Shown here: piece after piece, positions 1 to 64,000 of the stretch
How the letters are laid out: the number at the start of each line of letters is the position of its first letter
Position numbering within the stretch: position 1 is the stretch's first letter
Made by a program: the position numbers and the translations under genes
Notes under the pieces: generated by a model
Seen by the model: the letters and a program-made list of their open reading frames with translations, nothing else
Database searches by the model: none
Told to the model about the DNA's origin: nothing
Sequence record: PV730302.1
Strand: one strand, 5' to 3'
DNA from: a phage
DNA: 64,000 nt

Positions 1-413
1 CGCAGAGCAGCCAGACGAGAACCTTTAACACCATATTTAGAAGCTTGCTTACGGACGTACCCTAAATAGGCTTTCATGTTGGTTGTATAGAACCGAGAAC
101 GATTGTCTTGGATAAATTTCCATACATCAGGTAAATCAGATTTAACCACCAGTTCAGGTGGAGTGTGGAGCATATCCAGAGCAACGGTTTCGCCTTCAGC
201 CGCCAGTTTAAAGAAATATTTCAGGCTATAAAGCTCGTGGTCAACATCATCTTTAGTGTTTTTGGAAGCAGTGTTATTCGTATTCAGGTTGGTATGGTTC
301 ATAGCCGTACCTAACAGAATATCACGCGGATGTGGAACAAAGATTTCTTTAAAATCAACATCAGATTCTGGAGTACTTGTTCCATAAAGGTGGCTACCGA
401 AGTAGCCTTTCAT
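1..413 (-). CDS. Pol-beta-type nucleotidyltransferase-like protein (N-terminal part; C-terminus lies beyond window start)
   Basis: Own translation of the minus strand (not in ORF track): MKGYFGSHLYGTSTPESDVDF... fits the GS-x(9-13)-DxD nucleotidyltransferase motif; ATG at 411-413. Confidence 0.5.
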   Translation of the reverse strand, partial: MKGYFGSHLYGTSTPESDVDFKEIFVPHPRDILLGTAMNHTNLNTNNTASKNTKDDVDHELYSLKYFFKLAAEGETVALDMLHTPPELVVKSDLPDVWKFIQDNRSRFYTTNMKAYLGYVRKQASKYGVKGSRLAAL

Positions 414-421
414 AACTGTTC

Positions 422-880
422 TCATTCTTTGTCCTCGAAGTGGATTACCGGACAGACCTTAGATTTACGAGCTTTAATGTATTGAATAACGATATTTTCT
501 TTAGTTTCTCGGCCTTCACGCTCAGCTTGAATACGTTGCCATTCCTTTTCTTCTCTACGGGCATCATACCATGCGTGTAAATTCATCGCACCGAATGCCA
601 AACCAATGGATAGCGCAATAATAAGAGCTATTGCAACCAATCCTAAAACAAACCCTAGACTCAACAGAACAGGGGTACTTAATACAAAGAAATGCTCTAA
701 TACACCAACACCTGCAACAGTTAATCCAAAAAGCGTACTACCTGCAACAACAGCACAAGCAAAACAAGCCCAAACCATTTTCCAGAAGTAAGCACATAAA
801 GAGTGCGGTCGAGAATGACTGTCATAAAAACGGTCATGAAGTTTAGCGTGCCAAGAGTTTGCATTGATAATCATAATCAT
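422..880 (-). CDS. small membrane protein (hypothetical)
   Basis: ORF track 152 aa; long hydrophobic segments consistent with 2-3 TM helices. Confidence 0.5.
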   Translation of the reverse strand: MIMIINANSWHAKLHDRFYDSHSRPHSLCAYFWKMVWACFACAVVAGSTLFGLTVAGVGVLEHFFVLSTPVLLSLGFVLGLVAIALIIALSIGLAFGAMNLHAWYDARREEKEWQRIQAEREGRETKENIVIQYIKARKSKVCPVIHFEDKE

Positions 881-890
881 AATATTTTCC

Positions 891-1451
891 TTAAGAGTTC
901 ATAGTTGGGATAACAGAGTTCAGATAAGAGACTAAAACTTTTAGTTCGTCTTTAGTAAATACCACTTCACTTTCACCATCGTGTCTTTGGGTCAAGGATA
1001 ACAAATCACGGCCCTGATGTTGATACACGGTTAATTCAGTATCATAATTCAGTTCTTCTTCATCACCTTCAAAGGTTTCACTAGAACGAATCACGGCATC
1101 TTGGCCAGGGACTTTCCATTCAACTTCCGGCTTGCATTCTTCCTGGAACAGTTTGAAAATACAATCAAAGAATTTATCAGAATCGCTGATGCTCAGACAT
1201 TCCCCGTCTGTTTCCAAATTAAACCCGTTGTCATGGTTATAAATCTGGGCCCACATATCATCGTTAATATCAAATACACCTCTAAAACTACCATTAAGAT
1301 ATTCGTGTTTATCCAAAACCTTTAAATCGTAAAGTGGTTTGATATCTTGGATAGTCAGTACGATTTTATCGTCTTCTTGTGAAAGCACAATCGCATTATC
1401 AACTACTTCAGCGGTCAGGTCACCAAACAACCCAGATGTTTCAATAATCAT
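891..1451 (-). CDS. hypothetical acidic protein
   Basis: ORF track 186 aa; tightly packed in minus-strand early operon. Confidence 0.5.
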   Translation of the reverse strand: MIIETSGLFGDLTAEVVDNAIVLSQEDDKIVLTIQDIKPLYDLKVLDKHEYLNGSFRGVFDINDDMWAQIYNHDNGFNLETDGECLSISDSDKFFDCIFKLFQEECKPEVEWKVPGQDAVIRSSETFEGDEEELNYDTELTVYQHQGRDLLSLTQRHDGESEVVFTKDELKVLVSYLNSVIPTMNS

Positions 1452-1461
1452 TTTCCGTTCC

Positions 1462-1644
1462 TCATTTCACATTTTGTTTAATAAAATTTAACAACTCATT
1501 AAGAGCTTTATCTTCTTCTTTGGAAAGCCTAGTACAATCATCAACCGAGTAATGGTTGCAAAATGCTGTTTCGAATCTAGCAACTGTACCTGCATAGGCC
1601 TCGATAAGCTCTTCAAGCTTTAAGTGCTTTTCTTTAGTTTTCAT
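1462..1644 (-). CDS. hypothetical small protein
   Basis: ORF track 60 aa; fits gene packing. Confidence 0.35.
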   Translation of the reverse strand: MKTKEKHLKLEELIEAYAGTVARFETAFCNHYSVDDCTRLSKEEDKALNELLNFIKQNVK

Positions 1645-1647
1645 AAA

Positions 1648-1932
1648 TCACCGGTTATGTTTTAAAATACTATAAAGCTCTTCAACTTGGCTTGCATCCA
1701 GATAAATGACCTCGTCATCTTGTTCCAGAACAATCCCACCTTTAATGAGGTTCCATTCCACCACTTCAACAGTCATATCATCACCGGAACCGGCTAATGT
1801 TTCTGGTTCTAAAACGATAACGCCATTTTCGGAATTACCACTCGGGTCATATAACATTACAGTTTCCTCGCTAACCGTGAAAAGAATAAACCAATTAAAA
1901 CAGGCCCTACAACCATTGTTAACCAAGCCCAA
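1648..1932 (-). CDS. hypothetical protein
   Basis: ORF track 94 aa. Confidence 0.45.
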   Translation of the reverse strand: MGLVNNGCRACFNWFILFTVSEETVMLYDPSGNSENGVIVLEPETLAGSGDDMTVEVVEWNLIKGGIVLEQDDEVIYLDASQVEELYSILKHNR

Positions 1933-1977
1933 GGTTCAAGATAGTAAATCATCTTCATGCTCCTATGCCACCAGCCA

Positions 1978-2160
1978 TTAGGCTTTCAATTCTTCTAAAT
2001 AATCAACCAAAGCCTGTTTTGATTTAGCCAAATCTCGTTTACACCGTTCTATTCCGGAATATGAATAACCTTCACACATCTCAACCGCAAGGTCGTTAGA
2101 ATCTCTTTCAATTTCAATAGCTAATTTAAGAATTTTTGCACACTGTTCAGCAGTTAACAT
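1978..2160 (-). CDS. hypothetical small protein
   Basis: ORF track 60 aa. Confidence 0.35.
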   Translation of the reverse strand: MLTAEQCAKILKLAIEIERDSNDLAVEMCEGYSYSGIERCKRDLAKSKQALVDYLEELKA

Positions 2161-2164
2161 ATCA

Positions 2165-2401
2165 TCACCAATATTTGTTAATGTTAGAAATCAATTCCTG
2201 GACCTGGGTAGTCTTCAGCTTACACCCACAACCCTTTAATGTATCTTTAAGGAGCCATGGCTCCTTGAGCTCGTCCTTTTCTAGACGAATTCTGTATCCT
2301 CGATAATCGGCGAAGATGCTTCGGTCGTCGAATATCTTAATCTCAAGGAGGCGGTTATTGATTTCATATTCTAATGAAACCGTAGTACTTGTAAGTTTCA
2401 T
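2165..2401 (-). CDS. hypothetical protein
   Basis: ORF track 78 aa; early promoter cassette immediately upstream (2419-2458); SD GGAG before ATG. Confidence 0.5.
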   Translation of the reverse strand: MKLTSTTVSLEYEINNRLLEIKIFDDRSIFADYRGYRIRLEKDELKEPWLLKDTLKGCGCKLKTTQVQELISNINKYW

Positions 2402-2418
2402 ACTGTTCTCCTCATTAG

Positions 2419-2458
2419 TTGATAAGTCTATAGTATCATGTTCCTAGAGGATGTAAAC
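2419..2458 (-). promoter_or_regulatory. early promoter/stem-loop cassette (core TTGATAAGTCTATAGTATCA)
   Basis: minus sense GTTTAC-N17-TACTAT, SD GAGGAG, ATG at 2401. Confidence 0.6.
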
Positions 2459-2498
2459 ACCTAAACGAAAAAAGGTCCCACCGAAGTGAGACCTTTGA

Positions 2499-2882
2499 TT
2501 ATTCTAACGTCAGCAAATACTTAGTCTGGTAAAAGACGCCAGTGATATCGTCCAAAGTCGACTGGATGGCCTTGGGAAGGGTATCATAGATTTTATCAGA
2601 TGCTTTAAGAAGCTCGTCAAGGAAATCTACAGGGTCCTTAGGCAAGTCTGAAGCAGACGGTAATGATGCTTTATATTCTTTGCCACTGAATCCAAGATAT
2701 TGCTCACTAAATTGGTCCAATGGGCCTTGAACTTCTACATAATAGAAGTCATACGCTTTGTGTCTTGCATAGCTTTTGGTTTCTAAATGGGCTGACTTAA
2801 AATAGGCTAAAGAAACCAGTAGCCAACCAATATAAGAATCCACTTCAGACCCTCGACCGGGTACGAAATCATTGAACTTCAT
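2499..2882 (-). CDS. hypothetical protein
   Basis: ORF track 127 aa. Confidence 0.5.
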   Translation of the reverse strand: MKFNDFVPGRGSEVDSYIGWLLVSLAYFKSAHLETKSYARHKAYDFYYVEVQGPLDQFSEQYLGFSGKEYKASLPSASDLPKDPVDFLDELLKASDKIYDTLPKAIQSTLDDITGVFYQTKYLLTLE

Positions 2883-3162
2883 CTTCCACCTTCATTAGTT
2901 TTACATAACGCTCTCCGATGGCACGACCTTCAATTGAGCACGCTTCTATAGTCCGACAACTTGACATCTTCCAAGAAGCCGTAACATAGGCCCAATAGTC
3001 TTCAGAGGCCTTTACGCTGGGTCTACTCATTTGTGCATAAACAGGCATCGCACTACTAGCAAATGCATCCATCAATTTATCGTTGGTGTTATTTGCTAGT
3101 GAAACTGTAGGGCTTAAACATCCCGCCATAAGGATACAAGCCGCTGTACGGAAAATATCCAT
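2869..3162 (-). CDS. hypothetical protein, possible signal peptide or lipoprotein
   Basis: ORF track 97 aa; N-terminal hydrophobic stretch ending ...LMAGC. Confidence 0.4.
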   Translation of the reverse strand: MDIFRTAACILMAGCLSPTVSLANNTNDKLMDAFASSAMPVYAQMSRPSVKASEDYWAYVTASWKMSSCRTIEACSIEGRAIGERYVKLMKVEDEVQ

Positions 3163-3254
3163 ACAAAAGTCCTTTGTTGTTTTATACTATTTGCCTTTCG
3201 GCCTTAACCGATAGCGATTACCAAAAGCTAAAGCTCTACGGTTAGTATTATTAT

Positions 3255-3533
3255 TTATAGCTTTTTAAGCTTACGACAATAAGAATAGAACACGTCGTTA
3301 AAATTATGCTCAACCCAATTCCTCTGTATAGGCGAGGTAATGGAAAGCATATAATGAGCTTTAATTAAATCCATCCCATTTTTATTAGGACATTCTTTAT
3401 TATTAGCATTATACGTCGCTGCTACAACCTCTATCTCTCTTTTGTAAGCCACATCATCCATGATAGGCGAAAGAACAATATAAGAAATAGCCACAGCGAA
3501 CGCTAGAATTAAAATCTTTGAATTTAGGTCCAT
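3255..3533 (-). CDS. small membrane or secreted protein
   Basis: ORF track 92 aa; N-terminal hydrophobic helix. Confidence 0.45.
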   Translation of the reverse strand: MDLNSKILILAFAVAISYIVLSPIMDDVAYKREIEVVAATYNANNKECPNKNGMDLIKAHYMLSITSPIQRNWVEHNFNDVFYSYCRKLKKL

Positions 3534-3540
3534 AGTACCC

Positions 3541-4113
3541 TCAACTCGTTATTTCTATCCAGTGCTTCCTGCACAATGACACGTAAGAATCGTTGCCACC
3601 TATAGAAACTTGGGCTCCGTCCTTAATTGCAATACCATCTTGGATACGAGCCGTCATAGTAGCTTTACGGCCGCAATGGCACACACCTTTGTACTCAACG
3701 AGTTTATCTGCTGTAGCGAGTAATTCAGCAGAGCCAGGAAACAGTTTACCCTGAAAATCAGTTCTTAGCCCATAGCACATAACTGGAACATTATAATTGT
3801 CTACTATCTTTGCCAGTTGTTTTATCTGTGCAGGTTCTAAGAACTGTGCTTCATCCACAAATACACAGTGGATATCTTTTTGAGATTCAGCCCAACGATA
3901 GAACTCGTATAGGTCCATATCCGGAGTCACGGCATTAGCCTCTTGACTAATCCCTATACGAGACGAAATGCTATGGCTTGATTCTCTATTGTCTATCGCA
4001 GGCTTTAAAAGGAGTACGCCCATACCGCGTTCTTTGTAGTTATGAGCCGCTGTTAGCAATGAAGCGGTCTTCCCAGAATTCATCGCCGCATAGTGAAAAT
4101 AAAGTTGAGCCAT
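3541..4113 (-). CDS. tk: thymidine kinase
   Basis: 190 aa; P-loop MNSGKTASLL, C-terminal Cys cluster CHCGRKA...LCRKH; size matches T4 Tk. Confidence 0.9.
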   Translation of the reverse strand: MAQLYFHYAAMNSGKTASLLTAAHNYKERGMGVLLLKPAIDNRESSHSISSRIGISQEANAVTPDMDLYEFYRWAESQKDIHCVFVDEAQFLEPAQIKQLAKIVDNYNVPVMCYGLRTDFQGKLFPGSAELLATADKLVEYKGVCHCGRKATMTARIQDGIAIKDGAQVSIGGNDSYVSLCRKHWIEITS

Positions 4114-4122
4114 ATTACCTTC

Positions 4123-4329
4123 TTAAAGACTATTTACATAAGCAATTAATTCATTTTCTTTCTCATCAAATCGATTAGCAAATTCTTCCAGATGGTCGGC
4201 ATCTATAGGGCCATATTCATCATAAAAAGAATTTGCTTCTGCATGCTCATCTAGAAGTTCATGGATAAGCTCAAACAATTTATCTTTCTGCTCTTTACTC
4301 AGACTCATAACCATTGTACCTTTAAGCAA
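4123..4329 (-). CDS. hypothetical small acidic protein
   Basis: ORF track 68 aa. Confidence 0.35.
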   Translation of the reverse strand: MLKGTMVMSLSKEQKDKLFELIHELLDEHAEANSFYDEYGPIDADHLEEFANRFDEKENELIAYVNSL

Positions 4330-4517
4330 TATTCTTCAACATGCTGTTTGCGTTTATTTTTATCTATAAAAGTATATTCAACATATTCACCAATATACCA
4401 TTTATCGGTGTTATGTTGACTTTTTATAGGGCATTTAGTTACTCGGGTTTCGGACCAGTGTCGAATAATTTCCGCTTTATTTTTAGGGTCAAACGGATGC
4501 GGGTAATGGGCTTTCAT
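4305..4517 (-). CDS. hypothetical protein
   Basis: ORF track 70 aa. Confidence 0.4.
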   Translation of the reverse strand: MKAHYPHPFDPKNKAEIIRHWSETRVTKCPIKSQHNTDKWYIGEYVEYTFIDKNKRKQHVEEYCLKVQWL

Positions 4518-4956
4518 AATCTACCACCACTAAATTAATATCAGGAGTAAACAAATTAATCAATTGATAAACCTTGTCCCAATCACCACCAGCAATACCA
4601 CAACCGATGCGAGGGATATAAATTCTTGGTTTAAACAAAAGACCCTTTGCGGTACGGTTTAATTCTATCATACAGTTTACTAAAGCACCGTAATCAAGAT
4701 TAGGGCCCGGTTCGTATTGGGTGTATAAATTATAGCAAATTTGGCCCTTATTACCTGTGGCTTGAGTAAACGTGCCAAGTTTTTCCAAATGGCCTAAATA
4801 AGTGGTTTTATCGATAGCGAGAATAGGCGGATAAGCCTTAGCCAATTGCCCAGCTACACCTGAACCCATTGTATGGAAACAGTTACACCCGTGAGCAACA
4901 TTATTACCTTGAAGAAACAGGGCGACGATATCGCCCTTAATATAATCAATAATCAT
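4489..4956 (-). CDS. macro-domain-like protein (putative ADP-ribose binding or hydrolase)
   Basis: 155 aa; N-terminal GDI...GNNVAHGCNC...GSGVAGQL resembles the macro-domain GDI/NAAN/GGGV motifs (pattern recognition, not computed). Confidence 0.5.
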   Translation of the reverse strand: MIIDYIKGDIVALFLQGNNVAHGCNCFHTMGSGVAGQLAKAYPPILAIDKTTYLGHLEKLGTFTQATGNKGQICYNLYTQYEPGPNLDYGALVNCMIELNRTAKGLLFKPRIYIPRIGCGIAGGDWDKVYQLINLFTPDINLVVVDYESPLPASV

Positions 4957-5309
4957 TTAGAGTTTAGTCCTCGGTTGTAAGAGTCAACGAGTCTGTCTAC
5001 CATAGACGCGCACATTTCTTTGTACTTTTTATCAGATGGAATACATTCAGTAACGTTTAGACGTTGCTCGTATCTTTTAGAAAGAGTTTTCTCTTTCATT
5101 CGGCGATGCTCTACGTCATTCTGGCCATCTTTAAAAGCAGCTGTGATTTTTGAACTGAATTCGATAATGCATTCAGTATTACTCGGATGACAATAATCTT
5201 TTGCTGTACGGGTAGCATACTCGACAATTGAATTATTACTATCATAAACTTGTGACGCTAATACTCCCGGAGCAATCAACATAAGCGCTATAGTCATCTG
5301 CTTAATCAT
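4953..5309 (-). CDS. secreted hypothetical protein
   Basis: 118 aa; N-terminal signal-like MIKQMTIALMLIAPGVLAS. Confidence 0.5.
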   Translation of the reverse strand: MIKQMTIALMLIAPGVLASQVYDSNNSIVEYATRTAKDYCHPSNTECIIEFSSKITAAFKDGQNDVEHRRMKEKTLSKRYEQRLNVTECIPSDKKYKEMCASMVDRLVDSYNRGLNSK

Positions 5310-5849
5310 TTAATATACCGCCTCAAACATCTTTTTAGATTTTAGATAATTGGCCTTTTCTAGAACTTCAGAAGCATATTTACTGCCTACTTTGACGTTC
5401 CAGCCCGCATTATAAGAAGCAATCGCTTTTCTCAGGTCACCTTTGTGAACATCAATCCAATAAGACAGTTCAATGTAGGCCCAAGAGGCACTGTTCTGTC
5501 GTTTTTGGACCATACGGATTATTTCTTTATCAGACATCTTCCAACCTACCTGTTGAACACGACTTCTTAACGTAGGCAAGTAATTTTGGAACATGCCATA
5601 AGCATGGTGCTTATCTTTATTTAAACCCTGATTAATTCCGGCGGATGATTCCTGCCATAGTAATCCGGCCATGATATATCCTAATCCTTTTTGATTAGGG
5701 TTTTCTTTGAACTTTCCCGACTTTTGGTATTGTTCACCGAAAGCATACGCATAATGTAAATTATCGAGTTGTTCATTACTGAAAGTAGGCTCTACGCTAT
5801 GGGCAGACATACTAACTGTCAATAGTAAAGTGGCTAATACTTTTTTCAT
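5310..5849 (-). CDS. secreted lytic-transglycosylase-like (SLT domain) protein
   Basis: 179 aa; signal peptide MKKVLATLLLTVSMSAHS; motifs LLWQESS, GMFQ, SYNAGW resemble the SLT catalytic signature. Confidence 0.55.
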   Translation of the reverse strand: MKKVLATLLLTVSMSAHSVEPTFSNEQLDNLHYAYAFGEQYQKSGKFKENPNQKGLGYIMAGLLWQESSAGINQGLNKDKHHAYGMFQNYLPTLRSRVQQVGWKMSDKEIIRMVQKRQNSASWAYIELSYWIDVHKGDLRKAIASYNAGWNVKVGSKYASEVLEKANYLKSKKMFEAVY

Positions 5850-5861
5850 GAGACCTCATTA

Positions 5862-6320
5862 TTAAAGATAGATTACTTTCGTGCTGGTTTTACCTTCTAA
5901 ACGTTTAGAGTTAACAAATGCCATACGACATTTAAGGGAATATCCTTTATCAGGATGCTTACGGTCTACTGTCATACCCAACCATAAGGTTTTATCGGTA
6001 ATTTCTAGACGCAATGGGCGATACACTTTACCAGGGACAATTTCGGATTCTACATCAGGCAGAGGTTCCTGGATTAAAAATTCATGGATTTCTTTAACAT
6101 GGTTATGGAGTTGCTTGAATAAAGCAAAAACGTATTTTTCGTCGATTTCACGTTGGATAGCACGGTCCAACAAGTGATTAGAGTACTTAATAAAGAAGGC
6201 TGGGACTCCGCTCTTGATGGCGGCTTTTTTGATGGACGTATTCAGTTCACGGAATTCGGTTTCGAACTGACGACGTAATTTATTGCGGCGGATGAATACT
6301 TCTGAATTAATTTCTGACAT
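5862..6320 (-). CDS. regB: RegB site-specific endoribonuclease
   Basis: 152 aa; N-terminus ...EVFIRRNKLRR...HLLDRAIQREIDE matches remembered T4 RegB; early promoter cassette upstream. Confidence 0.85.
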   Translation of the reverse strand: MSEINSEVFIRRNKLRRQFETEFRELNTSIKKAAIKSGVPAFFIKYSNHLLDRAIQREIDEKYVFALFKQLHNHVKEIHEFLIQEPLPDVESEIVPGKVYRPLRLEITDKTLWLGMTVDRKHPDKGYSLKCRMAFVNSKRLEGKTSTKVIYL

Positions 6321-6338
6321 TTTGTAATCTCCTGTAGT

Positions 6339-6377
6339 TGATAGGTCTATAGTACCACGTCTACAGGAGATGTAAAC
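6339..6377 (-). promoter_or_regulatory. early promoter/stem-loop cassette upstream of regB
   Basis: minus sense GTTTAC-AT-CTCCTGTAG...TACTATAGACCTATCAA-CTACAGGAG-ATTACAAA-ATG. Confidence 0.7.
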
Positions 6378-6381
6378 TGCT

Positions 6382-6591
6382 TTATTCTTGGAATGGGGTA
6401 AGTTTTCCAGCAGCTGAACAAATTTCTACCAGTACAGGGTAAAACTCTTTCACTTGTTCAAGGCGTTGGGCTGCATACTGTACTTCACCTTCTTCGAGAC
6501 AAGCCATTTGGTCGTCAAGCAAGTATTTGTGGTAGCCAGTACAGGCTTCACCGATGATACGCTGGAAATCTTGTAAACTTTCAATTTTCAT
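6382..6591 (-). CDS. hypothetical protein
   Basis: ORF track (start moved to internal MKIESL giving an ATGA overlap with the upstream ORF). Confidence 0.45.
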   Translation of the reverse strand: MKIESLQDFQRIIGEACTGYHKYLLDDQMACLEEGEVQYAAQRLEQVKEFYPVLVEICSAAGKLTPFQE

Positions 6592-6869
6592 CAGTATTTT
6601 TCCTCGGGTTGGAAAACGGAACGACACGCCCACATGCTTGCTTCTTTCAGACGGTCAATTGCATTACGAATCTGGGTGATGCGTTCATGAGCCTGGTCTA
6701 GTTCTTGTTCAGAAACCTCTTCGGTATCTAAGTTCATATAATGAGTAACATGTTCTTCTTCCAGAGCTTTAAACATTAACCCAAGACGAACTTCAGCATC
6801 TTTGATAGCGTTTACTTTACCGATTTTATCGTCGGTATGCGGCTTATAACCCTTGATATCTTCAATCAT
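6591..6869 (-). CDS. hypothetical protein
   Basis: ORF track 92 aa. Confidence 0.45.
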   Translation of the reverse strand: MIEDIKGYKPHTDDKIGKVNAIKDAEVRLGLMFKALEEEHVTHYMNLDTEEVSEQELDQAHERITQIRNAIDRLKEASMWACRSVFQPEEKY

Positions 6870-7084
6870 TTCACTTCCTCGCCAGTTGCGATATCATATT
6901 CTACCAAACGAAGGCCTTCAGTCCAACCTTGCACGGAGATATAGGTAGTCGGGTAAATCATTTCTTTACCATTCCACCGACCGCCATCCCAGACTTCCAG
7001 AAAGTCTTGTTCACCTGGTCCATTAAGCCATTCAACAAATCTTTTCAGAGCTTCTTCAGAACCTTCAATTGTCAATTTAGACAT
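6866..7084 (-). CDS. hypothetical protein
   Basis: ORF track 72 aa. Confidence 0.4.
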   Translation of the reverse strand: MSKLTIEGSEEALKRFVEWLNGPGEQDFLEVWDGGRWNGKEMIYPTTYISVQGWTEGLRLVEYDIATGEEVK

Positions 7085-7373
7085 ATTTTTTCCAATCAGA
7101 AATCATATGAATCTCTTGGTCATAAGTCAAGAGACTACGAGCAATAATACCCTTACAAGGCCCTGAGATGAACTCGAGAGTGAAGTAAGGAACCTGTTTC
7201 ATTAATCGGATACTAGGAGCATGACATCTAAAACGAGAGCCCTTAAAGGGCCCTGTCATGAATACATATTCCAATGGGTAGAAATAAGCATATTCGAAAT
7301 TTGCAGTAAGGTCCTCTCTTCGAACCTTACGTGAGAAATAACAGAACTCAAAAAGTTCTTCATCAGTCATCAT
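7077..7373 (-). CDS. hypothetical protein
   Basis: ORF track (listed 7077-7421; internal start MMTDEEL avoids overlap). Confidence 0.45.
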   Translation of the reverse strand: MMTDEELFEFCYFSRKVRREDLTANFEYAYFYPLEYVFMTGPFKGSRFRCHAPSIRLMKQVPYFTLEFISGPCKGIIARSLLTYDQEIHMISDWKKYV

Positions 7374-7897
7374 TGCATTCCTATCACAAAGAACAGAGGC
7401 AAAGGCTTGTCGCCTTGGCACATAAATTTATTAATCATTACCTGGTAAGCTTCATAGAACTTATCCATCGCTGGAAGGCGCATTGGCTCTTCGATAATAA
7501 TCAATAATCGAGTAACAGATAGTCCACGATACTTATGGAAATTGTCTTCATCAAGGAAACTGCGCACAGTATCATAGACAACAAAACCAGGACCTTCGAC
7601 TTGGAGATGTGGGTGTGCCTTAGAAACCTGTTTTATTACATTACAAATTTCTCGCGAGCGATGCGAAGAACTCGACATAACAATCACATCATTACCCTTG
7701 GAAACCCAATCAGCGGCGAACTGAGCAAGGGCACTTGTTTTACCTGTTTGGCGTCCGCCATCAAGTCGAAGAGTACCAAACTCTTGCATTCTTGAAGCAG
7801 GTTCATACCATGTGTATTGGTCTGAGTCTAAACGTTCAATGGCGCGTTCAGCGAAGGCGTGCATTAAGGTTAGATAAATGGGAGTTAAAAATTTCAT
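7370..7897 (-). CDS. P-loop NTPase-like protein
   Basis: 175 aa; Walker A GRQTGKTS. Confidence 0.5.
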   Translation of the reverse strand: MKFLTPIYLTLMHAFAERAIERLDSDQYTWYEPASRMQEFGTLRLDGGRQTGKTSALAQFAADWVSKGNDVIVMSSSSHRSREICNVIKQVSKAHPHLQVEGPGFVVYDTVRSFLDEDNFHKYRGLSVTRLLIIIEEPMRLPAMDKFYEAYQVMINKFMCQGDKPLPLFFVIGMQ

Positions 7898-7932
7898 AGT
7901 AGTCTCTTAGTGGTGGGGCCATTCCTTGGCAC

Positions 7933-7961
7933 ATAATTCGTCCATGTATCCGTATGTAAAC
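7933..7961 (-). promoter_or_regulatory. possible early promoter (GTTTAC -35, weak -10) without the conserved cassette core
   Basis: minus-strand GTTTAC-N17-AATTAT upstream of ORF 7370-7897. Confidence 0.3.
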
Positions 7962-8057
7962 CCTTTACCGCACTTGGGCTCGACCTTATTACAGGTAGGG
8001 AAAGGTCCATCACTCAGAGGACGCGACGTTCATGAGGAGAGGGCCGGCTTGCCTTTA

Positions 8058-8357
8058 TTAGAAAGAACCAGAACCTCTAATTGTGTTCTGGCGACCTTTA
8101 TTTTCTAATTCATAGTCGTCGATTTCGTAGGCTTGTGCTACACCAAAAGCCTTTTTAACTTTAGCTAAAGAGCCTTTAGACGTAACAATATTAAAAGTAT
8201 TACCTTTGGTAAAATCAACCAAATCCACTTGTACACCCTGTTTACCGAGGCTTGCTACAATAGCATCAACATATTCCTGGTCTAAATTGCCTTGAACTCC
8301 AATTTGAAATACTTTAGGAGCTTTGGCTTCTGTAATAAATTCTTGGTAAGTTTTCAT
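8058..8357 (-). CDS. internal-protein-like (capsid targeting sequence MKTYQEFITE)
   Basis: 99 aa; N-terminal 10 residues match the T4 IP capsid targeting sequence with an I-x-E cleavage motif; paralog of 21257-21565. Confidence 0.7.
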   Translation of the reverse strand: MKTYQEFITEAKAPKVFQIGVQGNLDQEYVDAIVASLGKQGVQVDLVDFTKGNTFNIVTSKGSLAKVKKAFGVAQAYEIDDYELENKGRQNTIRGSGSF

Positions 8358-8399
8358 ATTATTCCTTAAGTTGGTAGAAGTATTCTATCACGGATTTAA

Positions 8400-8816
8400 T
8401 TAAGCGTAAATCGCCTTACCATAATGTTTGTACCAGGTAGGGCGTTGTGCAATTTTTTCGTCCAAACGGGCTTGTGAAATGGCGATAGAAGCTTCGTGAG
8501 GAACATAATCATCACGGAATTCCTGAGGAATGTCACTAATGTCCTGGACAGTAGTATCCTTGATATTAAAACCACGTTTTAAACATTCGGCTATAAGCTC
8601 AATTTGTCGCTTACGTAAAAATTCAAGCTTATCGTAAAAGAATGTAACATGGCCTGTGCCAAGGATAAAAGTAGGACTGATTTTGAAATCACGGACACGT
8701 TTACCATTAGCAACATGCTTACGAACTGCACCGAAAACACGTGGTAATTCACGATATTCAGCCATTAAGTGTTGGTCAGCCAATTCAGATACTAAGGTAA
8801 GGTTGATACGAGTCAT
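8400..8816 (-). CDS. denV: endonuclease V, pyrimidine-dimer DNA glycosylase
   Basis: 138 aa; [31 protein letters not shown]... essentially identical to remembered T4 EndoV. Confidence 0.95.
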
Positions 8817-8832
8817 TTTTAATCTCCTGTAG

Positions 8833-8872
8833 TTGATAGGTCTATAGTATCATGACTACAGGAGATGTAAAC
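8833..8872 (-). promoter_or_regulatory. early promoter/stem-loop cassette upstream of denV
   Basis: same architecture; inverted repeat CTCCTGTAG/CTACAGGAG brackets the -10. Confidence 0.7.
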
Positions 8873-8896
8873 AACTTTTATCAAGTATCGGCTTTA

Positions 8897-9493
8897 TTAA
8901 TTACCACGGGCTGCATTAGCAACGGCGTAAGCGTACTGAATATTAGCGTCTTTAAACGTACCTTTAGAGGTATCTATTTCTGCCTTAAAGCCGCCTTTAG
9001 CCATAACATCGGCAAATTCTTTACGGAAAGTCATTGCATCAAGACCTTTCCATGTTGATTTGTGCTTGGCAAATTCAAGACCAGCGAAGTTGACAGCCTT
9101 AGCCAATTTATTATCAATAGTCCATTTACCTGCTTTAGGTACAAACACCGGGCCTTTCTGTTTAGAGAACAGTTTTAAATTCCAGCGACGAAGGTCACCG
9201 TCAGCTTTAACAAAAGCTGCGTCCAAGTTACTAGCAACAACATCTTGGATATGGGCAAATTTAAGTCCATCAGCTTCAATATTTAGGTCGTTACGCCAGC
9301 GAAGTCCTTCCCAGGCGAAAGCTTTAAAGTCGGAAGCTTTTGTAGCCAAGTACCGTTCAATAGGAGCTGTTTTAGCGTCAAAACCGTTTCCTGGGTTGTC
9401 AACGCCGTTTCCTTTGTAAGTCCACTCATCTTTATTAATGCCTTGGACCTTTCCTACAGAAGCTTCGGCGATAAATTCTTTATACGTTTTCAT
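8897..9493 (-). CDS. internal-protein-like (CTS MKTYKEFIAE), ipII/ipIII locus
   Basis: 198 aa; CTS at N-terminus; lies between denV and e as ipII/ipIII do in T4. Confidence 0.7.
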   Translation of the reverse strand: MKTYKEFIAEASVGKVQGINKDEWTYKGNGVDNPGNGFDAKTAPIERYLATKASDFKAFAWEGLRWRNDLNIEADGLKFAHIQDVVASNLDAAFVKADGDLRRWNLKLFSKQKGPVFVPKAGKWTIDNKLAKAVNFAGLEFAKHKSTWKGLDAMTFRKEFADVMAKGGFKAEIDTSKGTFKDANIQYAYAVANAARGN

Positions 9494-9540
9494 ACGGGTT
9501 CCTTAAAGGTAAATATTTTAATTGGTCTGTTCAAGTAACT

Positions 9541-9575
9541 GTAGATATACTATCACAATTCTAGGAGATGTAAAC
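9541..9575 (-). promoter_or_regulatory. early promoter, degenerate cassette variant
   Basis: GTTTAC at 9570-9575 (minus sense); core GTAGATATACTATCA. Confidence 0.45.
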
Positions 9576-9974
9576 TTATTTGTAGGTCTTCATCCAATTC
9601 TTGAACAAAGCCGCGACGTCTTTCTCTTTAACGTTCAGTTTAATGTCCAACATTTTACCACCGGCAGCACGTGTCTGACGAATCTTAGCAGTACCGGTTT
9701 CGCCATTCCACTCAACATAATACTGCCCAGTGTTCATTGCAATACCATCGCCGTAGTCTTCATTTTTAGAAGTTGTGAAGGCCAGCTTCATAGTCTTAGA
9801 TACACGAGCCTGCATGCCAGTCTGAAGGGCATTACGAACGCGAATAACTTGAGGAGTGGCCTGGGTCAGGTTCTCATTCAGTTCTTCAGTGAACTCTTCA
9901 GATTCAAACATCGCCAAAAGTTCTTTAGATGCAGGAATTACATTCTCTGCGATAAATTCATTATAAGTTTTCAT
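9576..9974 (-). CDS. internal-protein-like ([13 protein letters not shown]), ipII/ipIII locus
   Basis: 132 aa; CTS at N-terminus; immediately downstream of e. Confidence 0.7.
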
Positions 9975-10455
9975 ATGCTTTCCAAGTACCTGTTTTAAAT
10001 GTTGAAATCACGCGCTTAGCACGATTAGGAGTTTGTTTATACCAACGGGATTGAGCCAGGTTAACTGCCGCATCGTTCCAACGTTTCTGTTGGAGCATAC
10101 GTAAAGAGTTAGTGAACCCTGCTACGCCTGCTTCACCCATTTGGAAGACCATGTTAATTAAAGCACAACGACGAACTTCGTCCAGTACATCATAAACAGG
10201 TTTCAATTTAGGATTACGCAGAATAGCTCTACGAGCATTTTCAACCGATCGGTTAAAGAGTTGTTCAGCTTCAGCCATAGTAATACGACCATTACAAACT
10301 CGACCCATAAGCTTATCAAGTTCAGCACGAGCAACATCTTTAGAAGGGTTCTTAGTAATCAATTGGCCAATACCAATAGTCCAATAACCTTCAGTGTCTT
10401 TATAAAGATTTAAATCAAGACCTTCGTCTTGACGTAACATATCAAAAATATCCAT
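9961..10455 (-). CDS. e: endolysin (T4 lysozyme family)
   Basis: 164 aa; [13 protein letters not shown]...[13 protein letters not shown] with E11, D20, T26 conserved; same length as T4 lysozyme. Confidence 0.95.
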
Positions 10456-10478
10456 AATACCTCCTGAGTATAGGAGGT

Positions 10479-10486
10479 ATTTATAT
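10479..10486 (-). promoter_or_regulatory. late promoter TATAAATA for gene e, adjoining the SD-sequestering hairpin
   Basis: minus sense TATAAATA-CCTCCT-ATACTC-AGGAGG-TATT-ATG. Confidence 0.7.
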
Positions 10487-10932
10487 CAAAAGAGCGAATC
10501 TAAAACCTTAAACATCGACGGGCCCATGACATATTCCCATTGCGGACGTTTAATCAAAGCGAACGCATCGAATTCAGGAATAGTACGACCATCAGGGAAC
10601 GTATGGTAAGCCGTACATTTGCAATCCTTGAACTGCTCGTGTTCCACAGGCACTGTATATAAGAACAGATGTAGATTCTTATTGCTTGAATATTTGAACT
10701 CACCCAGGTCTTTCAGGAATGCAGGATCGTATGCTGTGAATCCAATCTCTTCTTCGGTTTCGCGCATTGCCGCTTGAATAGGCTCTTCGCCTGGTTCGAC
10801 ATGGCCTTTAGGAATGTCCCATTTATGACGCATGTTCTCTGGATTACGAGAGCCTGTTACACGACCCATGACCAGTTCTTTATCAACGGTCATGAACAAA
10901 ATACCTGCCGATAATTCCTTAGCTTTCTTACC
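10486..10932 (-). CDS. nudE: Nudix hydrolase
   Basis: Nudix box GHVEPGEEPIQAAMRETEEEIGF; start set at internal MGKKAKEL (149 aa, T4 NudE is about 151). Confidence 0.8.
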   Translation of the reverse strand, partial: GKKAKELSAGILFMTVDKELVMGRVTGSRNPENMRHKWDIPKGHVEPGEEPIQAAMRETEEEIGFTAYDPAFLKDLGEFKYSSNKNLHLFLYTVPVEHEQFKDCKCTAYHTFPDGRTIPEFDAFALIKRPQWEYVMGPSMFKVLDSLF

Positions 10933-11164
10933 CATCGTCTCGTTCCCATGATTGTTTAAAAATATCTTGCATAATAATTTGAAGTCTATTTTCTGATGAT
11001 GGACTTTCACTATCAGACACTTGAAGCATATAGTCACCAATAGGACAGAACATATCCATATCGCTTTCTAAGTCTTCTTTAATTTTCTCTTCTGATGTTC
11101 CGGTATCATAGGAATACAGATAAGAATCACATGACTCAGATTTAATATAAATTGCAATACTCAT
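10928..11164 (-). CDS. hypothetical small acidic protein
   Basis: ORF track 78 aa. Confidence 0.35.
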   Translation of the reverse strand: MSIAIYIKSESCDSYLYSYDTGTSEEKIKEDLESDMDMFCPIGDYMLQVSDSESPSSENRLQIIMQDIFKQSWERDDG

Positions 11165-11748
11165 TTACGGCATTCCTTAATAAAAGAGTTTAATGTATTT
11201 TTCTTAGTGATATCGTCATATACCTTTTTAACTTTAGAAATACGAAAAGGTACTTCGATAACAGAGGTCCATAAAAATGATGCGATAAGACCCAAGATAG
11301 CAGCAGACATCGCTGAAGCGAATACACAAATAGGCAGGTCATTATCTGTTGTCAGGAAAAACCATAGGAGTGGGAAAAATAATATACCCATCCAAACATA
11401 GAATCTAGAACTCACCAATTTGTCGTATTCATCACTCCATGCACGGAAGCCGTATTTTTTGCTATAACAAATCAATGGGTCTGGAGTCTGTTCTTTATGT
11501 GGTTCCGCTTGCCAGCCGTTTACGATATAGCCCATTTTATATTCCTCAATTAAAAGCTGTTTCATTTCGGCAGTACAACCTGACCAATCTATTGTACTGG
11601 CTGAAATTCCTTCATCACCGTCATCGATATTTCGCCAGGACTTTTTAATAATCATAGTCTCACCACTTGGGATAATAATTCCAGCATTTTCCGACCGACG
11701 GATGAAGTTTGTATCAATACCCATACAACCAGGTTCATAAAGGGCCAT
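11161..11748 (-). CDS. membrane protein with C-terminal ...NSFIKECRK motif
   Basis: 195 aa; two hydrophobic helices; C-terminus paralogous to ORFs at 15802-16155 and 16148-16684. Confidence 0.5.
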   Translation of the reverse strand: MALYEPGCMGIDTNFIRRSENAGIIIPSGETMIIKKSWRNIDDGDEGISASTIDWSGCTAEMKQLLIEEYKMGYIVNGWQAEPHKEQTPDPLICYSKKYGFRAWSDEYDKLVSSRFYVWMGILFFPLLWFFLTTDNDLPICVFASAMSAAILGLIASFLWTSVIEVPFRISKVKKVYDDITKKNTLNSFIKECRK

Positions 11749-12437
11749 TACCAGCCCTCCATAGGGAATTCCAGATATACTTGAGCATTAACGCGGATTT
11801 CATTTGTAATCTTTTTAACACGGTCTGTATTACGAGACACACGACCAAACCAGCGCCACCCATTACTTACTGCACGAGAACCTGTATGCCATGTCTGCCA
11901 ATCAAACTGGAGCAACGTGCGGTCAGGAGCATCCCACTTGGTTAATTCATTGGACTCAATTTTTTCCAGAACTTCTTTATGCCACTGGCGATAGATAAGT
12001 TCGCCTTCAGGAATCTGACTGAACTGTGCAGTTCCGGTTGCAAAATGAGTAGGACACACATCAGCATTAACAAGACCAAGAATATGTTCAGAATGGTATC
12101 GAGGATTATCATAATCAGGTTGCCCTGCGGTAATAAAGTGTTGACCCACCGGAATATCCGGGCGTGGTACATCATCATGGTGGAAGCCTGGAATTGCAGG
12201 GTACCAGCCAGGCATTAACATGTGTACACGGGAATCAAATACAATATCAGGGCCACATTGCCAATCTTCAGGCAGGTTTTCAATAAAGCTACGAGTAATA
12301 GGACCACCGTGTTTATGAGCAAAATAAGCATCGCAATTAAAGAACATAGGCTCATTTTTAATCATATCATTACTGATATCTTGAGCAAAACCACCGACTG
12401 CACGAGCTTGAGAATTAAAAGTTTTCGGGCCGTTCAT
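11748..12437 (-). CDS. hypothetical protein (His/Asp-rich, possible metal-dependent enzyme)
   Basis: 229 aa ORF; GFHHDDVPRPD and HSEH motifs. Confidence 0.5.
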   Translation of the reverse strand: MNGPKTFNSQARAVGGFAQDISNDMIKNEPMFFNCDAYFAHKHGGPITRSFIENLPEDWQCGPDIVFDSRVHMLMPGWYPAIPGFHHDDVPRPDIPVGQHFITAGQPDYDNPRYHSEHILGLVNADVCPTHFATGTAQFSQIPEGELIYRQWHKEVLEKIESNELTKWDAPDRTLLQFDWQTWHTGSRAVSNGWRWFGRVSRNTDRVKKITNEIRVNAQVYLEFPMEGW

Positions 12438-12451
12438 AATATTTTCCTCAC

Positions 12452-12666
12452 TTACTTTTTGTTGAAAAAGTACATTTTACCTTTAGGGGATAAGGATACA
12501 CGAAGTGCGTTACCAATACCAACTGAACATTTAACCAGGTCAGCAGATTTCAATTCACCAAATGCTTGACGAAGGTCACCGTCACGAGTGTTAACCATCA
12601 GGCATTTAGCACCAGCTGCACGAACTTCGTTTAACATGTTGATTGCTTGGTTAGAAAGTTTCATTT
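12452..12666 (-). CDS. hypothetical protein
   Basis: start moved to MKLSNQ (SD GGAG 6 nt upstream); early promoter cassette directly upstream. Confidence 0.5.
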
Positions 12667-12690
12667 TATTCTCCATTTCACTCTGTTGTT

Positions 12691-12730
12691 TTGATAGGTC
12701 TATAGTATCACACCTATAGACCTTGTACAC
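12691..12730 (-). promoter_or_regulatory. early promoter/stem-loop cassette (core TTGATAGGTCTATAGTATCA; -35 GTGTAC)
   Basis: inverted repeat GGTCTATAGG/CCTATAGACC; upstream of ORF 12452-12666. Confidence 0.6.
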
Positions 12731-12742
12731 TGTTTTGTGTAA

Positions 12743-13702
12743 TTATTTTTCGAAAGGACGAATTAAATGTTGGTTATCTTGGAAACGCTTGATGTAGTCG
12801 TTTTCACCTAAAGTCTTGTACATATTAACCACCGCTTGGTAGTTTTCCCAGGCGTACTCGCGGAACCAACCTGAAGTGATTGAGGTGCACACTTTCTCAA
12901 GAGCCATATAGAAACTTAATGATGGCGAAATATTAAAGTCATTAGGAACCTGTGAACGTTCTAGTGCCAGGACACAAGTTTCTTCATACACACCGGCCAA
13001 TTTAATAGCTTCAGGCAAAGCTTCAAACTTCTCACGAGAGGTCATGACTTCAGAACCATCCTTCATATAAAAGGTATATGCAGGGCGGCCTGCCAATGCT
13101 ACTGCTTCGTGGATGGAGTCATGGTCCAGCGTATAAATGGTATCATTAAAGAATGATGATTTGTTAACGTCTAATTTAGGGTGAGAATAGCTCAACGTTT
13201 CTTTTTGACGTTGCAGCATAATTTCCTGGAGTTCTTCGTTCAGGGTCACGCCTTTATTACGAAGGTATTTGATGTGGGACATAGTTTTCAAGAAGAACGG
13301 ATTATTCTTAAGGAAACGATGAGAGGTTTTGATAGCCAGACAGATATCAGGGGTTGCCCAATAGAAACCAGTAAGACGGTCCTTTTTAATATGATTTTCA
13401 GCATATTTCAGGAGACGATAGCTTGAAGTGAAATCTTCGTCTTGAAGCTCACCGGTAATTTCTCGTACGTTAGTCAGAGCACGAACGATATAAGCTTCAA
13501 AATAGGTTTCTTTACCATTATGCATACATTTGAAAGCCTGGACATCAGGATTGTCAACGTGTACATGGGCACCAAACATCCGAGCTTTAAAGTGATTCCA
13601 TGAGCCTTGGTCGGCAATGAAATCCCAATCAGAATTTTCGATATGCTTACTTTCAATCAGACCAGCGTGGTGCAGTGCACGAGAACCAATAACTAACATC
13701 AT
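12743..13702 (-). CDS. hypothetical 319-aa protein, possible nucleotidyltransferase fold
   Basis: N-terminus IGSRALHH...SDWDF loosely resembles a GS...DxD motif (spacing atypical). Confidence 0.5.
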   Translation of the reverse strand: MMLVIGSRALHHAGLIESKHIENSDWDFIADQGSWNHFKARMFGAHVHVDNPDVQAFKCMHNGKETYFEAYIVRALTNVREITGELQDEDFTSSYRLLKYAENHIKKDRLTGFYWATPDICLAIKTSHRFLKNNPFFLKTMSHIKYLRNKGVTLNEELQEIMLQRQKETLSYSHPKLDVNKSSFFNDTIYTLDHDSIHEAVALAGRPAYTFYMKDGSEVMTSREKFEALPEAIKLAGVYEETCVLALERSQVPNDFNISPSLSFYMALEKVCTSITSGWFREYAWENYQAVVNMYKTLGENDYIKRFQDNQHLIRPFEK

Positions 13703-13715
13703 AATATTTTCCTCA

Positions 13716-13883
13716 TTAGTAGAGACGAGTTACTTCATATTTACCTAGTTCAGATTTTTTTGCTTCAATACGCGTGGCGGCGAGATTAGCGGCCTCTAGT
13801 GAAGAAAATTGAACCACTTGTGAAGTATTCTGCCTTACGCCACCTTGTGGGTGAGTAACAAAAACAATAAGAACATTATACAT
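13716..13883 (-). CDS. hypothetical small protein
   Basis: internal start MYNVLIV with SD GAGGAAAA upstream. Confidence 0.35.
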   Translation of the reverse strand: MYNVLIVFVTHPQGGVRQNTSQVVQFSSLEAANLAATRIEAKKSELGKYEVTRLY

Positions 13884-13902
13884 AATATTTTCCTCAGATA
13901 AC

Positions 13903-14142
13903 TTAAATTTCGGCAACGTAAGTGTTATGCAATTCCCACATATCATCAGAATTGCTCTTAATGATAGGGATTATCTCATTAGAGATTTCTTCAGCATAAG
14001 GGTCATTGATACAGTGGGCATCTTCAAAACGAACACCGTAATCAGACTTCTTATAGGCAAAGCCATAAATCTTTTTAAACTTGGCACGGGTAATGCGTAC
14101 CGGTTCATTAGACTTATCAGACAACGGAGAGTAATACCACAT
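13903..14142 (-). CDS. hypothetical protein
   Basis: ORF track 79 aa. Confidence 0.4.
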   Translation of the reverse strand: MWYYSPLSDKSNEPVRITRAKFKKIYGFAYKKSDYGVRFEDAHCINDPYAEEISNEIIPIIKSNSDDMWELHNTYVAEI

Positions 14143-14185
14143 ATGTTCTCCTCATGTTTGTGTAGGGTAATAGTAACACGTATTT

Positions 14186-14536
14186 TTAGAGTTGTACATC
14201 ACTTCTGCAATATTCTAAAAATAATTTATCGTTGTCTACCGTATCCCAACGACGCCAAGATGGATTCCAGACCAAAGCGTTGTCACCACAATCATTGAGC
14301 TTAAAATGGTCGTAGTACATAGCTATACGTCTAGTTTCGTCACCAGAGAACCCCAGTATAGGCTCGCCGTGGGTGTGATACATATGATGGTGCATTGAGA
14401 GGTCGCATTTGTAAAACATCTCACGTTTACCACGAACGAACAAGAAGGCTTGCCCATTCATATAGAATTCTTTATCTGTTTTCAAAAGATATTTGAATAC
14501 TGAATCTTTATGCATAAGTCCTCCTACCACATCCAT
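14186..14536 (-). CDS. hypothetical protein (His-rich HHHMYHTH segment)
   Basis: ORF track 116 aa. Confidence 0.45.
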   Translation of the reverse strand: MDVVGGLMHKDSVFKYLLKTDKEFYMNGQAFLFVRGKREMFYKCDLSMHHHMYHTHGEPILGFSGDETRRIAMYYDHFKLNDCGDNALVWNPSWRRWDTVDNDKLFLEYCRSDVQL

Positions 14537-14545
14537 GTGGTTAAA

Positions 14546-14773
14546 TTATTTTCCTAACGAAACACGAGTAGGTTTTTTACCAAAATAGTCTTCGTAAGAA
14601 CCATCTAAACGGCCTGCTTTAGACCGACAATACGAATCATACTTTTTGTAATAAGTCATCTCGGTATTATAACGTGGGTGTCTATCAGCCATAATAATAC
14701 TTAACGGCCAACCTTTGGCATAATCGCGAAGACCATTTATTTTACGAATGTATCTTTTCTTTAATTTTAGCAT
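14546..14773 (-). CDS. hypothetical basic protein
   Basis: ORF track 75 aa. Confidence 0.4.
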   Translation of the reverse strand: MLKLKKRYIRKINGLRDYAKGWPLSIIMADRHPRYNTEMTYYKKYDSYCRSKAGRLDGSYEDYFGKKPTRVSLGK

Positions 14774-14991
14774 GAGCTCGGATACCAGATTTTACCATCG
14801 GCCTGAGCAACGAAGGTGCGACCAGCTTCTTCACCATAACAAGAGCTATTCAGCCAATCTTCGAGACGAACTTCACCGTCATAATCATCGAGCTCAACAC
14901 CGAAATCCTGGGCAGAAGCCATATCTTTTACTTTCTTATACAGTGCAGCCAGTTCAAGAGCAGCTTTTTCTAATTCATTAATATCAGACAT
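14767..14991 (-). CDS. C-terminal-Cys family small protein, member 4 (ends WYPSSC)
   Basis: start set at MSDINELEK; shares N-terminal helix, central aromatic/Gly motif and terminal W-x-SS-x-C with three upstream paralogs. Confidence 0.55.
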   Translation of the reverse strand: MSDINELEKAALELAALYKKVKDMASAQDFGVELDDYDGEVRLEDWLNSSCYGEEAGRTFVAQADGKIWYPSSC

Positions 14992-15001
14992 TTTTATTTC
15001 C

Positions 15002-15214
15002 TTAGCAAGACATAGAAGAAGTAAACCAGAAACCATCACCATCAGGAATGCCGTAATCATCACGGACCCATTCATAATCATCATATTCCGGGTTCTTTGG
15101 AGAAATGTATTGTCCACGACCAGAAACATGGAACTCTTCACCCGTTTCGTCAGCCACAGACTGGCCTTTACGTACTAATTCACGGATTTGGTTTTCAATT
15201 TCATCAATAGTCAT
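15002..15214 (-). CDS. C-terminal-Cys family small protein, member 3 (ends WFTSSMSC)
   Basis: ORF track 70 aa; paralog. Confidence 0.55.
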   Translation of the reverse strand: MTIDEIENQIRELVRKGQSVADETGEEFHVSGRGQYISPKNPEYDDYEWVRDDYGIPDGDGFWFTSSMSC

Positions 15215-15223
15215 TTTATTTCC

Positions 15224-15505
15224 TTAACATTCAGAAGAAGAGGACACCCAACCACCATTTTCTAGGCTGGTAGTGTAATCATGTTGGTTTACAATAGCGT
15301 ACTGAGCTTCACCGTATTCTTCCCAGTGGGCAAGGTCGGCTTTCAAGGCGCCAGGAGAATAATAGTCACCGCCCATACCGCGAGCAGGGTATATATTAAA
15401 ATGAGTCTCATATTTGTTTGCAATTTCCTCGGCACGACGAATAGCTTTATGGATATCATTTACTGCTTCAGCCAATTCTTTATTTTTATGGTAATCATTC
15501 ATCAT
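15224..15505 (-). CDS. C-terminal-Cys family small protein, member 2 (ends GWVSSSSEC)
   Basis: ORF track 93 aa; paralog. Confidence 0.55.
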   Translation of the reverse strand: MMNDYHKNKELAEAVNDIHKAIRRAEEIANKYETHFNIYPARGMGGDYYSPGALKADLAHWEEYGEAQYAIVNQHDYTTSLENGGWVSSSSEC

Positions 15506-15514
15506 AGCGTTTCC

Positions 15515-15805
15515 TTAGCACATTGCCGAAGAGGAGATCCAAGCACCAACTGTAACGACGCCATTTTCAACTTCACCACCGTTGTTTTCAATTTCATCTT
15601 TAAACCACTGGGAGCATTCATAACCGACAGGATAATATGTACGGCCTGAACCATAATCACCGGTACCGAATTGGATACCATACTTATCGGCAATAGCTTC
15701 ACATTCATGTTCGATGGTATTCACTTTATTCAGAAGAGCATAGATAGCCTTTTCTGCAGATTTCTCGTCATTGTGTTCCGGGATTTCAATTTCAATTTTA
15801 TTCAT
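15515..15805 (-). CDS. C-terminal-Cys family small protein, member 1 (ends AWISSSAMC)
   Basis: ORF track 96 aa; paralog. Confidence 0.55.
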   Translation of the reverse strand: MNKIEIEIPEHNDEKSAEKAIYALLNKVNTIEHECEAIADKYGIQFGTGDYGSGRTYYPVGYECSQWFKDEIENNGGEVENGVVTVGAWISSSAMC

Positions 15806-16155
15806 GATTTACATTCCTTAATAAAGGTTTCAAGGTCATTACGTTTAGTTTGTTTTACATACTCATTATAATTAGCCATAGCTAAAGCATATCTCTTTTT
15901 ACGTGGCTTGTTTATTTTATTAGTTTGGGCAATATCAAAGACCCATGGGATAAAAAATCCTATTAAAGCCGGAACCCAAATCCATGCAAGGCTCATATCT
16001 TCAAACGGATGGCGAGGCATACCATTAATAATCCCACCGACAAGAAATCCAATTATCCCTGCAGTCATACTAGTAGCAATGCCGAGGAATAAGGAAATAG
16101 CTATATCATAATCTGCTAATGCGTAACCAGGGTCGGTTTTACTAGGCTTATGCAT
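15802..16155 (-). CDS. membrane protein with C-terminal ...ETFIKECKS motif
   Basis: start set at MHKPSK (SD AAGAGG upstream); TM helices; C-terminus paralogous to 11161-11748. Confidence 0.5.
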   Translation of the reverse strand: MHKPSKTDPGYALADYDIAISLFLGIATSMTAGIIGFLVGGIINGMPRHPFEDMSLAWIWVPALIGFFIPWVFDIAQTNKINKPRKKRYALAMANYNEYVKQTKRNDLETFIKECKS

Positions 16156-16684
16156 TTTGAACCTCTTTAGCGTATTCGCGACATTCAGCAATAAAACGAT
16201 TAAGCTTACGTTGTTGTTTACGACTTTCTAATGTGTACTCATTAGCCAAAATAATAAGCTCATCTTTATCGTAATTTTTAATATCAGAGTAAGATGGGCG
16301 ACGGTCAACCATTCCAAATACATCACCATTTTCTAAAGCTACATAACATACTAAATGGTAATCATCGTCTGCCATATTAAGAAGCACACAATCAGCGCTC
16401 TCGTTTAAAGAATATACCGAATAACGTAGTCCAGCGAATTCCACTCGTTGAATAGCCAGATTTACGTCAATAATTTCCAAAGCATCTTCAAAAGAAAGGT
16501 CTTCAGCTAAAGCAAAAATAAAAGGTAATTTGGTAGTATCGCCACGGCTAGATGTTCTGCTTAAGAAATCGTTTGAATAGCCTAGGTCTTGGCGAATTCT
16601 ATAAAGAACTGAATTAGTTTCATGTGAAAGACCACTATGCTTAAACCAATCAATATTTGATATCAGGTCGTCATATAAACTCAT
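16148..16684 (-). CDS. hypothetical protein with C-terminal ...LNRFIAECREY motif
   Basis: ORF track 178 aa. Confidence 0.5.
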   Translation of the reverse strand: MSLYDDLISNIDWFKHSGLSHETNSVLYRIRQDLGYSNDFLSRTSSRGDTTKLPFIFALAEDLSFEDALEIIDVNLAIQRVEFAGLRYSVYSLNESADCVLLNMADDDYHLVCYVALENGDVFGMVDRRPSYSDIKNYDKDELIILANEYTLESRKQQRKLNRFIAECREYAKEVQNA

Positions 16685-16707
16685 AATATTCTCCTCTCCT
16701 CCAAATA

Positions 16708-16725
16708 GGGAGACCGAAGTCTCCC
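16708..16725 (-). terminator. UUCG-tetraloop hairpin GGGAGAC-UUCG-GUCUCCC
   Basis: perfect 7-bp stem just downstream of ORF 16733-17326; identical hairpin follows gene 23 on the plus strand. Confidence 0.5.
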
Positions 16726-16732
16726 AGTAACA

Positions 16733-17326
16733 TTACTTAAGTGAATTAATGTAGTCTTCGATATCAGCAGAAGTCGTATCCATTCCAACTTGTGGGCCTT
16801 TAAACGTTTCTACACGAAGCAGGGTGTCTTCAATATCAATCTTAGTCAATGCAGCGATTTCAACAACATCATCGGCAGTAGCAATACCCAGGGCAGCCAT
16901 ATTACGAGTTTCACGAATGTACTCAAGCTTAACCGCTAGTTCCTGGCGAGAGTCATCAAGTTCCTTGACCTTAAGCTTAATTTCATTACGCATTTCAACA
17001 TAATCATCGGCTTTCTTACGAAGTTGAGTAGCCGTACGACGATAAAGGAGGCCGAGTTTAGCATGTACCTGGACATCGGCACCTTCTTTAATCAGTTTAC
17101 GAATTTCGCGTTCTTTGGAACTAGCCAGTTGGTCCTTTTCGTTAGCGAGTTCACGAATACGTTTTTCTTCATTCACAGACTTAACATGGGCAGTCTGGAG
17201 CTCAGTGATTTTATCAATCAGAGTAGAAGCAGCTTTGGTGTATTGGTCTTCGATTGACAGGTTCTGAGCCATTGCAGTACCCAATTTGGAACGGATGAAT
17301 TCAACGATTTTCTTTAAAGTGTTCAT
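16733..17326 (-). CDS. coiled-coil protein (possibly PspA/IM30-like)
   Basis: 197 aa; heptad-rich charged sequence throughout. Confidence 0.5.
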
Positions 17327-17350
17327 AGTATTTCCTTCAGTTGGTTAAGA

Positions 17351-17399
17351 TTTATAATCCATGAGGACATTATACCCTGTCCTCTGAGGGTTGTAAACA
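17351..17399 (-). promoter_or_regulatory. early promoter (GTTTAC -35, TATAAT -10) with flanking inverted repeat GAGGAC/GTCCTC
   Basis: read on minus strand; upstream of ORF 16733-17326. Confidence 0.6.
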
Positions 17400-17402
17400 T
17401 TT

Positions 17403-17801
17403 TTATTTCATTTTTGCGAGGCAAATTTCATTGGCTTCCCATTGAGCTTGCTTAATAATAGCTTTGGATACAGGAGCCCTTTGGCCATAAGTTTTTGACG
17501 TTGAGAGAACAATACATTTGTTTGCTTCATTATGCCAGCCCCATGATTTTTCGCCATGGGTACCTTTAATTACAGCAGACACCTCAACAGAGCAACCACC
17601 ATCAGAAATCTTGGTTTCGACAATCCATTCATTTCTCTCAGCAGCTTCAAGTTCTAATCTAGTTTTTTCTTCATACATCGCGGCCCAATCAGTTTTTGCC
17701 AAGTTGAAAGCAAGGGCTTTCTCTAATTCTTTGGCATATTTTTGTTGTTCAGGTGTTAATGAATTATACAACTCTTGCATTTCTTTATCTTCGATATTCA
17801 T
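17403..17801 (-). CDS. hypothetical protein
   Basis: ORF track 132 aa. Confidence 0.5.
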   Translation of the reverse strand: MNIEDKEMQELYNSLTPEQQKYAKELEKALAFNLAKTDWAAMYEEKTRLELEAAERNEWIVETKISDGGCSVEVSAVIKGTHGEKSWGWHNEANKCIVLSTSKTYGQRAPVSKAIIKQAQWEANEICLAKMK

Positions 17802-17820
17802 TATGTTCTCCTCAAATTAT

Positions 17821-17856
17821 GGGCTCATAATATCTTAATCATGAGCCCGTGTAAAC
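17821..17856 (-). promoter_or_regulatory. early promoter variant with inverted repeat GGGCTCAT/ATGAGCCC
   Basis: GTTTAC at 17851-17856 (minus sense); SD GAGGAG then ATG of ORF 17403-17801. Confidence 0.5.
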
Positions 17857-17859
17857 ATT

Positions 17860-18123
17860 TTATTTCATATTATTGAAATAATCTTCCGCATCAAAATCGT
17901 TATCATGGTAAACTTTGGTAGACGATTTGGCGTAGCCTTCAGCTGAGAACATATTAATCACAACTTTAATTGTATACCACTGTCCATCTTCATTACCCAT
18001 TACTGCATAGGTTTCATACACTGGGTGTTCAGGACCGATAACTTTAATATCGTTAACTGTAGCACCAAATTCTTCCGGAACACATTTCATAAAGAAATTA
18101 AACACTTCACCATAATTATCCAT
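17860..18123 (-). CDS. hypothetical protein
   Basis: start set at MDNYGEV (SD AAGGAG); promoter cassette upstream. Confidence 0.5.
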   Translation of the reverse strand: MDNYGEVFNFFMKCVPEEFGATVNDIKVIGPEHPVYETYAVMGNEDGQWYTIKVVINMFSAEGYAKSSTKVYHDNDFDAEDYFNNMK

Positions 18124-18147
18124 TTTACTCTCCTTCACACTGTTGTT

Positions 18148-18188
18148 TTGATAGGTCTATAGTATCATGTTCTACGAAAGAGTAAACA
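18148..18188 (-). promoter_or_regulatory. early promoter/stem-loop cassette (core TTGATAGGTCTATAGTATCA on plus strand)
   Basis: minus sense GTTTAC-N17-TACTAT with TGn extended -10. Confidence 0.65.
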
Positions 18189-18217
18189 TCTTTTTTAAAC
18201 TTTTTAGAAACAAAAAA

Positions 18218-18239
18218 GGCCCAACCTTTCGGAAGGGCC
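18218..18239 (-). terminator. intrinsic terminator hairpin GGCCC-UU-CC-GAAA-GG-UU-GGGCC plus U-run (minus sense)
   Basis: follows stop of ORF 18245-18820; A-run on plus strand 18212-18217. Confidence 0.6.
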
Positions 18240-18244
18240 TAGAA

Positions 18245-18820
18245 TCAGTTCTTGTAGAACCGGAACGGGTTTACATGGAAGGCTAACATGGCCTTAGGGA
18301 TTTTACGAGACAAAAGGCTCTTAAGCTTCCAACCACAGTACACGCGAAGGTAAAAGGTAATCCCACCAACCTTAAGATATGGAACTGAAGCAAATACACC
18401 CCAGGCGTCGTCATTCCACATCCATAACCACCCGTGATGAGCTTTATCAGGAGAACCGGATTCAACGTCAGGATTACCACGATAATGGAATTCTGAGCTA
18501 CAATCACGACCGAGTTTATGGTAAGCAAAGTTATAAGCTTTATTTCGCCATAGCCAAGCTACTCTCTGGAGATAAACACCACCTGGCATTTTCCTGATTT
18601 TAGCCCAACGTTTAATGTGACCTTTGTCACCGTCAATTGGATTATCGTATGTCATCATCCAATCAAAGCCATAAGGCAATTTACCGGTCTTTTTATTGTG
18701 GAAAGGAACTACAAAAGGCGCAAGGATAACAGCCAGAACCATAGAGATAAAATCCAGTGGAACCAACAGAACCCAACTCAAATATTTTAAAAGTTTCATA
18801 TATTTCTCTAATTTAACCAA
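18245..18820 (-). CDS. membrane protein (hypothetical)
   Basis: 191 aa; N-terminal TM helices; Trp-rich C-terminal domain. Confidence 0.55.
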   Translation of the reverse strand: MVKLEKYMKLLKYLSWVLLVPLDFISMVLAVILAPFVVPFHNKKTGKLPYGFDWMMTYDNPIDGDKGHIKRWAKIRKMPGGVYLQRVAWLWRNKAYNFAYHKLGRDCSSEFHYRGNPDVESGSPDKAHHGWLWMWNDDAWGVFASVPYLKVGGITFYLRVYCGWKLKSLLSRKIPKAMLAFHVNPFRFYKN

Positions 18821-18821
18821 A

Positions 18822-18841
18822 AAAGCCCCAGATGGGGCTTT
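18822..18841 (-). terminator. intrinsic terminator AAAGCCCC-AUCU-GGGGCUUUUUU (minus sense)
   Basis: hairpin plus U-run directly after stop of ORF 18844-19308. Confidence 0.65.
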
Positions 18842-18843
18842 CG

Positions 18844-19308
18844 TTATTTGATTTGTTTAGCAGACCAGATACGGTCTTTGATGATTTTCTGAATATCTTC
18901 AACATACTCTAAGTCGTGAGCATGCGGATTATCTTTGAAGCTATGTGCTCGTGCTAGTTTCTGGCCTTCTGTTTTGATTACTAAAAGCTCTTTAAGAATT
19001 GCTTCATACTTAGAAATAATTCCTTTGGCGATATTTTTTTCTTGAGCGGCTTTAGGGTCTGCTTTTGTAGCAGGTGCTTTACCTGTAGCTTTCTGGAACA
19101 ATTCACCTGATGCAGCTAGGCTTTTAAAAACTCGGCTAACAGTATTAGCATTAGTAAAACCTTCGGCTTTAAAATCTCTAATAAAACGGAAACGTTCTTC
19201 ATCAGAGGCGTCTTTGTAAGAATATTTACCTGCTTGAATTGCTGCAATCGCAGCGGCTTTTACATCTGAACTAGATTGTTCAGTCAAAAATTCATTGTAA
19301 GTTTTCAT
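18844..19308 (-). CDS. internal-protein-like (CTS MKTYNEFLTE)
   Basis: 154 aa; N-terminal CTS-like decapeptide. Confidence 0.65.
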   Translation of the reverse strand: MKTYNEFLTEQSSSDVKAAAIAAIQAGKYSYKDASDEERFRFIRDFKAEGFTNANTVSRVFKSLAASGELFQKATGKAPATKADPKAAQEKNIAKGIISKYEAILKELLVIKTEGQKLARAHSFKDNPHAHDLEYVEDIQKIIKDRIWSAKQIK

Positions 19309-19353
19309 TATTATTTCCTAAGTTAATTAACTTATCTATTTATTATGCCAAAA

Positions 19354-19377
19354 AGCCCCAACCTTTCGGAAGGGGCT
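19354..19377 (-). terminator. intrinsic terminator hairpin, compensatory variant of the 18218 hairpin
   Basis: AGCCCC-AA-CC-TTTC-GG-AA-GGGGCT on plus strand with A-run upstream (U-run in minus sense); closes the tRNA region. Confidence 0.55.
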
Positions 19378-19758
19378 ATGCCTTGCGGCAACCTTGTCGG
19401 GGTTCCACCTGCTAGGCAAGTGTTTGTACGAAACGCCGGGATTCGAACCCGGTTATTAAGTAGTTGACGCTACTCAATATTTTTAAAAGGCCATATCTCG
19501 ACCATATCCGAACGTTCCGTCAAAAACGCTACTCGGCTTACGGCAAAGATATTTCCTCGAATCGATAATTCGGTGCGCCGTTTCTGCTGTGATGTAAGGG
19601 GACGTTAACAGATCGTAAAGATTTGTTAATGTCAGTCCTTATTCAGGGAACATCAGTCCGACGACTTACCGGTAGCGACCCGGTTTCTTGTTTGGTGCGC
19701 CGGTGAATGCTGGTAATCAGTCTTCATACGACGGCTTGACTATATAATAGTCTTCATT

Positions 19759-19833
19759 TGGTATCCCGCCCTGGGATCGAACCAGGACCGCAAACTTAGA
19801 AGGATCGTATGCTATCCATTACACCAGCGGGAC
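19759..19833 (-). tRNA. tRNA-Arg (anticodon TCT), CCA encoded
   Basis: manual fold of minus strand: 7-bp acceptor stem, T-loop TTCGATC, anticodon loop CTTCTAA. Confidence 0.85.
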
Positions 19834-19838
19834 ATAGT

Positions 19839-19915
19839 TGGTGACCCGGACCAGATTTGAACTGGTAACCTTTCCCTTATGAGGGGACTGCTTCTAACCA
19901 TTGAGCTACAGGGCC
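19839..19915 (-). tRNA. tRNA with CAT anticodon (elongator Met or lysidine-type Ile), CCA encoded
   Basis: manual fold: acceptor GGCCCTG, T-arm ACCAG-TTCAAAT-CTGGT, anticodon loop CTCATAA; 5 nt from tRNA-Arg. Confidence 0.8.
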
Positions 19916-19920
19916 TTAAT

Positions 19921-20187
19921 TTAAATTACAAATCCAGCAGGAGCATTATCATCTTTAGCCATGTGCTGAATTGTATGATAAGTCATTTCTTCAGGAGCAA
20001 CCAGATAAGCCGCAACGTTAACTAGTGGAATTATTTTTGGTTTAGCGAACGTGCTATCAGAAATTGCCATAAAGGGCTCGCCGTCTCGTTCAACTTCGCC
20101 AAATTGGCATTCATATGAAATAGAACAACGTTTGGTAGTTGTTGTCTTGGTTTTAGGGTCATAAAAAGCTAATTTTAATACTAACAT
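19921..20187 (-). CDS. hypothetical protein
   Basis: ORF track 88 aa. Confidence 0.4.
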   Translation of the reverse strand: MLVLKLAFYDPKTKTTTTKRCSISYECQFGEVERDGEPFMAISDSTFAKPKIIPLVNVAAYLVAPEEMTYHTIQHMAKDDNAPAGFVI

Positions 20188-20315
20188 AACACCTCAAATA
20201 AAATTAAGTAAAGTAAGTTTAATTAATAGACCTTGTCTATTATGAAAGGTTCTTTGAGGGAAGAACCTTTGGTAATAGAGGGTATTAATGATAGAGTAAT
20301 AATATCACATAATTC

Positions 20316-20600
20316 TTAAAGCATATTAATGTAATCAAGTTTAATAGAAGCAATCTTCAAAGGATTTTTAAAGATGTCGTATTCGACCAATCCGTTTTCA
20401 GTTGCGGTATAAAAAGTAAAGTTAACAGAATTATAACGTTGGCTGTTAACTTTGAGTTTAACGTCGCTTGAACTACGGCCAATATTAACCTGTTGGACAT
20501 CAAGCACGGCATCTTTGCCAAAGTTGCGAATCAGTAGCTCTGCTGCAACCTGGTCTGAATTATATCCATTCTCTGGATTAGTAACCTTAACGTATAGCAT
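20316..20600 (-). CDS. hypothetical protein
   Basis: ORF track 94 aa. Confidence 0.45.
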   Translation of the reverse strand: MLYVKVTNPENGYNSDQVAAELLIRNFGKDAVLDVQQVNIGRSSSDVKLKVNSQRYNSVNFTFYTATENGLVEYDIFKNPLKIASIKLDYINML

Positions 20601-21002
20601 TTAACCCTCGTCTACAATAGTATGGGTATTAGCATTAACAATCTGCCACCAGTCAAAACGATCGGAGCCGTAAAGAAACTTATTCTCGTTTTCTTTAACA
20701 ATTTCACGTAGTTCATCTTCAGTGGCAGCTTTAGCGATTAAATCGGTATAGCCACCACGTGGATAGTAGTTATCACCCGCGAACAGAAGGAAATTTACTT
20801 TACCAGAAGGAACATATGCTTCCTTAGGATACTTGTTTCCTGCTTGGTCTACCACTTCAATATAACGGTAAGGAATATCGGTACTTTCAACCCATTGCCA
20901 AGCTGCAGCAGGGGATTCAAAAGCATCTACACCTAAACGGTTATCTTCATCTTTAGACGGATTATTTTCATAATCCGCATATGCATAATATTCAACGTTC
21001 AT
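20601..21002 (-). CDS. hypothetical protein
   Basis: ORF track 133 aa. Confidence 0.5.
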   Translation of the reverse strand: MNVEYYAYADYENNPSKDEDNRLGVDAFESPAAAWQWVESTDIPYRYIEVVDQAGNKYPKEAYVPSGKVNFLLFAGDNYYPRGGYTDLIAKAATEDELREIVKENENKFLYGSDRFDWWQIVNANTHTIVDEG

Positions 21003-21187
21003 TATTCACCTTTAGAGATTTTATCCATAACGATAGCGATTAAGCCGATTAGAAATGCTACTACCAATGAGATAGAATTTTCTGTTGTTGTCAGTAGTCC
21101 ACAAATGAATCCTACAAACATCGAAAAACTAAAAGCCATTGAAGCAATTACTACAGCAACATTACGAATCAGTTCAGCGCGTTTCAT
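21002..21187 (-). CDS. small membrane protein
   Basis: 61 aa, one to two TM helices; promoter cassette upstream. Confidence 0.4.
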   Translation of the reverse strand: MKRAELIRNVAVVIASMAFSFSMFVGFICGLLTTTENSISLVVAFLIGLIAIVMDKISKGE

Positions 21188-21204
21188 TTTATTCTCCTCA
21201 GTAG

Positions 21205-21244
21205 TTGATAGGGTAATAGTATCACTACCCTATCTAAAAGTAAA
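21205..21244 (-). promoter_or_regulatory. early promoter/stem-loop cassette (variant core TTGATAGGGTAATAGTATCA)
   Basis: GTTTAC at 21239-21244 in minus sense. Confidence 0.55.
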
Positions 21245-21256
21245 CGGTTTTATAAA

Positions 21257-21565
21257 CTATTTTATTCCGCGTGATGCAATCGTATTCTGCCGTTTAACGC
21301 CAGTTTGTTTAAAGTTATGATTGTCGAGTTGATCGGTACGAGCAACTCCGAATGATGATTTAATCTTAGCTTTAGATCCTTTAGTTATAGAAATAAACAT
21401 CTCGGGAGCCCCTTTCTTAAAGTCCGAAGCAATTACTTCAACACCGTTCTTAGCAAGTGACCTCAGAATTGCTTCCACATACTCATCATCAAGACCCGCT
21501 TGAGTATGAATAACGAATGTCTTTGGTGCAGCCGCTTCATTGATAAATTCTTTATAGGTTTTCAT
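21257..21565 (-). CDS. internal-protein-like (CTS MKTYKEFINE), ipI-like position next to 57B
   Basis: 102 aa; CTS; paralog of 8058-8357 with shared motifs along the whole length. Confidence 0.7.
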   Translation of the reverse strand: MKTYKEFINEAAAPKTFVIHTQAGLDDEYVEAILRSLAKNGVEVIASDFKKGAPEMFISITKGSKAKIKSSFGVARTDQLDNHNFKQTGVKRQNTIASRGIK

Positions 21566-21584
21566 TTTATGTTCCTAATTAATT

Positions 21585-21625
21585 TTGATGAGATAATAGT
21601 ACCACAACCCTATTTAAAAGTAAAC
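21585..21625 (-). promoter_or_regulatory. early promoter/stem-loop cassette (variant)
   Basis: GTTTAC at 21620-21625 in minus sense. Confidence 0.5.
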
Positions 21626-21898
21626 TCATTTTAAATAAATTGCATACTTTTTATAACCGGCCGTTTCGTGACGCAGCCCTTTTTCATTAGCAAAACGTTC
21701 AATATTGTTAATTTGATTCTGGTCGAGTTCTGAAGTATCAAATACAAAAAAGTTTCGCTTATTGCCTAAAGTTACGTGATTAGTCAAATCGATGTTATAG
21801 AGATGATTTATATCATCAATCATAGTCTTAACAGATTTGTTAATTTTTACTTCCTCATTAAGAATAGATTCAGCGATAAATTCTTGATAAGTTTTCAT
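21626..21898 (-). CDS. internal-protein-like (CTS MKTYQEFIAE)
   Basis: 90 aa; exact match to the canonical CTS decapeptide. Confidence 0.65.
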   Translation of the reverse strand: MKTYQEFIAESILNEEVKINKSVKTMIDDINHLYNIDLTNHVTLGNKRNFFVFDTSELDQNQINNIERFANEKGLRHETAGYKKYAIYLK

Positions 21899-21924
21899 TT
21901 TGATTTCCGTGCGGTTAGTTTGTT

Positions 21925-21964
21925 TTGATAGGTCTATAGTATCATGCCTATAGACCTTGTAAAC
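21925..21964 (-). promoter_or_regulatory. early promoter/stem-loop cassette (core TTGATAGGTCTATAGTATCA)
   Basis: GTTTAC at 21959-21964 in minus sense; inverted repeat GGTCTATAGG/CCTATAGACC. Confidence 0.65.
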
Positions 21965-21975
21965 ACCTTTTTAAA

Positions 21976-22653
<678 letters not shown>

Positions 22654-22661
<8 letters not shown>

Positions 22662-23415
22662 TTTTATTTCCTAATAATTTATCAATAGTAGTGTATAGTT
22701 CAGAAAGAGTGCCGTTATTTTCAACAACAACGTCACCAGGTAAAATTGGTAGACCCGCTTCAGTGATGTGCGAGTCTTGTACTTGACCGGTTTCAGAGCG
22801 AACTACATGAATAATCGTAGCACCCATCGCTCTGAGCGAATCAATTTCGTGTGTTTGACGAACATCAGGTACGACATAGTATTTCGCGTCAGAGTATATT
22901 TTATCAAAATAGTCTAAAGCGAACAACTTAACCCAATACATCTTATCAAATTGGTTAACAATAATATCAGTCCCAAGGGTCTGCATGAGACGACGTACTG
23001 ACCAATTGTTATTTTTATTTATTACTTCAAACAGTTGGTCTTTTGTTTCTTCAGACAGATACTGGACTGGGGTAAGACCATAATGATATGCGGTACGAAC
23101 ATCCATTCCTGGAATAGGAAGGATATTATTCAGTTTGACAATAGCATTTTCAAAGATATCAATAACGTCATATGGTTTTAAAGGAATGATTTCTTCACGG
23201 TCGTAACCGATACCTTCAAAACAGTTGAAATCCAGTTTAGGCATATAACTACGGTCGAATACAGGGTCATCAGAGATGTATTCATAGGCTTCAGCCAGAT
23301 ACTTTTTAATAGGACCTGCGAGCTGAAATTTTACCGAATCCATATTTTCGATTACATAGTTAGCAACGGTATCCTTACCGCTACGTTTGATTCCTACAAT
23401 TGATATTAGTTTCAT
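22654..23415 (-). CDS. 1: deoxynucleoside monophosphate kinase gp1
   Basis: P-loop GIKRSGKDT; WSVRRLMQTLGTDII and MYWVKLFALDY motifs as in T4 gp1. Confidence 0.9.
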
Positions 23416-24005
23416 TATTTTCTCATAGATGGATGCATAGACATACGAGCCACACGTTGTTCGGCATACGAATCAATTTGTGGACGACCTGTAACTATTG
23501 TACCATCTATTTCTACAGCAAACGATTTGAAGTTGAATGTTGCTGTAGCGATTATCGCAGGGTCAGAATCCTCTTTATAAGAGTACTGGATTTCCGAGAG
23601 GTCGGATGGCCAACCACCGTAGTAATGAATGCTCATTACGATTTTCTGTTTGTTATTATCAAGGATGTGGAGCGTAATTGCTTCAGGTAAGCCTTTAGGA
23701 TGCCAGGCTTCTGAATCATGGGTTACGTAGTTGTTTAATGACAACATCCACTTATAAACGTCAAGCCATGATTTCAATTCTTTGTCCACAAGAAAGTTCA
23801 CGACCAATGGGTCGAATTCTACAGTAGAACCTGGCAGCTTAGCACGATGTATGCCCTGGGTCGATCCTGGGACGTCTGAGATCGGAATATGGATACCAGG
23901 TAGTGTTACATCTTGTACGTTCAATTTGAATGCCTGGGTCATTCCTGCGTCACTAACCTCTAAGATAAAGTTGGTGGTGTTAGTTTGGTTAAATAAACCG
24001 TTCAT
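23415..24005 (-). CDS. 3: tail completion / sheath stabiliser gp3
   Basis: position between gp1 and gp2; true start may be internal Met near 23942 (175 aa vs T4 176). Confidence 0.75.
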   Translation of the reverse strand: MNGLFNQTNTTNFILEVSDAGMTQAFKLNVQDVTLPGIHIPISDVPGSTQGIHRAKLPGSTVEFDPLVVNFLVDKELKSWLDVYKWMLSLNNYVTHDSEAWHPKGLPEAITLHILDNNKQKIVMSIHYYGGWPSDLSEIQYSYKEDSDPAIIATATFNFKSFAVEIDGTIVTGRPQIDSYAEQRVARMSMHPSMRK

Positions 24006-24087
24006 AGGATTCCTATATTGCTTAAGTCCCAGACAGTGTATAATGGTCCTAGGTCTGTTCCATTCAATAACTGGCTGGGATAATAGA

Positions 24088-24915
24088 TTATGAATTCTTC
24101 CATACTTTCTGAGCTGAATAACGCTTGCCTTTAGACATGAACTGTTGGAGAGGCATCATGACCACATTAGCCCAATCAGCAGGTTTTATCTCTACTAAAG
24201 GGCCCTTGATATTTCCAGGGATATAAGCCTTAATCATAACGTCTGCGCCGGCGAATCCTTTTACCTTACTCCAATCGATTTTTAATTTAGTCGAGTTAGT
24301 AATGGTAGGCGTACTCGCGTATTGCTTCAGCAATTCTTCCAGAAATTGTTGACGTGCTTTAGGTGGGATATAGTGTAAGTTCAGCCCGTACATTAAATTA
24401 TGCTTACCTAACCCAAGATAAATGATTAAAGGATATTTGTCCCAATACGGTAGAGTATCCTTGTGCTTGGCGTCATAGATATAAGCATAAAGCTTACCAG
24501 GAGATGGTTTAGATACCTGGTGTCCACGAATTCCTTTCTTTAATGTTTCTGTAAACCATTTAGCTGATTTATTGTTTACAGCGGCGCCTTCGTTAGCAAT
24601 CTTATCACGAATACTCTTTCTAAAACTATTCACCAAAATTAATTGACGTTCGGCTTTGGTTAATTTATTGCCAGGTTTCTTCTGAAGTTTTTCAACCTGT
24701 ACAGCAGTTTTAATTCGACTCGAGTATCGAGACATCGCAGATGTAAAGCTAGAATACTTGATGCCTTTATCTTCAGCGAATTTCTTAGCCGAGACACCTT
24801 TAGCCTTGGCATTGGCATATTCAACGCCTAAAGTTATCCATTGTTGTTCTGAACGGGTGGGCTTGGAACCCTTTGTGGTTTCAGTAGCCTCATTGATGTA
24901 GGAAAATATACTCAT
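24088..24915 (-). CDS. 2: DNA end-protector protein gp2
   Basis: about 275 aa, basic; synteny 3-2-4; start set at MSIFSY. Confidence 0.8.
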
Positions 24916-25361
24916 CCTTTCCATCCTAATTTTTTCAGTGAATGTTCGGTAATCAATCTAAAGGTGATACCCATTTTATCTGCTGTAGCTTTAGCTGCTT
25001 TCCACTTATCAGTATTAACAGACCAAGTATAGTGTTCGTTGATATATCTCTTTTTAGCAGCCGTAGTCATTTTAACAGGCACCGCAGGAGCATGGGTTTC
25101 TTTAAAAGGTTTGACTTCAAAAAAGAATTGTTGGCCCGTATCAAATTTAACCCAGAAGTCCATAAAATATCGTCTTTTCTTTCCTTCGGCATTGCAAAAG
25201 TAAGGAATGACCACCTCTTCTGAATTCCACTGGACTACATTAGGATGGTTGTCAAGCCAACGCATAAACCATGCTTCCCAAGAGGAACGATATTGGATTT
25301 TCTTCCAGTCACCTTTATATTTTTGTAAGTTTGTAGGTTTAAATTTCCCTGAGTAAGCCAT
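24912..25361 (-). CDS. 4: head completion protein gp4
   Basis: start at MAYSGKFKP gives 149 aa (T4 gp4 150 aa); late promoter upstream on minus strand. Confidence 0.85.
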
Positions 25362-25372
25362 AGTTGCCTCCT

Positions 25373-25380
25373 TATAAATA
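25373..25380 (+). promoter_or_regulatory. late promoter TATAAATA (gene 53)
   Basis: exact octamer 28 nt upstream of the 53 ATG. Confidence 0.7.
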
Positions 25381-25387
25381 TTAATAT

Positions 25388-25395
25388 TATTTATA
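25388..25395 (-). promoter_or_regulatory. late promoter TATAAATA (minus sense, gene 4)
   Basis: TATTTATA on plus strand, divergent from the gene 53 promoter. Confidence 0.6.
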
Positions 25396-25407
25396 CTCGG
25401 AGGCCCT

Positions 25408-26010
25408 ATGCTCTTCTCATTTTTCGATCCCATCGATTACGAATCAAAAACAGTCAAGCCGGATTCGGGCTCATTAACAAATGCCGATGTACTGAGCGTG
25501 CCGATGACTGATATATTTAGAAATTATAAAGAATATTTTGATAAAGTGGCTAAAAACTATACACTAAAGACTTATTATATCAACGGGGCCCCTCGTCCAG
25601 AAGAATTGGCCAATCAACTTTACGGTAACGTTCAGTTATACTGGGTTTTATTGATGTGCAATAACGTATATGACCCATATTACGGCTGGATTACAGGCCA
25701 AGAAGTCGCATATCAAGCAGCAATCCAAAGATATTCTACTGCAGGTGGCAATCAAGTTCTTTATCATGTTAATGAAAAGGGTGAGAAATTCTGGAATCTT
25801 GTTAATACTCCAGAAAACCCATATACTTGGTATGATAAAGGTGATACAGAAAAACGTTATCCTCAATATGAGGGCCCTTTGGCTGCAGTAGATATTTACG
25901 AGGATGCTATTCGTAAAAATGAATATAAGCGCGAAATAAAGATTGTAGACCCTAATGATATTGAGTCCTTTATTTCTGCCCTTATTCGCGAAATGGAGAA
26001 AGCCCTCTAA
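25408..26010 (+). CDS. 53: baseplate wedge protein gp53
   Basis: 200 aa (T4 gp53 196); first gene of plus-strand baseplate operon. Confidence 0.85.
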   Translation: MLFSFFDPIDYESKTVKPDSGSLTNADVLSVPMTDIFRNYKEYFDKVAKNYTLKTYYINGAPRPEELANQLYGNVQLYWVLLMCNNVYDPYYGWITGQEVAYQAAIQRYSTAGGNQVLYHVNEKGEKFWNLVNTPENPYTWYDKGDTEKRYPQYEGPLAAVDIYEDAIRKNEYKREIKIVDPNDIESFISALIREMEKAL

Positions 26011-27797
26011 TGATTAACATGTCTGATAATGTAAGTTGGTTCGTCGGTGTAGTTGAAGACCGAATGGACCCGCTCAAACAAGGCCGAGTACGCGTGCGCG
26101 TATGGGGTATGCATCCCTATGAAAAGGTACAAGGCCCTGTAAAAGGTCTTCGTACAGAAGATTTACCATGGATGTCGGTATTAATGCCTACATCTTCGGC
26201 CTCTGTTTCAGGTATACAAACCGCTATGACAGGTATGGTCCCAGGTACACAAGTTTATGGCCACTTTCTTGATAAGTGGAAATTAAACGGACTTGTCCTT
26301 GGTACATACGGTTCCGCTTCAAGACAAAAGGCTAACCCTAATGAAGGTTTTAGCGACCCAACAGGCCAATACCCACTTTATTTAGGTAATGATGCCGCGG
26401 CTTTAAACCGAGGTGGTGAAGTTGGATATGATGCCACTTCTAACGTAATCCAGGATTCTAATCTAGATTTGGGTCTTAATCCTGATGGTTTAGATTTAAG
26501 TCAAGTCAAACCTGACGATAATCCTAATTTCACAATAGAAAACATGCTTCACCGTGATGAAGGGCTTAGACTGAAGGTATATTGGGACACCGAAGGATAC
26601 CCTACTATAGGTATAGGTCACCTTATTACGCCACAACCTATTAGAGATATGAACCAAATAAACAAAATATTGTCTAAACAAATAGGTCGAGAAGTTAAAG
26701 GTAACCCTGGTGCAATATCAATGGATGAGGCTTCTAAATTATTCCAAGAAGACCTTAAAAAAGTCCAAAGCGATATAGGTCGACATAGTGTTGTGGGTCC
26801 GGTTTACAATAAAGAAAACCGTTCAAGACAAATGGCTCTTGAAAACATGGCTTTCCAAATGGGATTGGGTGGACTGGCTAAATTTAGAACCATGCTCGCT
26901 GCAATGTTAGCCGGAGATTATAAGAAAGCATTTGATGCCGCTCGTGATTCTGTGTGGTTTAACCAAACTAAAGGTCGTGCATCAAGGGTATCAATGATTA
27001 TCCTTACAGGTAACATGGAATCATACGGTATTATGGCCCCTAAAGAAAGGTCATTTAAAGGGCGTTCGTATAGAATGATTCAAACTTTTGCCGCACCTGC
27101 AAATTCAGACCCAGCCGACCCATGGACCCCAGAAGATACAAGGATTCTGTTTAAAGAACCCGAATCAAGTTATAAGGGCGAATATCCTTATGTGCAGACA
27201 ATGCAAACTGAAGGTGGGCATATCCAAGAATTCGATAACACCCCAGGGCAAGAACGTTATCGTTTAATCCATCCTACAGGTAGTTATGAAGAAGTTGCTC
27301 CTGATGGACGTAAAACTTCTAAGACGGTAGCCGACGGATATTATATGACCCAAGGCGATTCTAATACTTATGTCGGCGGTAATAATAAAGTCAACATAGG
27401 CGGTGATGAAACCTATTATAATATGGCAAACGTGCGCCGTCAAACTGACGGGTCCGAAAGCATCCATATTCGTGGTAATGAAACCAAAACAGTAGAAGGT
27501 GATGGAACTCTGCTTGTTAAAGGAAATGTTAAAATAGTTATTATGGGTACTGCTGATATAACTGTTGAACAAGAAGCATATATTACGGTTGAAAAAGATA
27601 CAACAGTTAATGTCAACCAGAATGCAGATATAAGCGTTAAACAAAAGGCCACAATCAATGCTCAAAATATGGATGTAAATGTCGAACAAGATTTAAATTT
27701 TGCAGCGACGAACATTAATTTAAACGCATCAAATACTGTGCATATGGATGGCGGTTCATTAGCTAAAGTATCTGGTGGCAACGTACAGGTCGGTTAA
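26010..27797 (+). CDS. 5: baseplate hub/spike protein with lysozyme domain gp5
   Basis: 595 aa; lysozyme core DEGLRLKVYWDTEGYPTIGIGHLI; C-terminal beta-helix repeats. Confidence 0.95.
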   Translation: MINMSDNVSWFVGVVEDRMDPLKQGRVRVRVWGMHPYEKVQGPVKGLRTEDLPWMSVLMPTSSASVSGIQTAMTGMVPGTQVYGHFLDKWKLNGLVLGTYGSASRQKANPNEGFSDPTGQYPLYLGNDAAALNRGGEVGYDATSNVIQDSNLDLGLNPDGLDLSQVKPDDNPNFTIENMLHRDEGLRLKVYWDTEGYPTIGIGHLITPQPIRDMNQINKILSKQIGREVKGNPGAISMDEASKLFQEDLKKVQSDIGRHSVVGPVYNKENRSRQMALENMAFQMGLGGLAKFRTMLAAMLAGDYKKAFDAARDSVWFNQTKGRASRVSMIILTGNMESYGIMAPKERSFKGRSYRMIQTFAAPANSDPADPWTPEDTRILFKEPESSYKGEYPYVQTMQTEGGHIQEFDNTPGQERYRLIHPTGSYEEVAPDGRKTSKTVADGYYMTQGDSNTYVGGNNKVNIGGDETYYNMANVRRQTDGSESIHIRGNETKTVEGDGTLLVKGNVKIVIMGTADITVEQEAYITVEKDTTVNVNQNADISVKQKATINAQNMDVNVEQDLNFAATNINLNASNTVHMDGGSLAKVSGGNVQVG

Positions 27798-27798
27798 T

Positions 27799-29862
27799 AT
27801 GAATTACTACGATAAAGTTGATGAAGTGGTAGGGACTGTAACAAGTCCCTGTGATGACGCAGTAGGACCTGGTGAATATCGCCGGGTTAAATGGGAATTA
27901 TATAACCCAACAGGTGCTTTTATTCAACCTGGGAATGGCGTTGAATGGGATACCGAGATTATTCCACTAGCTACACATTTATACACACAAAATCCATTTG
28001 GTAATAAGTCCGAAACTTTTCCTGCACCTCCCCCACCGGAAGATGGAACAAGTCAAGGTATCTGGTGTGCTAAACTCGGAATATTCTTTATTACGCAATT
28101 GGATTTAGAAAATTATGTAGAATCGATTGGTGCAACTCTTTTGCCCGGTAATGATTGGTACGGCGCTGATTTATCAAAATCTGTATTGTATAAAACATCT
28201 ATTGAATATGATATGTATCGCATCGAAAACTGTGGCGGTGTATGGACGTCACAGGGCCCCAGAATGGACCCCAGGACGATGATTGCAGTTACGGCTGATT
28301 ATCATATGTATGTCAACTTTAACGGCCTTGGTGACTCCCGCAGGGCTTATTTGAAGTACTATGAGACAAAACCTTGTACTTATGTTGGACTGGTATTAAA
28401 TCTAGATGTCGATATGAGTATCCCAGGAACTCCGATTCCGGGACCGGTATCCATCGGGTCTTTACCGCCAGAAATAACCGGGCGAGCCAGGACAATAAGC
28501 TGTGTTCCTTTTACAGCGGAATTCCCTTACAACGGATTGACTAATGCGATTATGGCTTCATGGAATACATCTAGGAATTCATTCAAATTATATTGGGATA
28601 TGCTCCCTGGATGGCCATCATCTGGTGGAACCGATTGGGAAAAATTCTTCGATTCCGGTTATAGTAAGCTATCGGTCGCAATGGAAGAGCTAGGCAACTC
28701 AGCTGTTGCTATGTGTCAATATGTTCAGCAAATGGCTTTTCTTGCATTTAAAGATGCCATATCACAGGTCTTGAATATTGTTGGCGGTGGGTGGGACTTA
28801 CTTAAAAGCTTTTTACCCTCGATTACTATTATGGGCATGACTATTGACCTGGAAGACCTCTGCACTTCAGGTGATGGTGTACAGAAATTAAAAGAAGCAT
28901 GGAAAAACTTTAATTTAGAAGAAACCATCCAATCGATTTATTCTGCCATTGGGTCGGCATACGATTATTCGGTTGAACGCGTCAAGATGTATTCGCGTGA
29001 CCTTATTGATGCAATTACAGACTTGTATGACTGGGCCTGGTCTCAATTGCTTATGGCTGGTGTTGCATTATCAAAACTGTGTGTAGACCTCGCTCAAATA
29101 TGGAGTATGCCTCCTATAGTTCCGAACCCAGTTTGGAGCGTTATTACTGCGGTCAAGGAAATGATGAAGCAAGTTAAACCACTGGACATGATAATGAGCG
29201 GTAACTTTCCAGGATTCACAGCATCAGATGTTTATCAAATGGTTATGGAAAAGGTAGACCAGAAAATAGACGAAGCTTATGCAATGATTGAGGCTCTTAA
29301 AACCCAGGCACTCAATCTGTGGAATGAGATTAAGCTCAAAAAGCAAGAAGTACAAAAACAAGCTATTGAATTTAAACAATATCTTTCAGGAATGTACGAA
29401 AAAGTTACAGACGAGCTAACTGCTCAGAAGGAAGCCGCATTAGCACAAGCTGAAGCTGCACTTGAACTTTTAAAGAATAAATATAATCAGATTAAGAACT
29501 CTATTACCGAAAGTCAAACCTCCGTTTCTGATGTATTAGATATGGCTTTAGAAGAATTCAAAAAACTTCCTATTGTGGCTCAAATGGAAGAACTTCTCGG
29601 TATGCTCGGAGCTACTGTAGATGATATCATGGTTATATACGAGAACTCAGTAACTAAAGCAAAATCTTTATATCACGAATTTACTGATGGTTCCAGGTCA
29701 ATGAAAGACTTGTGCAAATCAATGTATAACCAAATATCAACATTATCCTTAAGTAAGGTGGTACAATGGATTAATAAGATGCTGGGAATATTCGGTTTAA
29801 CGATTACATTTCCATCCCTTTCCATTTGCATACCTTGTTTAGAATCTCCTACTAGGAATTAA
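27799..29862 (+). CDS. large hypothetical protein between gp5 and gp6 (687 aa)
   Basis: ATG immediately after gp5 stop, stop 1 nt before gp6 ATG; Cys/Gly/Pro-rich N-terminus, hydrophobic segments and a coiled-coil stretch; T4 as remembered has only small ORFs 5.1-5.4 here. Confidence 0.7.
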   Translation: MNYYDKVDEVVGTVTSPCDDAVGPGEYRRVKWELYNPTGAFIQPGNGVEWDTEIIPLATHLYTQNPFGNKSETFPAPPPPEDGTSQGIWCAKLGIFFITQLDLENYVESIGATLLPGNDWYGADLSKSVLYKTSIEYDMYRIENCGGVWTSQGPRMDPRTMIAVTADYHMYVNFNGLGDSRRAYLKYYETKPCTYVGLVLNLDVDMSIPGTPIPGPVSIGSLPPEITGRARTISCVPFTAEFPYNGLTNAIMASWNTSRNSFKLYWDMLPGWPSSGGTDWEKFFDSGYSKLSVAMEELGNSAVAMCQYVQQMAFLAFKDAISQVLNIVGGGWDLLKSFLPSITIMGMTIDLEDLCTSGDGVQKLKEAWKNFNLEETIQSIYSAIGSAYDYSVERVKMYSRDLIDAITDLYDWAWSQLLMAGVALSKLCVDLAQIWSMPPIVPNPVWSVITAVKEMMKQVKPLDMIMSGNFPGFTASDVYQMVMEKVDQKIDEAYAMIEALKTQALNLWNEIKLKKQEVQKQAIEFKQYLSGMYEKVTDELTAQKEAALAQAEAALELLKNKYNQIKNSITESQTSVSDVLDMALEEFKKLPIVAQMEELLGMLGATVDDIMVIYENSVTKAKSLYHEFTDGSRSMKDLCKSMYNQISTLSLSKVVQWINKMLGIFGLTITFPSLSICIPCLESPTRN

Positions 29863-29863
29863 A

Positions 29864-31822
29864 ATGGCTACTCCTACGAATTACCAATTAACAAGAACCG
29901 TTAACGCTATCCCAAAAGTATTTGTGGGAGCTACGTTTGAAGAAATTAAAAAGAATATTATAGACTGGCTTTCTAGCCAGGACGAATTTAAGGATTATGA
30001 TTTCGTTGGTTCTCGAATGAATATCCTTATTGATATGCTTGCTTATAATACCCTTTATATGCAGCAATTTGCTAACACTGCTTTATACGAATCTTTTATA
30101 GGAACTGCAAACCTTCGTTCTTCGGTTGTCCAGGCTGCACAAGATAATGGATATCTTCCTAGTTCTAAATCCGCGGCAAAAACTACTGTAATGCTTACGT
30201 GTACTCAAGCCCTTAATGAAAAGAATATTCGTATTCCGAGAGGTACTAAATTCCTGGCTTATGCTCGTGATACTTCAGCCGATCCATATGCCTTTGTGAC
30301 CACTGATAACGTTATTGCAGTGCGTGACGTTAATAACCGGTATTGGCCTATTGTTTCTCTGGCTCAAGGACGTATTATTCGTACCGAACTTAAATACGAC
30401 CCTAAAACTCCTATTCTTATTCGTGACCCGGATATTGATAGACAAGAAGTTAAACTTTATGTTGATGGGGCAGAATGGATTAACTGGACCGATAAATCAA
30501 TGGTTCACGCTGGTAGCACCTCGACAATTTACTATATGCGCGAAACCGTAGATGGTAATACCGAATTCTTCTTTGGTGAAGGTGAAGCCGAGAAATCTGT
30601 TGCAGGTGGAGTATTAGAAGCTAATTATATCGGCGGTCTAAAACCTGTTAAAGATTCTACCATTGTTATAGAATACCTTCGTACAGACGGTGAAGTTGCA
30701 AACGGTGCTGTCGACTTCAGTTATGCCGACTCCTTGGCTTATATCACTGTAGAAAAAATTACTGAAAACTATAACGACGACCCTGATTATGTGGGTGCCG
30801 ATGGTGGTGGTGACCCTGAAGATATTGAACGTATTCGCGAATTGGCTGTAGTTAAGCGCGAAGCCCAGATGCGTGCTGTAACAGGAACCGACTACGATAC
30901 ATTCGTGTCCGAGCGTTTTGGTTCTATTGTACAAGCAGTACAAACCTTTACGGACCCAAATAAACCTGGTTATGCTTTTGTCACCATTAAACCCAAATCA
31001 GGGCTATATTTGACGGCAGTCCAACGTGAAGATATCCAAGGCTATCTAAAAGAATTTAACTTAGCCCCTATTACCGCTTCTGTTATTTCTCCTGATTATT
31101 TGTTCTTAAAGCATAAAATTAAGGTATCATATGCCTTGAATAAATTACAGGAATCTGAACAGTGGCTATCGGCTCAAATTCTTTCTCAGATAGACCGCTA
31201 TTATATTAACGAAGTAGAAATTTTTAACCACGGATTCGCTAAGTCAAAAATGCTGACTTATATTGATAATGCTGACCATAGTATTTTAGGCTCCTCTGCT
31301 ACCATAACAATGGTTCGTGAGGTATTGAACTTTTTCAAAACCCCTGAATCAGGTATTAAATACTATAATCAATACACTAACCGTTCTGTGGTTTCTAGTG
31401 AATTTGAGTTTGTCCCTACTATCGTTTCTGAAGACAGTCCGGCGTATAATGTCAGAATTGCCGCTACAGATAAAGACGGCCGTGGTGATGGTAAAATGGT
31501 TATTGGGCCTTTCCGTCCAGGAGATGTAATTGAAAACCAATACATTAAACCATATACAGGAAATGACTTTGACAAAATGCCTGCTCCTGCAGACCAATCC
31601 GTTTATTACGTTATAGGTGAAATTGATTATTATTCAGATTTCATTTTCTGGGACATTGCGGCTATCGGTTTAACGTCCGATCGTTTTGAAGTTCAATCTA
31701 TAGAACTTTATGCGGGACCTGACCAAGACAACATCTTTACAAAAGACGGTTCGTTAATCGTATTTGAAGATGACCTCCGCCCTCAATACACGACCATTGA
31801 ATTAGAACCTATTACAATATAA
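29864..31822 (+). CDS. 6: baseplate wedge protein gp6
   Basis: 652 aa; MATPTNYQLTRTVNAIPKVFVGATFEEIK... matches remembered T4 gp6 N-terminus. Confidence 0.95.
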   Translation: MATPTNYQLTRTVNAIPKVFVGATFEEIKKNIIDWLSSQDEFKDYDFVGSRMNILIDMLAYNTLYMQQFANTALYESFIGTANLRSSVVQAAQDNGYLPSSKSAAKTTVMLTCTQALNEKNIRIPRGTKFLAYARDTSADPYAFVTTDNVIAVRDVNNRYWPIVSLAQGRIIRTELKYDPKTPILIRDPDIDRQEVKLYVDGAEWINWTDKSMVHAGSTSTIYYMRETVDGNTEFFFGEGEAEKSVAGGVLEANYIGGLKPVKDSTIVIEYLRTDGEVANGAVDFSYADSLAYITVEKITENYNDDPDYVGADGGGDPEDIERIRELAVVKREAQMRAVTGTDYDTFVSERFGSIVQAVQTFTDPNKPGYAFVTIKPKSGLYLTAVQREDIQGYLKEFNLAPITASVISPDYLFLKHKIKVSYALNKLQESEQWLSAQILSQIDRYYINEVEIFNHGFAKSKMLTYIDNADHSILGSSATITMVREVLNFFKTPESGIKYYNQYTNRSVVSSEFEFVPTIVSEDSPAYNVRIAATDKDGRGDGKMVIGPFRPGDVIENQYIKPYTGNDFDKMPAPADQSVYYVIGEIDYYSDFIFWDIAAIGLTSDRFEVQSIELYAGPDQDNIFTKDGSLIVFEDDLRPQYTTIELEPITI

Positions 31823-31825
31823 GCC

Positions 31826-31839
31826 TCTTAGGAGGCTTT
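31826..31839 (+). terminator. hairpin GCCTC-TTAG-GAGGC between genes 6 and 7 (weak terminator or attenuator)
   Basis: 5-bp stem followed by TTTG. Confidence 0.3.
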
Positions 31840-31850
31840 GAGGAGATTTA

Positions 31851-34800
31851 ATGTCTGTGCAAGCGCCTTCCGTTACTAGTTTGAGAATTGATAAACTCTC
31901 GGCTAACCATGTAAGTATTCTTTGGGATGACGTAGGCGCCAATTTCTATTATTTCGTAGAACTGGCCCAAACCAAGGATGCGGGTGAATCTATACCCGAT
32001 GATAAGTTATTTTGGAGAAATTTAGGTTACACCCCGAACAATAACTGGTTCGAAGAAAGATTTATTTCTCCTAATTCGTTTTATAAAATGCGTGTCGCTG
32101 TAGCTGCTCAAGGATTTGAACAATCTGACTGGGTTTATACAGAAGAATTCGAGACATTTTCTACTAACGCGTATACCTTCGAGCATATGCGTGAATTCAC
32201 TTTATCCAATAAATTCATTGAAGAAAAATTTACCAAAAATAACCAGAGTTACGTGGATTTTAATAGTGATGCCATTATGGCTTCTATGATGTCCGAAGAT
32301 TTTACTTGGACTCCGGCGTATTCACATCTTTCTTCAATTTCCAATTATGTATTAAAGGCCGACCGCTTCCATGAGATTCAAGGAAGTATCCAGGCCGTTT
32401 GTAAAGACCCTAATCGTTCTATTTTAATGGAGCTTGGTGGCGTACTTTACCTTTTAGAAAGATTCCAGAACACCGCTAAGGTATCTAACGATAAGGCCCA
32501 GAACTGGCATTATATCCGTTTGTTTAATGATAGAGTAGGTAATCCGGTTTCACGTACGGCTCATTATCAAACAGATACAACAACTTATATTTTAGGATAC
32601 GACCGCATATTTTACGGACGTAAATCAAGTGATATTCGTTGGTCTGCCGATGATGTACGTTTTAGCTCACAAGACGTGACATTTGCCAAAATTGGTAGTG
32701 ATATCGACCTGGACTTCGAAATCGAAATTTTCGGTTCTTATGCCCGTTTACCATTAGCTATTTCTACTATCGCAGAAGCTATGTGTGCTTCGGATGATTT
32801 TATTTACGTTGCGGCTCGTGACAGAGTTTATAAAGCAAAAACTACTGATGCCCCTATTGACACCGACCCGGGCTCTCCTACTTACGGTGAGAAAATATTT
32901 GAAAGTGGCTATTCGACCATAACCGGTAACCCTAAAGCGGTTTGTTATAAGTTAGATTCTATCCAAGGAAATACCTTTGCCTTAATTACGGGTGAAGTTA
33001 AAGAAGAAAGAATGGACCCTACTAAAGAAGAAAACGTGGTTGATTCTGAATCTAAAGGTGTTTATTGGTTGGATGCCGAAACCGATACATGGACCAGAGT
33101 ATTTGGTAATACTGAAGAAGAGAGACGTCGTATTGAGCATGGCTATACTAGCATGTCTACCGATGGCGAAGAAATATTCTTTAGCTCAAGTAACTTCAAA
33201 TATGAAGTAGAAGTTGATAACGAATTACCTTTAGAATACCCTATTGTGGCCTCAGCGGTAAAATACGTTAAGGACGAACAGTGGATTCATGATAAACATT
33301 ATCTGATGATGAGCTTTAGAGCTAACAGTAAGTCAGATTTTAAAGAATTCAAACCGGGTCGAATGGCCTATTATGCTGAACCGTTCTTTAGTTGGTCTAG
33401 ACGCGACGGGACACGTTCTTGGATTACCACAAGTAACCATGCAATGGTTGTTTATAATGATGCCTTATACCAGAAAATTATTGATTTAAACAGTGGTTCT
33501 TCTCCTGAACGTATTATCCGTGAAATTTGGGATAAAGGCTTTTGTACCGTAACATGTCCTAATATCGAATTCAATGGATTTAAAAAATACTCTTCAGGTA
33601 TAATGATTCACAAATCATCAGGTGAATTGGTTGGATATTTCGAGTTCGACTACCGAGTTCGAGATGAAGTTAAAATAATTTGGAAGCCTAAAGAAATAAT
33701 GTTTACGGCTGAACTCCAAAACCAAGAGCATGAAATTCCATGGGCCCCTAAAGAGGAAACTGGTGAACAAGACCCTGATTTGCGTCCTTTATTGGTTAAA
33801 ATGGTTCCTGATAGTTATTTGCTTCAAGATTCTAACTTTGAAAAATTCTGCGAATATTATCTCCAGTTTATTAGTGATGGCTCCGGCACCCATTATAATA
33901 ATCTATTAAATCTTATTCGTAACCAATATCCTAGAGAAGAAGATGCATGGGAATACTTATGGTCTGAAATCTATAAACGCAATATCTATTTGTCTAAAGA
34001 AAAACGCGACGAAGTAGTTCGTTTCTTCCAAGCAAGACAATCGGATTTCTGGTCTACAAAAGGTACCGAAGCTTCATATAAATTCCTGTTTAAATTGCTT
34101 TATAACGAAGATGTTGAAATTGACATCGAGTCCAAGAACTCGATTGAATATGATATCATCGTAGAATCCGACAATATCAGTGAAGATATCGTAGGCCAAA
34201 CAATTTATACCCCTACAGGAAGAAGTAATGTTACTTATATAGAACGAAATTACAAAGATGGTAAATTGCAATGGCGTTTAACCATTCACAATCTTTTAGG
34301 CCGTTTTATAGTCGGACAAGAGATTAAATCTGAACGCACCTCATTTAAAGGTATGATAGTGCAGGGTGTACGCGGTAAAGAATTGTTAAGTAACAATATC
34401 GATTATATTAACCGCAACCGTTCTTATTATGTTATGACTATTAAATCCAACCTCCCTACTTCTCGATACCGTAATGACGTGTTGAGATTTGTCCATCCTG
34501 TAGGATTTGGTTTTATAGGGATTACGTTGCTTTCTATGTTTGTTAATGTCGGTTTGACATTAAAGCACACGGAAACCATTATTAATATACTTAAGAACTA
34601 TAAGTGGGACTCAGGTCTTCCATCCGAGTGGTACGATAGAGTTGCTGTAATCGGATTTGATGGTAATATAGAAAGAGACCCTAGAACAGGACTTCCGGTT
34701 TATAACGTTGGACCTAAAGCAGGCGAACCGTTCCCTATTCCTGTTGATTATGATGCAGAAAATGATTTCTCTGTATTCCAAGGTCAATTACCTCATGAAC

Positions 34801-34943
34801 GTATTAAAAAGCATAGTCCTTTATTTGACCAAAGTGCAGTAACATTTTCAAAATGGCGTGCTTTAGTTGATGACAGACTTAAAGCTGATATTGGAAACCC
34901 TAGAGACCCGCAAGACCCAACTCAGGTAAAAATTGATGATTAA
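31851..34943 (+). CDS. 7: baseplate wedge protein gp7
   Basis: 1030 aa (T4 gp7 1032). Confidence 0.9.
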   Translation: MSVQAPSVTSLRIDKLSANHVSILWDDVGANFYYFVELAQTKDAGESIPDDKLFWRNLGYTPNNNWFEERFISPNSFYKMRVAVAAQGFEQSDWVYTEEFETFSTNAYTFEHMREFTLSNKFIEEKFTKNNQSYVDFNSDAIMASMMSEDFTWTPAYSHLSSISNYVLKADRFHEIQGSIQAVCKDPNRSILMELGGVLYLLERFQNTAKVSNDKAQNWHYIRLFNDRVGNPVSRTAHYQTDTTTYILGYDRIFYGRKSSDIRWSADDVRFSSQDVTFAKIGSDIDLDFEIEIFGSYARLPLAISTIAEAMCASDDFIYVAARDRVYKAKTTDAPIDTDPGSPTYGEKIFESGYSTITGNPKAVCYKLDSIQGNTFALITGEVKEERMDPTKEENVVDSESKGVYWLDAETDTWTRVFGNTEEERRRIEHGYTSMSTDGEEIFFSSSNFKYEVEVDNELPLEYPIVASAVKYVKDEQWIHDKHYLMMSFRANSKSDFKEFKPGRMAYYAEPFFSWSRRDGTRSWITTSNHAMVVYNDALYQKIIDLNSGSSPERIIREIWDKGFCTVTCPNIEFNGFKKYSSGIMIHKSSGELVGYFEFDYRVRDEVKIIWKPKEIMFTAELQNQEHEIPWAPKEETGEQDPDLRPLLVKMVPDSYLLQDSNFEKFCEYYLQFISDGSGTHYNNLLNLIRNQYPREEDAWEYLWSEIYKRNIYLSKEKRDEVVRFFQARQSDFWSTKGTEASYKFLFKLLYNEDVEIDIESKNSIEYDIIVESDNISEDIVGQTIYTPTGRSNVTYIERNYKDGKLQWRLTIHNLLGRFIVGQEIKSERTSFKGMIVQGVRGKELLSNNIDYINRNRSYYVMTIKSNLPTSRYRNDVLRFVHPVGFGFIGITLLSMFVNVGLTLKHTETIINILKNYKWDSGLPSEWYDRVAVIGFDGNIERDPRTGLPVYNVGPKAGEPFPIPVDYDAENDFSVFQGQLPHERIKKHSPLFDQSAVTFSKWRALVDDRLKADIGNPRDPQDPTQVKIDD

Positions 34944-35940
34944 TTCAACAGTAATATACCGTTCTATTGTTACTTCTAAATTTAGAACGGAAAAGATGTA
35001 CAACTTTTACAGAACAATTGGTGATGGTGAAGACCAGAACACGATGTATGTATCTTTCGGGAGAGCCCAACCATGGGCTCCTAACGAAAACGACCCAGGC
35101 TTTGCTCCACCTTATCCTGTAGATGATTCTGAGGGCGTAGAAGACGTCTGGACAAACATGATGGGTTGTGTTAAGGTTTATAAGAGCATGTTGGATTGTG
35201 TTGTTCCTCGCAAAGACTGGGGCGATACCTCTTATCCTAACCCTTTCACTTTCCAAATTGGCGAAATTGTAGTGGCGAATAGCCAACCTCAAAACCGTAC
35301 TGATGTGGGTGCAGGTTGGATGGTTTATCGTTGTGTAGACGTACCGGAATCTGGAGCATGTTCTATTTTATCTCTTGATAACAAAACCGAGTGTATTAAA
35401 CTTGGCGGTAAATGGACTGCTAACGTTCCTTCAGTTAAAGCTCCGGCAGGACAAGGCGATACGGAAGGCATGGTAGACACTGGTGATGGTTACCTTTGGG
35501 AATACCTTTATGAGATTCCACCTGATGTAAGTATCAACCGTTGTACTAACGAATATATTGTAGTGCCATGGCCAGAAGAAATTGCCGAAGACCCGGAACG
35601 TTGGGGATATGAAAACAACCTCACTTGGCAGCAAGATGATTATGGTTTAATTTATCGTATTAAAGCCAATACTATTCGTTTTAAAGCATTCTTAGATTCA
35701 GTTTACTTCCCTGAATTTAGTCTGCCTGGTAACAAAGGGTTTAGACAGCTTTCGATAATTTCTAACCCGTTAGAAGCTAAAGCTCACCCATCCGATCCAA
35801 TCATTAAAGCTGAAAAAGAGTACTATGATGTTATAGACCTCTCCCGCCATTCAGGTGAAATGATTTATATGGAAAACCGTCCTCCGGTTATTCGTTCCAT
35901 GGACCAAACAGAAGAAATTAACATTATCTTCGAATTCTAA
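34933..35940 (+). CDS. 8: baseplate wedge protein gp8
   Basis: 335 aa; VIYRSIVTSKFRTEKM... and CTNEYIVVPWPEE match remembered T4 gp8. Confidence 0.95.
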   Translation: MMINSTVIYRSIVTSKFRTEKMYNFYRTIGDGEDQNTMYVSFGRAQPWAPNENDPGFAPPYPVDDSEGVEDVWTNMMGCVKVYKSMLDCVVPRKDWGDTSYPNPFTFQIGEIVVANSQPQNRTDVGAGWMVYRCVDVPESGACSILSLDNKTECIKLGGKWTANVPSVKAPAGQGDTEGMVDTGDGYLWEYLYEIPPDVSINRCTNEYIVVPWPEEIAEDPERWGYENNLTWQQDDYGLIYRIKANTIRFKAFLDSVYFPEFSLPGNKGFRQLSIISNPLEAKAHPSDPIIKAEKEYYDVIDLSRHSGEMIYMENRPPVIRSMDQTEEINIIFEF

Positions 35941-35943
35941 TAA

Positions 35944-35957
35944 GGGCCGCAAGGCCC
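35944..35957 (+). terminator. hairpin GGGCC-GCAA-GGCCC after gene 8
   Basis: 5-bp GC stem followed by TTTCG. Confidence 0.45.
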
Positions 35958-35966
35958 TTTCGGGGG

Positions 35967-35974
35967 TATAAATA
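35967..35974 (+). promoter_or_regulatory. late promoter TATAAATA (gene 9)
   Basis: exact octamer 27 nt upstream of gene 9 ATG. Confidence 0.7.
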
Positions 35975-36000
35975 CATTATATCAATAATGAGGCATACCT

Positions 36001-36861
36001 ATGATTAAGCAAACTGGTAAGTTACTAATTGACGTCGGTGAGATTGGTAATGCCAGCACCGGCGACATCTTATATGACGGTGGTGTTAAACTGAACACCG
36101 ACTTAAACAACATCTATAATACTTTTGGTGACCAACGTAAAGCAGCCCTTACAGGCGAAACTACTGGTCAAAAATTACATGCCACCGGATACTATCAAAA
36201 ATTCGGTGATACCGACCAAGCAGGTTCTGTTGATTTAGGCTCTTTGGTGGATGTCGATGCTTCTACCGGTTCTATAGTTTTAACAACTGTAAAAGGAGCT
36301 GTGGGCGAAGGTATTGAAATAATTAACTCTAATGGAAGTATTTCAGCTACCAACTATCTTGAAATCCGTATATTGGATTCGTTTTTGAACCATCCTACAT
36401 CAGCCTTAAGAATAGTAACTCCTTATACACGGGTACTTTTATGGTGTGTAAGTGATATAAACGGTATAGCTGTATGGGATTATTCTATTGAGAGTATGTT
36501 TGGTGACAAACGAGTACCATTAAATAGAACATATAACATTTCTAACGTACCTAGAGATATCCCAGTGGTTTTTTCAGGTCAATATTCTTTAGTTAAGCTT
36601 TTAGTTACGGCAGTAAATGCCAATGAAACCATTTATAAAGCTTCTGAATATCTTTTGTTTATGGATAACCAAGCTAAAAAAATATATTCTACGGAATACG
36701 CTGTTATCCGTCGTGGACAAGCCACTGATGAAGACGAAATTTACAATCTCGATTTTAAATTTGATACATCCAACTATATAGTGGCTACGGCATCATCTGA
36801 AATCCCTATGAGATTGGCAATTAAAGTCGTAGATACCCAAACTATTGGAGTCCCAGTATAA
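36001..36861 (+). CDS. 9: baseplate protein gp9 (long tail fibre socket)
   Basis: 286 aa (T4 288); synteny. Confidence 0.9.
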   Translation: MIKQTGKLLIDVGEIGNASTGDILYDGGVKLNTDLNNIYNTFGDQRKAALTGETTGQKLHATGYYQKFGDTDQAGSVDLGSLVDVDASTGSIVLTTVKGAVGEGIEIINSNGSISATNYLEIRILDSFLNHPTSALRIVTPYTRVLLWCVSDINGIAVWDYSIESMFGDKRVPLNRTYNISNVPRDIPVVFSGQYSLVKLLVTAVNANETIYKASEYLLFMDNQAKKIYSTEYAVIRRGQATDEDEIYNLDFKFDTSNYIVATASSEIPMRLAIKVVDTQTIGVPV

Positions 36862-38672
36862 TGAAACAAGAATTAAAAATCGGCCAGGCCGTTGACGATG
36901 GCTCCGGAGATTACCTGCGCGCAGGTGGTCTAAAAATCAATAATAACTTTAATGAGTTATATTATCAATTAGGTGATGGAGATAATCCACACGCTGCTGG
37001 TGCCTGGAAACAATATTCTACTGCAGATGGTCCTTTACTTAATGCTGTTATGGGTCATAGCTATACATTGAATACTCAAGGTGGAAGGATTAACGTTCAA
37101 CTTCCTAAAGGCACTCCATCAGAATATAACTTTGTAATTCGTTTACGTGACGTTTATTCTTCTTGGCAAGCTAACCCTGTGACTATTATACCGGCCCCAG
37201 GTGATACAATTAAAGGTTCCGCCGTACAGGTTGAAATAGCTCGTAATTTTGCCGACCTTGAACTTGTTTACTGTGCCCCGGGACGTTGGGAATATGTTGA
37301 GAACAAGCAAGTTAACCGTATTCCAAATAACGACCTCGCTACTGTAGCAACTAAACAGTTTATTGCTACTGAAGGCCAAACTGATTTCTTGGATATTTTC
37401 CCAGGTCTAACCTATAATATTTCAAGTCTTAGCGTTATCCAACGTGGTAACACCTTGTTCTACGGTGTGGATGATATATTTGATGAAGCTACTTCTGAAT
37501 TTGGTAGCCCAGGTACAAACCCAGGCGAATTGGTTGAATTGAACGGTAAAGATATCCGTTTGAAATATCCTTGTGAAGCTGGCGATACGGTAATTATTAA
37601 ATCGTATAACGATGGATTGGCTCAATGGCGCAGTTCTTATAATCGTCGCGATATTACTATTTTAGATACGACCCTTACCCATGAAACCACAGTTAACGGT
37701 TCTAAAGTAGTATTAGACCTTTCTACCGTACAGACTATCACATCGGCAGAATTAAATGTTTCTCCTACAAGCCCTATTAACCCTAATGCTTGTCAGGTAA
37801 TGCTTAATAGTACTTTATTGCATCAAGCTGGTACTGCCGGATTCCCTGCTTTCTATTGTGAAGGTGTTGATACAGATGATGCGGGCCTTTGTGCAGATTC
37901 GGGTGGCGTATGGACGCAATCCAAATCCGATTATATTTTGAATATAGCAGATGACGATAAAATCGAATCATTTGAATTTGGACGTAAACTGGAACATGGC
38001 GATATCCTTACTGTAATTTGGTATAATAATGATATCGGTACCACTATGACTATTGATGAGATTTTAGATACCACAAACGATATCTATATTTCTCAAGGTC
38101 CTTCGGTGTCTTTAACAGGTCAAGTTCGTATTACTGATGTGGATAATCCATTTTCTCCTAACTTTGAACCTGTAGCAGAATCTGAAGTTTCTATTAATAC
38201 GGCAGCAGTGATGTTTGATTTGCTCCACCCTATTGGAACGATTTATGAGAACACTGTGAACCCTAATAACCCTGCAACTTATATGGGTATGGGTAGTTGG
38301 AAACGTCTGTCTGATAGTTTCCTTGTAGGTTGGTCTCCGGATGCTGACTCGTTGTTCAATGCAAACAATAATGATTTAGACTCTGGTGGTGTTCCTAAAT
38401 CTACTGCCGGCGGGACGGGCGGTTCTCATAATATTTCCATTAAATATGAAAACGTTCCTGAACTTAATACAGACGACAAGGTATTAGTTGCCGATGATAA
38501 CGGCCCTATTGTTATTGGCGGATGTTTGGTAGACCCGGATGCCCAAGGCCCGGCTTATACAAAATATCGTGAAGATAAAGCTACGATAAACAAACAGCAA
38601 TCTACAACGCCTATTCCTATTGGCACTTTGCCTCCATATACAACCGTTTATCGCTGGGTGAGGATTGCGTAA
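36861..38672 (+). CDS. 10: baseplate wedge protein gp10
   Basis: 603 aa (T4 602); synteny. Confidence 0.9.
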   Translation: MKQELKIGQAVDDGSGDYLRAGGLKINNNFNELYYQLGDGDNPHAAGAWKQYSTADGPLLNAVMGHSYTLNTQGGRINVQLPKGTPSEYNFVIRLRDVYSSWQANPVTIIPAPGDTIKGSAVQVEIARNFADLELVYCAPGRWEYVENKQVNRIPNNDLATVATKQFIATEGQTDFLDIFPGLTYNISSLSVIQRGNTLFYGVDDIFDEATSEFGSPGTNPGELVELNGKDIRLKYPCEAGDTVIIKSYNDGLAQWRSSYNRRDITILDTTLTHETTVNGSKVVLDLSTVQTITSAELNVSPTSPINPNACQVMLNSTLLHQAGTAGFPAFYCEGVDTDDAGLCADSGGVWTQSKSDYILNIADDDKIESFEFGRKLEHGDILTVIWYNNDIGTTMTIDEILDTTNDIYISQGPSVSLTGQVRITDVDNPFSPNFEPVAESEVSINTAAVMFDLLHPIGTIYENTVNPNNPATYMGMGSWKRLSDSFLVGWSPDADSLFNANNNDLDSGGVPKSTAGGTGGSHNISIKYENVPELNTDDKVLVADDNGPIVIGGCLVDPDAQGPAYTKYREDKATINKQQSTTPIPIGTLPPYTTVYRWVRIA

Positions 38673-39337
38673 TGACTTTAACAGAAATGAAAAGCGGGTT
38701 AAAATCCCGCCTTGCCGACTTTTTAGAATTTTCTTTTACAACTAATCAACCTGCCGCAGTGGCAGGTCAACGCCCTATTGGTGGTCCATCGGCAAACCAA
38801 ACCCAAAAAGGTGTTTATTACCCTACGGTCCAAAGTGCTATTGATGATATTGCTTTCCGTGCAGAACTTCCTGTCAATGCAGTGGTAACTACTACTGAAA
38901 ACAGGGCACCCGGCTTTATTCAACAATCAGATAAATTAACTTTCTCCGGCTCCATTTCTTCTGGTGGCGAATTAGGCGATACGGTTATTATTAAGGTATT
39001 CGGTTTGCCTGTTGAAGTTATTGTGGGTGATTCTTCGGTCCTGGTTGCTTCTAAAGTTAACGATGCTTTTATAAGCGCTATTGCCGATAGTTATATTTTG
39101 GCAGAAACGTCTATCGACCCTCTAGACCAGTCTACTTTAAACATTAAATATAACGACTACCAAAACCATATTTTTGAGCCATTTAAACAAGCAGGATGCA
39201 CCATTTCTCAGACTATAGTTCAACAGCCTCGTGCAGGTTATGGATACTGGGAATATTTAGGTTCTACTACAGAATCTATGACAGGTGGAACCGTAAATGG
39301 AACAACAACCTTATATCACTATAAGCGAGTAAGTTAA
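38672..39337 (+). CDS. 11: baseplate wedge protein gp11
   Basis: 221 aa (T4 219); synteny. Confidence 0.9.
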   Translation: MTLTEMKSGLKSRLADFLEFSFTTNQPAAVAGQRPIGGPSANQTQKGVYYPTVQSAIDDIAFRAELPVNAVVTTTENRAPGFIQQSDKLTFSGSISSGGELGDTVIIKVFGLPVEVIVGDSSVLVASKVNDAFISAIADSYILAETSIDPLDQSTLNIKYNDYQNHIFEPFKQAGCTISQTIVQQPRAGYGYWEYLGSTTESMTGGTVNGTTTLYHYKRVS

Positions 39338-40869
39338 TGTCTACAAATACACTAAAACACATAAGTGATAAATCAGAATTTAAAACATTCGACCCTACTG
39401 GGTCGAATTTTGACCCCTCTATTACTAATGTCCAGGATGCATTGGCGTCTATTTCCGCTATAGGTGTTACAGGTAATATACCTTCAGCTTCTGAAACAGA
39501 ACAGGGTATTATTAGATTAGCGACCCAACAAGAAGTTATTGATGGCACCGATACTTTCTCTGCAGTAACTCCGGCCACTTTAAAAGGCCGTTTAGATATT
39601 CCTACTCAAGCAACAGAAACTTATGTAGGTATCACCCGTTACGCCACTAATGCTGAAGCCATTGCCGGAACAGAAACCCAGGCTGCAATCGTAGCATCGT
39701 CTTTGAAAGCTACTATAGATTATACATTCACCAATCGTTTAGCCACAGAGAACACTACAGGCGTACTCAAGATTTCAACCCTGCCTGCTGCTCTAGCCGG
39801 TACAGATGATACGACGGCAATGACACCGCTGAAAACCGCCCAGGCAATTGGCGCTGCTACATCGGCATTACCAACTTATTCAAGTGCTACTCAAACTACT
39901 GAAGGTATTGTTAGAATCGCAACAAACGCTGAAGTGGCAAATGGTACATTGACTAATGGTGTGGCAATTTCTCCTTCTGGGTTAAAATCTTTAACTTCTA
40001 CCCAAGGACGAGCAGGTATTATTAGATTAGCCACTCCACAAGAAGCTTCTGCTGGCAGTGATTCTAATATAGCTTTATCTCCTTCAACTCTTCTTTCTCG
40101 TACCGGTACTACCGGAAGGTTGGGTGTTGTTAAATTATCGACTACGGTTGGTTCTGGTGATGGGAATACTGCATTGGCATATAATGCTAACGTTATTTCT
40201 ACCACAGGCGGCACCATTAATGGTACTTTAAACGTTAACGGTACTTTACGTCGCAATGGGCGTGATGTTGTTACTATCGACCAATTAAAAGATTCTGTCC
40301 CTATCGGTACTATTGTTATGTGGGGAGGCCAGATTAATAATATCCCTGCAGGTTGGGCTGTTTGTGATGGTGGTAACTCTGGTGAACAAGGATTCCGAAA
40401 TGTAGTTGGTAGTAAATGGGGTTCAACCGGCGCTCGTCCTGATTTCCGTGGATTATATCCTCGCGGTGCAAACCAGACTAACGACGGTGGATTAAGAGAA
40501 TGGGATGCCAACGTTAGAATTAGAGATGCCAAAGGTAATGATGCCAAAGGTAAACCTAAATTAGGCGTGGGTTGCGGTTCATATGGCCATGGCACTGTAC
40601 AAGCCCAGCAGCTTCGTTTCCATAAACACGCTGGTGGTTTTGGCGAACACGACAACGCAGGTGCATTTGGTAATACCGTTCGTTCCAACTTTGCAGGTAC
40701 TCGTAAAGGGCTGGACTGGGATAACCGTTCTTACTTTACAAACGAAGGATATGAAATTGACGGTTCAGGTTCACGAGATTCAAGAACTACTCTAAACAGC
40801 GAAGGGTTAGTTGGTAACGAAAACCGTCCTTGGACTATGTCCATCCTATTCATTATTAAAGTTGCTTAA
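39337..40869 (+). CDS. 12: short tail fibre protein gp12
   Basis: 510 aa; Gly/Thr/Ala-rich repeats; synteny. Confidence 0.85.
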   Translation: MSTNTLKHISDKSEFKTFDPTGSNFDPSITNVQDALASISAIGVTGNIPSASETEQGIIRLATQQEVIDGTDTFSAVTPATLKGRLDIPTQATETYVGITRYATNAEAIAGTETQAAIVASSLKATIDYTFTNRLATENTTGVLKISTLPAALAGTDDTTAMTPLKTAQAIGAATSALPTYSSATQTTEGIVRIATNAEVANGTLTNGVAISPSGLKSLTSTQGRAGIIRLATPQEASAGSDSNIALSPSTLLSRTGTTGRLGVVKLSTTVGSGDGNTALAYNANVISTTGGTINGTLNVNGTLRRNGRDVVTIDQLKDSVPIGTIVMWGGQINNIPAGWAVCDGGNSGEQGFRNVVGSKWGSTGARPDFRGLYPRGANQTNDGGLREWDANVRIRDAKGNDAKGKPKLGVGCGSYGHGTVQAQQLRFHKHAGGFGEHDNAGAFGNTVRSNFAGTRKGLDWDNRSYFTNEGYEIDGSGSRDSRTTLNSEGLVGNENRPWTMSILFIIKVA

Positions 40870-40878
40870 GGAAATAAA

Positions 40879-42468
40879 ATGATTGACAAACTGAGTATTA
40901 AAGAACTTCCGTTTGTCGATGGTGTACCCGATGCATCCCAAGAGCGTATCCGTTGGATACGCAATGGAGAATGTATTGAAGGAGCCACGACTAAATACGG
41001 TCACGACGGTAATTTGAATGCCCCTGCTTTAGGAGTACAAACCAACGTAGTTAGATTAGAAGAAAACAGTATAGCTTCTAAAGACAAAATTAACGAGCTT
41101 GTGGATAACGTTAATTTGATTAATGAAGCCCTAGATATTTCTACTGATACGGCGGTTATTCAGCAAATTGAAAAGAACCGTGTCGATATACTGGCTGTGG
41201 ATGAAAAGGCTTCCGAAACTAAACAAGAATTAGGTGACTTAACCGTTAATTTTAATTTTTTAGAAGAAGATGTAGGTTATTATGACCCGGCTTTAGACGG
41301 GACTTATCTAACCGTCAGAGAAAATATAAATCTTCTTAAATCTGAAATTGGTCATTATGCGAACCAGGATATAAACAGCCAACCGCTTCCTCCAGGTGAA
41401 ACTTCTGAAGCCACCGGCATGAAACGTCGCATTATGGATAATACCAGTGCTATTGTCGACCATTCACAACGTATAGATACCCTTGAAAAGAATTACGAAG
41501 ATTCTGATGTAGGGCAACTTGGGCTTAAGATTAACGAAATTCGTGAAGAACTCGGCCCTCATATCGATACCATAGGTAAACAACCGGCGTATACCAGGAT
41601 TTCCACTCTTGAAACTGCTGCTGTAAGCTTTAACGAATCAATAGATTCTATCAAAACCAGTATAGGTTTTAATAAAGGCCCTATTGATACAAGAGTAACC
41701 ACTCTGGAAACTAAAACTTCAACTTTAGAAAACACCGTTAATACCGGTTTGGTTCCTAGAGTTACTGCAGTGGAAACCGCTATCGGTACGGCAGATGCCC
41801 CTACTTCTATTAATGGTAGATTAGGTGGCTTACGTACCGATGTTAATGAACTAAAAACTATAGTAGGTGCTAGTTCGTCTGAAGGGCTTCGTTTCCAGGT
41901 TTCCGATATAGACCGTAAAATTGGTGCCGATGTAAGTCCGGCTGCGGGAACAATTAATAAACGTTTGAATGACCTTACGACTCAAGGTAATACTTCAGCC
42001 TCAACTATTCAGGATTTACAGGCTGAAATTGGTAATAACCAAACAGGTATTAAAGGTTCTATTCTTAAAATTACCAACCAAATTGAAGGAACAAACCCTA
42101 ACGGTAGTACTGTAGAAGAACGAGGGCTAATAAACTCTGTTAAAGGCCTTGAAGCTCAAATGCCTACTAAATTGAGTGACGCCCCTGCTGATGGTAAATT
42201 GTACGGACGTAAAGATGCGGCATGGGCTGAAGTTGTTGATGCAGGTACAGAAATAGCTGCAGTAAAAGCTTCTTTAGTAGTTACTGATGGTGAGGTTGAT
42301 GATTTAGGAACTCGTTTAACTGCGGCTGAAGGTAAAATCACTGCACTAGAAACTGAGTTGGCTAAACGCCCTCCTGTTGCTCCTGTGGCTGACGGACTTC
42401 CGTATGTTCTGGTTGATAACGCATGGGTACTATTGTCAGATTTTGTGACTTTAAACCCAGCACCGTAA
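40879..42468 (+). CDS. wac: fibritin (whisker antigen control)
   Basis: 529 aa coiled-coil protein; foldon-like C-terminus PVADGLPYVLVDNAWVLLSDF. Confidence 0.85.
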   Translation: MIDKLSIKELPFVDGVPDASQERIRWIRNGECIEGATTKYGHDGNLNAPALGVQTNVVRLEENSIASKDKINELVDNVNLINEALDISTDTAVIQQIEKNRVDILAVDEKASETKQELGDLTVNFNFLEEDVGYYDPALDGTYLTVRENINLLKSEIGHYANQDINSQPLPPGETSEATGMKRRIMDNTSAIVDHSQRIDTLEKNYEDSDVGQLGLKINEIREELGPHIDTIGKQPAYTRISTLETAAVSFNESIDSIKTSIGFNKGPIDTRVTTLETKTSTLENTVNTGLVPRVTAVETAIGTADAPTSINGRLGGLRTDVNELKTIVGASSSEGLRFQVSDIDRKIGADVSPAAGTINKRLNDLTTQGNTSASTIQDLQAEIGNNQTGIKGSILKITNQIEGTNPNGSTVEERGLINSVKGLEAQMPTKLSDAPADGKLYGRKDAAWAEVVDAGTEIAAVKASLVVTDGEVDDLGTRLTAAEGKITALETELAKRPPVAPVADGLPYVLVDNAWVLLSDFVTLNPAP

Positions 42469-42473
42469 TAAAA

Positions 42474-42491
42474 GGGCTTCGGCCCTTTTTT
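42474..42491 (+). terminator. intrinsic terminator GGGC-UUCG-GCCC plus U6 after wac
   Basis: hairpin immediately followed by TTTTTT. Confidence 0.7.
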
Positions 42492-42493
42492 GC

Positions 42494-42501
42494 TATAAAT
42501 A
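42494..42501 (+). promoter_or_regulatory. late promoter TATAAATA (gene 13)
   Basis: exact octamer 22 nt upstream of gene 13 ATG. Confidence 0.7.
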
Positions 42502-42522
42502 CGGTTATTAGAGGAATAAAAC

Positions 42523-43455
42523 ATGGCAAGTGAATCATTTAACCCTAAGCAACTCAAGGACGCTATCCTGCGCCGCCTGGGTGCGCCGATTACAAATATT
42601 GAAGTAACTACAGACCAAGTATATGATTGCATCCAGCGAGCCCTAGAGCTCTACGGTGAGTACCATTATAACGGGTATAACAAAGGTTATCAGGCTTTTT
42701 ATATCGGCCATGACGATGAAGAAAAATTCCGTAATGGGGTATTTGACCTTAAAGGCCGTAATATATTTGCAGTGACACAAATTTTGAGAACCAATGTAGG
42801 TTCTTTAACATCTATGGATGGGCAAGCGACTTATCCGTGGTTTACTGATTTTGTATTAGGCTTAGCAGGTATTAATGGCGGGCTAGGGTCTTCGTGTAAC
42901 AGTTTTGGACCTAATGCCTTCGGCGCCGACCTTGGTTATTTTACCCAACTAATGCAATATCGTTCTATGATGCAGGACCTTTTGGTTCCACTACCTGATT
43001 ATTGGTATAACGATGCCACCGAACAGTTGAAGGTAATGGGTAACTTTGTTAAAGGCGATTTTATTGTAATTGAAGTTTATACTCGCTCTTTTAATGGGGT
43101 TGATTCTATGGTAGGAAATACCGTAGGATACGGTTATGCTTCAGCTTGTGGTGAAGATGCATGGAGCCCGGGTGCTATTTGGGATAATCCGGCGCGTCGT
43201 ATTTCTGGTATGCGTGTAGGTGAGGACCTTGGTCTTCAAGATGGTGCATATAATAACCGTTGGGTCAAAGATTATGCCACGGCATTGGTTAAAGAAGTCA
43301 ATGGTAATATTTTAGCCAAACACCAAGGCATGCAACTTGCAGGTGGAACCACCGTAGATGGCATTCGATTGATTGAAGAAGCTCGTTTAGAAAAAGAACG
43401 ACTTCGCGAGGAATTAGATTTACTCGACCCACCAACACCTATTTTAATTGGATAA
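42523..43455 (+). CDS. 13: neck protein gp13
   Basis: 310 aa (T4 309); synteny. Confidence 0.9.
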
Positions 43456-43457
43456 TT

Positions 43458-44231
43458 ATGGCTACTTTCGATTCGAGTTTATTCGCTAAGCTAGAAGATA
43501 ATACTGGCTATGCTAACACGAACGAAACTGAAATAATGAACCCTTTCGTCAACTTTTACAAGCATGAGAATACCCAAACATTGGCTGATGCTTTAGTTGC
43601 TGAGTCTATTCAAATGCGTGGTATTGAGCTTTATTATATACCACGTGAATATGTTAAACCAGACCAGCTATTTGGCGAAGACCTTCAGAACAAATTTACT
43701 AAAGCCTGGAAGTTTGCAGGATATTTGGATTCCTTTGAAGGTTATTCCGGTGACAATACTTATTTCAGTAAGTTCGGTATGATGGTTAATGATGAAGTGA
43801 CAATCACAATTAACCCTAACCTTTTTAAACATCAATGCAATGGCACTGAACCTGTTTCAGGCGACTTGATTTATTTCCCAATGGACAATAGCCTATTCGA
43901 AATTAACTGGGTACAACCTTACGACCCATTCTATCAAGTAGGTGCTAACGTCCAGCGTCGAATCACTGCTACCAAGTTCATTTATAATGGTGAAGAACTT
44001 CGTCCTGAATTACAGAGAAATGAAGGTATTAATATTCCTGAATTTAGTGAGCTTGATTTAATGCCTGTTAAGAATATCGACGGATTGGCAGATATCTCAG
44101 ACATTCAATACGAAGAGGTCAACGAGATTAATGCTGAAGCGGCTGAATTCGTACATCCTTATGTTGTAATTAATGGTCGAGGAGAGGATGCTCCTCCTAC
44201 AGCATTTGATGATGCTTTTTTAGATGATTAA
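43458..44231 (+). CDS. 14: neck protein gp14
   Basis: 257 aa (T4 256); synteny. Confidence 0.9.
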
Positions 44232-44269
44232 ATAATACATGGCGCATGGTGCGCCATTTAGGAGGTTTG

Positions 44270-45132
44270 ATGTTTGGACATTGGTATAATAGTTCGCTAC
44301 GTCGCTATATTGTTTTGATGGGTGATTTATTTTCCCATGTTCAAGTAGCACGTCAAAGAGAAGATACAGGACTTAAATTTATTAAAGTTCCTATTACGTA
44401 TGCTTCTAAAGAAAGATTTATGGCAAATTTAGGTAAATGGACTGCTGTTCAAAATATTCCAAACCCTAATATGTCTCCTAAAGAACGAGCTGAACAAAAA
44501 GCTAAAGTGGAAACAGTTCTTCCACGTATGAACCTTCAAATGGTTGATATGCTTTATAACTCACAATACAAAACGGCTCTTCAGAACAGAACACAAATTC
44601 AATTTGAGAATGGTGACCCGAGAAAACGAGTTAGCCAATATTCTCCTACTCCAGTAAAAATGATTTTCGAACTGGGTATTTACACTAGAACCCAAGATGA
44701 TATGTTCCAAATTGTGGAACAGATTATGCCTTATTTCCAACCTCATTTTAATACTACAATTACCGAACTCTATACAAACGAGATTAAATTTGACCGTGAT
44801 ATTCGTATTGTGTTCCAGTCTATTGCAATGGATGAACAATTAGAAGGTGATACCACTTCACGTCGTCGCTTAGAATGGTCTATGATGTTTGAGGTTAACG
44901 GGTGGTTATATCCTCCAGTTAAAGAAATGGAAGGCGAAATTAAAACCATTTATCTTGATTTCTTTGCTAACTCAAAGGAACTCGCTCCTGAAGGTAATTT
45001 CGAATCGGTTGATAGCGAAGTGGTTCCTAGAGGTATAGAAGAAAAAGAATGGGATGGAAGTTCCGTTCAAACATATTCACAAGATATTCCAGTGCCTGTC
45101 GAGCCAGCGCCTCCAGCACCAAGGAGAACCCC

Positions 45133-45136
<4 letters not shown>
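44270..45136 (+). CDS. 15: tail sheath stabiliser / tail terminator gp15
   Basis: start at MFGHWYNSS (SD GGAGG 5 nt upstream); listed ORF begins 44246. Confidence 0.85.
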
Positions 45137-47446
<2,310 letters not shown>

Positions 47447-47475
47447 ACAATAAAGCATAACCAAGAGGATTCAAA

Positions 47476-49458
47476 ATGTCTTTATTATCACCGGGCATTG
47501 AGCTCAAAGAAACGTCCGTACAGAGTACTGTCGTTCGTAACGCAACGGGTCGTGCAGCGCTGGTTGGTAAATTCCAGTGGGGCCCTGCTTTCCAGGTAAC
47601 TCAAATTACTAACGAAGTTGAACTGGTGGATTTGTTTGGAGGTCCTAACAACGAAGTGGCAGATTATTTTATGTCTGGTATGAACTTCCTCCAATATGGT
47701 AACGACCTTCGTACTGTTCGTGTTGTTAACCGTGAATTCGCTAAAAACGCATCTCCTGTTGCAGGCAATATCGAAACCACTATTACTACGGCTGGTTCTA
47801 ACTATGCAGTAGGCGATAAAATTAATATCAAGCACAACCAAACTGTTGTTGAATCTGAAGGTCGTGTGACTTCTGTAGATACGGATGGTAAAATTCTTTC
47901 CGTGTTTATCCCATCAGCAAAAATTATTGCTTATGCACGTTCTTTAAACCAGTATCCTGCCCTGGGCCCGGCTTGGACGGCTGAAGTTACTTCCGCTTCT
48001 TCTGGTGTTTCCGGTACTATTACCGTAGGTAAAATTGTTACGGATTCAGGTATTCTTTTAACTGAAGCAGAGAACAGTGAAGAAGCTATTACTTCCCTGG
48101 AATTCCAAGCATCTCTTAAGAAATTTGCTATGCCGGGCGTAGTTGCTCTTTATCCAGGCGAAATTGGTTCCACCTTAGAAGTAGAAATCGTTTCCAAAGC
48201 CGCTTATGATGTTGGTTCTTCTAAAATGCTGGATATTTATCCGGGCGGTGGTTCTCGTGCTTCTATTGCCAAGGCGGTATTTAATTACGGCCCACAAACA
48301 GATGACCAATACGCGATTATTGTTCGTCGTGACGGCGCTATCGTAGAATCTGTCGTACTTTCTACCAAAGAAGGTGAAAAAGACGTTTACGGTAATAACA
48401 TTTATCTTGACGACTATTTCGCTAAAGGTACTTCTAACTATATTTTTGCTACCTCTTTGAACTGGCCTAAAGGCTTCAGTGGTATCATTAATCTGATGGG
48501 TGGTGTATCTGCTAACGATCAGGTTACTGCAAGTGATTTGATGCAGGGTTGGGATTTGTTTGCCGACCGTGAAGCACTCCATATTAACCTTTTGATTGCT
48601 GGTGCTGTTGCTGGTGAAGGCGATGAAGTTGCTTCTACCGTTCAGAAACACGTGGTGAGCATTGCTGATGAACGTCAAGATTGCTTAGCCTTTATTTCTC
48701 CTCCTAAAGGACTGTTGGTTAACGTTCCATTGACTCGTGCAGTAGATAACCTTATTGACTGGCGTACAGGTGCAGGTACTTTCGATACCAACAACATGAA
48801 CATTAGCACCACTTATGCTGCTATTGATGGTAACTATAAATATCAGTATGACAAATATAATGACGTAAACCGTTGGGTGCCTCTGGCCGCTGATATGGCT
48901 GGTTTGTGTGCGCGTACAGATGATGTTTCTCAGCCTTGGATGTCTCCGGCTGGTTATAACCGTGGTCAGATTCTTAACGTTCTGAAATTGGCAATTGAAC
49001 CACGCCAAGCTCAACGTGACCGCATGTACCAAGAAGCTATTAACCCGGTTGTTGGTTTTGCTGGTGGCGATGGTTTCGTATTGTTTGGTGATAAGACTGC
49101 AACTAAAGTTCCATCTCCGATGGACCATATTAACGTTCGCCGTCTGTTCAACATGCTTAAGAAAAATATCGGTGATGCCTCTAAATATAAACTGTTTGAA
49201 TTGAACGACAACTTCACTCGTTCAAGCTTCCGTATGGAAGTTTCTCAGTACTTAGATGGTATTAAGGCACTTGGTGGGATTTATGAAGGACGTGTGGTTT
49301 GTGATACTACAGTGAACACCCCTGCGGTTATCGACCGTAATGAGTTTATTGCTAATATCTATGTTAAACCTTCTCGTTCTATTAACTACATCACGTTGAA
49401 CTTCGTTGCAACGAGCACTGGTGCTGATTTTGATGAATTGATTGGACCTTTAGTATAA
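47476..49458 (+). CDS. 18: tail sheath protein gp18
   Basis: 660 aa (T4 659). Confidence 0.95.
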   Translation: MSLLSPGIELKETSVQSTVVRNATGRAALVGKFQWGPAFQVTQITNEVELVDLFGGPNNEVADYFMSGMNFLQYGNDLRTVRVVNREFAKNASPVAGNIETTITTAGSNYAVGDKINIKHNQTVVESEGRVTSVDTDGKILSVFIPSAKIIAYARSLNQYPALGPAWTAEVTSASSGVSGTITVGKIVTDSGILLTEAENSEEAITSLEFQASLKKFAMPGVVALYPGEIGSTLEVEIVSKAAYDVGSSKMLDIYPGGGSRASIAKAVFNYGPQTDDQYAIIVRRDGAIVESVVLSTKEGEKDVYGNNIYLDDYFAKGTSNYIFATSLNWPKGFSGIINLMGGVSANDQVTASDLMQGWDLFADREALHINLLIAGAVAGEGDEVASTVQKHVVSIADERQDCLAFISPPKGLLVNVPLTRAVDNLIDWRTGAGTFDTNNMNISTTYAAIDGNYKYQYDKYNDVNRWVPLAADMAGLCARTDDVSQPWMSPAGYNRGQILNVLKLAIEPRQAQRDRMYQEAINPVVGFAGGDGFVLFGDKTATKVPSPMDHINVRRLFNMLKKNIGDASKYKLFELNDNFTRSSFRMEVSQYLDGIKALGGIYEGRVVCDTTVNTPAVIDRNEFIANIYVKPSRSINYITLNFVATSTGADFDELIGPLV

Positions 49459-49583
49459 TCTATTATCCCAGGCTGTAATATAAAGAACCTAAAACCATTA
49501 TACCATGAGTTTGGTTACAGCGTACATCACGTAGAATTGCGCCTGGGATTGATTAGCTATCAGGAATATGATTTATCAACTGT

Positions 49584-49591
49584 TATAAATA
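49584..49591 (+). promoter_or_regulatory. late promoter TATAAATA (gene 19)
   Basis: exact octamer; followed by 5' UTR hairpin GTTCCTGG-TGTGT-CCAGGAAC. Confidence 0.7.
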
Positions 49592-49643
49592 AATTAATCA
49601 GAACGTTCCTGGTGTGTCCAGGAACTGACTTATGAGGCATCCC

Positions 49644-50135
49644 ATGGAGTTGACAGATATCACTCGTGCATTTGAGTCAGGTGACTTTGCACGCCCTAAC
49701 CTTTTCGAAGTGGAAATTCCATTTCTTGGTAAAAACTTTAGCTTTAAATGTAAAGCAGCACCTATGCCAGCAGGCATTGTAGAAAAAGTACCGGTTGGCT
49801 ACATGAACCGTAAAATTAACGTAGCTGGTGACCGTACGTTTGATGATTGGACCATTACCATTTATAACGATGATGCACATGACACTCGTCAAGCAATTGT
49901 TGATTGGCAGAATCTCTGTCATGGTATGACCAATGAAATTACCGGTGCAGCACCTGCAGAATATAAGAAACAAGCAGTAGTTCGCCAGTTCCATCGTGAC
50001 GGCAAGACTGTGACCAAAGAAGTTACAATTTACGGCTTATGGCCTACTAACGTTGGTGAAGTCCAGATGGATTGGGACAGTAACAACGAAGTTGAAACGT
50101 TTGAAAGTACGTTCGCTATCGATTGGTGGGAATGA
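49644..50135 (+). CDS. 19: tail tube protein gp19
   Basis: start at MELTDITRAFESGDFARPNLF gives 163 aa, same as T4 gp19. Confidence 0.95.
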   Translation: MELTDITRAFESGDFARPNLFEVEIPFLGKNFSFKCKAAPMPAGIVEKVPVGYMNRKINVAGDRTFDDWTITIYNDDAHDTRQAIVDWQNLCHGMTNEITGAAPAEYKKQAVVRQFHRDGKTVTKEVTIYGLWPTNVGEVQMDWDSNNEVETFESTFAIDWWE

Positions 50136-50136
50136 G

Positions 50137-50144
50137 TATAAATA
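50137..50144 (+). promoter_or_regulatory. late promoter TATAAATA (gene 20)
   Basis: exact octamer right after gene 19 stop; followed by hairpin GGAGC-TTCG-GCTCC. Confidence 0.7.
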
Positions 50145-50192
50145 GAATTATCAAGGAGCTTCGGCTCCTTATCCCATTCATCGGAGACTCTA

Positions 50193-51767
50193 ATGGCAAA
50201 CTTTAATACAATATTAAGTTTTCTTAAGCCATGGGCTAATGAAGACGAAAAAGAATATAAACAACAAATTAATAACAATTTAGAGTCTGTCACCGCACCT
50301 AAGCTTGATGATGGCGCTCGCGAAATTGAGACACAAGAGCAAAATATCCCTTATAATGCTCTTATGCAACAGATGTTTGGTAGTAATGAGCCTGAAGTTA
50401 AAAATACCAGGGAACTTATTGATACCTACCGTAATTTAATGAATAACTACGAAGTCGACAACGCCGTACAGGAAATTGTGTCTGACGCTATTGTCTATGA
50501 GGATGATAAAGAAGTAGTTGCATTGAATTTAGACGGGACGGAATTTAGTCAAGCAATTAAAGATAAAATCTTGGCCGAATTCAGTGAAGTTTTAAACCTT
50601 TTAAATTTCCAACGTAAAGGCACTGACCATTTCCAACGCTGGTATGTAGACTCAAGAATTTTCTTTCATAAAATTATAAACCCTAAAAAAATGAAAGATG
50701 GTGTACAAGAGCTTCGTCGCTTAGACCCACGCCAAGTCCAATATATTCGTGAAATCGTTACACGTATGGAAGATGGTGTTAAAGTTGTAGACGGATATCG
50801 CGAGTTTTTCGTTTATGACACAGGTCATGAAAGTTATTGCGCAGATGGACGCATTTATTCAGCCGGGACTAAAGTTAAAATTCCTCGTGCTGCTGTGGTT
50901 TATGCCCATTCAGGATTATTAGATTGTTGTGGTAAAAACATCATTGGCTATTTGCAACGTGCTATTAAGCCGGCAAACCAGCTTAAATTGATGGAAGACG
51001 CAATGGTCATCTACCGTATTACCCGTGCTCCTGACCGTCGTGTGTTTTATATAGATACAGGTAATATGCCTTCACGTAAGGCTGCAGCACAAATGCAACA
51101 TATCATGAACACGATGAAAAACCGTGTGGTGTATGATGCTTCGACAGGTAAAATTAAAAACCAACAACACAATATGTCCATGACTGAAGACTATTGGTTG
51201 CAACGTCGTGATGGTAAAGCGGTAACAGAAGTTGATACAATGCCAGGTGCTACTGGTATGAGTGATATGGATGACGTTCTTTATTTCCGCACAGCACTTT
51301 ACCGTGCGTTGCGTGTTCCTGAATCACGTATCCCTAGCGAGTCTAATTCTGGTGTTATGTTTGATGCCGGTACAGCAATCACTCGTGACGAATTAAAATT
51401 CTCTAAATGGATTCGTCAACTACAAAACAAATTTGAAGAAATTTTCCTAGACCCGTTAAAAACAAACCTCATTCTTAAAAAGATTATTACAGAAGATGAG
51501 TGGGAAAAGGAAATAAATAATATTAAAGTTACGTTTAACCGTGATAGCTATTTCAGTGAAATGAAAGATGCTGAAATCATGGAACGCAGAATCAATATGC
51601 TAACGATGGCTGAACCATTTATTGGTAAGTACATTTCACATCAAACGGCTATGAAAGATTTCCTCCAAATGACCGACGAAGAAATTAATCAAGAAGCTAA
51701 GCAAATTGAAGAAGAGTCTAAAGAGGCTCGTTTCCAAAACCCAGATGAAGAAGAAGAGGATTTCTAA
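50193..51767 (+). CDS. 20: portal vertex protein gp20
   Basis: 524 aa, same as T4 gp20; long conserved blocks e.g. [21 protein letters not shown]. Confidence 0.95.
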
Positions 51768-52012
51768 TGGAAGATTTAATCGAAGCTATTAAATCAAACG
51801 ACCTCGTAGCAGTTCGTAAAGCAGCAGCCCCGCTTATCGAATCTCGAGTAACCGCTTTGATTGAAGCCCGTAAAGCAGAAATTGCTCGCTCCGTTATGAT
51901 TGAAGGCGAAGAAGCTGACGAAGATGACGAAGACGACGAAAAATCCGATAAAGCAGATAAGAAAGACAAAAAAGAATCTGACGATGCGGATGACGACGAG
52001 GACGACGAATAA
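51767..52012 (+). CDS. 67: prohead core protein gp67
   Basis: 81 aa with acidic D/E tail. Confidence 0.9.
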
Positions 52013-52440
52013 TGTTCCTTATCCCTGATGATTACGAATTAACTCTAGAAAGCGTAGAGGCCAAAATTCCAGAAGCACAGGGACGTTTTGCTGCTCTTTC
52101 TGAAGCGCTCGAGAAAAGCGATATAAATAATCTTGTAGAGAACATGATTGCTGAAGGCAATATCGAATGTGCTATCGCTCTTGGTTCTTTAAATGAATCA
52201 ATGGCTCTTAACGAATTTATAGTTAAACACGTTTCCTCTAAAGGTGAGCTTACTCGTACTAAAGATATTAAAACCCGTCAGCGTAATGCGTTCCAAACGA
52301 CAGGTTTATCTAAAGCAAAACGCCGTCAGATTGCTCGTAAAGCATCTAAAACCAAACGTGCTAATCCGTCTACTCAAGTACGTGCCGAACGTAAGCGTAA
52401 GAAAGCCCGTTCTAAACGTAAAGCTTTTGGACTTAACTAA
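52012..52440 (+). CDS. 68: prohead core protein gp68
   Basis: 142 aa with basic C-terminus; synteny. Confidence 0.85.
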
Positions 52441-53075
52441 TGAAACCTGAATTGCTCATCGAACATTGGGGACAACCAGGTGAAATTATCGATGGGGTTC
52501 CTATGTTGGAATCTCATGATGGAAAAAATTCTGGGCTTGCTCCCGGCCTTTATATAGAAGGCATTTTCATGCAAGCAGAGGTAGTTAACCGTAATAAACG
52601 CCTTTACCCAAAACCTATTTTGGAAAAAGCCGTTGCTGATTATATGGCAGAACAGGTTGCTACTAAACAAGCTTTAGGAGAATTAAACCATCCACCTCGT
52701 GCTAACGTTGACCCTATGCAAGCTGCTATCATTATTGAAGATATGTGGTGGAAAGGTAATGATGTTTATGGACGTGCACGTATCATCGAAGGTGACCATG
52801 GCCCTGGTGATAAACTAGCTGCTAATATTAGAGCTGGCTGGGTTCCTGGTGTTAGTTCTCGTGGTCTTGGTTCTTTAACCGAAACCAACAAAGGATATAA
52901 GCGTGTAAACGAAGGTTATAAATTAACTGTCGGTGTTGATGCAGTATGGGGACCATCTGCTCCTGATGCTTATGTAACTCCGAAGCAAATTACAGAATCA
53001 CAAACGGTAGAAACCGATACCAGTGCCGATGACGCCTTTATGGCTCTCGCAGAGGCCATGAAAAAAGCGTTATAA
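52440..53075 (+). CDS. 21: prohead core protease gp21
   Basis: 211 aa; synteny 68-21-22. Confidence 0.9.
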   Translation: MKPELLIEHWGQPGEIIDGVPMLESHDGKNSGLAPGLYIEGIFMQAEVVNRNKRLYPKPILEKAVADYMAEQVATKQALGELNHPPRANVDPMQAAIIIEDMWWKGNDVYGRARIIEGDHGPGDKLAANIRAGWVPGVSSRGLGSLTETNKGYKRVNEGYKLTVGVDAVWGPSAPDAYVTPKQITESQTVETDTSADDAFMALAEAMKKAL

Positions 53076-53078
53076 ATA
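53071..53078 (+). promoter_or_regulatory. late promoter TATAAATA (gene 22)
   Basis: octamer overlapping the gp21 stop. Confidence 0.7.
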
Positions 53079-53105
53079 TTATTATCTAAACAACAGGACT
53101 ACAAA

Positions 53106-53921
53106 ATGCTTAAAGAACAACTGATCGCTGAAGCACAGAATATTGATGCTTCCGTTGCTCTTGACAGTATTTTCGAATCAGTTAATATTTCTCCGGAAGC
53201 AAAAGAAACTTTCGGCACTGTATTCGAAGCTACCGTCAAGCAACACGCCGTGAAACTGGCTGAATCTCACATCGCTAAAATCGCTGAAAAAGCGGAAGAA
53301 GAAGTCGAGAAAAATAAAGAAGAAGCTGAAGAAAAAGCCGATAAGAAAATCCAAGAAGCTGCCGGTCGTTTCCTTGACCACGTTGCTAAAGAATGGATGG
53401 CTGAAAACCAGCTGGCTGTTGATAAAGGTATTAAAGCCGAACTGTTCGAATCCATGTTGATGGGTATGAAAGAACTGTTTGTTGAACACAATGTGGTTGT
53501 TCCAGAAGAAGCAGTAGATGTTGTTGCTGAAATGGAAGAAGAGCTCCAAGAGCAGAAAGATGAAACCGCTCGTCTGTTCGAAGAAGTTGGTAAGCGCGAT
53601 GCGTATATTAATTACGTACAGCGTGAAGTTGCTGTTACAGAAGCAACTAAAGACCTGACTGAATCCCAAAAAGAAAAAGTTAGTTCTCTGGTAGAAGGCA
53701 TGGATTATTCCGATGCATTCGGTAAAAAAATTGGCGCTATTGTTGAAATGGTTAAAGGTCAGTCTGACGTTGAAAACCCAATCACCGAAGCCGCTATAAA
53801 TAAAAATGTAGACGATGCTGCGGCCCTGAATTACATTTCAGAAGCAGTTGAAGAAAAAGGCTCTAAGCCTACCCTGTCCTTCGCGGACCTGTCTGCAATC
53901 GCAGCATCACGAATTTCTTAA
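53106..53921 (+). CDS. 22: prohead scaffold core protein gp22
   Basis: 271 aa, Glu/Lys-rich helical. Confidence 0.9.
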   Translation: MLKEQLIAEAQNIDASVALDSIFESVNISPEAKETFGTVFEATVKQHAVKLAESHIAKIAEKAEEEVEKNKEEAEEKADKKIQEAAGRFLDHVAKEWMAENQLAVDKGIKAELFESMLMGMKELFVEHNVVVPEEAVDVVAEMEEELQEQKDETARLFEEVGKRDAYINYVQREVAVTEATKDLTESQKEKVSSLVEGMDYSDAFGKKIGAIVEMVKGQSDVENPITEAAINKNVDDAAALNYISEAVEEKGSKPTLSFADLSAIAASRIS

Positions 53922-53942
53922 TTTAATAAGGTTATACAACAC

Positions 53943-55502
53943 ATGAAAAAGAATGCATTAGTTCAAAAATGGTCCGCTCTGCTGGAAAACGAAGCCCTTC
54001 CTGAAATCGTGGGTGCTTCTAAACAAGCTATCATCGCTAAAATTTTCGAAAACCAGGAACAAGACATCCTGACTGCTCCGGAATACCGTGATGAAAAAAT
54101 CTCTGAAGCATTTGGTTCTTTCCTGACCGAAGCTGAAATTGGTGGTGACCACGGTTATGATGCTACCAATATCGCAGCTGGCCAGACTTCTGGTGCTGTA
54201 ACTCAGATTGGGCCGGCAGTAATGGGTATGGTTCGTCGTGCTATTCCTCATCTGATTGCTTTTGATATTTGCGGTGTTCAGCCTCTGAATAACCCTACCG
54301 GCCAGGTATTTGCCCTTCGTGCAGTTTATGGTAAAGACCCTATCGCTGCTGGCGCTAAAGAAGCTTTCCATCCGATGTATTCTCCGGACGCTATGTTCTC
54401 TGGTCAGGGTGCTGCTAAATCTTTCGAAGCACTGGCTGCAAGCAAAGTTCTGGAAGTTGGTAAAATTTATTCCCACTTCTTCGAAGCTACCGGTGCTGCA
54501 CACTTCCAGGCTGTTGAAGCTGTAACCGTTGATGCTGCTGCTACCGATGCCGCTAAACTGGATGCTGCTGTTACCGCTTTGATTGAAGCAGGTAAGTTGG
54601 CTGAATTGGCTGAAGGTATGGCTACTTCTATCGCTGAACTTCAGGAAGGCTTTAACGGTTCTACCGATAACCCGTGGAACGAAATGGGCTTCCGCATCGA
54701 CAAACAAGTTATCGAAGCTAAATCCCGTCAGCTGAAAGCAAGCTACTCTATCGAACTGGCACAGGACCTTCGTGCAGTACACGGTATGGATGCAGATGCT
54801 GAACTGTCCGGTATCCTTGCTACCGAAATTATGCTCGAAATCAACCGTGAAGTTATCGATTGGATTAACTACTCTGCACAGGTTGGTAAATCTGGTATGA
54901 CCAACACCGTTGGCGCTAAAGCTGGTGTGTTTGACTTCCAGGACCCGATTGATATCCGTGGTGCTCGTTGGGCCGGTGAGAGCTTTAAAGCCCTTCTGTT
55001 CCAGATTGATAAAGAAGCAGCCGAAATCGCTCGTCAGACCGGTCGTGGTGCTGGTAACTTCATCATCGCTTCCCGTAACGTAGTTAACGTACTGGCTGCA
55101 GTTGATACTTCTGTAAGTTATGCAGCTCAAGGTCTGGGTCAAGGTTTCAACGTTGACACAACCAAAGCAGTATTTGCCGGTGTTCTTGGTGGTAAATATC
55201 GCGTTTACATCGACCAGTATGCACGTTCCGATTACTTCACCATCGGTTATAAAGGCGCTAACGAAATGGACGCAGGTATCTACTATGCTCCGTACGTTGC
55301 ACTGACCCCGCTGCGTGGTTCCGATCCGAAGAACTTCCAACCGGTAATGGGCTTCAAAACTCGTTACGGTATCGGTATCAACCCGTTCGCTGACCCGTCT
55401 GCACAGGCTCCTACCAAACGTATTCAGAGCGGTATGCCTGACATCGTTAACAGCCTTGGTCTGAATGGTTACTTCCGTCGCGTATATGTTAAAGGTATCT
55501 AA
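53943..55502 (+). CDS. 23: major capsid protein gp23
   Basis: 519 aa; long blocks identical to remembered T4 gp23. Confidence 0.97.
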   Translation: MKKNALVQKWSALLENEALPEIVGASKQAIIAKIFENQEQDILTAPEYRDEKISEAFGSFLTEAEIGGDHGYDATNIAAGQTSGAVTQIGPAVMGMVRRAIPHLIAFDICGVQPLNNPTGQVFALRAVYGKDPIAAGAKEAFHPMYSPDAMFSGQGAAKSFEALAASKVLEVGKIYSHFFEATGAAHFQAVEAVTVDAAATDAAKLDAAVTALIEAGKLAELAEGMATSIAELQEGFNGSTDNPWNEMGFRIDKQVIEAKSRQLKASYSIELAQDLRAVHGMDADAELSGILATEIMLEINREVIDWINYSAQVGKSGMTNTVGAKAGVFDFQDPIDIRGARWAGESFKALLFQIDKEAAEIARQTGRGAGNFIIASRNVVNVLAAVDTSVSYAAQGLGQGFNVDTTKAVFAGVLGGKYRVYIDQYARSDYFTIGYKGANEMDAGIYYAPYVALTPLRGSDPKNFQPVMGFKTRYGIGINPFADPSAQAPTKRIQSGMPDIVNSLGLNGYFRRVYVKGI

Positions 55503-55518
55503 GATATAACCTTATTAT

Positions 55519-55536
55519 GGGAGACTTCGGTCTCCC
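55519..55536 (+). terminator. terminator hairpin GGGAGAC-UUCG-GUCUCCC after gene 23
   Basis: perfect 7-bp stem with UUCG tetraloop followed by AUUCUUGUUU. Confidence 0.65.
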
Positions 55537-55551
55537 ATTCTTGTTTCTGTA

Positions 55552-55818
55552 CTATGCAATCTTAACTCGACGGTTGATGATATCACGGAAGTCAATACGA
55601 TTTTCTTGGATTTTCAGCCAGTTACCAGATTTGTCTTTGGTATGGGTAGAGTATTCACCGTTCCACCAGAAATCAGTTTCATAAGCCAGAGCTTCGTATT
55701 TCTTAACCAATGCATTAACTGCATTACCATTAGGATTGGTACCAAATTTTTCTACCAGAGCTTTGATGTCTTTGTCAAGGTTAGAAAGAGTGGTACGGAT
55801 AAAGTTTAATTTGTTCAT
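55552..55818 (-). CDS. hypothetical early protein inserted between capsid genes 23 and 24
   Basis: start set at MNKLNF; opposite strand to flanking late genes; own early promoter cassette at 55837-55877. Confidence 0.55.
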   Translation of the reverse strand: MNKLNFIRTTLSNLDKDIKALVEKFGTNPNGNAVNALVKKYEALAYETDFWWNGEYSTHTKDKSGNWLKIQENRIDFRDIINRRVKIA

Positions 55819-55836
55819 TTTTAATCTCCTCATGTT

Positions 55837-55877
55837 TTGATAGGTCTATAGTAACACGACGCTTTTTGTGTGTAAAC
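55837..55877 (-). promoter_or_regulatory. early promoter/stem-loop cassette (core TTGATAGGTCTATAGTAACA)
   Basis: GTTTAC at 55872-55877 in minus sense; abuts gene 24 late promoter. Confidence 0.6.
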
Positions 55878-55883
55878 CACTTT

Positions 55884-55891
55884 TATAAATA
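55884..55891 (+). promoter_or_regulatory. late promoter TATAAATA (gene 24)
   Basis: exact octamer 29 nt upstream of gene 24 ATG. Confidence 0.7.
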
Positions 55892-55920
55892 AAATTATAT
55901 TCTCAATAAGGAAAATAGCA

Positions 55921-57201
55921 ATGGCTAAAATTAACGACCTTTTAAAAGAGTCGACCATTACTTCGAGTTCTTCGATTGGTCGTCCAAATTTAGTAGCTTT
56001 AACCAGAGCTACGACCAAACTTGTTTATACCGACCTTGTAGCTCAGCAGCGTACTAACCAACCTTTGGCTGCTCTATATGGTATCAAATATCTTACAGAA
56101 AAAGATGAATTATCTTTCCAGACGGGTGCTACTTATTCCGGTGCAGTATCCGCTAAAGACCGTGCCACTATCCCAGTTTTCACTGCAGGTGCTGTTTACG
56201 CTAAAGATGATTTGTTCCAATTTGAAAACGTAGTTTATAAAGCTTTGGTAGCAACACCATTTGCAGGTGCTACTGGTGATGAATACGAACAACTTCAAGA
56301 AGCTATTGTTAAGTTGACTATTCGTATTATGTCTGACGCCGCACTGACTGAGCGTTTTGAAGGTCCTCAAGAAGTAGATATTTCTGAAGCTAAATTCGTC
56401 GTTAATAAATGGAACGCTCCAGTTAAATCCCGTAAGTTGAAGAGCACTGTTACTGTAGAACTGGCTCAAGACCTCGAAGCAAATGGTTTCGATGCCCCTA
56501 ATTTCTTGGAAGACCTCCTGGCTACTGAAATGGCTGATGAAATCAACAAAGATATTCTTCAGTCCCTGGTTACGGTTTCCAAGCGTTATAAAGTTGAAGG
56601 TTTGTGTGATGATGGCTTAATTGACCTGAGTTATGCTAACTCACCAGAAGCTTCTCGCAAGCTTTATGAGATAGTTTGTGAAATGGTTTCTCATATCCAG
56701 CGCGCAACCTCTTATACGGCAACTTATGTGGTAGCGAGTACTCGTGTAGCTGCTGTTCTGGCTGGTTCCGGATGGTTAAGACACACCCCACAGAACGACA
56801 AATATCTTTCTGCAAATGCATACGGATTCCTGGAAAACGGTTTGCCGGTGTATTGTGATACCAACACGCCAATTGATTATGTTACTGTAGGTGTTAAAGA
56901 GGAATTTGGTGGGAAAGAAGCAGTAGGTTCTTTGTTCTATGCGCCGTATACAGAAGGCCTTGATTTGGCTGACCCTGAACATGTGGGTACATTTAAAGTG
57001 GTTGTTGACCCTGAAAGCCTGCAACCATCTATTGCATTAATGGTTCGTTATGCACTGGCTGCTAACCCTTATACGGTTACTGCTGATGATAAACAAGCCC
57101 GTATTATTGATGCGACTAATATGGATTTGATGGCGGGACGTTCTGATATGTCTGTATTGCTTGGTGTGAAACTTCCTAAAGTTTTGACTGAATTAAACTA
57201 A
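55921..57201 (+). CDS. 24: capsid vertex protein gp24
   Basis: 426 aa (T4 427); gp23 paralog. Confidence 0.95.
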   Translation: MAKINDLLKESTITSSSSIGRPNLVALTRATTKLVYTDLVAQQRTNQPLAALYGIKYLTEKDELSFQTGATYSGAVSAKDRATIPVFTAGAVYAKDDLFQFENVVYKALVATPFAGATGDEYEQLQEAIVKLTIRIMSDAALTERFEGPQEVDISEAKFVVNKWNAPVKSRKLKSTVTVELAQDLEANGFDAPNFLEDLLATEMADEINKDILQSLVTVSKRYKVEGLCDDGLIDLSYANSPEASRKLYEIVCEMVSHIQRATSYTATYVVASTRVAAVLAGSGWLRHTPQNDKYLSANAYGFLENGLPVYCDTNTPIDYVTVGVKEEFGGKEAVGSLFYAPYTEGLDLADPEHVGTFKVVVDPESLQPSIALMVRYALAANPYTVTADDKQARIIDATNMDLMAGRSDMSVLLGVKLPKVLTELN

Positions 57202-57208
57202 CAAAAAA

Positions 57209-57224
57209 GGGACCTCACGGTCCC
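57209..57224. terminator. bidirectional terminator hairpin GGGACC-TCAC-GGTCCC between 24 and rnlB
   Basis: flanked by A-run upstream and T-run downstream. Confidence 0.65.
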
Positions 57225-57232
57225 TTTATCAT

Positions 57233-58240
57233 TTATTTGGATACTAGGTCAATCCATACATGTCTTAATGTTTCTTTTACAGACTCGATGAGTTGCTTTT
57301 TAACTTCAACAGGATTTTCAGCATCAGTTAATTCTAATTCTTCACGGGCAGCTTCTTCTAAGATATCTTGGACTGTCAAGCCCATTACCTTTCCAAAATC
57401 CTTCGGCGATACTTCACCAATCTTACTGATGACGTTGTTAATGCGGTTAACAGTCACATAATCAGTGAATTGCCACATCAAGTCCATATCGTCTTGGGAT
57501 AAAACCACTGCAACTTTAATAGGCTTATCAGACTTTTTCTTCTCGCTGAATTTAGAGTTCTTACATTTAATCGCTACACGATTTCCATTAGGAAGCCAGA
57601 GTGGGTAGCAAGGTTTTAATACATACCCTTCAGCCGTAAATACTTCGCCTTTTGCTTCAGCATTCCACACATGGGTATTAGCTTCAATTAGCCCGACGTT
57701 ATCTACCATAAAATTATAATCAGGAAGGACGGAATCTAAATCATTTGGCAATTTAATAAGGTCTTCAAATTTACCACGTCCTAAAAGTGGAGCCAGTTTA
57801 AATCCAAAGGTCTTACAAAATGATTCCATCATATAATCATCGACATAGGTCACATCACCGCTTTCGGTGGTAACAATAATGTCAAATACATAAAAATCTT
57901 TAGCACCGTAATCAACATTCTTCTGAATGCCCGTTCCAGCGAATTCACCGAAAACTTGATAAGATACAGCTGCCGAAGTTTCCATAATATCTTGTACGGC
58001 TTTAATAGAATCAGCATAGTTCTTAAGTACAATTTCATAACCATAGAAATCTTCAGCAGGGAGGATAGGGCCAGTGCGCTTGGCGCATGTGACTGCGTCA
58101 CGTTCTATGATTAAACTAAAGTTGGTCCCATGAATCTTCTCACGTGCTGCCCATTCACCACCAGTCAAACCGTTAGTACGGAGTTTTTCGATAAACTTAT
58201 TGTTGTAGTGGTTTTCGAGACTGCTATATTTCTTGAACAT
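57233..58240 (-). CDS. rnlB: RNA ligase 2
   Basis: 335 aa; [19 protein letters not shown]...[18 protein letters not shown] (KxHG motif) matches remembered T4 Rnl2. Confidence 0.95.
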
Positions 58241-58354
58241 AAATCACCATAATAAATATAATTAAATAGAAGAGCTAGTAGTCTTCTGTCACCAAGCCAA
58301 ATGGTTTAACGGAAGGACCTAGACCCATTATATCACACCTAAATTTAAAGCATA

Positions 58355-58564
58355 TTACTTTGAACCAGAACGCGCTTTACGCCGAACCTTATTGTTCAAT
58401 CTTTTACGATAAACAACCTTTTCTTTCGCTTTAAATTTGGCCTTGGCTTGTTCTACATCAACCCATGCTTTGGCCATATCCTTAGCGGTCCCGCCCATTT
58501 TTTTAGCAATTTCTATAAAATTCAACCCAGATTCGTGTAAAAAATGTACTTTAACCTTGTCCAT
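58355..58564 (-). CDS. small basic protein, possible helix-turn-helix
   Basis: start set at MDKVKVHF; GLNFIEIAKKMGGTAKDMAKAW resembles an HTH. Confidence 0.45.
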   Translation of the reverse strand: MDKVKVHFLHESGLNFIEIAKKMGGTAKDMAKAWVDVEQAKAKFKAKEKVVYRKRLNNKVRRKARSGSK

Positions 58565-58649
58565 AACAATTCTCTCGTTGAGTTGGTAAACCCATCTTAA
58601 CATAGGATTTTTAACTTGTAAACAGGAATTTTGTACTTTAATGCAAAAT

Positions 58650-58663
58650 GGGCCGAAAGGCCC
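58650..58663 (-). terminator. terminator hairpin GGGCC-UUUCG-GCCC plus U-rich tract (minus sense) after hoc
   Basis: directly downstream of hoc stop. Confidence 0.55.
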
Positions 58664-58667
58664 ATAA

Positions 58668-59516
58668 TTAGTAAACGTAATCGTATATAATACCAGCTTC
58701 TAAAGCGGTGCGATGAATAATTCGACCATTACGAGATTCTTGTACATCAACCTCTGGATAGTCGGTAATCATTTTTTGAAGTGTGTATCGGTGCAAATAA
58801 TACGGGCTATCTGGGTTATCTGTTTTCCAGTCTTGACCAGCAAGAGTCATTTTCTGAATTTCGTCCATAACCCACCAACCGCACCAAATATAAGCTGAAT
58901 TACGTACCGGCAGCGGATGAACGTAAGGTAGTTCACCATCCGGAACTGGTGCGACTTCAGCCGTGACTGTTACATTACCGGTTTTTGTGACAGTCGCCGG
59001 GTCATAATCAGTCGCCGAAACCACAACAGAAACTTCAATAACCTGTGAACCTTCAGTGCTTGTGTCGATTGCTAGAGTATCCGTGGTGCCAACTACAGGA
59101 GAACCGTCTTTCTTCCAAGAATAGGCAAAAGTAGCGCCAGCAGGCGCGCCGACTACATCCGCTTTAAAAGAAGCTGGAGTGCCTTCCGGAACATTAATTG
59201 ATTCTGGGGTTAATGTCACAGAAACATCTGACATAGTTTTGTTCTGGATAGTTAAAGTCGTCTCAGCTTCAGCAGTTTCCGGTTCGCCGTCCGCTGGTGT
59301 AGTTGTTGCAACAACTTTAATAGTCTTGCTGCCTGCTGGACCAACAGCAACATAATCCATTGCAGCAGTCACAGAAGATTGAGGAACGCCATCAACAGTC
59401 CAGACAAATGATTCGGTACCTTCAGCTGCAGCACCGGAACCGGTCGCAGTGAAATTGGTTGTTGCTCCAATAACGGCCGTAGCCGCCAAAGGAGCAATAT
59501 CTACGGTATAAGCCAT
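58668..59516 (-). CDS. hoc: outer capsid decoration protein Hoc (shortened, about two Ig-like domains)
   Basis: 282 aa; Thr/Val/Ala-rich Ig-like repeats plus a Trp-rich C-terminal module; T4 position. Confidence 0.75.
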   Translation of the reverse strand: MAYTVDIAPLAATAVIGATTNFTATGSGAAAEGTESFVWTVDGVPQSSVTAAMDYVAVGPAGSKTIKVVATTTPADGEPETAEAETTLTIQNKTMSDVSVTLTPESINVPEGTPASFKADVVGAPAGATFAYSWKKDGSPVVGTTDTLAIDTSTEGSQVIEVSVVVSATDYDPATVTKTGNVTVTAEVAPVPDGELPYVHPLPVRNSAYIWCGWWVMDEIQKMTLAGQDWKTDNPDSPYYLHRYTLQKMITDYPEVDVQESRNGRIIHRTALEAGIIYDYVY

Positions 59517-59526
59517 AATAAAACCC

Positions 59527-60198
59527 TTATTTTAAAGTGACAAAAGATGAGTTACGAGTTTCTCGTACTAGAACAGACCCATTACGATTGATGTAATAAA
59601 TCAAGCTGAATAGTGTTTGGTGTGCGGTAGGATGTTGGAAACTGGTTGGACGTTCTTTCCAATCCGGAGTCTCAGAAATCCATTGGTAAATCCACCAAGG
59701 AACGGTGCAATAACCAGGGTTCTTACCGATAAGCAAAAGATTAGGACTGAAGTTTTCAGGTAAAGAGAATACAGGTTTTTCAGATTCAACCACCTTGGCT
59801 ACAGCCTCTTTGAATTTCTCTTCGTCAAATGGAACATCCTCTTCGATAATCTCTACCTTAGGAAGTTCGGCCACCTCTATTACTTCAACAACCGCCTCAG
59901 GAGCATCGAACAACAGGGTTGCTTCTTCTTTAGCTGGTTCTACACCTTCGATAAAATCATTATCACCAGTGAGTTCGTCAGCAGCATCAATCAAATCAGA
60001 AATAGACAACCCGTCTGTTTCCGGAAGTGGTTCGTCAGCCAAGGCTTTAAGGCCTTCAGAGATATCGATAATCAAATTATCAAACGAACGGGTTTTCTTA
60101 AGTTTTAAACCGAACTGTTCGCCGTATTCGATTAACTTAGCTTTAGCTTCTTTTTTATCTTTGAGTGCACGAAGCTCTTCAATATATTGAGTATCCAT
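59527..60198 (-). CDS. inh: prohead protease inhibitor Inh-like
   Basis: 223 aa (T4 Inh about 226); position between hoc and uvsW; late promoter upstream. Confidence 0.65.
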   Translation of the reverse strand: MDTQYIEELRALKDKKEAKAKLIEYGEQFGLKLKKTRSFDNLIIDISEGLKALADEPLPETDGLSISDLIDAADELTGDNDFIEGVEPAKEEATLLFDAPEAVVEVIEVAELPKVEIIEEDVPFDEEKFKEAVAKVVESEKPVFSLPENFSPNLLLIGKNPGYCTVPWWIYQWISETPDWKERPTSFQHPTAHQTLFSLIYYINRNGSVLVRETRNSSFVTLK

Positions 60199-60217
60199 AA
60201 TTAGTCTCTTGTTGGTG

Positions 60218-60225
60218 TATAAATA
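60218..60225 (+). promoter_or_regulatory. late promoter TATAAATA (uvsW)
   Basis: exact octamer 28 nt upstream of uvsW ATG. Confidence 0.65.
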
Positions 60226-60231
60226 TAACTA

Positions 60232-60239
60232 TATTTATA
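60232..60239 (-). promoter_or_regulatory. late promoter TATAAATA (minus sense, inh)
   Basis: TATTTATA on plus strand upstream of inh. Confidence 0.55.
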
Positions 60240-60253
60240 ACTGAGAATTACTT

Positions 60254-61750
60254 ATGCAAATTCAAGTACATTTTGATAATTTTAGTCATGTCCGTATCGA
60301 GTGTGATGAATCCACATTCTACGAACTCAGAGACTATTTTAGCTTTGAAGCTGATGGATATAAATTCAACCCTAAATTTCGTTATGGGCAATGGGATGGG
60401 CGTATTCGTCTTCTAGATTATAACCGTAAACTGCCTTATGGACTTGTCCCTCAAATTAAAAAGTTCGCCGAACAATTTGAATATTCTCTGTGGATTGACC
60501 CACGTATTCTTGAACAGGAAGATATTTCTCGTGAAGATTTTGACTCATGGGTTGCTTCTCAAGAAATTTATTCAGGGTCTACCAAGATTGAGCCTCATTG
60601 GTATCAGAATGAAGCCGTATACAACGGCCTGACAAAACGACGCGCAATTCTGAATTTACCTACATCCGCAGGTAAATCATTGATTCAGGCGCTCCTGAGT
60701 CGATATTACGTTGAGAACTACGAAGGTAAAATCCTTATTCTGGTTCCTACTACTGCACTTGTCGACCAGATGATTAATGACTTCATCGATTATCGATTGT
60801 TCCCTAAAGCAGCAATGCTTGGTATTCGTTCAGGTACTGCTCGTGATTCTGATGCAATGATTTACGTTTCAACTTATCAAACTGCTATCAAGCAACCTAA
60901 AGAATGGTTTGCTCAGTTTGGTATGTTTATGAACGACGAATGCCATTTGGCTACAGGTAAATCTATTTCTACTATCATCGAAGGCCTAACCAACTGTATG
61001 TTTAAATTCGGTTTGTCTGGTTCTTTAAAAGATGGTAAAGCTAATTTAATGCAATATATGGGTTTGTTTGGTGATGTGTTTAAGCCGGTATCCACTTCCC
61101 AATTAATGGAAGAAGGACAGGTTACTGACCTTAAAATCAACAGTATTTTCCTTCGATACCCAGACGAATTCACTGTTAAGATGAAAGGTAAAGATTACCA
61201 ATCAGAAATTAAAGTCATTACTAAGGCTACTCGTCGTAATAAATGGGTTGCTAATTTAGCTGTTAAACTCGCTAAGAAAGAAGAGAACGTATTCCTGATG
61301 TTTAAAAACATCGAACACGGTAAAACTCTTTTTGAAATGGTTAAAGAGCAACATAAAGAAGTTTATTACGTATCAGGTGAAGTTAATACCGAAACGCGTA
61401 ATGCTCTGAAAGTAATGGCGGAAAATGGTAAGGGTATTATTGTTGTGGCAAGTTATGGTGTGTTCTCTACTGGTATTTCCGTTAAGAACCTTCACCACGT
61501 TGTATTTGCCCATCCAGTAAAATCTAAAATCATTGTACTCCAGACAATTGGTCGTGTACTCCGTAAACATGCCTCTAAATCAACAGCACAGGTGTGGGAT
61601 ATCATCGACGACATGGGTGTTAAGCCTAAATCAGCTACGGCTAAAAAGAAATATGTTCATTTGAACTACGCCCTCAAACACGCTTTAGAACGTATTCAAC
61701 GTTATGCTGATGAGAAATTTAATTACGTAATGAAACAGGTGGATTTATGA
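60254..61750 (+). CDS. uvsW: UvsW RNA-DNA and DNA-DNA helicase
   Basis: 498 aa; helicase motifs LNLPTSAGKS and MNDECH; strong match to remembered T4 UvsW. Confidence 0.95.
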   Translation: MQIQVHFDNFSHVRIECDESTFYELRDYFSFEADGYKFNPKFRYGQWDGRIRLLDYNRKLPYGLVPQIKKFAEQFEYSLWIDPRILEQEDISREDFDSWVASQEIYSGSTKIEPHWYQNEAVYNGLTKRRAILNLPTSAGKSLIQALLSRYYVENYEGKILILVPTTALVDQMINDFIDYRLFPKAAMLGIRSGTARDSDAMIYVSTYQTAIKQPKEWFAQFGMFMNDECHLATGKSISTIIEGLTNCMFKFGLSGSLKDGKANLMQYMGLFGDVFKPVSTSQLMEEGQVTDLKINSIFLRYPDEFTVKMKGKDYQSEIKVITKATRRNKWVANLAVKLAKKEENVFLMFKNIEHGKTLFEMVKEQHKEVYYVSGEVNTETRNALKVMAENGKGIIVVASYGVFSTGISVKNLHHVVFAHPVKSKIIVLQTIGRVLRKHASKSTAQVWDIIDDMGVKPKSATAKKKYVHLNYALKHALERIQRYADEKFNYVMKQVDL

Positions 61751-61974
61751 AAACCTTTAAAGAAGTTATTCAAGAAGCATCTATTGAAAGCTTCATGGCT
61801 AAAATTGGTTCTTGTCAGACTATGGATGGTCTGAAGGAATTGGAAAAGTATTACAAAACTCGTAGTAAGGAAGCTGAACTTCGTGATTCGGATGATATTA
61901 GCGTGCGCGATGCATTGGCTGGTAAGAGAGCTGAATTGGAGTCGATGGACGACGAGGAAGAGGAAGATTTCTAA
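61747..61974 (+). CDS. uvsW.1: UvsW.1-like small acidic protein
   Basis: 75 aa overlapping uvsW stop; N-terminus MKTFKEVIQE resembles the capsid targeting sequence. Confidence 0.7.
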   Translation: MKTFKEVIQEASIESFMAKIGSCQTMDGLKELEKYYKTRSKEAELRDSDDISVRDALAGKRAELESMDDEEEEDF

Positions 61975-61982
61975 ACAAAAAA

Positions 61983-62004
61983 GGCCCAACCTTTCGGAAG
62001 GGCC
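61983..62004 (-). terminator. terminator hairpin GGCCC..GAAA..GGGCC plus U-run (minus sense), identical to 18218-18239
   Basis: 22-mer identical to the copy at 18218; A-run on plus strand upstream. Confidence 0.55.
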
Positions 62005-62027
62005 AATAACCATAAATGGCTATACAC

Positions 62028-62201
62028 ACTAGACTAAAGTAGTAATTGGGTTTCGTTCAGCTGTTCTTCAGTGTTTTCCGTAACCGGCAAGCTTTGAACG
62101 TAATTATAACATGAGCCCGGATGAACCGGACCTTTTTCTGTTTCAACAACCAATGCAGCATCGATTGGAGTTTTACAGACAACGCAAATCTTATCTGACA
62201 T
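62028..62201 (-). CDS. small Cys-containing protein (uvsY-upstream ORF)
   Basis: 57 aa, own translation MSDKICVVCKTPIDAALVVETEKGPVHPGSCYNY...; not in ORF track. Confidence 0.4.
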
Positions 62202-62327
62202 GATTGTCTCCTTAGTTTAACTTACATATCTATTTATTACTTGATAAAGCGGTATTAATGAATTCTTGAAGAAGTTTCATTTTATCGGCATCTACTTTAA
62301 TGGGTTTGGTATTTTTAGTACGTCTCA

Positions 62328-62762
62328 TTATTTACCTGCCTCAAATTGTCTCATCTCATGCATGGTCTTAAGGTTAAAACCACGCGCCTTAATAGCATCA
62401 AGTGCTGAACTACAAAAGTCCTGTAATAAAGCCCAATACTGGATTGATGTATCGATTTTAATTACACTCGAATCTGCAGCCATAACGGTCTTTAATTCAG
62501 ACTTCTCATACTGGTCCATACAAACCTCATCACCAGGCTCTCCACGTCCCGTGTAGAAATCTAATCGCTTCTTAAGTGAGGTCTTTTTCTGGATTTCTAA
62601 TCTCATTATTTCTTTCTTACAATTCGTATACAGCCTTAGCCATTTGCTGTGCAGCAAAACGTTGTTCTGTACTTCATATTGTAAACGAGTTCCATCAATC
62701 TTTAAATCCTCGTCTAATGCGTCCTGAAATGATTCTAATTTATATTCAATCTCTTTACTCAT
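62328..62762 (-). CDS. uvsY: UvsY recombination mediator
   Basis: start set at MSKEIEY; C-terminal half LQYWALLQDFCSSALDAIKARGF...FEAGK matches remembered T4 UvsY. Confidence 0.9.
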   Translation of the reverse strand: MSKEIEYKLESFQDALDEDLKIDGTRLQYEVQNNVLLHSKWLRLYTNCKKEIMRLEIQKKTSLKKRLDFYTGRGEPGDEVCMDQYEKSELKTVMAADSSVIKIDTSIQYWALLQDFCSSALDAIKARGFNLKTMHEMRQFEAGK

Positions 62763-62820
62763 CGCATGTTTCCTGTGTAATAACCATAGGACCATTATAC
62801 ACTATTCATTTGAACAGCAA

Positions 62821-63210
62821 TTAACCACTCTGTGAGAGCTGGATTCTAATTTGCTCTAATGTATCCGGGTCATCAACTATACTAAACTGAACGGTCACTA
62901 TAATCGAGTTATCATCGTACACAGGTGTCACACCTACAGCCAGGGTAGAAATTCTGGGTTCGAAGTTCCGCACAGCGGAAACTATATTACGCTTAATGGT
63001 ATCCGTGATTAGTGGAGTAATATTCTCAAACAATTGGTTACTGATGTCACAACCAAATTCAGGCATAAAAGGGCGTGAACCTTTGCGAGTAGTAATAATG
63101 CCTAACAAACTATTTTTTACTGCACGAGCACCTGTGGCTTTAGCGACGTCTCTATTCCAAGACGTCCTCATTTCAGGGTCTAAATCTGAATACATTTTAT
63201 TGATATTCAT
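62821..63210 (-). CDS. 25: baseplate wedge protein gp25
   Basis: 129 aa; [14 protein letters not shown]...LLGIITTRKGSRPFMPEFGCD matches remembered T4 gp25. Confidence 0.95.
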   Translation of the reverse strand: MNINKMYSDLDPEMRTSWNRDVAKATGARAVKNSLLGIITTRKGSRPFMPEFGCDISNQLFENITPLITDTIKRNIVSAVRNFEPRISTLAVGVTPVYDDNSIIVTVQFSIVDDPDTLEQIRIQLSQSG

Positions 63211-63833
63211 TACATCACCTTAAAGAACTCTTTAAGTCCCTCAATAACGTGGACGGTATGTTCACCGCATTCGCAAGAAATAGGTATAGCCAAAATAGGC
63301 TTAGGGGCAACTAGTGCATCATAAACTTCTTTTATGTCTTTTTCTGATATCACAGAATAAAGGTCATCAAGTTCCGCATCGCTTAAATCGGAAAGAAAAA
63401 GCTTTTCGCCTGCAGAAGTTAAAATATAATCGATACACCCTGCGACCATCATAGCTCTATTTTTATCTTCAAAGAGTTTAGGATATCTGAAAACAATTTT
63501 AAAGTTGCCAAAGTCTTTAATAACATCAGGCTCTTTACCTAATGTTGCGCGAGTTAGTGTCATAGGGACAACCTGTGAACGACCACAACTACAAACCCAC
63601 TCACGTTCTATATTCACTTCAGCTAATGAATGGGCCCACAGGTTTATCACCAGGAGCTCAGATTCTTGCTTGTTTAAATCACGAGCATCTGTGCAATTCG
63701 AAATGAGTTCATTGATAAAGGACTCTATTCTGCCTTCTAATTTAGCTTGGAGCAAGTCCTTATACTCTCTGAGGGTAAATGCTCTGCATTTTATGGTTTT
63801 GTTTTTAATTTTTACGTCAAAAGTATAATTCAT
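63210..63833 (-). CDS. 26: baseplate hub protein gp26
   Basis: 207 aa (T4 208); synteny 25-26-51. Confidence 0.85.
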
Positions 63834-63851
63834 TGTCTTCTCCTTTAAGCT

Positions 63852-63859
63852 TATTTATA
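63852..63859 (-). promoter_or_regulatory. late promoter TATAAATA (minus sense, gene 26)
   Basis: TATTTATA on plus strand 19 nt upstream of gene 26 ATG. Confidence 0.6.
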
Positions 63860-63863
63860 AATA
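63856..63863 (+). promoter_or_regulatory. late promoter TATAAATA (gene 51)
   Basis: overlaps the minus-strand octamer (TATTTATAAATA). Confidence 0.65.
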
Positions 63864-63883
63864 CATCAATAAGAGGACACCCT

Positions 63884-64000
63884 ATGGCTAATATAGTACG
63901 TTGTGAAATGCCTGATGGAGTCCACCGATTTAAACCTTTTACAGTAGCTGATTATCGTGATTTTATTTTGATTCGAAATGACATGAATAATAAATCACCT
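63884..64000 (+). CDS. 51: baseplate hub assembly protein gp51 (N-terminal fragment, runs off window)
   Basis: own translation [19 protein letters not shown]...; position after gene 26. Confidence 0.6.

Follow-up and report, generated by a model that had tools for sequence, protein, structure and literature searches.

The promoter-early stem-loop (PeSL) and ORFan cassettes of phages RB49 and phi1 contain repeated early promoter/stem-loop modules that act as recombination sites (Arbiol et al. 2010, PMC2839356). A second described system is the segD locus of T4, at the junction of capsid genes 23 and 24. A 2010 review reported that a segD promoter was not identifiable and that the transcript was expected at vanishingly low levels (PMC2988022), yet time-resolved T4 omics published in 2022 placed segD among the early RNAs and the middle proteins, and the protein was detected (PMC9697503 supplements). 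Closest of all are JS98 orf173, VR7 ORF190c and RB69 ORF188c-189c (PHROG 6003), which belong to the same family as the small ORF described here and share its site and orientation. A GenBank annotation of the ORF as a hypothetical protein dates back to JS98 (orf173), and a literature search found no paper naming the orf173, ORF190c or ORF188c-189c loci; the family is an annotated yet undescribed accessory early gene.

The DNA analyzed here, referred to as the window, is a 64,000-nucleotide stretch of phage sequence record PV730302.1, and its gene 23/24 junction carries another allele of this family. The locus is probably a long-resident, exchangeable early accessory unit that encodes a small basic protein. 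Like the PeSL cassettes, it combines a small ORFan with a repeated sigma-70-type early promoter module and a bounding stem-loop, and the module may supply homology for recombination. Unlike in those cassettes, the stem-loop follows the ORF and also serves gene 23, while the late promoter of gene 24 takes the upstream position; the unit sits in the conserved capsid module rather than in a hyperplastic region; and the exchanges seen are allelic replacements between phages, not recombination of neighboring PeSLs. Given its place in the capsid module and the absence of a stem-loop upstream, the unit was not classed as a PeSL.

With the T4 segD locus the unit shares the junction, the antisense orientation, a homologous promoter and 5′UTR, and the position of the start codon, and some genomes of Dhakavirus and Mosigvirus have SegD-like genes directly after the ORF. 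The two loci differ in content: the window has no endonuclease and its 88-aa protein is unrelated to SegD, while T4 has the endonuclease in the place of the ORF. Free-standing seg elements are recognized by a GIY-YIG or HNH nuclease, and the 88-aa protein has no Pfam domain and does not classify as one. Lambdoid morons are similar in being autonomous units with a promoter and a terminator, placed between conserved late genes and missing in many relatives. They differ from the present unit in that this phage is lytic, hence without prophage expression, in that the unit has no compositional anomaly, and in that its transfer relies on homologous recombination in conserved flanking sequence, not on illegitimate insertion. 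Seen in isolation, the gene adds one to the uncharacterised early accessory genes of T4-type phages.

The antisense unit of the window

Over the 601 bases around the junction, identity is 99.2% to Escherichia phage KIT01, 98.7% to AnYang and 90-95% to JS10, JS98 and Bp7; the window was therefore assigned to Dhakavirus (JS98 group, T4-type coliphages, Tevenvirinae). The spacer between genes 23 and 24 is 418 nt long, compared to about 80 nt in most T4-type phages, and the conserved block of head genes 20-24 surrounds it, although the junction itself is polymorphic. Between the gene 23 terminator and the gene 24 late promoter, a self-contained minus-strand unit of about 325 nt contains an early promoter, a Shine-Dalgarno sequence, the ORF and a hairpin. 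The features of the junction and its right-hand neighbor are as follows.

53943-55502, plus strand: gene 23, major capsid protein (519-aa ORF; annotated as major head protein in relatives)
55517-55538, both strands: hairpin AUGGGAGAC-UUCG-GUCUCCCAU (terminator scan and folding)
55552-55818, minus strand: small early gene, 88 aa, pI 9.5, 10.3 kDa (PHROG 6003; ortholog of JS98 orf173 and VR7 ORF190c)
55826-55831, minus strand: Shine-Dalgarno sequence GAGGAG, 7 nt ahead of the ATG at 55818
55834-55877, minus strand: T4-type early promoter module, -35 GTTTAC at 55877-55872, TGT plus -10 TACTAT at 55853-55848 (motif scan)
55847-55834, minus strand: conserved initial transcribed sequence AGACCTATCAAAAC
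55884-55891, plus strand: late promoter of gene 24, TATAAATA, divergent from the early promoter
55921-57201, plus strand: gene 24, capsid vertex protein (single copy; annotation in relatives)
57206-57227, both strands: bidirectional terminator between gene 24 and rnlB, 9-pair stem with U-runs on either strand
57233-58240, minus strand: rnlB, the right neighbor beyond gene 24

The first-pass annotation of this DNA had described a small ORF with an early promoter in antisense position between the late genes 23 and 24; the ORF, the Shine-Dalgarno sequence, the promoter, the hairpin and the late promoter were all found in place. The minus-strand assignment of the ORF also stands, while the length of 89 aa given for it does not: the conserved ATG and the Shine-Dalgarno sequence give 88 aa. 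A mechanical reading from the first ATG extends the frame to 55552-55833 (93 aa), but the ATG conserved in relatives is at 55818-55816, and the 93-aa reading is not conserved because Mosigvirus has an in-frame TAA just upstream of that ATG.

The promoter at 55877-55848 reads GTTTAC-N18-TACTAT with a TG ahead of the -10 element, and it was also scored as TTTACA-17-TACTAT. It has the -35 GTTTAC, the spacer of about 17, the extended -10 (TGnTAnnAT) and the leftward orientation by which early promoters were recognized, and transcription likely starts near 55841. Ten copies of the motif GTTTAC-N14-18-TGnTAnnAT were counted in the window, all of them on the minus strand, compared to an expectation of 0.14. 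The same annotation had called this promoter the ORF's own copy of an early promoter cassette, and this was borne out, as the -10 element and initial transcribed sequence of the junction copy, TACTATAGACCTATCAA, are identical at 6377, 8872, 18187 and 21964. When the ten sites were aligned, the junction copy and four others were found to have in common a longer module, TACTAT-AGACCTATCAA followed by a Shine-Dalgarno sequence and then an ATG, and the SD-ATTAAAAATG arrangement of the junction unit recurs at the copy at 8872. The late promoter TATAAATA and the early promoter point away from each other, with 6 nt between the former and the -35 element of the latter, and the column of the late promoter is invariant in an alignment of four genera.

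On the plus strand the hairpin at 55517-55538 (-15.4 kcal/mol, z -4.0) is followed by a U-run and serves gene 23 as an intrinsic terminator. The minus-strand version folds nearly as well (-14.8 kcal/mol, z -3.6) and marks the 3′ end of the small-ORF unit; as it lacks a U-run, this end is uncertain. An Rfam search gave no family that accounts for the junction region, and the hairpin gave one subthreshold match only. Judging from its structure, the terminator at 57206-57227 should halt transcripts of the next minus-strand early unit upstream, and the small ORF would therefore need a promoter of its own.

Other early promoter copies of the window show features in their own right. At 2458, 18187 and 58623 (minus strand), a G+C-rich stem-loop and a U-run lie directly upstream of the promoter, which is the full PeSL layout as in RB49 and phi1. 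The promoters at 6377, 8872 and 9575 (minus strand) have near-identical spacers (GTTTACATCTCCTGTAG...), and the leader CTACAGGAGAT found downstream at 6377 and 8872 is complementary to the spacer GTTTACATCTCCTGTAG... This complementarity hints at a conserved leader hairpin or at a recent duplication of the module.

The small protein and its family

To judge from its substitution pattern, the ORF codes for a protein under strong purifying selection. Between the window and JS98 there are 15.5 synonymous and 6.5 non-synonymous differences (dN/dS 0.09); the ratio is 0.03 for JS98 and ZJUN4 and 0.06 for the window and vB_EcoM_005, with a range of 0.03-0.10 among close alleles. The G+C content of the ORF (37.5%, compared to 39.9% for the whole window) shows no sign of foreign origin. 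The protein is hydrophilic and basic, and it matches the PHROG 6003 profile with an E value of 2.3e-49 (residues 2-89 against positions 1-88 of 90). AlphaFold2, run with a 15-sequence family alignment, gave a compact model with a mean pLDDT of 93.8, in which the predicted elements are a helix (residues 3-25), a second helix (31-48), a beta hairpin (52-61/67-71) and a third helix (77-87). The residues invariant in the family alignment are F6, L21, N30-G31-N32-A33, N35, A45, W51 and Q71, and the invariant NGNAxN stretch corresponds to the loop before helix 2 and the start of that helix.

Searches of Pfam, NCBIfam, PADLOC, PDB and BFVD found no family, motif or fold relative with a known function. 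The only Pfam match was DUF5380 at an E value of 0.12, far below the cutoff, and NCBIfam and PADLOC yielded nothing for the protein. The best PDB sequence match of the profile was an unrelated protein (E 0.023). Foldseek gave no match below E 2 against PDB, with no nuclease matching the helix-helix-hairpin-helix fold, and its sole match against BFVD was the ABPH49 homolog described below. The possibility that the ORF is a decayed fragment of an endonuclease was ruled out, as an hhalign comparison with SegD gave a probability of 1%.

The homologs are numerous and are concentrated in three genera. A tblastn search found a homolog in 226 phage records, about 225 of them across Dhakavirus, Gaprivervirus and Mosigvirus. 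By identity to the window, 87 records are at 90% or above (the Dhakavirus allele), 32 are at 60-80% (Gaprivervirus, for example VR7 ORF190c) and 107 are below 60% (Mosigvirus); the ORF itself is 94% identical in JS98, 61-65% in VR7 and 32% in the Mosigvirus allele. In JS98, VR7, Mosigvirus RPN187, ZJUN4 and two metagenomic contigs it lies antisense between genes 23 and 24. A Dhakavirus-type gene 23 was found in about 59 records, roughly equal to the number of ORF-bearing Dhakavirus records, and the ORF is therefore essentially universal within Dhakavirus. One apparent absence, in vB_EcoM_CUA3 (PP410321), which might have been taken for a different cargo, is an artefact, because the junction there (L018, about 570-940) is a run of N at an assembly gap.

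Outside the T4-type phages, relatives were found only in Acinetobacter phage ABPH49 (Vequintavirinae; L014 3995-4261) and a similar contig (L012 4001-4264). Both are rV5-like phages, and their homologs are about 34% identical to the window protein and sit in clusters of small early genes, not at a gene 23/24 junction; the gene family therefore crosses phage families. An exhaustive HMMER scan of 1.84 billion representative proteins returned seven hits, of which five are genuine clusters. The remaining two (P0021 and P0023) are Big_6/YadA repeat proteins that match in NGN/SGNW composition only, and they were rejected as spurious.

The small gene appears to be dispensable, because it is absent from most Tequatrovirus, frameshifted in RB69 and truncated elsewhere (variants P0007, P0016 and P0018). 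In the RB69 reference (NC_004928 109291-109531; L017 392-632), indels relative to other Mosigvirus genomes split the ORF into ORF188c (41 aa) and ORF189c (29 aa), which reflects either a pseudogene or old sequencing errors.

Junction states and exchange between lineages

Across the T4-type phages the junction was found in four states: empty, with segD only, with the ORF only, and with the ORF and a SegD-like endonuclease. Most Tequatrovirus have a spacer of about 83 nt in which the terminator is followed by the late promoter and both the early promoter and the ORF are missing. Similarly short spacers are found in T4-type phages of Klebsiella, Enterobacter, Serratia and Citrobacter, and the cassette would therefore be an insertion when viewed on a deep time scale. 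T4 and about 50 close relatives carry segD at the junction, antisense. A SegD homolog that is at least 90% identical to that of vB_EcoM_005, and whose vB_EcoM_005 type is 57% identical to T4 SegD, occurs in about 37 records. This endonuclease gene starts 3 nt past the stop codon of the small ORF and has no Shine-Dalgarno sequence of its own. Its carriers include the Dhakavirus vB_EcoM_005 and IME08 and the Mosigvirus mobillu, AV114-116, ATK47/48, JK45, F2 and the LF82 series; the window itself has no endonuclease at the junction.

These comparisons bear on several claims of the first-pass annotation. Its statement that T4 carries a homing endonuclease at this junction holds for segD, in the same orientation, and its view of the site as a recurrent insertion hot spot is supported by the four junction states and by the cross-genus replacements in mobillu and ZJUN4 described below. 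The idea that the cargo is peculiar to this phage had to be given up. The ORF occupies the same site in about 225 records of three genera, and conservation at the site, which that annotation had itself named as counting against the idea, was found among the near relatives. Being near-universal at the site in Dhakavirus and present there in two other genera, the ORF is an old resident and not private cargo.

Exchange of the unit is clearest in mobillu. This phage is nearly identical to Mosigvirus RPN187 in gp23 (99.6%) and gp24 (99.1%), but its ORF is 98.9% identical to that of the window and only 30% identical to that of RPN187. Informative sites switch from Mosigvirus to Dhakavirus type at the equivalent of window position 55474/55475, 28 nt before the gene 23 stop codon, and back at about 55840, within the conserved -10/initial-transcribed module. 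The imported tract of about 1.04 kb comprises the terminator, the endonuclease gene and the entire ORF, which is the pattern expected of homing with co-conversion of flanking DNA. The right-hand crossover, between the Shine-Dalgarno sequence and the -10 element, falls in the zone reported for PeSL mini-circles (PMC2839356), with the exchange in mobillu being between allelic sites. This phage would thus offer a natural example of a homing endonuclease gene carrying an accessory neighbor across genera, from Dhakavirus to Mosigvirus, and the position of its crossover in a repeated promoter module links the PeSL and the homing ideas of how T4-type genomes are shuffled.

The Tequatrovirus ZJUN4 has a JS98-type cassette with no endonuclease, and its crossovers fall within the 3′ end of gene 23 and a short way ahead of the start codon of gene 24. 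The final 28 nt or so of gene 23 are the left crossover zone for cassette exchanges. In the P0017 contig, a Dhakavirus-like gp23 (91.5%) is combined with an ORF of the Mosigvirus class. From the mixtures in mobillu, ZJUN4 and P0017 it can be seen that the allele class does not track the flanking genes. Between genera the ORF is 32% identical compared to 84% for gp23, while within an allele class it is tightly constrained; the contrast between 32% and 84% could reflect fast evolution or an old xenologous replacement.

The genomes that carry the endonuclease have a synonymously recoded end of gene 23, in which TTC CGT CGC GTA TAT is changed to TTT AGA CGY GTC TAC (window 55475-55502). An interpretation of the whole recoding as target-site immunity was withdrawn, as T4 and endonuclease-free Tequatrovirus share part of it (TTTAGACGT). 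GTCTAC alone is specific to the endonuclease-bearing genomes, and the GTC TAC recoding may be target-site immunity or a trace of the element's origin.

The T4 locus was compared with the window promoter region in the same way. Of the 116 nt that separate segD from gene 24 in T4, 88 are identical to the window, and the alignment score was 92, compared to 20 ± 9 for shuffled sequences. T4 (NC_000866 107233-107322, aligned with window 55819-55920) carries TTTACA-17-TGATATTAT upstream of segD, and the second ATG of SegD (MKYLIY) aligns with the ATG of the small ORF. As the promoter and 5′UTR are homologous and the start codons are aligned, T4 segD occupies the expression slot of the ORF. The homologous promoter could be a simple explanation for the early segD RNA, and this ortholog of the junction promoter is a possible answer to how segD is made early yet said to be promoterless. 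Read-through from upstream units could in principle produce the early T4 segD RNA instead. By analogy, the early class of T4 segD lends indirect support to early activity of the promoter predicted in the window.

Explanations of the unit

A recent insertion of promoter-bearing cargo into this phage, at a hot spot suggested by segD in T4, would fit with the polymorphism of the junction across T4-type phages, with a cassette that has its own promoter module in common with other early genes, and with the cross-genus imports seen in ZJUN4 and mobillu. This explanation is very improbable, as essentially all Dhakavirus records, along with Gaprivervirus and Mosigvirus, have the ORF at this site with its orientation unchanged; in addition, the identities to JS98 (94% for the ORF and 97.7% for gp23) amount to ordinary vertical divergence, and the G+C contents given above carry no compositional signal. 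The ORF could also be tied to the SegD-type endonuclease as a helper, an immunity factor or a dedicated cargo, in which case the genomes with the ORF only would have lost the endonuclease. The placement of the two genes 3 nt apart on one predicted transcript, their joint move into Mosigvirus and the presence of T4 segD in the same slot all suggest such a link, but about 190 of the 226 ORF-bearing records have no endonuclease, the Mosigvirus-class allele was never paired with one among the records examined, and ZJUN4 gained the cassette without it. Moreover, T4-type SegD occurs without the ORF, the Vequintavirinae homologs have no endonuclease neighbor, and the hhalign probability against SegD is 1%, so that a dedicated tie is considered quite unlikely.

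A role that is mainly regulatory was also considered, in which early antisense transcription would damp premature expression of genes 23 and 24 or occlude the late promoter, with the ORF being secondary. In its favor, the early promoter and the late promoter of gene 24 diverge from a gap of 6 nt, the lack of a U-run after the minus-strand hairpin may let transcription continue antisense into gene 23, and T4 keeps the promoter though the ORF is gone. On the other hand, the protein sequence is under purifying selection and has a confidently predicted fold, most T4-type phages run genes 23 and 24 with a spacer of about 80 nt and no early promoter, and the T4 promoter has a gene to serve, namely segD. 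This makes a mainly regulatory role unlikely.

The reading favored here, that of a long-resident and exchangeable early accessory unit, would operate as follows. By analogy with T4 biology, the GTTTAC/TGnTACTAT promoter would be used by unmodified host sigma-70 RNA polymerase in the opening minutes of infection. Efficient translation would follow from the strong Shine-Dalgarno sequence, and the transcript would end, or be stabilized, at the shared hairpin. Once AsiA and MotA remodel sigma-70, the unit would fall silent, and the gp55/gp33-dependent late transcription of genes 23 and 24 would follow. Over a longer time scale, the 23/24 junction has been occupied for long in Dhakavirus, Gaprivervirus and Mosigvirus by two deeply diverged allele classes, and lineages swap the unit by homologous recombination, with crossover zones in the gene 23 3′ end and terminator on one side and in the early-promoter/5′UTR module or the start of gene 24 on the other. 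In some genomes a gene for a SegD-family GIY-YIG homing endonuclease has inserted 3 nt behind the ORF; it would use the promoter of the ORF and probably its ribosomes, and it would drag the ORF allele along by co-conversion. In T4, segD takes the place of the ORF behind the same promoter.

The weakest step concerns the protein. It may be a non-essential early host-interaction factor, for host takeover or counter-defence, and would work through the binding of a macromolecule of the host or the phage and not through catalysis. Because the gene is apparently dispensable, divergent between genera and constrained within an allele class, an early accessory protein that binds a host or phage partner is a plausible though tentative reading. 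More speculative, and rather doubtful at present, is a combined view in which the protein would be a new-fold early effector of counter-defence or host takeover, lineage-specific diversifying pressure would act on its alleles, and a SegD-family endonuclease that captures promoter and ribosomes would have spread it across genera, with the same slot explaining the expression of T4 segD. The protein combines a confidently predicted fold with no known relative found, and it is invisible to screens based on T4 homology. The AV110 early-protein screen, for example, picked its genes by T4 homology and cannot include this one, as T4 is without it.

The window has one copy of the neighboring gene 24, while JS98, VR7 and two metagenomic relatives have two tandem gene 24 paralogs. 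The gp24 of the window is 68% identical to the first JS98 copy, 52% identical to the second and 97.7% identical to that of vB_EcoM_005. Because of the single versus tandem copies and these uneven identities, gene 24 too is, on sequence comparison, a mosaic locus.

Follow-up and report, generated by a model that had tools for sequence, protein, structure and literature searches.

One of the closest described counterparts of the peptide treated here is the capsid targeting sequence (CTS) of the T4-type internal proteins (IPs) IPI, IPII and IPIII, which has been cited as MKTYQEFIAE (Mullaney and Black 1996, via PMC9026906 and PMC3012670). According to a review, positions 4 and 7 of the CTS serve targeting, and positions 8 and 10 serve processing (PMC9026906). 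It has also been described that gp21 takes an N-terminal propeptide off gp24 (PMC5694885). For the acidic tail of gp32, binding to UvsW has been cited (Perumal et al. 2013, via PMC5314882). Moreover, T4 encodes a small protein, UvsW.1, directly 3' of uvsW, and in T4 and five relatives uvsW.1 is followed by a conserved bidirectional terminator (PMC1524935).

The window, i.e. the whole stretch of 64,000 nucleotides of record PV730302.1 that was analysed, is DNA of a JS98-like (Dhakavirus) coliphage. The small acidic ORF that the sequence-only reading had seen overlapping the stop codon of uvsW is indeed present (Table 1), and its ATG (61747-61749) shares bases with the uvsW TGA in the form of ATGA, whereas in T4 a gap of about 25 nt follows uvsW. 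In close relatives with 95-99% nucleotide identity, uvsW is annotated as UvsW or RNA-DNA and DNA-DNA helicase. The AGGTGG hexamer in the end of uvsW and the ATGA overlap suggest that uvsW and uvsW.1 are translationally coupled. Late promoter boxes of the T4 type occur 19 times in the window (7.3 expected), and the box in front of uvsW would place both genes on a late transcript, at the time when proheads assemble. This timing is derived from the sequence together with the late expression of T4 uvsW. The genes are arranged in the order uvsW, uvsW.1, hairpin, uvsY.-2, uvsY, gp25 and gp26. The hairpin, which has a fold energy of -13.6 kcal/mol (z = -2.7), is probably a bidirectional terminator; a simple terminator scanner passed over it because the + strand lacks a T-run. 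The same uvsW.1 layout is found in Aeromonas phage Aes012, in the RB49-like phage GEC-3S, in T4, where the gene is likewise followed by a hairpin and by uvsY.-2 in converging orientation, and in the metagenomic T4-like contig L004.

Table 1 Features of the uvsW.1 locus and comparator features in the window
Feature	Position	Strand	Remark
CTS-bearing internal-protein ORF, decapeptide then N	9974..9576	-	comparator
CTS-bearing internal-protein ORF, MKTYKEFIAE then A	9493..8897	-	comparator
CTS-bearing internal-protein ORF, MKTYQEFITE then A	8357..8058	-	comparator
CTS-bearing ORF, MKTYQEFIAE then S	21898..21626	-	comparator
CTS-bearing ORF, MKTYKEFINE then A	21565..21257	-	comparator
CTS-bearing ORF, MKTYNEFLTE then Q	19308..18844	-	comparator
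gp24 N-terminal decapeptide, MAKINDLLKE then S	55921..55950	+	comparator; fits M-x-x-phi-x-[ED]-phi-phi-x-E
T4-type late promoter box TATAAATA	60218..60225	+	29 nt 5' of uvsW ATG
uvsW, SF2 helicase, 498 aa	60254..61750	+	ORF; annotation in close relatives
Shine-Dalgarno-like AGGTGG	61737..61742	+	inside uvsW end, 4 nt 5' of uvsW.1 ATG; sequence reading
uvsW.1 ORF	61747..61974	+	75 aa plus stop
CTS-like decapeptide MKTFKEVIQE	61747..61776	+	ends in I-x-E, then A11
Conserved helical core, residues 11-65	61777..61941	+	starts at conserved I13-x-x-F16-M17
Acidic C-terminal tail SMDDEEEEDF	61942..61971	+	invariant final Phe
GC-rich hairpin GGCCCAACCUUUCGGAAGGGCC	61983..62004	.	separates converging uvsW.1 and uvsY.-2

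The product of the ORF, MKTFKEVIQEASIESFMAKIGSCQTMDGLKELEKYYKTRSKEAELRDSDDISVRDALAGKRAELESMDDEEEEDF (MKTFKEVIQE followed by ASIESF and ending in EEEDF), is an ordinary orthologue of the known T4 UvsW.1. It matches T4 UvsW.1 in the form of PDB 2JPN (E = 5e-28), the Pfam family PF11637 (UvsW-1; E = 2.5e-24, 85.6 bits with a cut-off of 25, residues 20-73) and phrog_1143 (E = 2.4e-37). The AF2 model (pLDDT 83) consists of three helices (residues 4-22, 26-43 and 47-69), and its best Foldseek match is 2jpn (TM 0.73/0.70, probability 1.00). The structure of UvsW.1 has already been solved; Kerr et al. 2007 (J Biol Chem 282:34392) is reportedly the reference for T4 UvsW.1 and PDB 2JPN. The protein is conserved across genera at 60-97% identity, and the T4 protein shows about 71% identity over residues 3-75. 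Both proteins form a helical bundle, carry an acidic tail with a final Phe and share the N-terminal core F-K-[EQ]-phi-[IL]-x-E-A. They differ at position 7, which is Phe in T4 and Val in the PV730302.1 phage, and in their start, which is MLLE in T4 and MKT here, with a shift by one residue. Due to the MKT start, the PV730302.1 copy looks more CTS-like. The comparison with T4, which had been set beforehand as a refuting test of packaging for the case of an identical N-terminus with no virion association, was only half in agreement: the motif core is the same, but the N-terminus differs, and as to the virion there is an absence of reports. The possibility that UvsW.1 is a detached C-terminal domain of UvsW, in which case the peptide would have been internal, was also considered and rejected, as none of the 36 clusters matched in a profile search over 1.84 billion representatives was a helicase fusion. 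Three long matches (P0089, P0095 and P0097) represent repetitive proteins; the sequences of two of them were read and bear no relation to UvsW.1.

The resemblance of MKTFKEVIQE-A to the CTS of the internal proteins, including the I-x-E site, had been noticed from the letters alone, and it holds far above chance. Six CTS-bearing ORFs, which form two stretches (8058..9974 and 18844..21898, both on the - strand), served as comparators, and four of them match PHROG families of the type 'internal head protein' or 'internal virion protein'. Alt was left out because its propeptide has been published as ITE-6 and not as a peptide of 10 residues. Against the six CTS starts, the UvsW.1 start reaches BLOSUM62 scores of 28-36, whereas no unrelated ORF start of the window exceeds 23 when compared with the T4 CTS or the UvsW.1 start. 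Furthermore, the pattern M-x-x-phi-x-[ED]-phi-phi-x-E is fulfilled by 8 of the 163 ORFs of the window (first-ATG ORFs of at least 50 aa), namely the six IPs, gp24 and UvsW.1, and by none of 210 ORFs of two other T4-like loci. The DNA form of the pattern (ATGNNNNNNNTNNNNGANNTNNTNNNNGAR) finds gp24 and uvsW.1 as its sole matches on both strands of the window; in the shuffle control, 0.14 matches were expected and none of 100 shuffles reached two. From the specificity of the pattern and the scores it follows that the likeness is real and not due to chance. What UvsW.1 shares with gp24 is this abstract pattern; gp24 belongs to the capsid shell, into which it assembles via its own fold, and UvsW.1 is dissimilar to any capsid protein.

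The likeness to the CTS can be specified further. Like the T4-type CTS, the decapeptide is a ten-residue N-terminal peptide that is predicted to be helical and encoded behind a late promoter; the two share M, K, T, E6, I8 and E10, F4 is a conservative replacement of Y4, and the candidate gp21-type motif [L/I]-x-E is present as I8-Q9-E10, followed by Ala (A11) as in the CTS. All 11 natural CTSs that were compared, six from the window and five from Gaprivervirus DK-13, have K2, T3, E6 and F7, and one of them, MKTFNEFFNE, has F at position 4. With their consensus M-K-T-[YF]-x-E-F-[ILF]-x-E, UvsW.1 is compatible at 9 of 10 positions; it is V7 that departs, in place of the invariant F7. The uvsW.1 gene also differs from the CTS-bearing genes in lying outside the IP loci and in what the peptide would carry. 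After hypothetical cleavage, UvsW.1 would have a pI of 4.3 and a net charge of -9, whereas the six IPs of the window have pI values of 6.8-9.9 and net charges of 0 to +8. Thus, the UvsW.1 cargo, which is conserved, acidic, fixed beside uvsW and tied to a helicase, fails the profile of the IPs, which are polymorphic, usually neutral to basic and encoded in plastic loci.

Judged from sequence, the CTS-like peptide is a property of the whole UvsW.1 family and not special to the PV730302.1 phage. In 67 of 81 UvsW.1 family clusters, [FY]-x-x-phi-phi-x-E occurs within the first 16 residues, with the motif starting at positions 3-8. In alignment A1, no sequence departs from E10, I13, F16 and M17, and at least 90% of the sequences have F4 and A11. 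For instance, the N-terminal motif of T4 UvsW.1 is MLLEFKQFLYEA (MLLEFKQFLYE followed by ASIDEF), Aes012 has MGMFQQFIAE-A and GEC-3S has MISFKRFLVEA; even close relatives already differ (MKSFKEVIYE versus MKTFKEVIQE). The positions that are constant in the natural CTSs, K2, T3, E6 and F7, are variable in the UvsW.1 family, and the motif lies at varying distances from the initial Met, with shifts of about -1 to +3 residues. At position 8, Met is found in 16 of the 81 clusters and Val in 4, whereas the natural CTSs have I or L there in 10 of 11 cases and Phe in one.

The peptide is also a module of its own. In distant homologues, the N-terminal peptide is kept away from the helical core by charged linkers with lengths of about 5 to 70 residues, which marks the peptide as separate; among cultured phages, such linkered variants were not found. 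In the linkered homologue P0076, AF2 models the core with a pLDDT of about 90 and the N-terminal helix with about 62, and the core without the peptide was seen in proteins of about 290 aa. The peptide can thus be separated from the core, and the fold does without it. In the protein of the PV730302.1 phage, residues 4-22 are modelled as one continuous helix (helix 1, pLDDT about 81-89).

The peptide does not follow the CTS of the resident phage. In Gaprivervirus, the CTS is MKTYQEF[IL]xE but UvsW.1 starts with MKSFEEIMYE. Aes012 and GEC-3S were each scanned over one syntenic region of 50 kb; no ORF of the MK.[YF].E type was found there, yet UvsW.1 of both phages keeps the N-terminal peptide. 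Thus, in Gaprivervirus and in these two 50-kb regions, the peptide was not seen to vary together with the resident CTS. The metagenomic contig L004 has no IP cluster, though the uvsW/uvsW.1 context is present; the loci L003 and L006 were scanned by DNA patterns only. The idea that an IP gene had recently converted uvsW.1 was rejected: within the first 33 nt, 21-27 positions agree, which the shared residues and AT-rich codons account for, and the upstream regions are dissimilar.

Since the CTS-like stretch runs through the whole UvsW.1 family, it probably represents a conserved helix rather than a packaging signal. With a probability of roughly 75%, we consider the decapeptide to be an amphipathic helix that is conserved at the N-terminus of a helicase accessory protein, and not a capsid tag. 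In this reading, UvsW.1 is a small accessory protein that is encoded directly after UvsW and probably co-translated with it. It consists of three parts, namely the short amphipathic helix at its N-terminus (F-x-x-phi-phi-x-E), a core of three helices at about residues 11-65 and a disordered acidic tail with a terminal Phe; the decapeptide continues into helix 1 in the PV730302.1 phage and is tethered to the core by a linker in distant relatives. The decapeptide may act within the recombination and repair machinery as a docking helix that either folds back on the core or binds another protein, for instance UvsW. While the identity, the fold, the conserved motif and the modularity of UvsW.1 have been shown, docking and the absence of packaging are inferences. 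Two things could account for the resemblance to the CTS. First, each peptide forms an amphipathic helix at the N-terminus, in which positions 4, 7 and 8 are hydrophobic and positions 6 and 10 are Glu. Second, the lineage-specific MK[TS] start is common among the ORF starts of the window, and translation starts in general favour Lys directly after the Met. The sequence-only reading had left the choice between a shared helical motif and a packaged and processed protein. The former is better supported, by the family-wide motif core, its presence in T4 and the modelled helix 1, while the indirect tests, i.e. the missing co-variation, the variability at CTS-invariant positions, the conserved acidic cargo and the conserved location, speak against the latter.

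The alternative that the decapeptide is a genuine CTS is unlikely, although several observations speak for it and against a docking helix. The N-terminal helix of UvsW.1 would bind the gp22 scaffolding core at prohead assembly, gp21 would cut between I-Q-E and A, and the acidic core and tail of 65 residues would remain in the head and be delivered into the next host together with the DNA, which would make UvsW.1 an overlooked conserved internal protein. Indeed, among 373 ORFs the pattern marks only head proteins with N-terminal propeptides, which in the window are the six IPs and gp24, and UvsW.1. F4, an aliphatic residue 8 and E10, three of the four positions reported to be functional in the CTS (PMC9026906), are well conserved in the family, and position 7 stays hydrophobic. 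Moreover, the invariant Glu lies exactly at the module boundary between E10 and A11 that is set by the linker insertions, which suits a gp21 site and is not explained by helix packing. The peptide and the core can be separated, the uvsW/uvsW.1 operon lies behind a late promoter, F4 occurs in a natural CTS, and a small acidic protein of low copy number could have slipped past classical gel analyses. However, V7 stands against F7 in all natural CTSs, K2, T3, E6 and the register from the N-terminus are not kept in the family, and Met or Val at position 8 is at odds with the natural CTSs. The peptide is also retained where the syntenic 50 kb show no MKTY-type ORF, the cargo is acidic and conserved, and UvsW.1 is linked genetically to a helicase that acts late. 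In addition, the surveyed papers that mention UvsW.1 report no virion association, and a mass-spectrometry study of the T4 head describes IPII, IPIII and Alt, with UvsW absent from its text and supplements. Real packaging of UvsW.1 together with cleavage by gp21 is accordingly improbable, and it is rather improbable that UvsW.1 represents an unrecognised conserved capsid-targeted protein, with a module that binds the prohead core and is removed by gp21 after the invariant Glu, followed by transport in the head and injection.

The decapeptide could also be nothing but the first turns of helix 1, without a function of its own, and match the CTS by amphipathic periodicity and the common MK start. 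The continuous helix of the AF2 model, the superposition of the model on the T4 NMR structure and the spacing of the hydrophobic residues 4, 7, 8 and 11, which would be ordinary for an amphipathic helix, agree with this view. It is nevertheless quite unlikely, because the core is modelled with confidence independently of the peptide and accommodates disordered spacers of about 5-70 residues between the two, the proteins of about 290 aa have the core but lack the peptide, the Pfam domain begins only at residue 20, and packing leaves the invariant, exposed Glu 10 unexplained. Very unlikely, finally, is a common ancestry with a different present function, in which one N-terminal helix module was moved between genes by recombination and capsid targeting is now confined to the IP copies. 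The peptide does behave as a mobile, separable module, near-exact halves of the CTS occur in homologues (P0041, MKTFEQIYEEFIAEA; FQQFIAEA in Aes012 versus YQEFIAEA in the CTS), and duplications or insertions are seen at the module boundary in P0065 (...YEATIREATI...) and P0041. However, the nucleotide likeness does not exceed what shared amino acids and codon bias produce, upstream sequence is not shared, ten residues are too short to tell homology from convergence, and UvsW.1 is more widely spread than MKTY-type ORFs in the regions examined.

If the peptide were a capsid tag, the import rules of the T4 head would widen, and recombination and repair, including late branch processing, would be linked to prohead and head assembly; if UvsW.1 were packaged, T4-like phages would gain a conserved internal protein beside the polymorphic ones. 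If, as we prefer, the peptide is not a capsid tag, it provides a natural negative control for the CTS positions K2, T3 and F7 and for the register. Such a control is of practical value since the CTS is in use for loading foreign proteins into T4 particles (PMC8442874, PMC10229621).

The three modules of UvsW.1, i.e. the N-terminal peptide, the core and the acidic tail with its Phe, offer concrete handles for a partner search. The tail resembles those of ssDNA-binding proteins such as gp32 in being a disordered, strongly acidic C-terminus, to which UvsW.1 adds an invariant aromatic end; UvsW.1 differs from these proteins in having neither an OB fold nor reported DNA binding by the tail. The tail may dock on UvsW or on another replication or recombination protein. 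In the AF2 model, residues 73-75 have a pLDDT below 50. E73 and F75 are invariant in the family alignment, and the acidic tail is retained by most distant UvsW.1 homologues.

The protein encoded by 61747..61974 is UvsW.1. It matched the NMR entry of T4 UvsW.1 (2jpn) at E = 5e-28, PF11637 with 85.6 bits (cut-off 25) and phrog_1143 at 2.4e-37. An AlphaFold2 model based on 43 homologues (pLDDT 83) revealed three helices (residues 4-22, 26-43 and 47-69) followed by disordered final residues, and its sole significant PDB match is 2jpn (TM 0.73). The small ORF lies at the uvsW stop, as the sequence-only reading had placed it; it encodes MKTFKEVIQEASIESFMAKIGSCQTMDGLKELEKYYKTRSKEAELRDSDDISVRDALAGKRAELESMDDEEEEDF, and its ATG, preceded at 4 nt by AGGTGG, shares ATGA with the TGA of the upstream ORF. 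The source of the window is a JS98-like (Dhakavirus-type) T4-like coliphage, with Escherichia phage 04086 as closest match (98.9% identity) and JS98 and IME08 at 95-96%. The uvsW.1 gene itself is already known: it came to light when the end of T4 uvsW, which had contained a sequencing error, was corrected (PMC1524935), and it is described as a conserved ORF of unknown function. Moreover, one paper named UvsW.1 a potential DNA-binding partner of UvsW (PMC7824862). Many records label the gene 'DNA helicase' or 'hypothetical protein', and in a T4 clone it is intact yet unannotated. Thus, literature and proteomics look-ups for uvsW.1 are unreliable.

Coordinates of the features discussed in the text
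Feature	Record	Position (strand)	Remarks
uvsW.1 ORF	window	61747..61974 (+)	75 residues
UvsW.1 acidic tail	window	61942..61971	
ORF upstream of uvsW.1	window	60254..61750	498 aa
T4-type late promoter box	window	29 nt before 60254..61750	TATAAATA
GC-rich hairpin	window	61983-62004	-13.6 kcal/mol, z = -2.7; between uvsW.1 and the converging uvsY.-2 homologue
Six CTS-type ORFs, two loci	window	8058..9974 and 18844..21898 (-)	start MKTY.EF[IL].E
CTS-type ORF	window	9974..9576	only unknown-function PHROGs matched
CTS-type ORF	window	19308..18844	only unknown-function PHROGs matched
Portal protein gp20	window	50193..51767 (+)	
CTS variant	Escherichia phage DK-13, MT611523.1	16893..16922 (-)	MKTFNEFFNE
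Alt-like ADP-ribosyltransferase	metagenomic T4-like contig ERZ14207102 NODE_18	15584..17047 (+)	starts MQFFTEQTMDQFLAE/S; CTS-like QFLAE element at residues 11-15
uvsW.1 ORF	T4 clone MZ375356.1	289..519	unannotated

The resemblance of the UvsW.1 start (MKTFKEVIQE) to the capsid targeting sequence (CTS) of T4-type internal head proteins exceeds chance. Six window ORFs have a genuine CTS-type start (MKTY[QKN]EF[IL]xE), four of which matched PHROG families of internal head or virion proteins. The UvsW.1 start reached BLOSUM62 scores of 28-36 against these six decapeptides and 31 against the T4 CTS; no unrelated ORF start exceeded 23 when compared with either the T4 CTS or the query. The pattern M-x-x-φ-x-[ED]-φ-φ-x-E was found in 8 of 163 window ORFs, namely the six internal proteins, UvsW.1 and gp24 (MAKINDLLKE/S), whose N-terminal propeptide is taken off by the prohead protease gp21 (PMC5694885), and in none of 210 ORFs from two other T4-like loci. 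Across the whole window, its degenerate DNA form occurs only in gp24 and uvsW.1 (0.14 expected from shuffles). By these scores and this specificity, the CTS-like decapeptide of the sequence-only reading is a real likeness. The two CTS-type ORFs without a functional PHROG are probably unannotated internal proteins. The variant from phage DK-13 carries Phe both at position 4 and at P3 of the cleavage motif, indicating that real CTSs tolerate F4 and a non-aliphatic P3.

The peptide is also a family trait. Among 43 homologues, residues E10, I13, F16 and M17 never vary and F4 and A11 seldom do, and 67 of 81 family clusters contain [FY]-x-x-φ-φ-x-E within the first 16 residues, starting at residues 3-8. 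Examples are MGMFQQFIAE/ATVGSF in Aeromonas phage Aes012, MISFKRFLVE/AAIDGF in the RB49-like GEC-3S and MKSFEEIMYE/A in the Gaprivervirus type. Since the motif pervades the family, the window phage is just the lineage in which MKT happens to stand before it. As to whether T4 UvsW.1 has the same N-terminus, a question raised by the sequence-only reading, the motif core is the same and the N-terminus differs (MLLEFKQFLYE/ASIDEF). This is in part the outcome that the sequence-only reading had named as refuting.

A UvsW.1 profile searched against 1.84 billion representative proteins retrieved only 36 clusters. In the distant ones, the peptide stays at the extreme N-terminus and the core (φ-x-I-x-x-F-[LM]-x-K-I...) follows after charged, low-complexity linkers of ~5 to 70 residues, as in VKNFTTFLVE-SEERAKV-SIEGFL, MISFKSFIRE-KEEELPKEGNGATV-DISSFL, MKKFSVFMES...(~45 residues)...AAIESFI and MKFNFKLFSE...(~70 residues)...VSIDSFV. 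One linkered UvsW.1, on the T4-like metagenomic contig NODE_18, lies directly 3' of uvsW, again with an overlapping start; it has 121 aa and begins with MKKFSVFMES and a charged linker of ~45 residues. AlphaFold2 modelling of a 93-residue variant (P0076) yielded a confident three-helix core (pLDDT ~90); the linker was disordered, and residues 4-10 formed a short helix with a pLDDT of only ~62. Moreover, proteins of ~290 residues lack the peptide and have the core joined to a nucleotidyltransferase-like domain, and the PF11637 domain starts at residue 20 of UvsW.1. Thus, the fold does not need the decapeptide, and E10/A11 is a true module boundary. The fusion proteins of ~260-300 aa with an N-terminal core (P0083, P0085-P0088, P0090, P0092-P0094, P0098 and P0099) carry the nucleotidyltransferase-like motif FARMNPPTxAH in the joined domain. 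They are covered by phrog_14207, whose label 'DNA helicase' looks inherited from the time when uvsW was annotated as one fused reading frame.

We consider it probable (about 0.75) that UvsW.1 is an ordinary orthologue and that the amphipathic peptide at its N-terminus, a module conserved in the family, acts in the UvsW context. The peptide would act in UvsW recombination and repair, and we suggest a docking role, in which it would form a helix partnered by the acidic, Phe-ending tail. Two features best explain the CTS likeness: each peptide is a short amphipathic helix at the N-terminus with Glu as residues 6 and 10, and starts in MK[TS] are common in this lineage. That the peptide is a purely structural helix matching the CTS by coincidence is improbable, slightly more so than capsid targeting. 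Separability from the core weakens the view of the peptide as no more than the 'first turns of helix 1', and two functional readings are left, docking by a helix and targeting. Least probable is shared ancestry of both peptides without present function; sequence comparison found no trace of recent DNA exchange between uvsW.1 and the internal-protein genes.

True capsid targeting with gp21 cleavage would agree with the pattern specificity, the invariant Glu at the module boundary, the late promoter and the natural CTS starting with MKTF, but it is unlikely. CTS residues 4 and 7 mainly govern targeting, and 8 and 10 processing (PMC9026906). K2, T3, E6 and F7 are present in all 11 natural CTSs compared (six from the window, five from Gaprivervirus DK-13), whereas position 7 is Val in the UvsW.1 of the window, and K2, T3 and E6 vary over the UvsW.1 family. 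At position 8, 16 of the 81 clusters have Met and 4 have Val; the distance from Met to the motif shifts by ~-1 to +3, and close relatives diverge at positions 3 and 9 (MKSFKEVIYE versus MKTFKEVIQE). Nor does the peptide follow the resident CTS: Gaprivervirus has the same CTS as the window and a different UvsW.1 peptide, and Aes012 and GEC-3S keep the peptide although no MK.[YF].E-type ORF was found in the 50-kb regions syntenic to the internal-protein loci (one region per genome). The cargo differs as well. After the hypothetical cut, UvsW.1 would be acidic (pI 4.3, net charge -9), against pI 6.8-9.9 and net charges of 0 to +8 for the six internal proteins. UvsW.1 is also strongly conserved and keeps its place next to uvsW, whereas internal proteins are polymorphic. 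Virion association is not reported in the literature found that mentions UvsW.1, and a mass-spectrometry study of T4 heads describes only IPII, IPIII and Alt, UvsW being absent from its text and supplements. Of the two alternatives of the sequence-only reading, the shared helical motif is the better supported, as a family-wide peptide, and constraint, co-variation and cargo go against packaging and processing. The modular N-terminus and the specificity of the head-propeptide match do not appear in any paper among the literature searched.

The acidic tail of UvsW.1 ends in Phe, with E73 and F75 invariant (family alignments A1 and A3); it is predicted to be disordered and is present in most distant homologues. 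It resembles the tails of single-stranded-DNA-binding proteins such as gp32, whose acidic tail binds UvsW (PMC5314882). By analogy, the tail of UvsW.1 may dock on UvsW where the gp32 tail does. In the window phage, UvsW.1 (SMDDEEEEDF) and the portal protein gp20 share the carboxy-terminus EEEEDF, which may be chance among acidic tails or reflect one pocket binding both.
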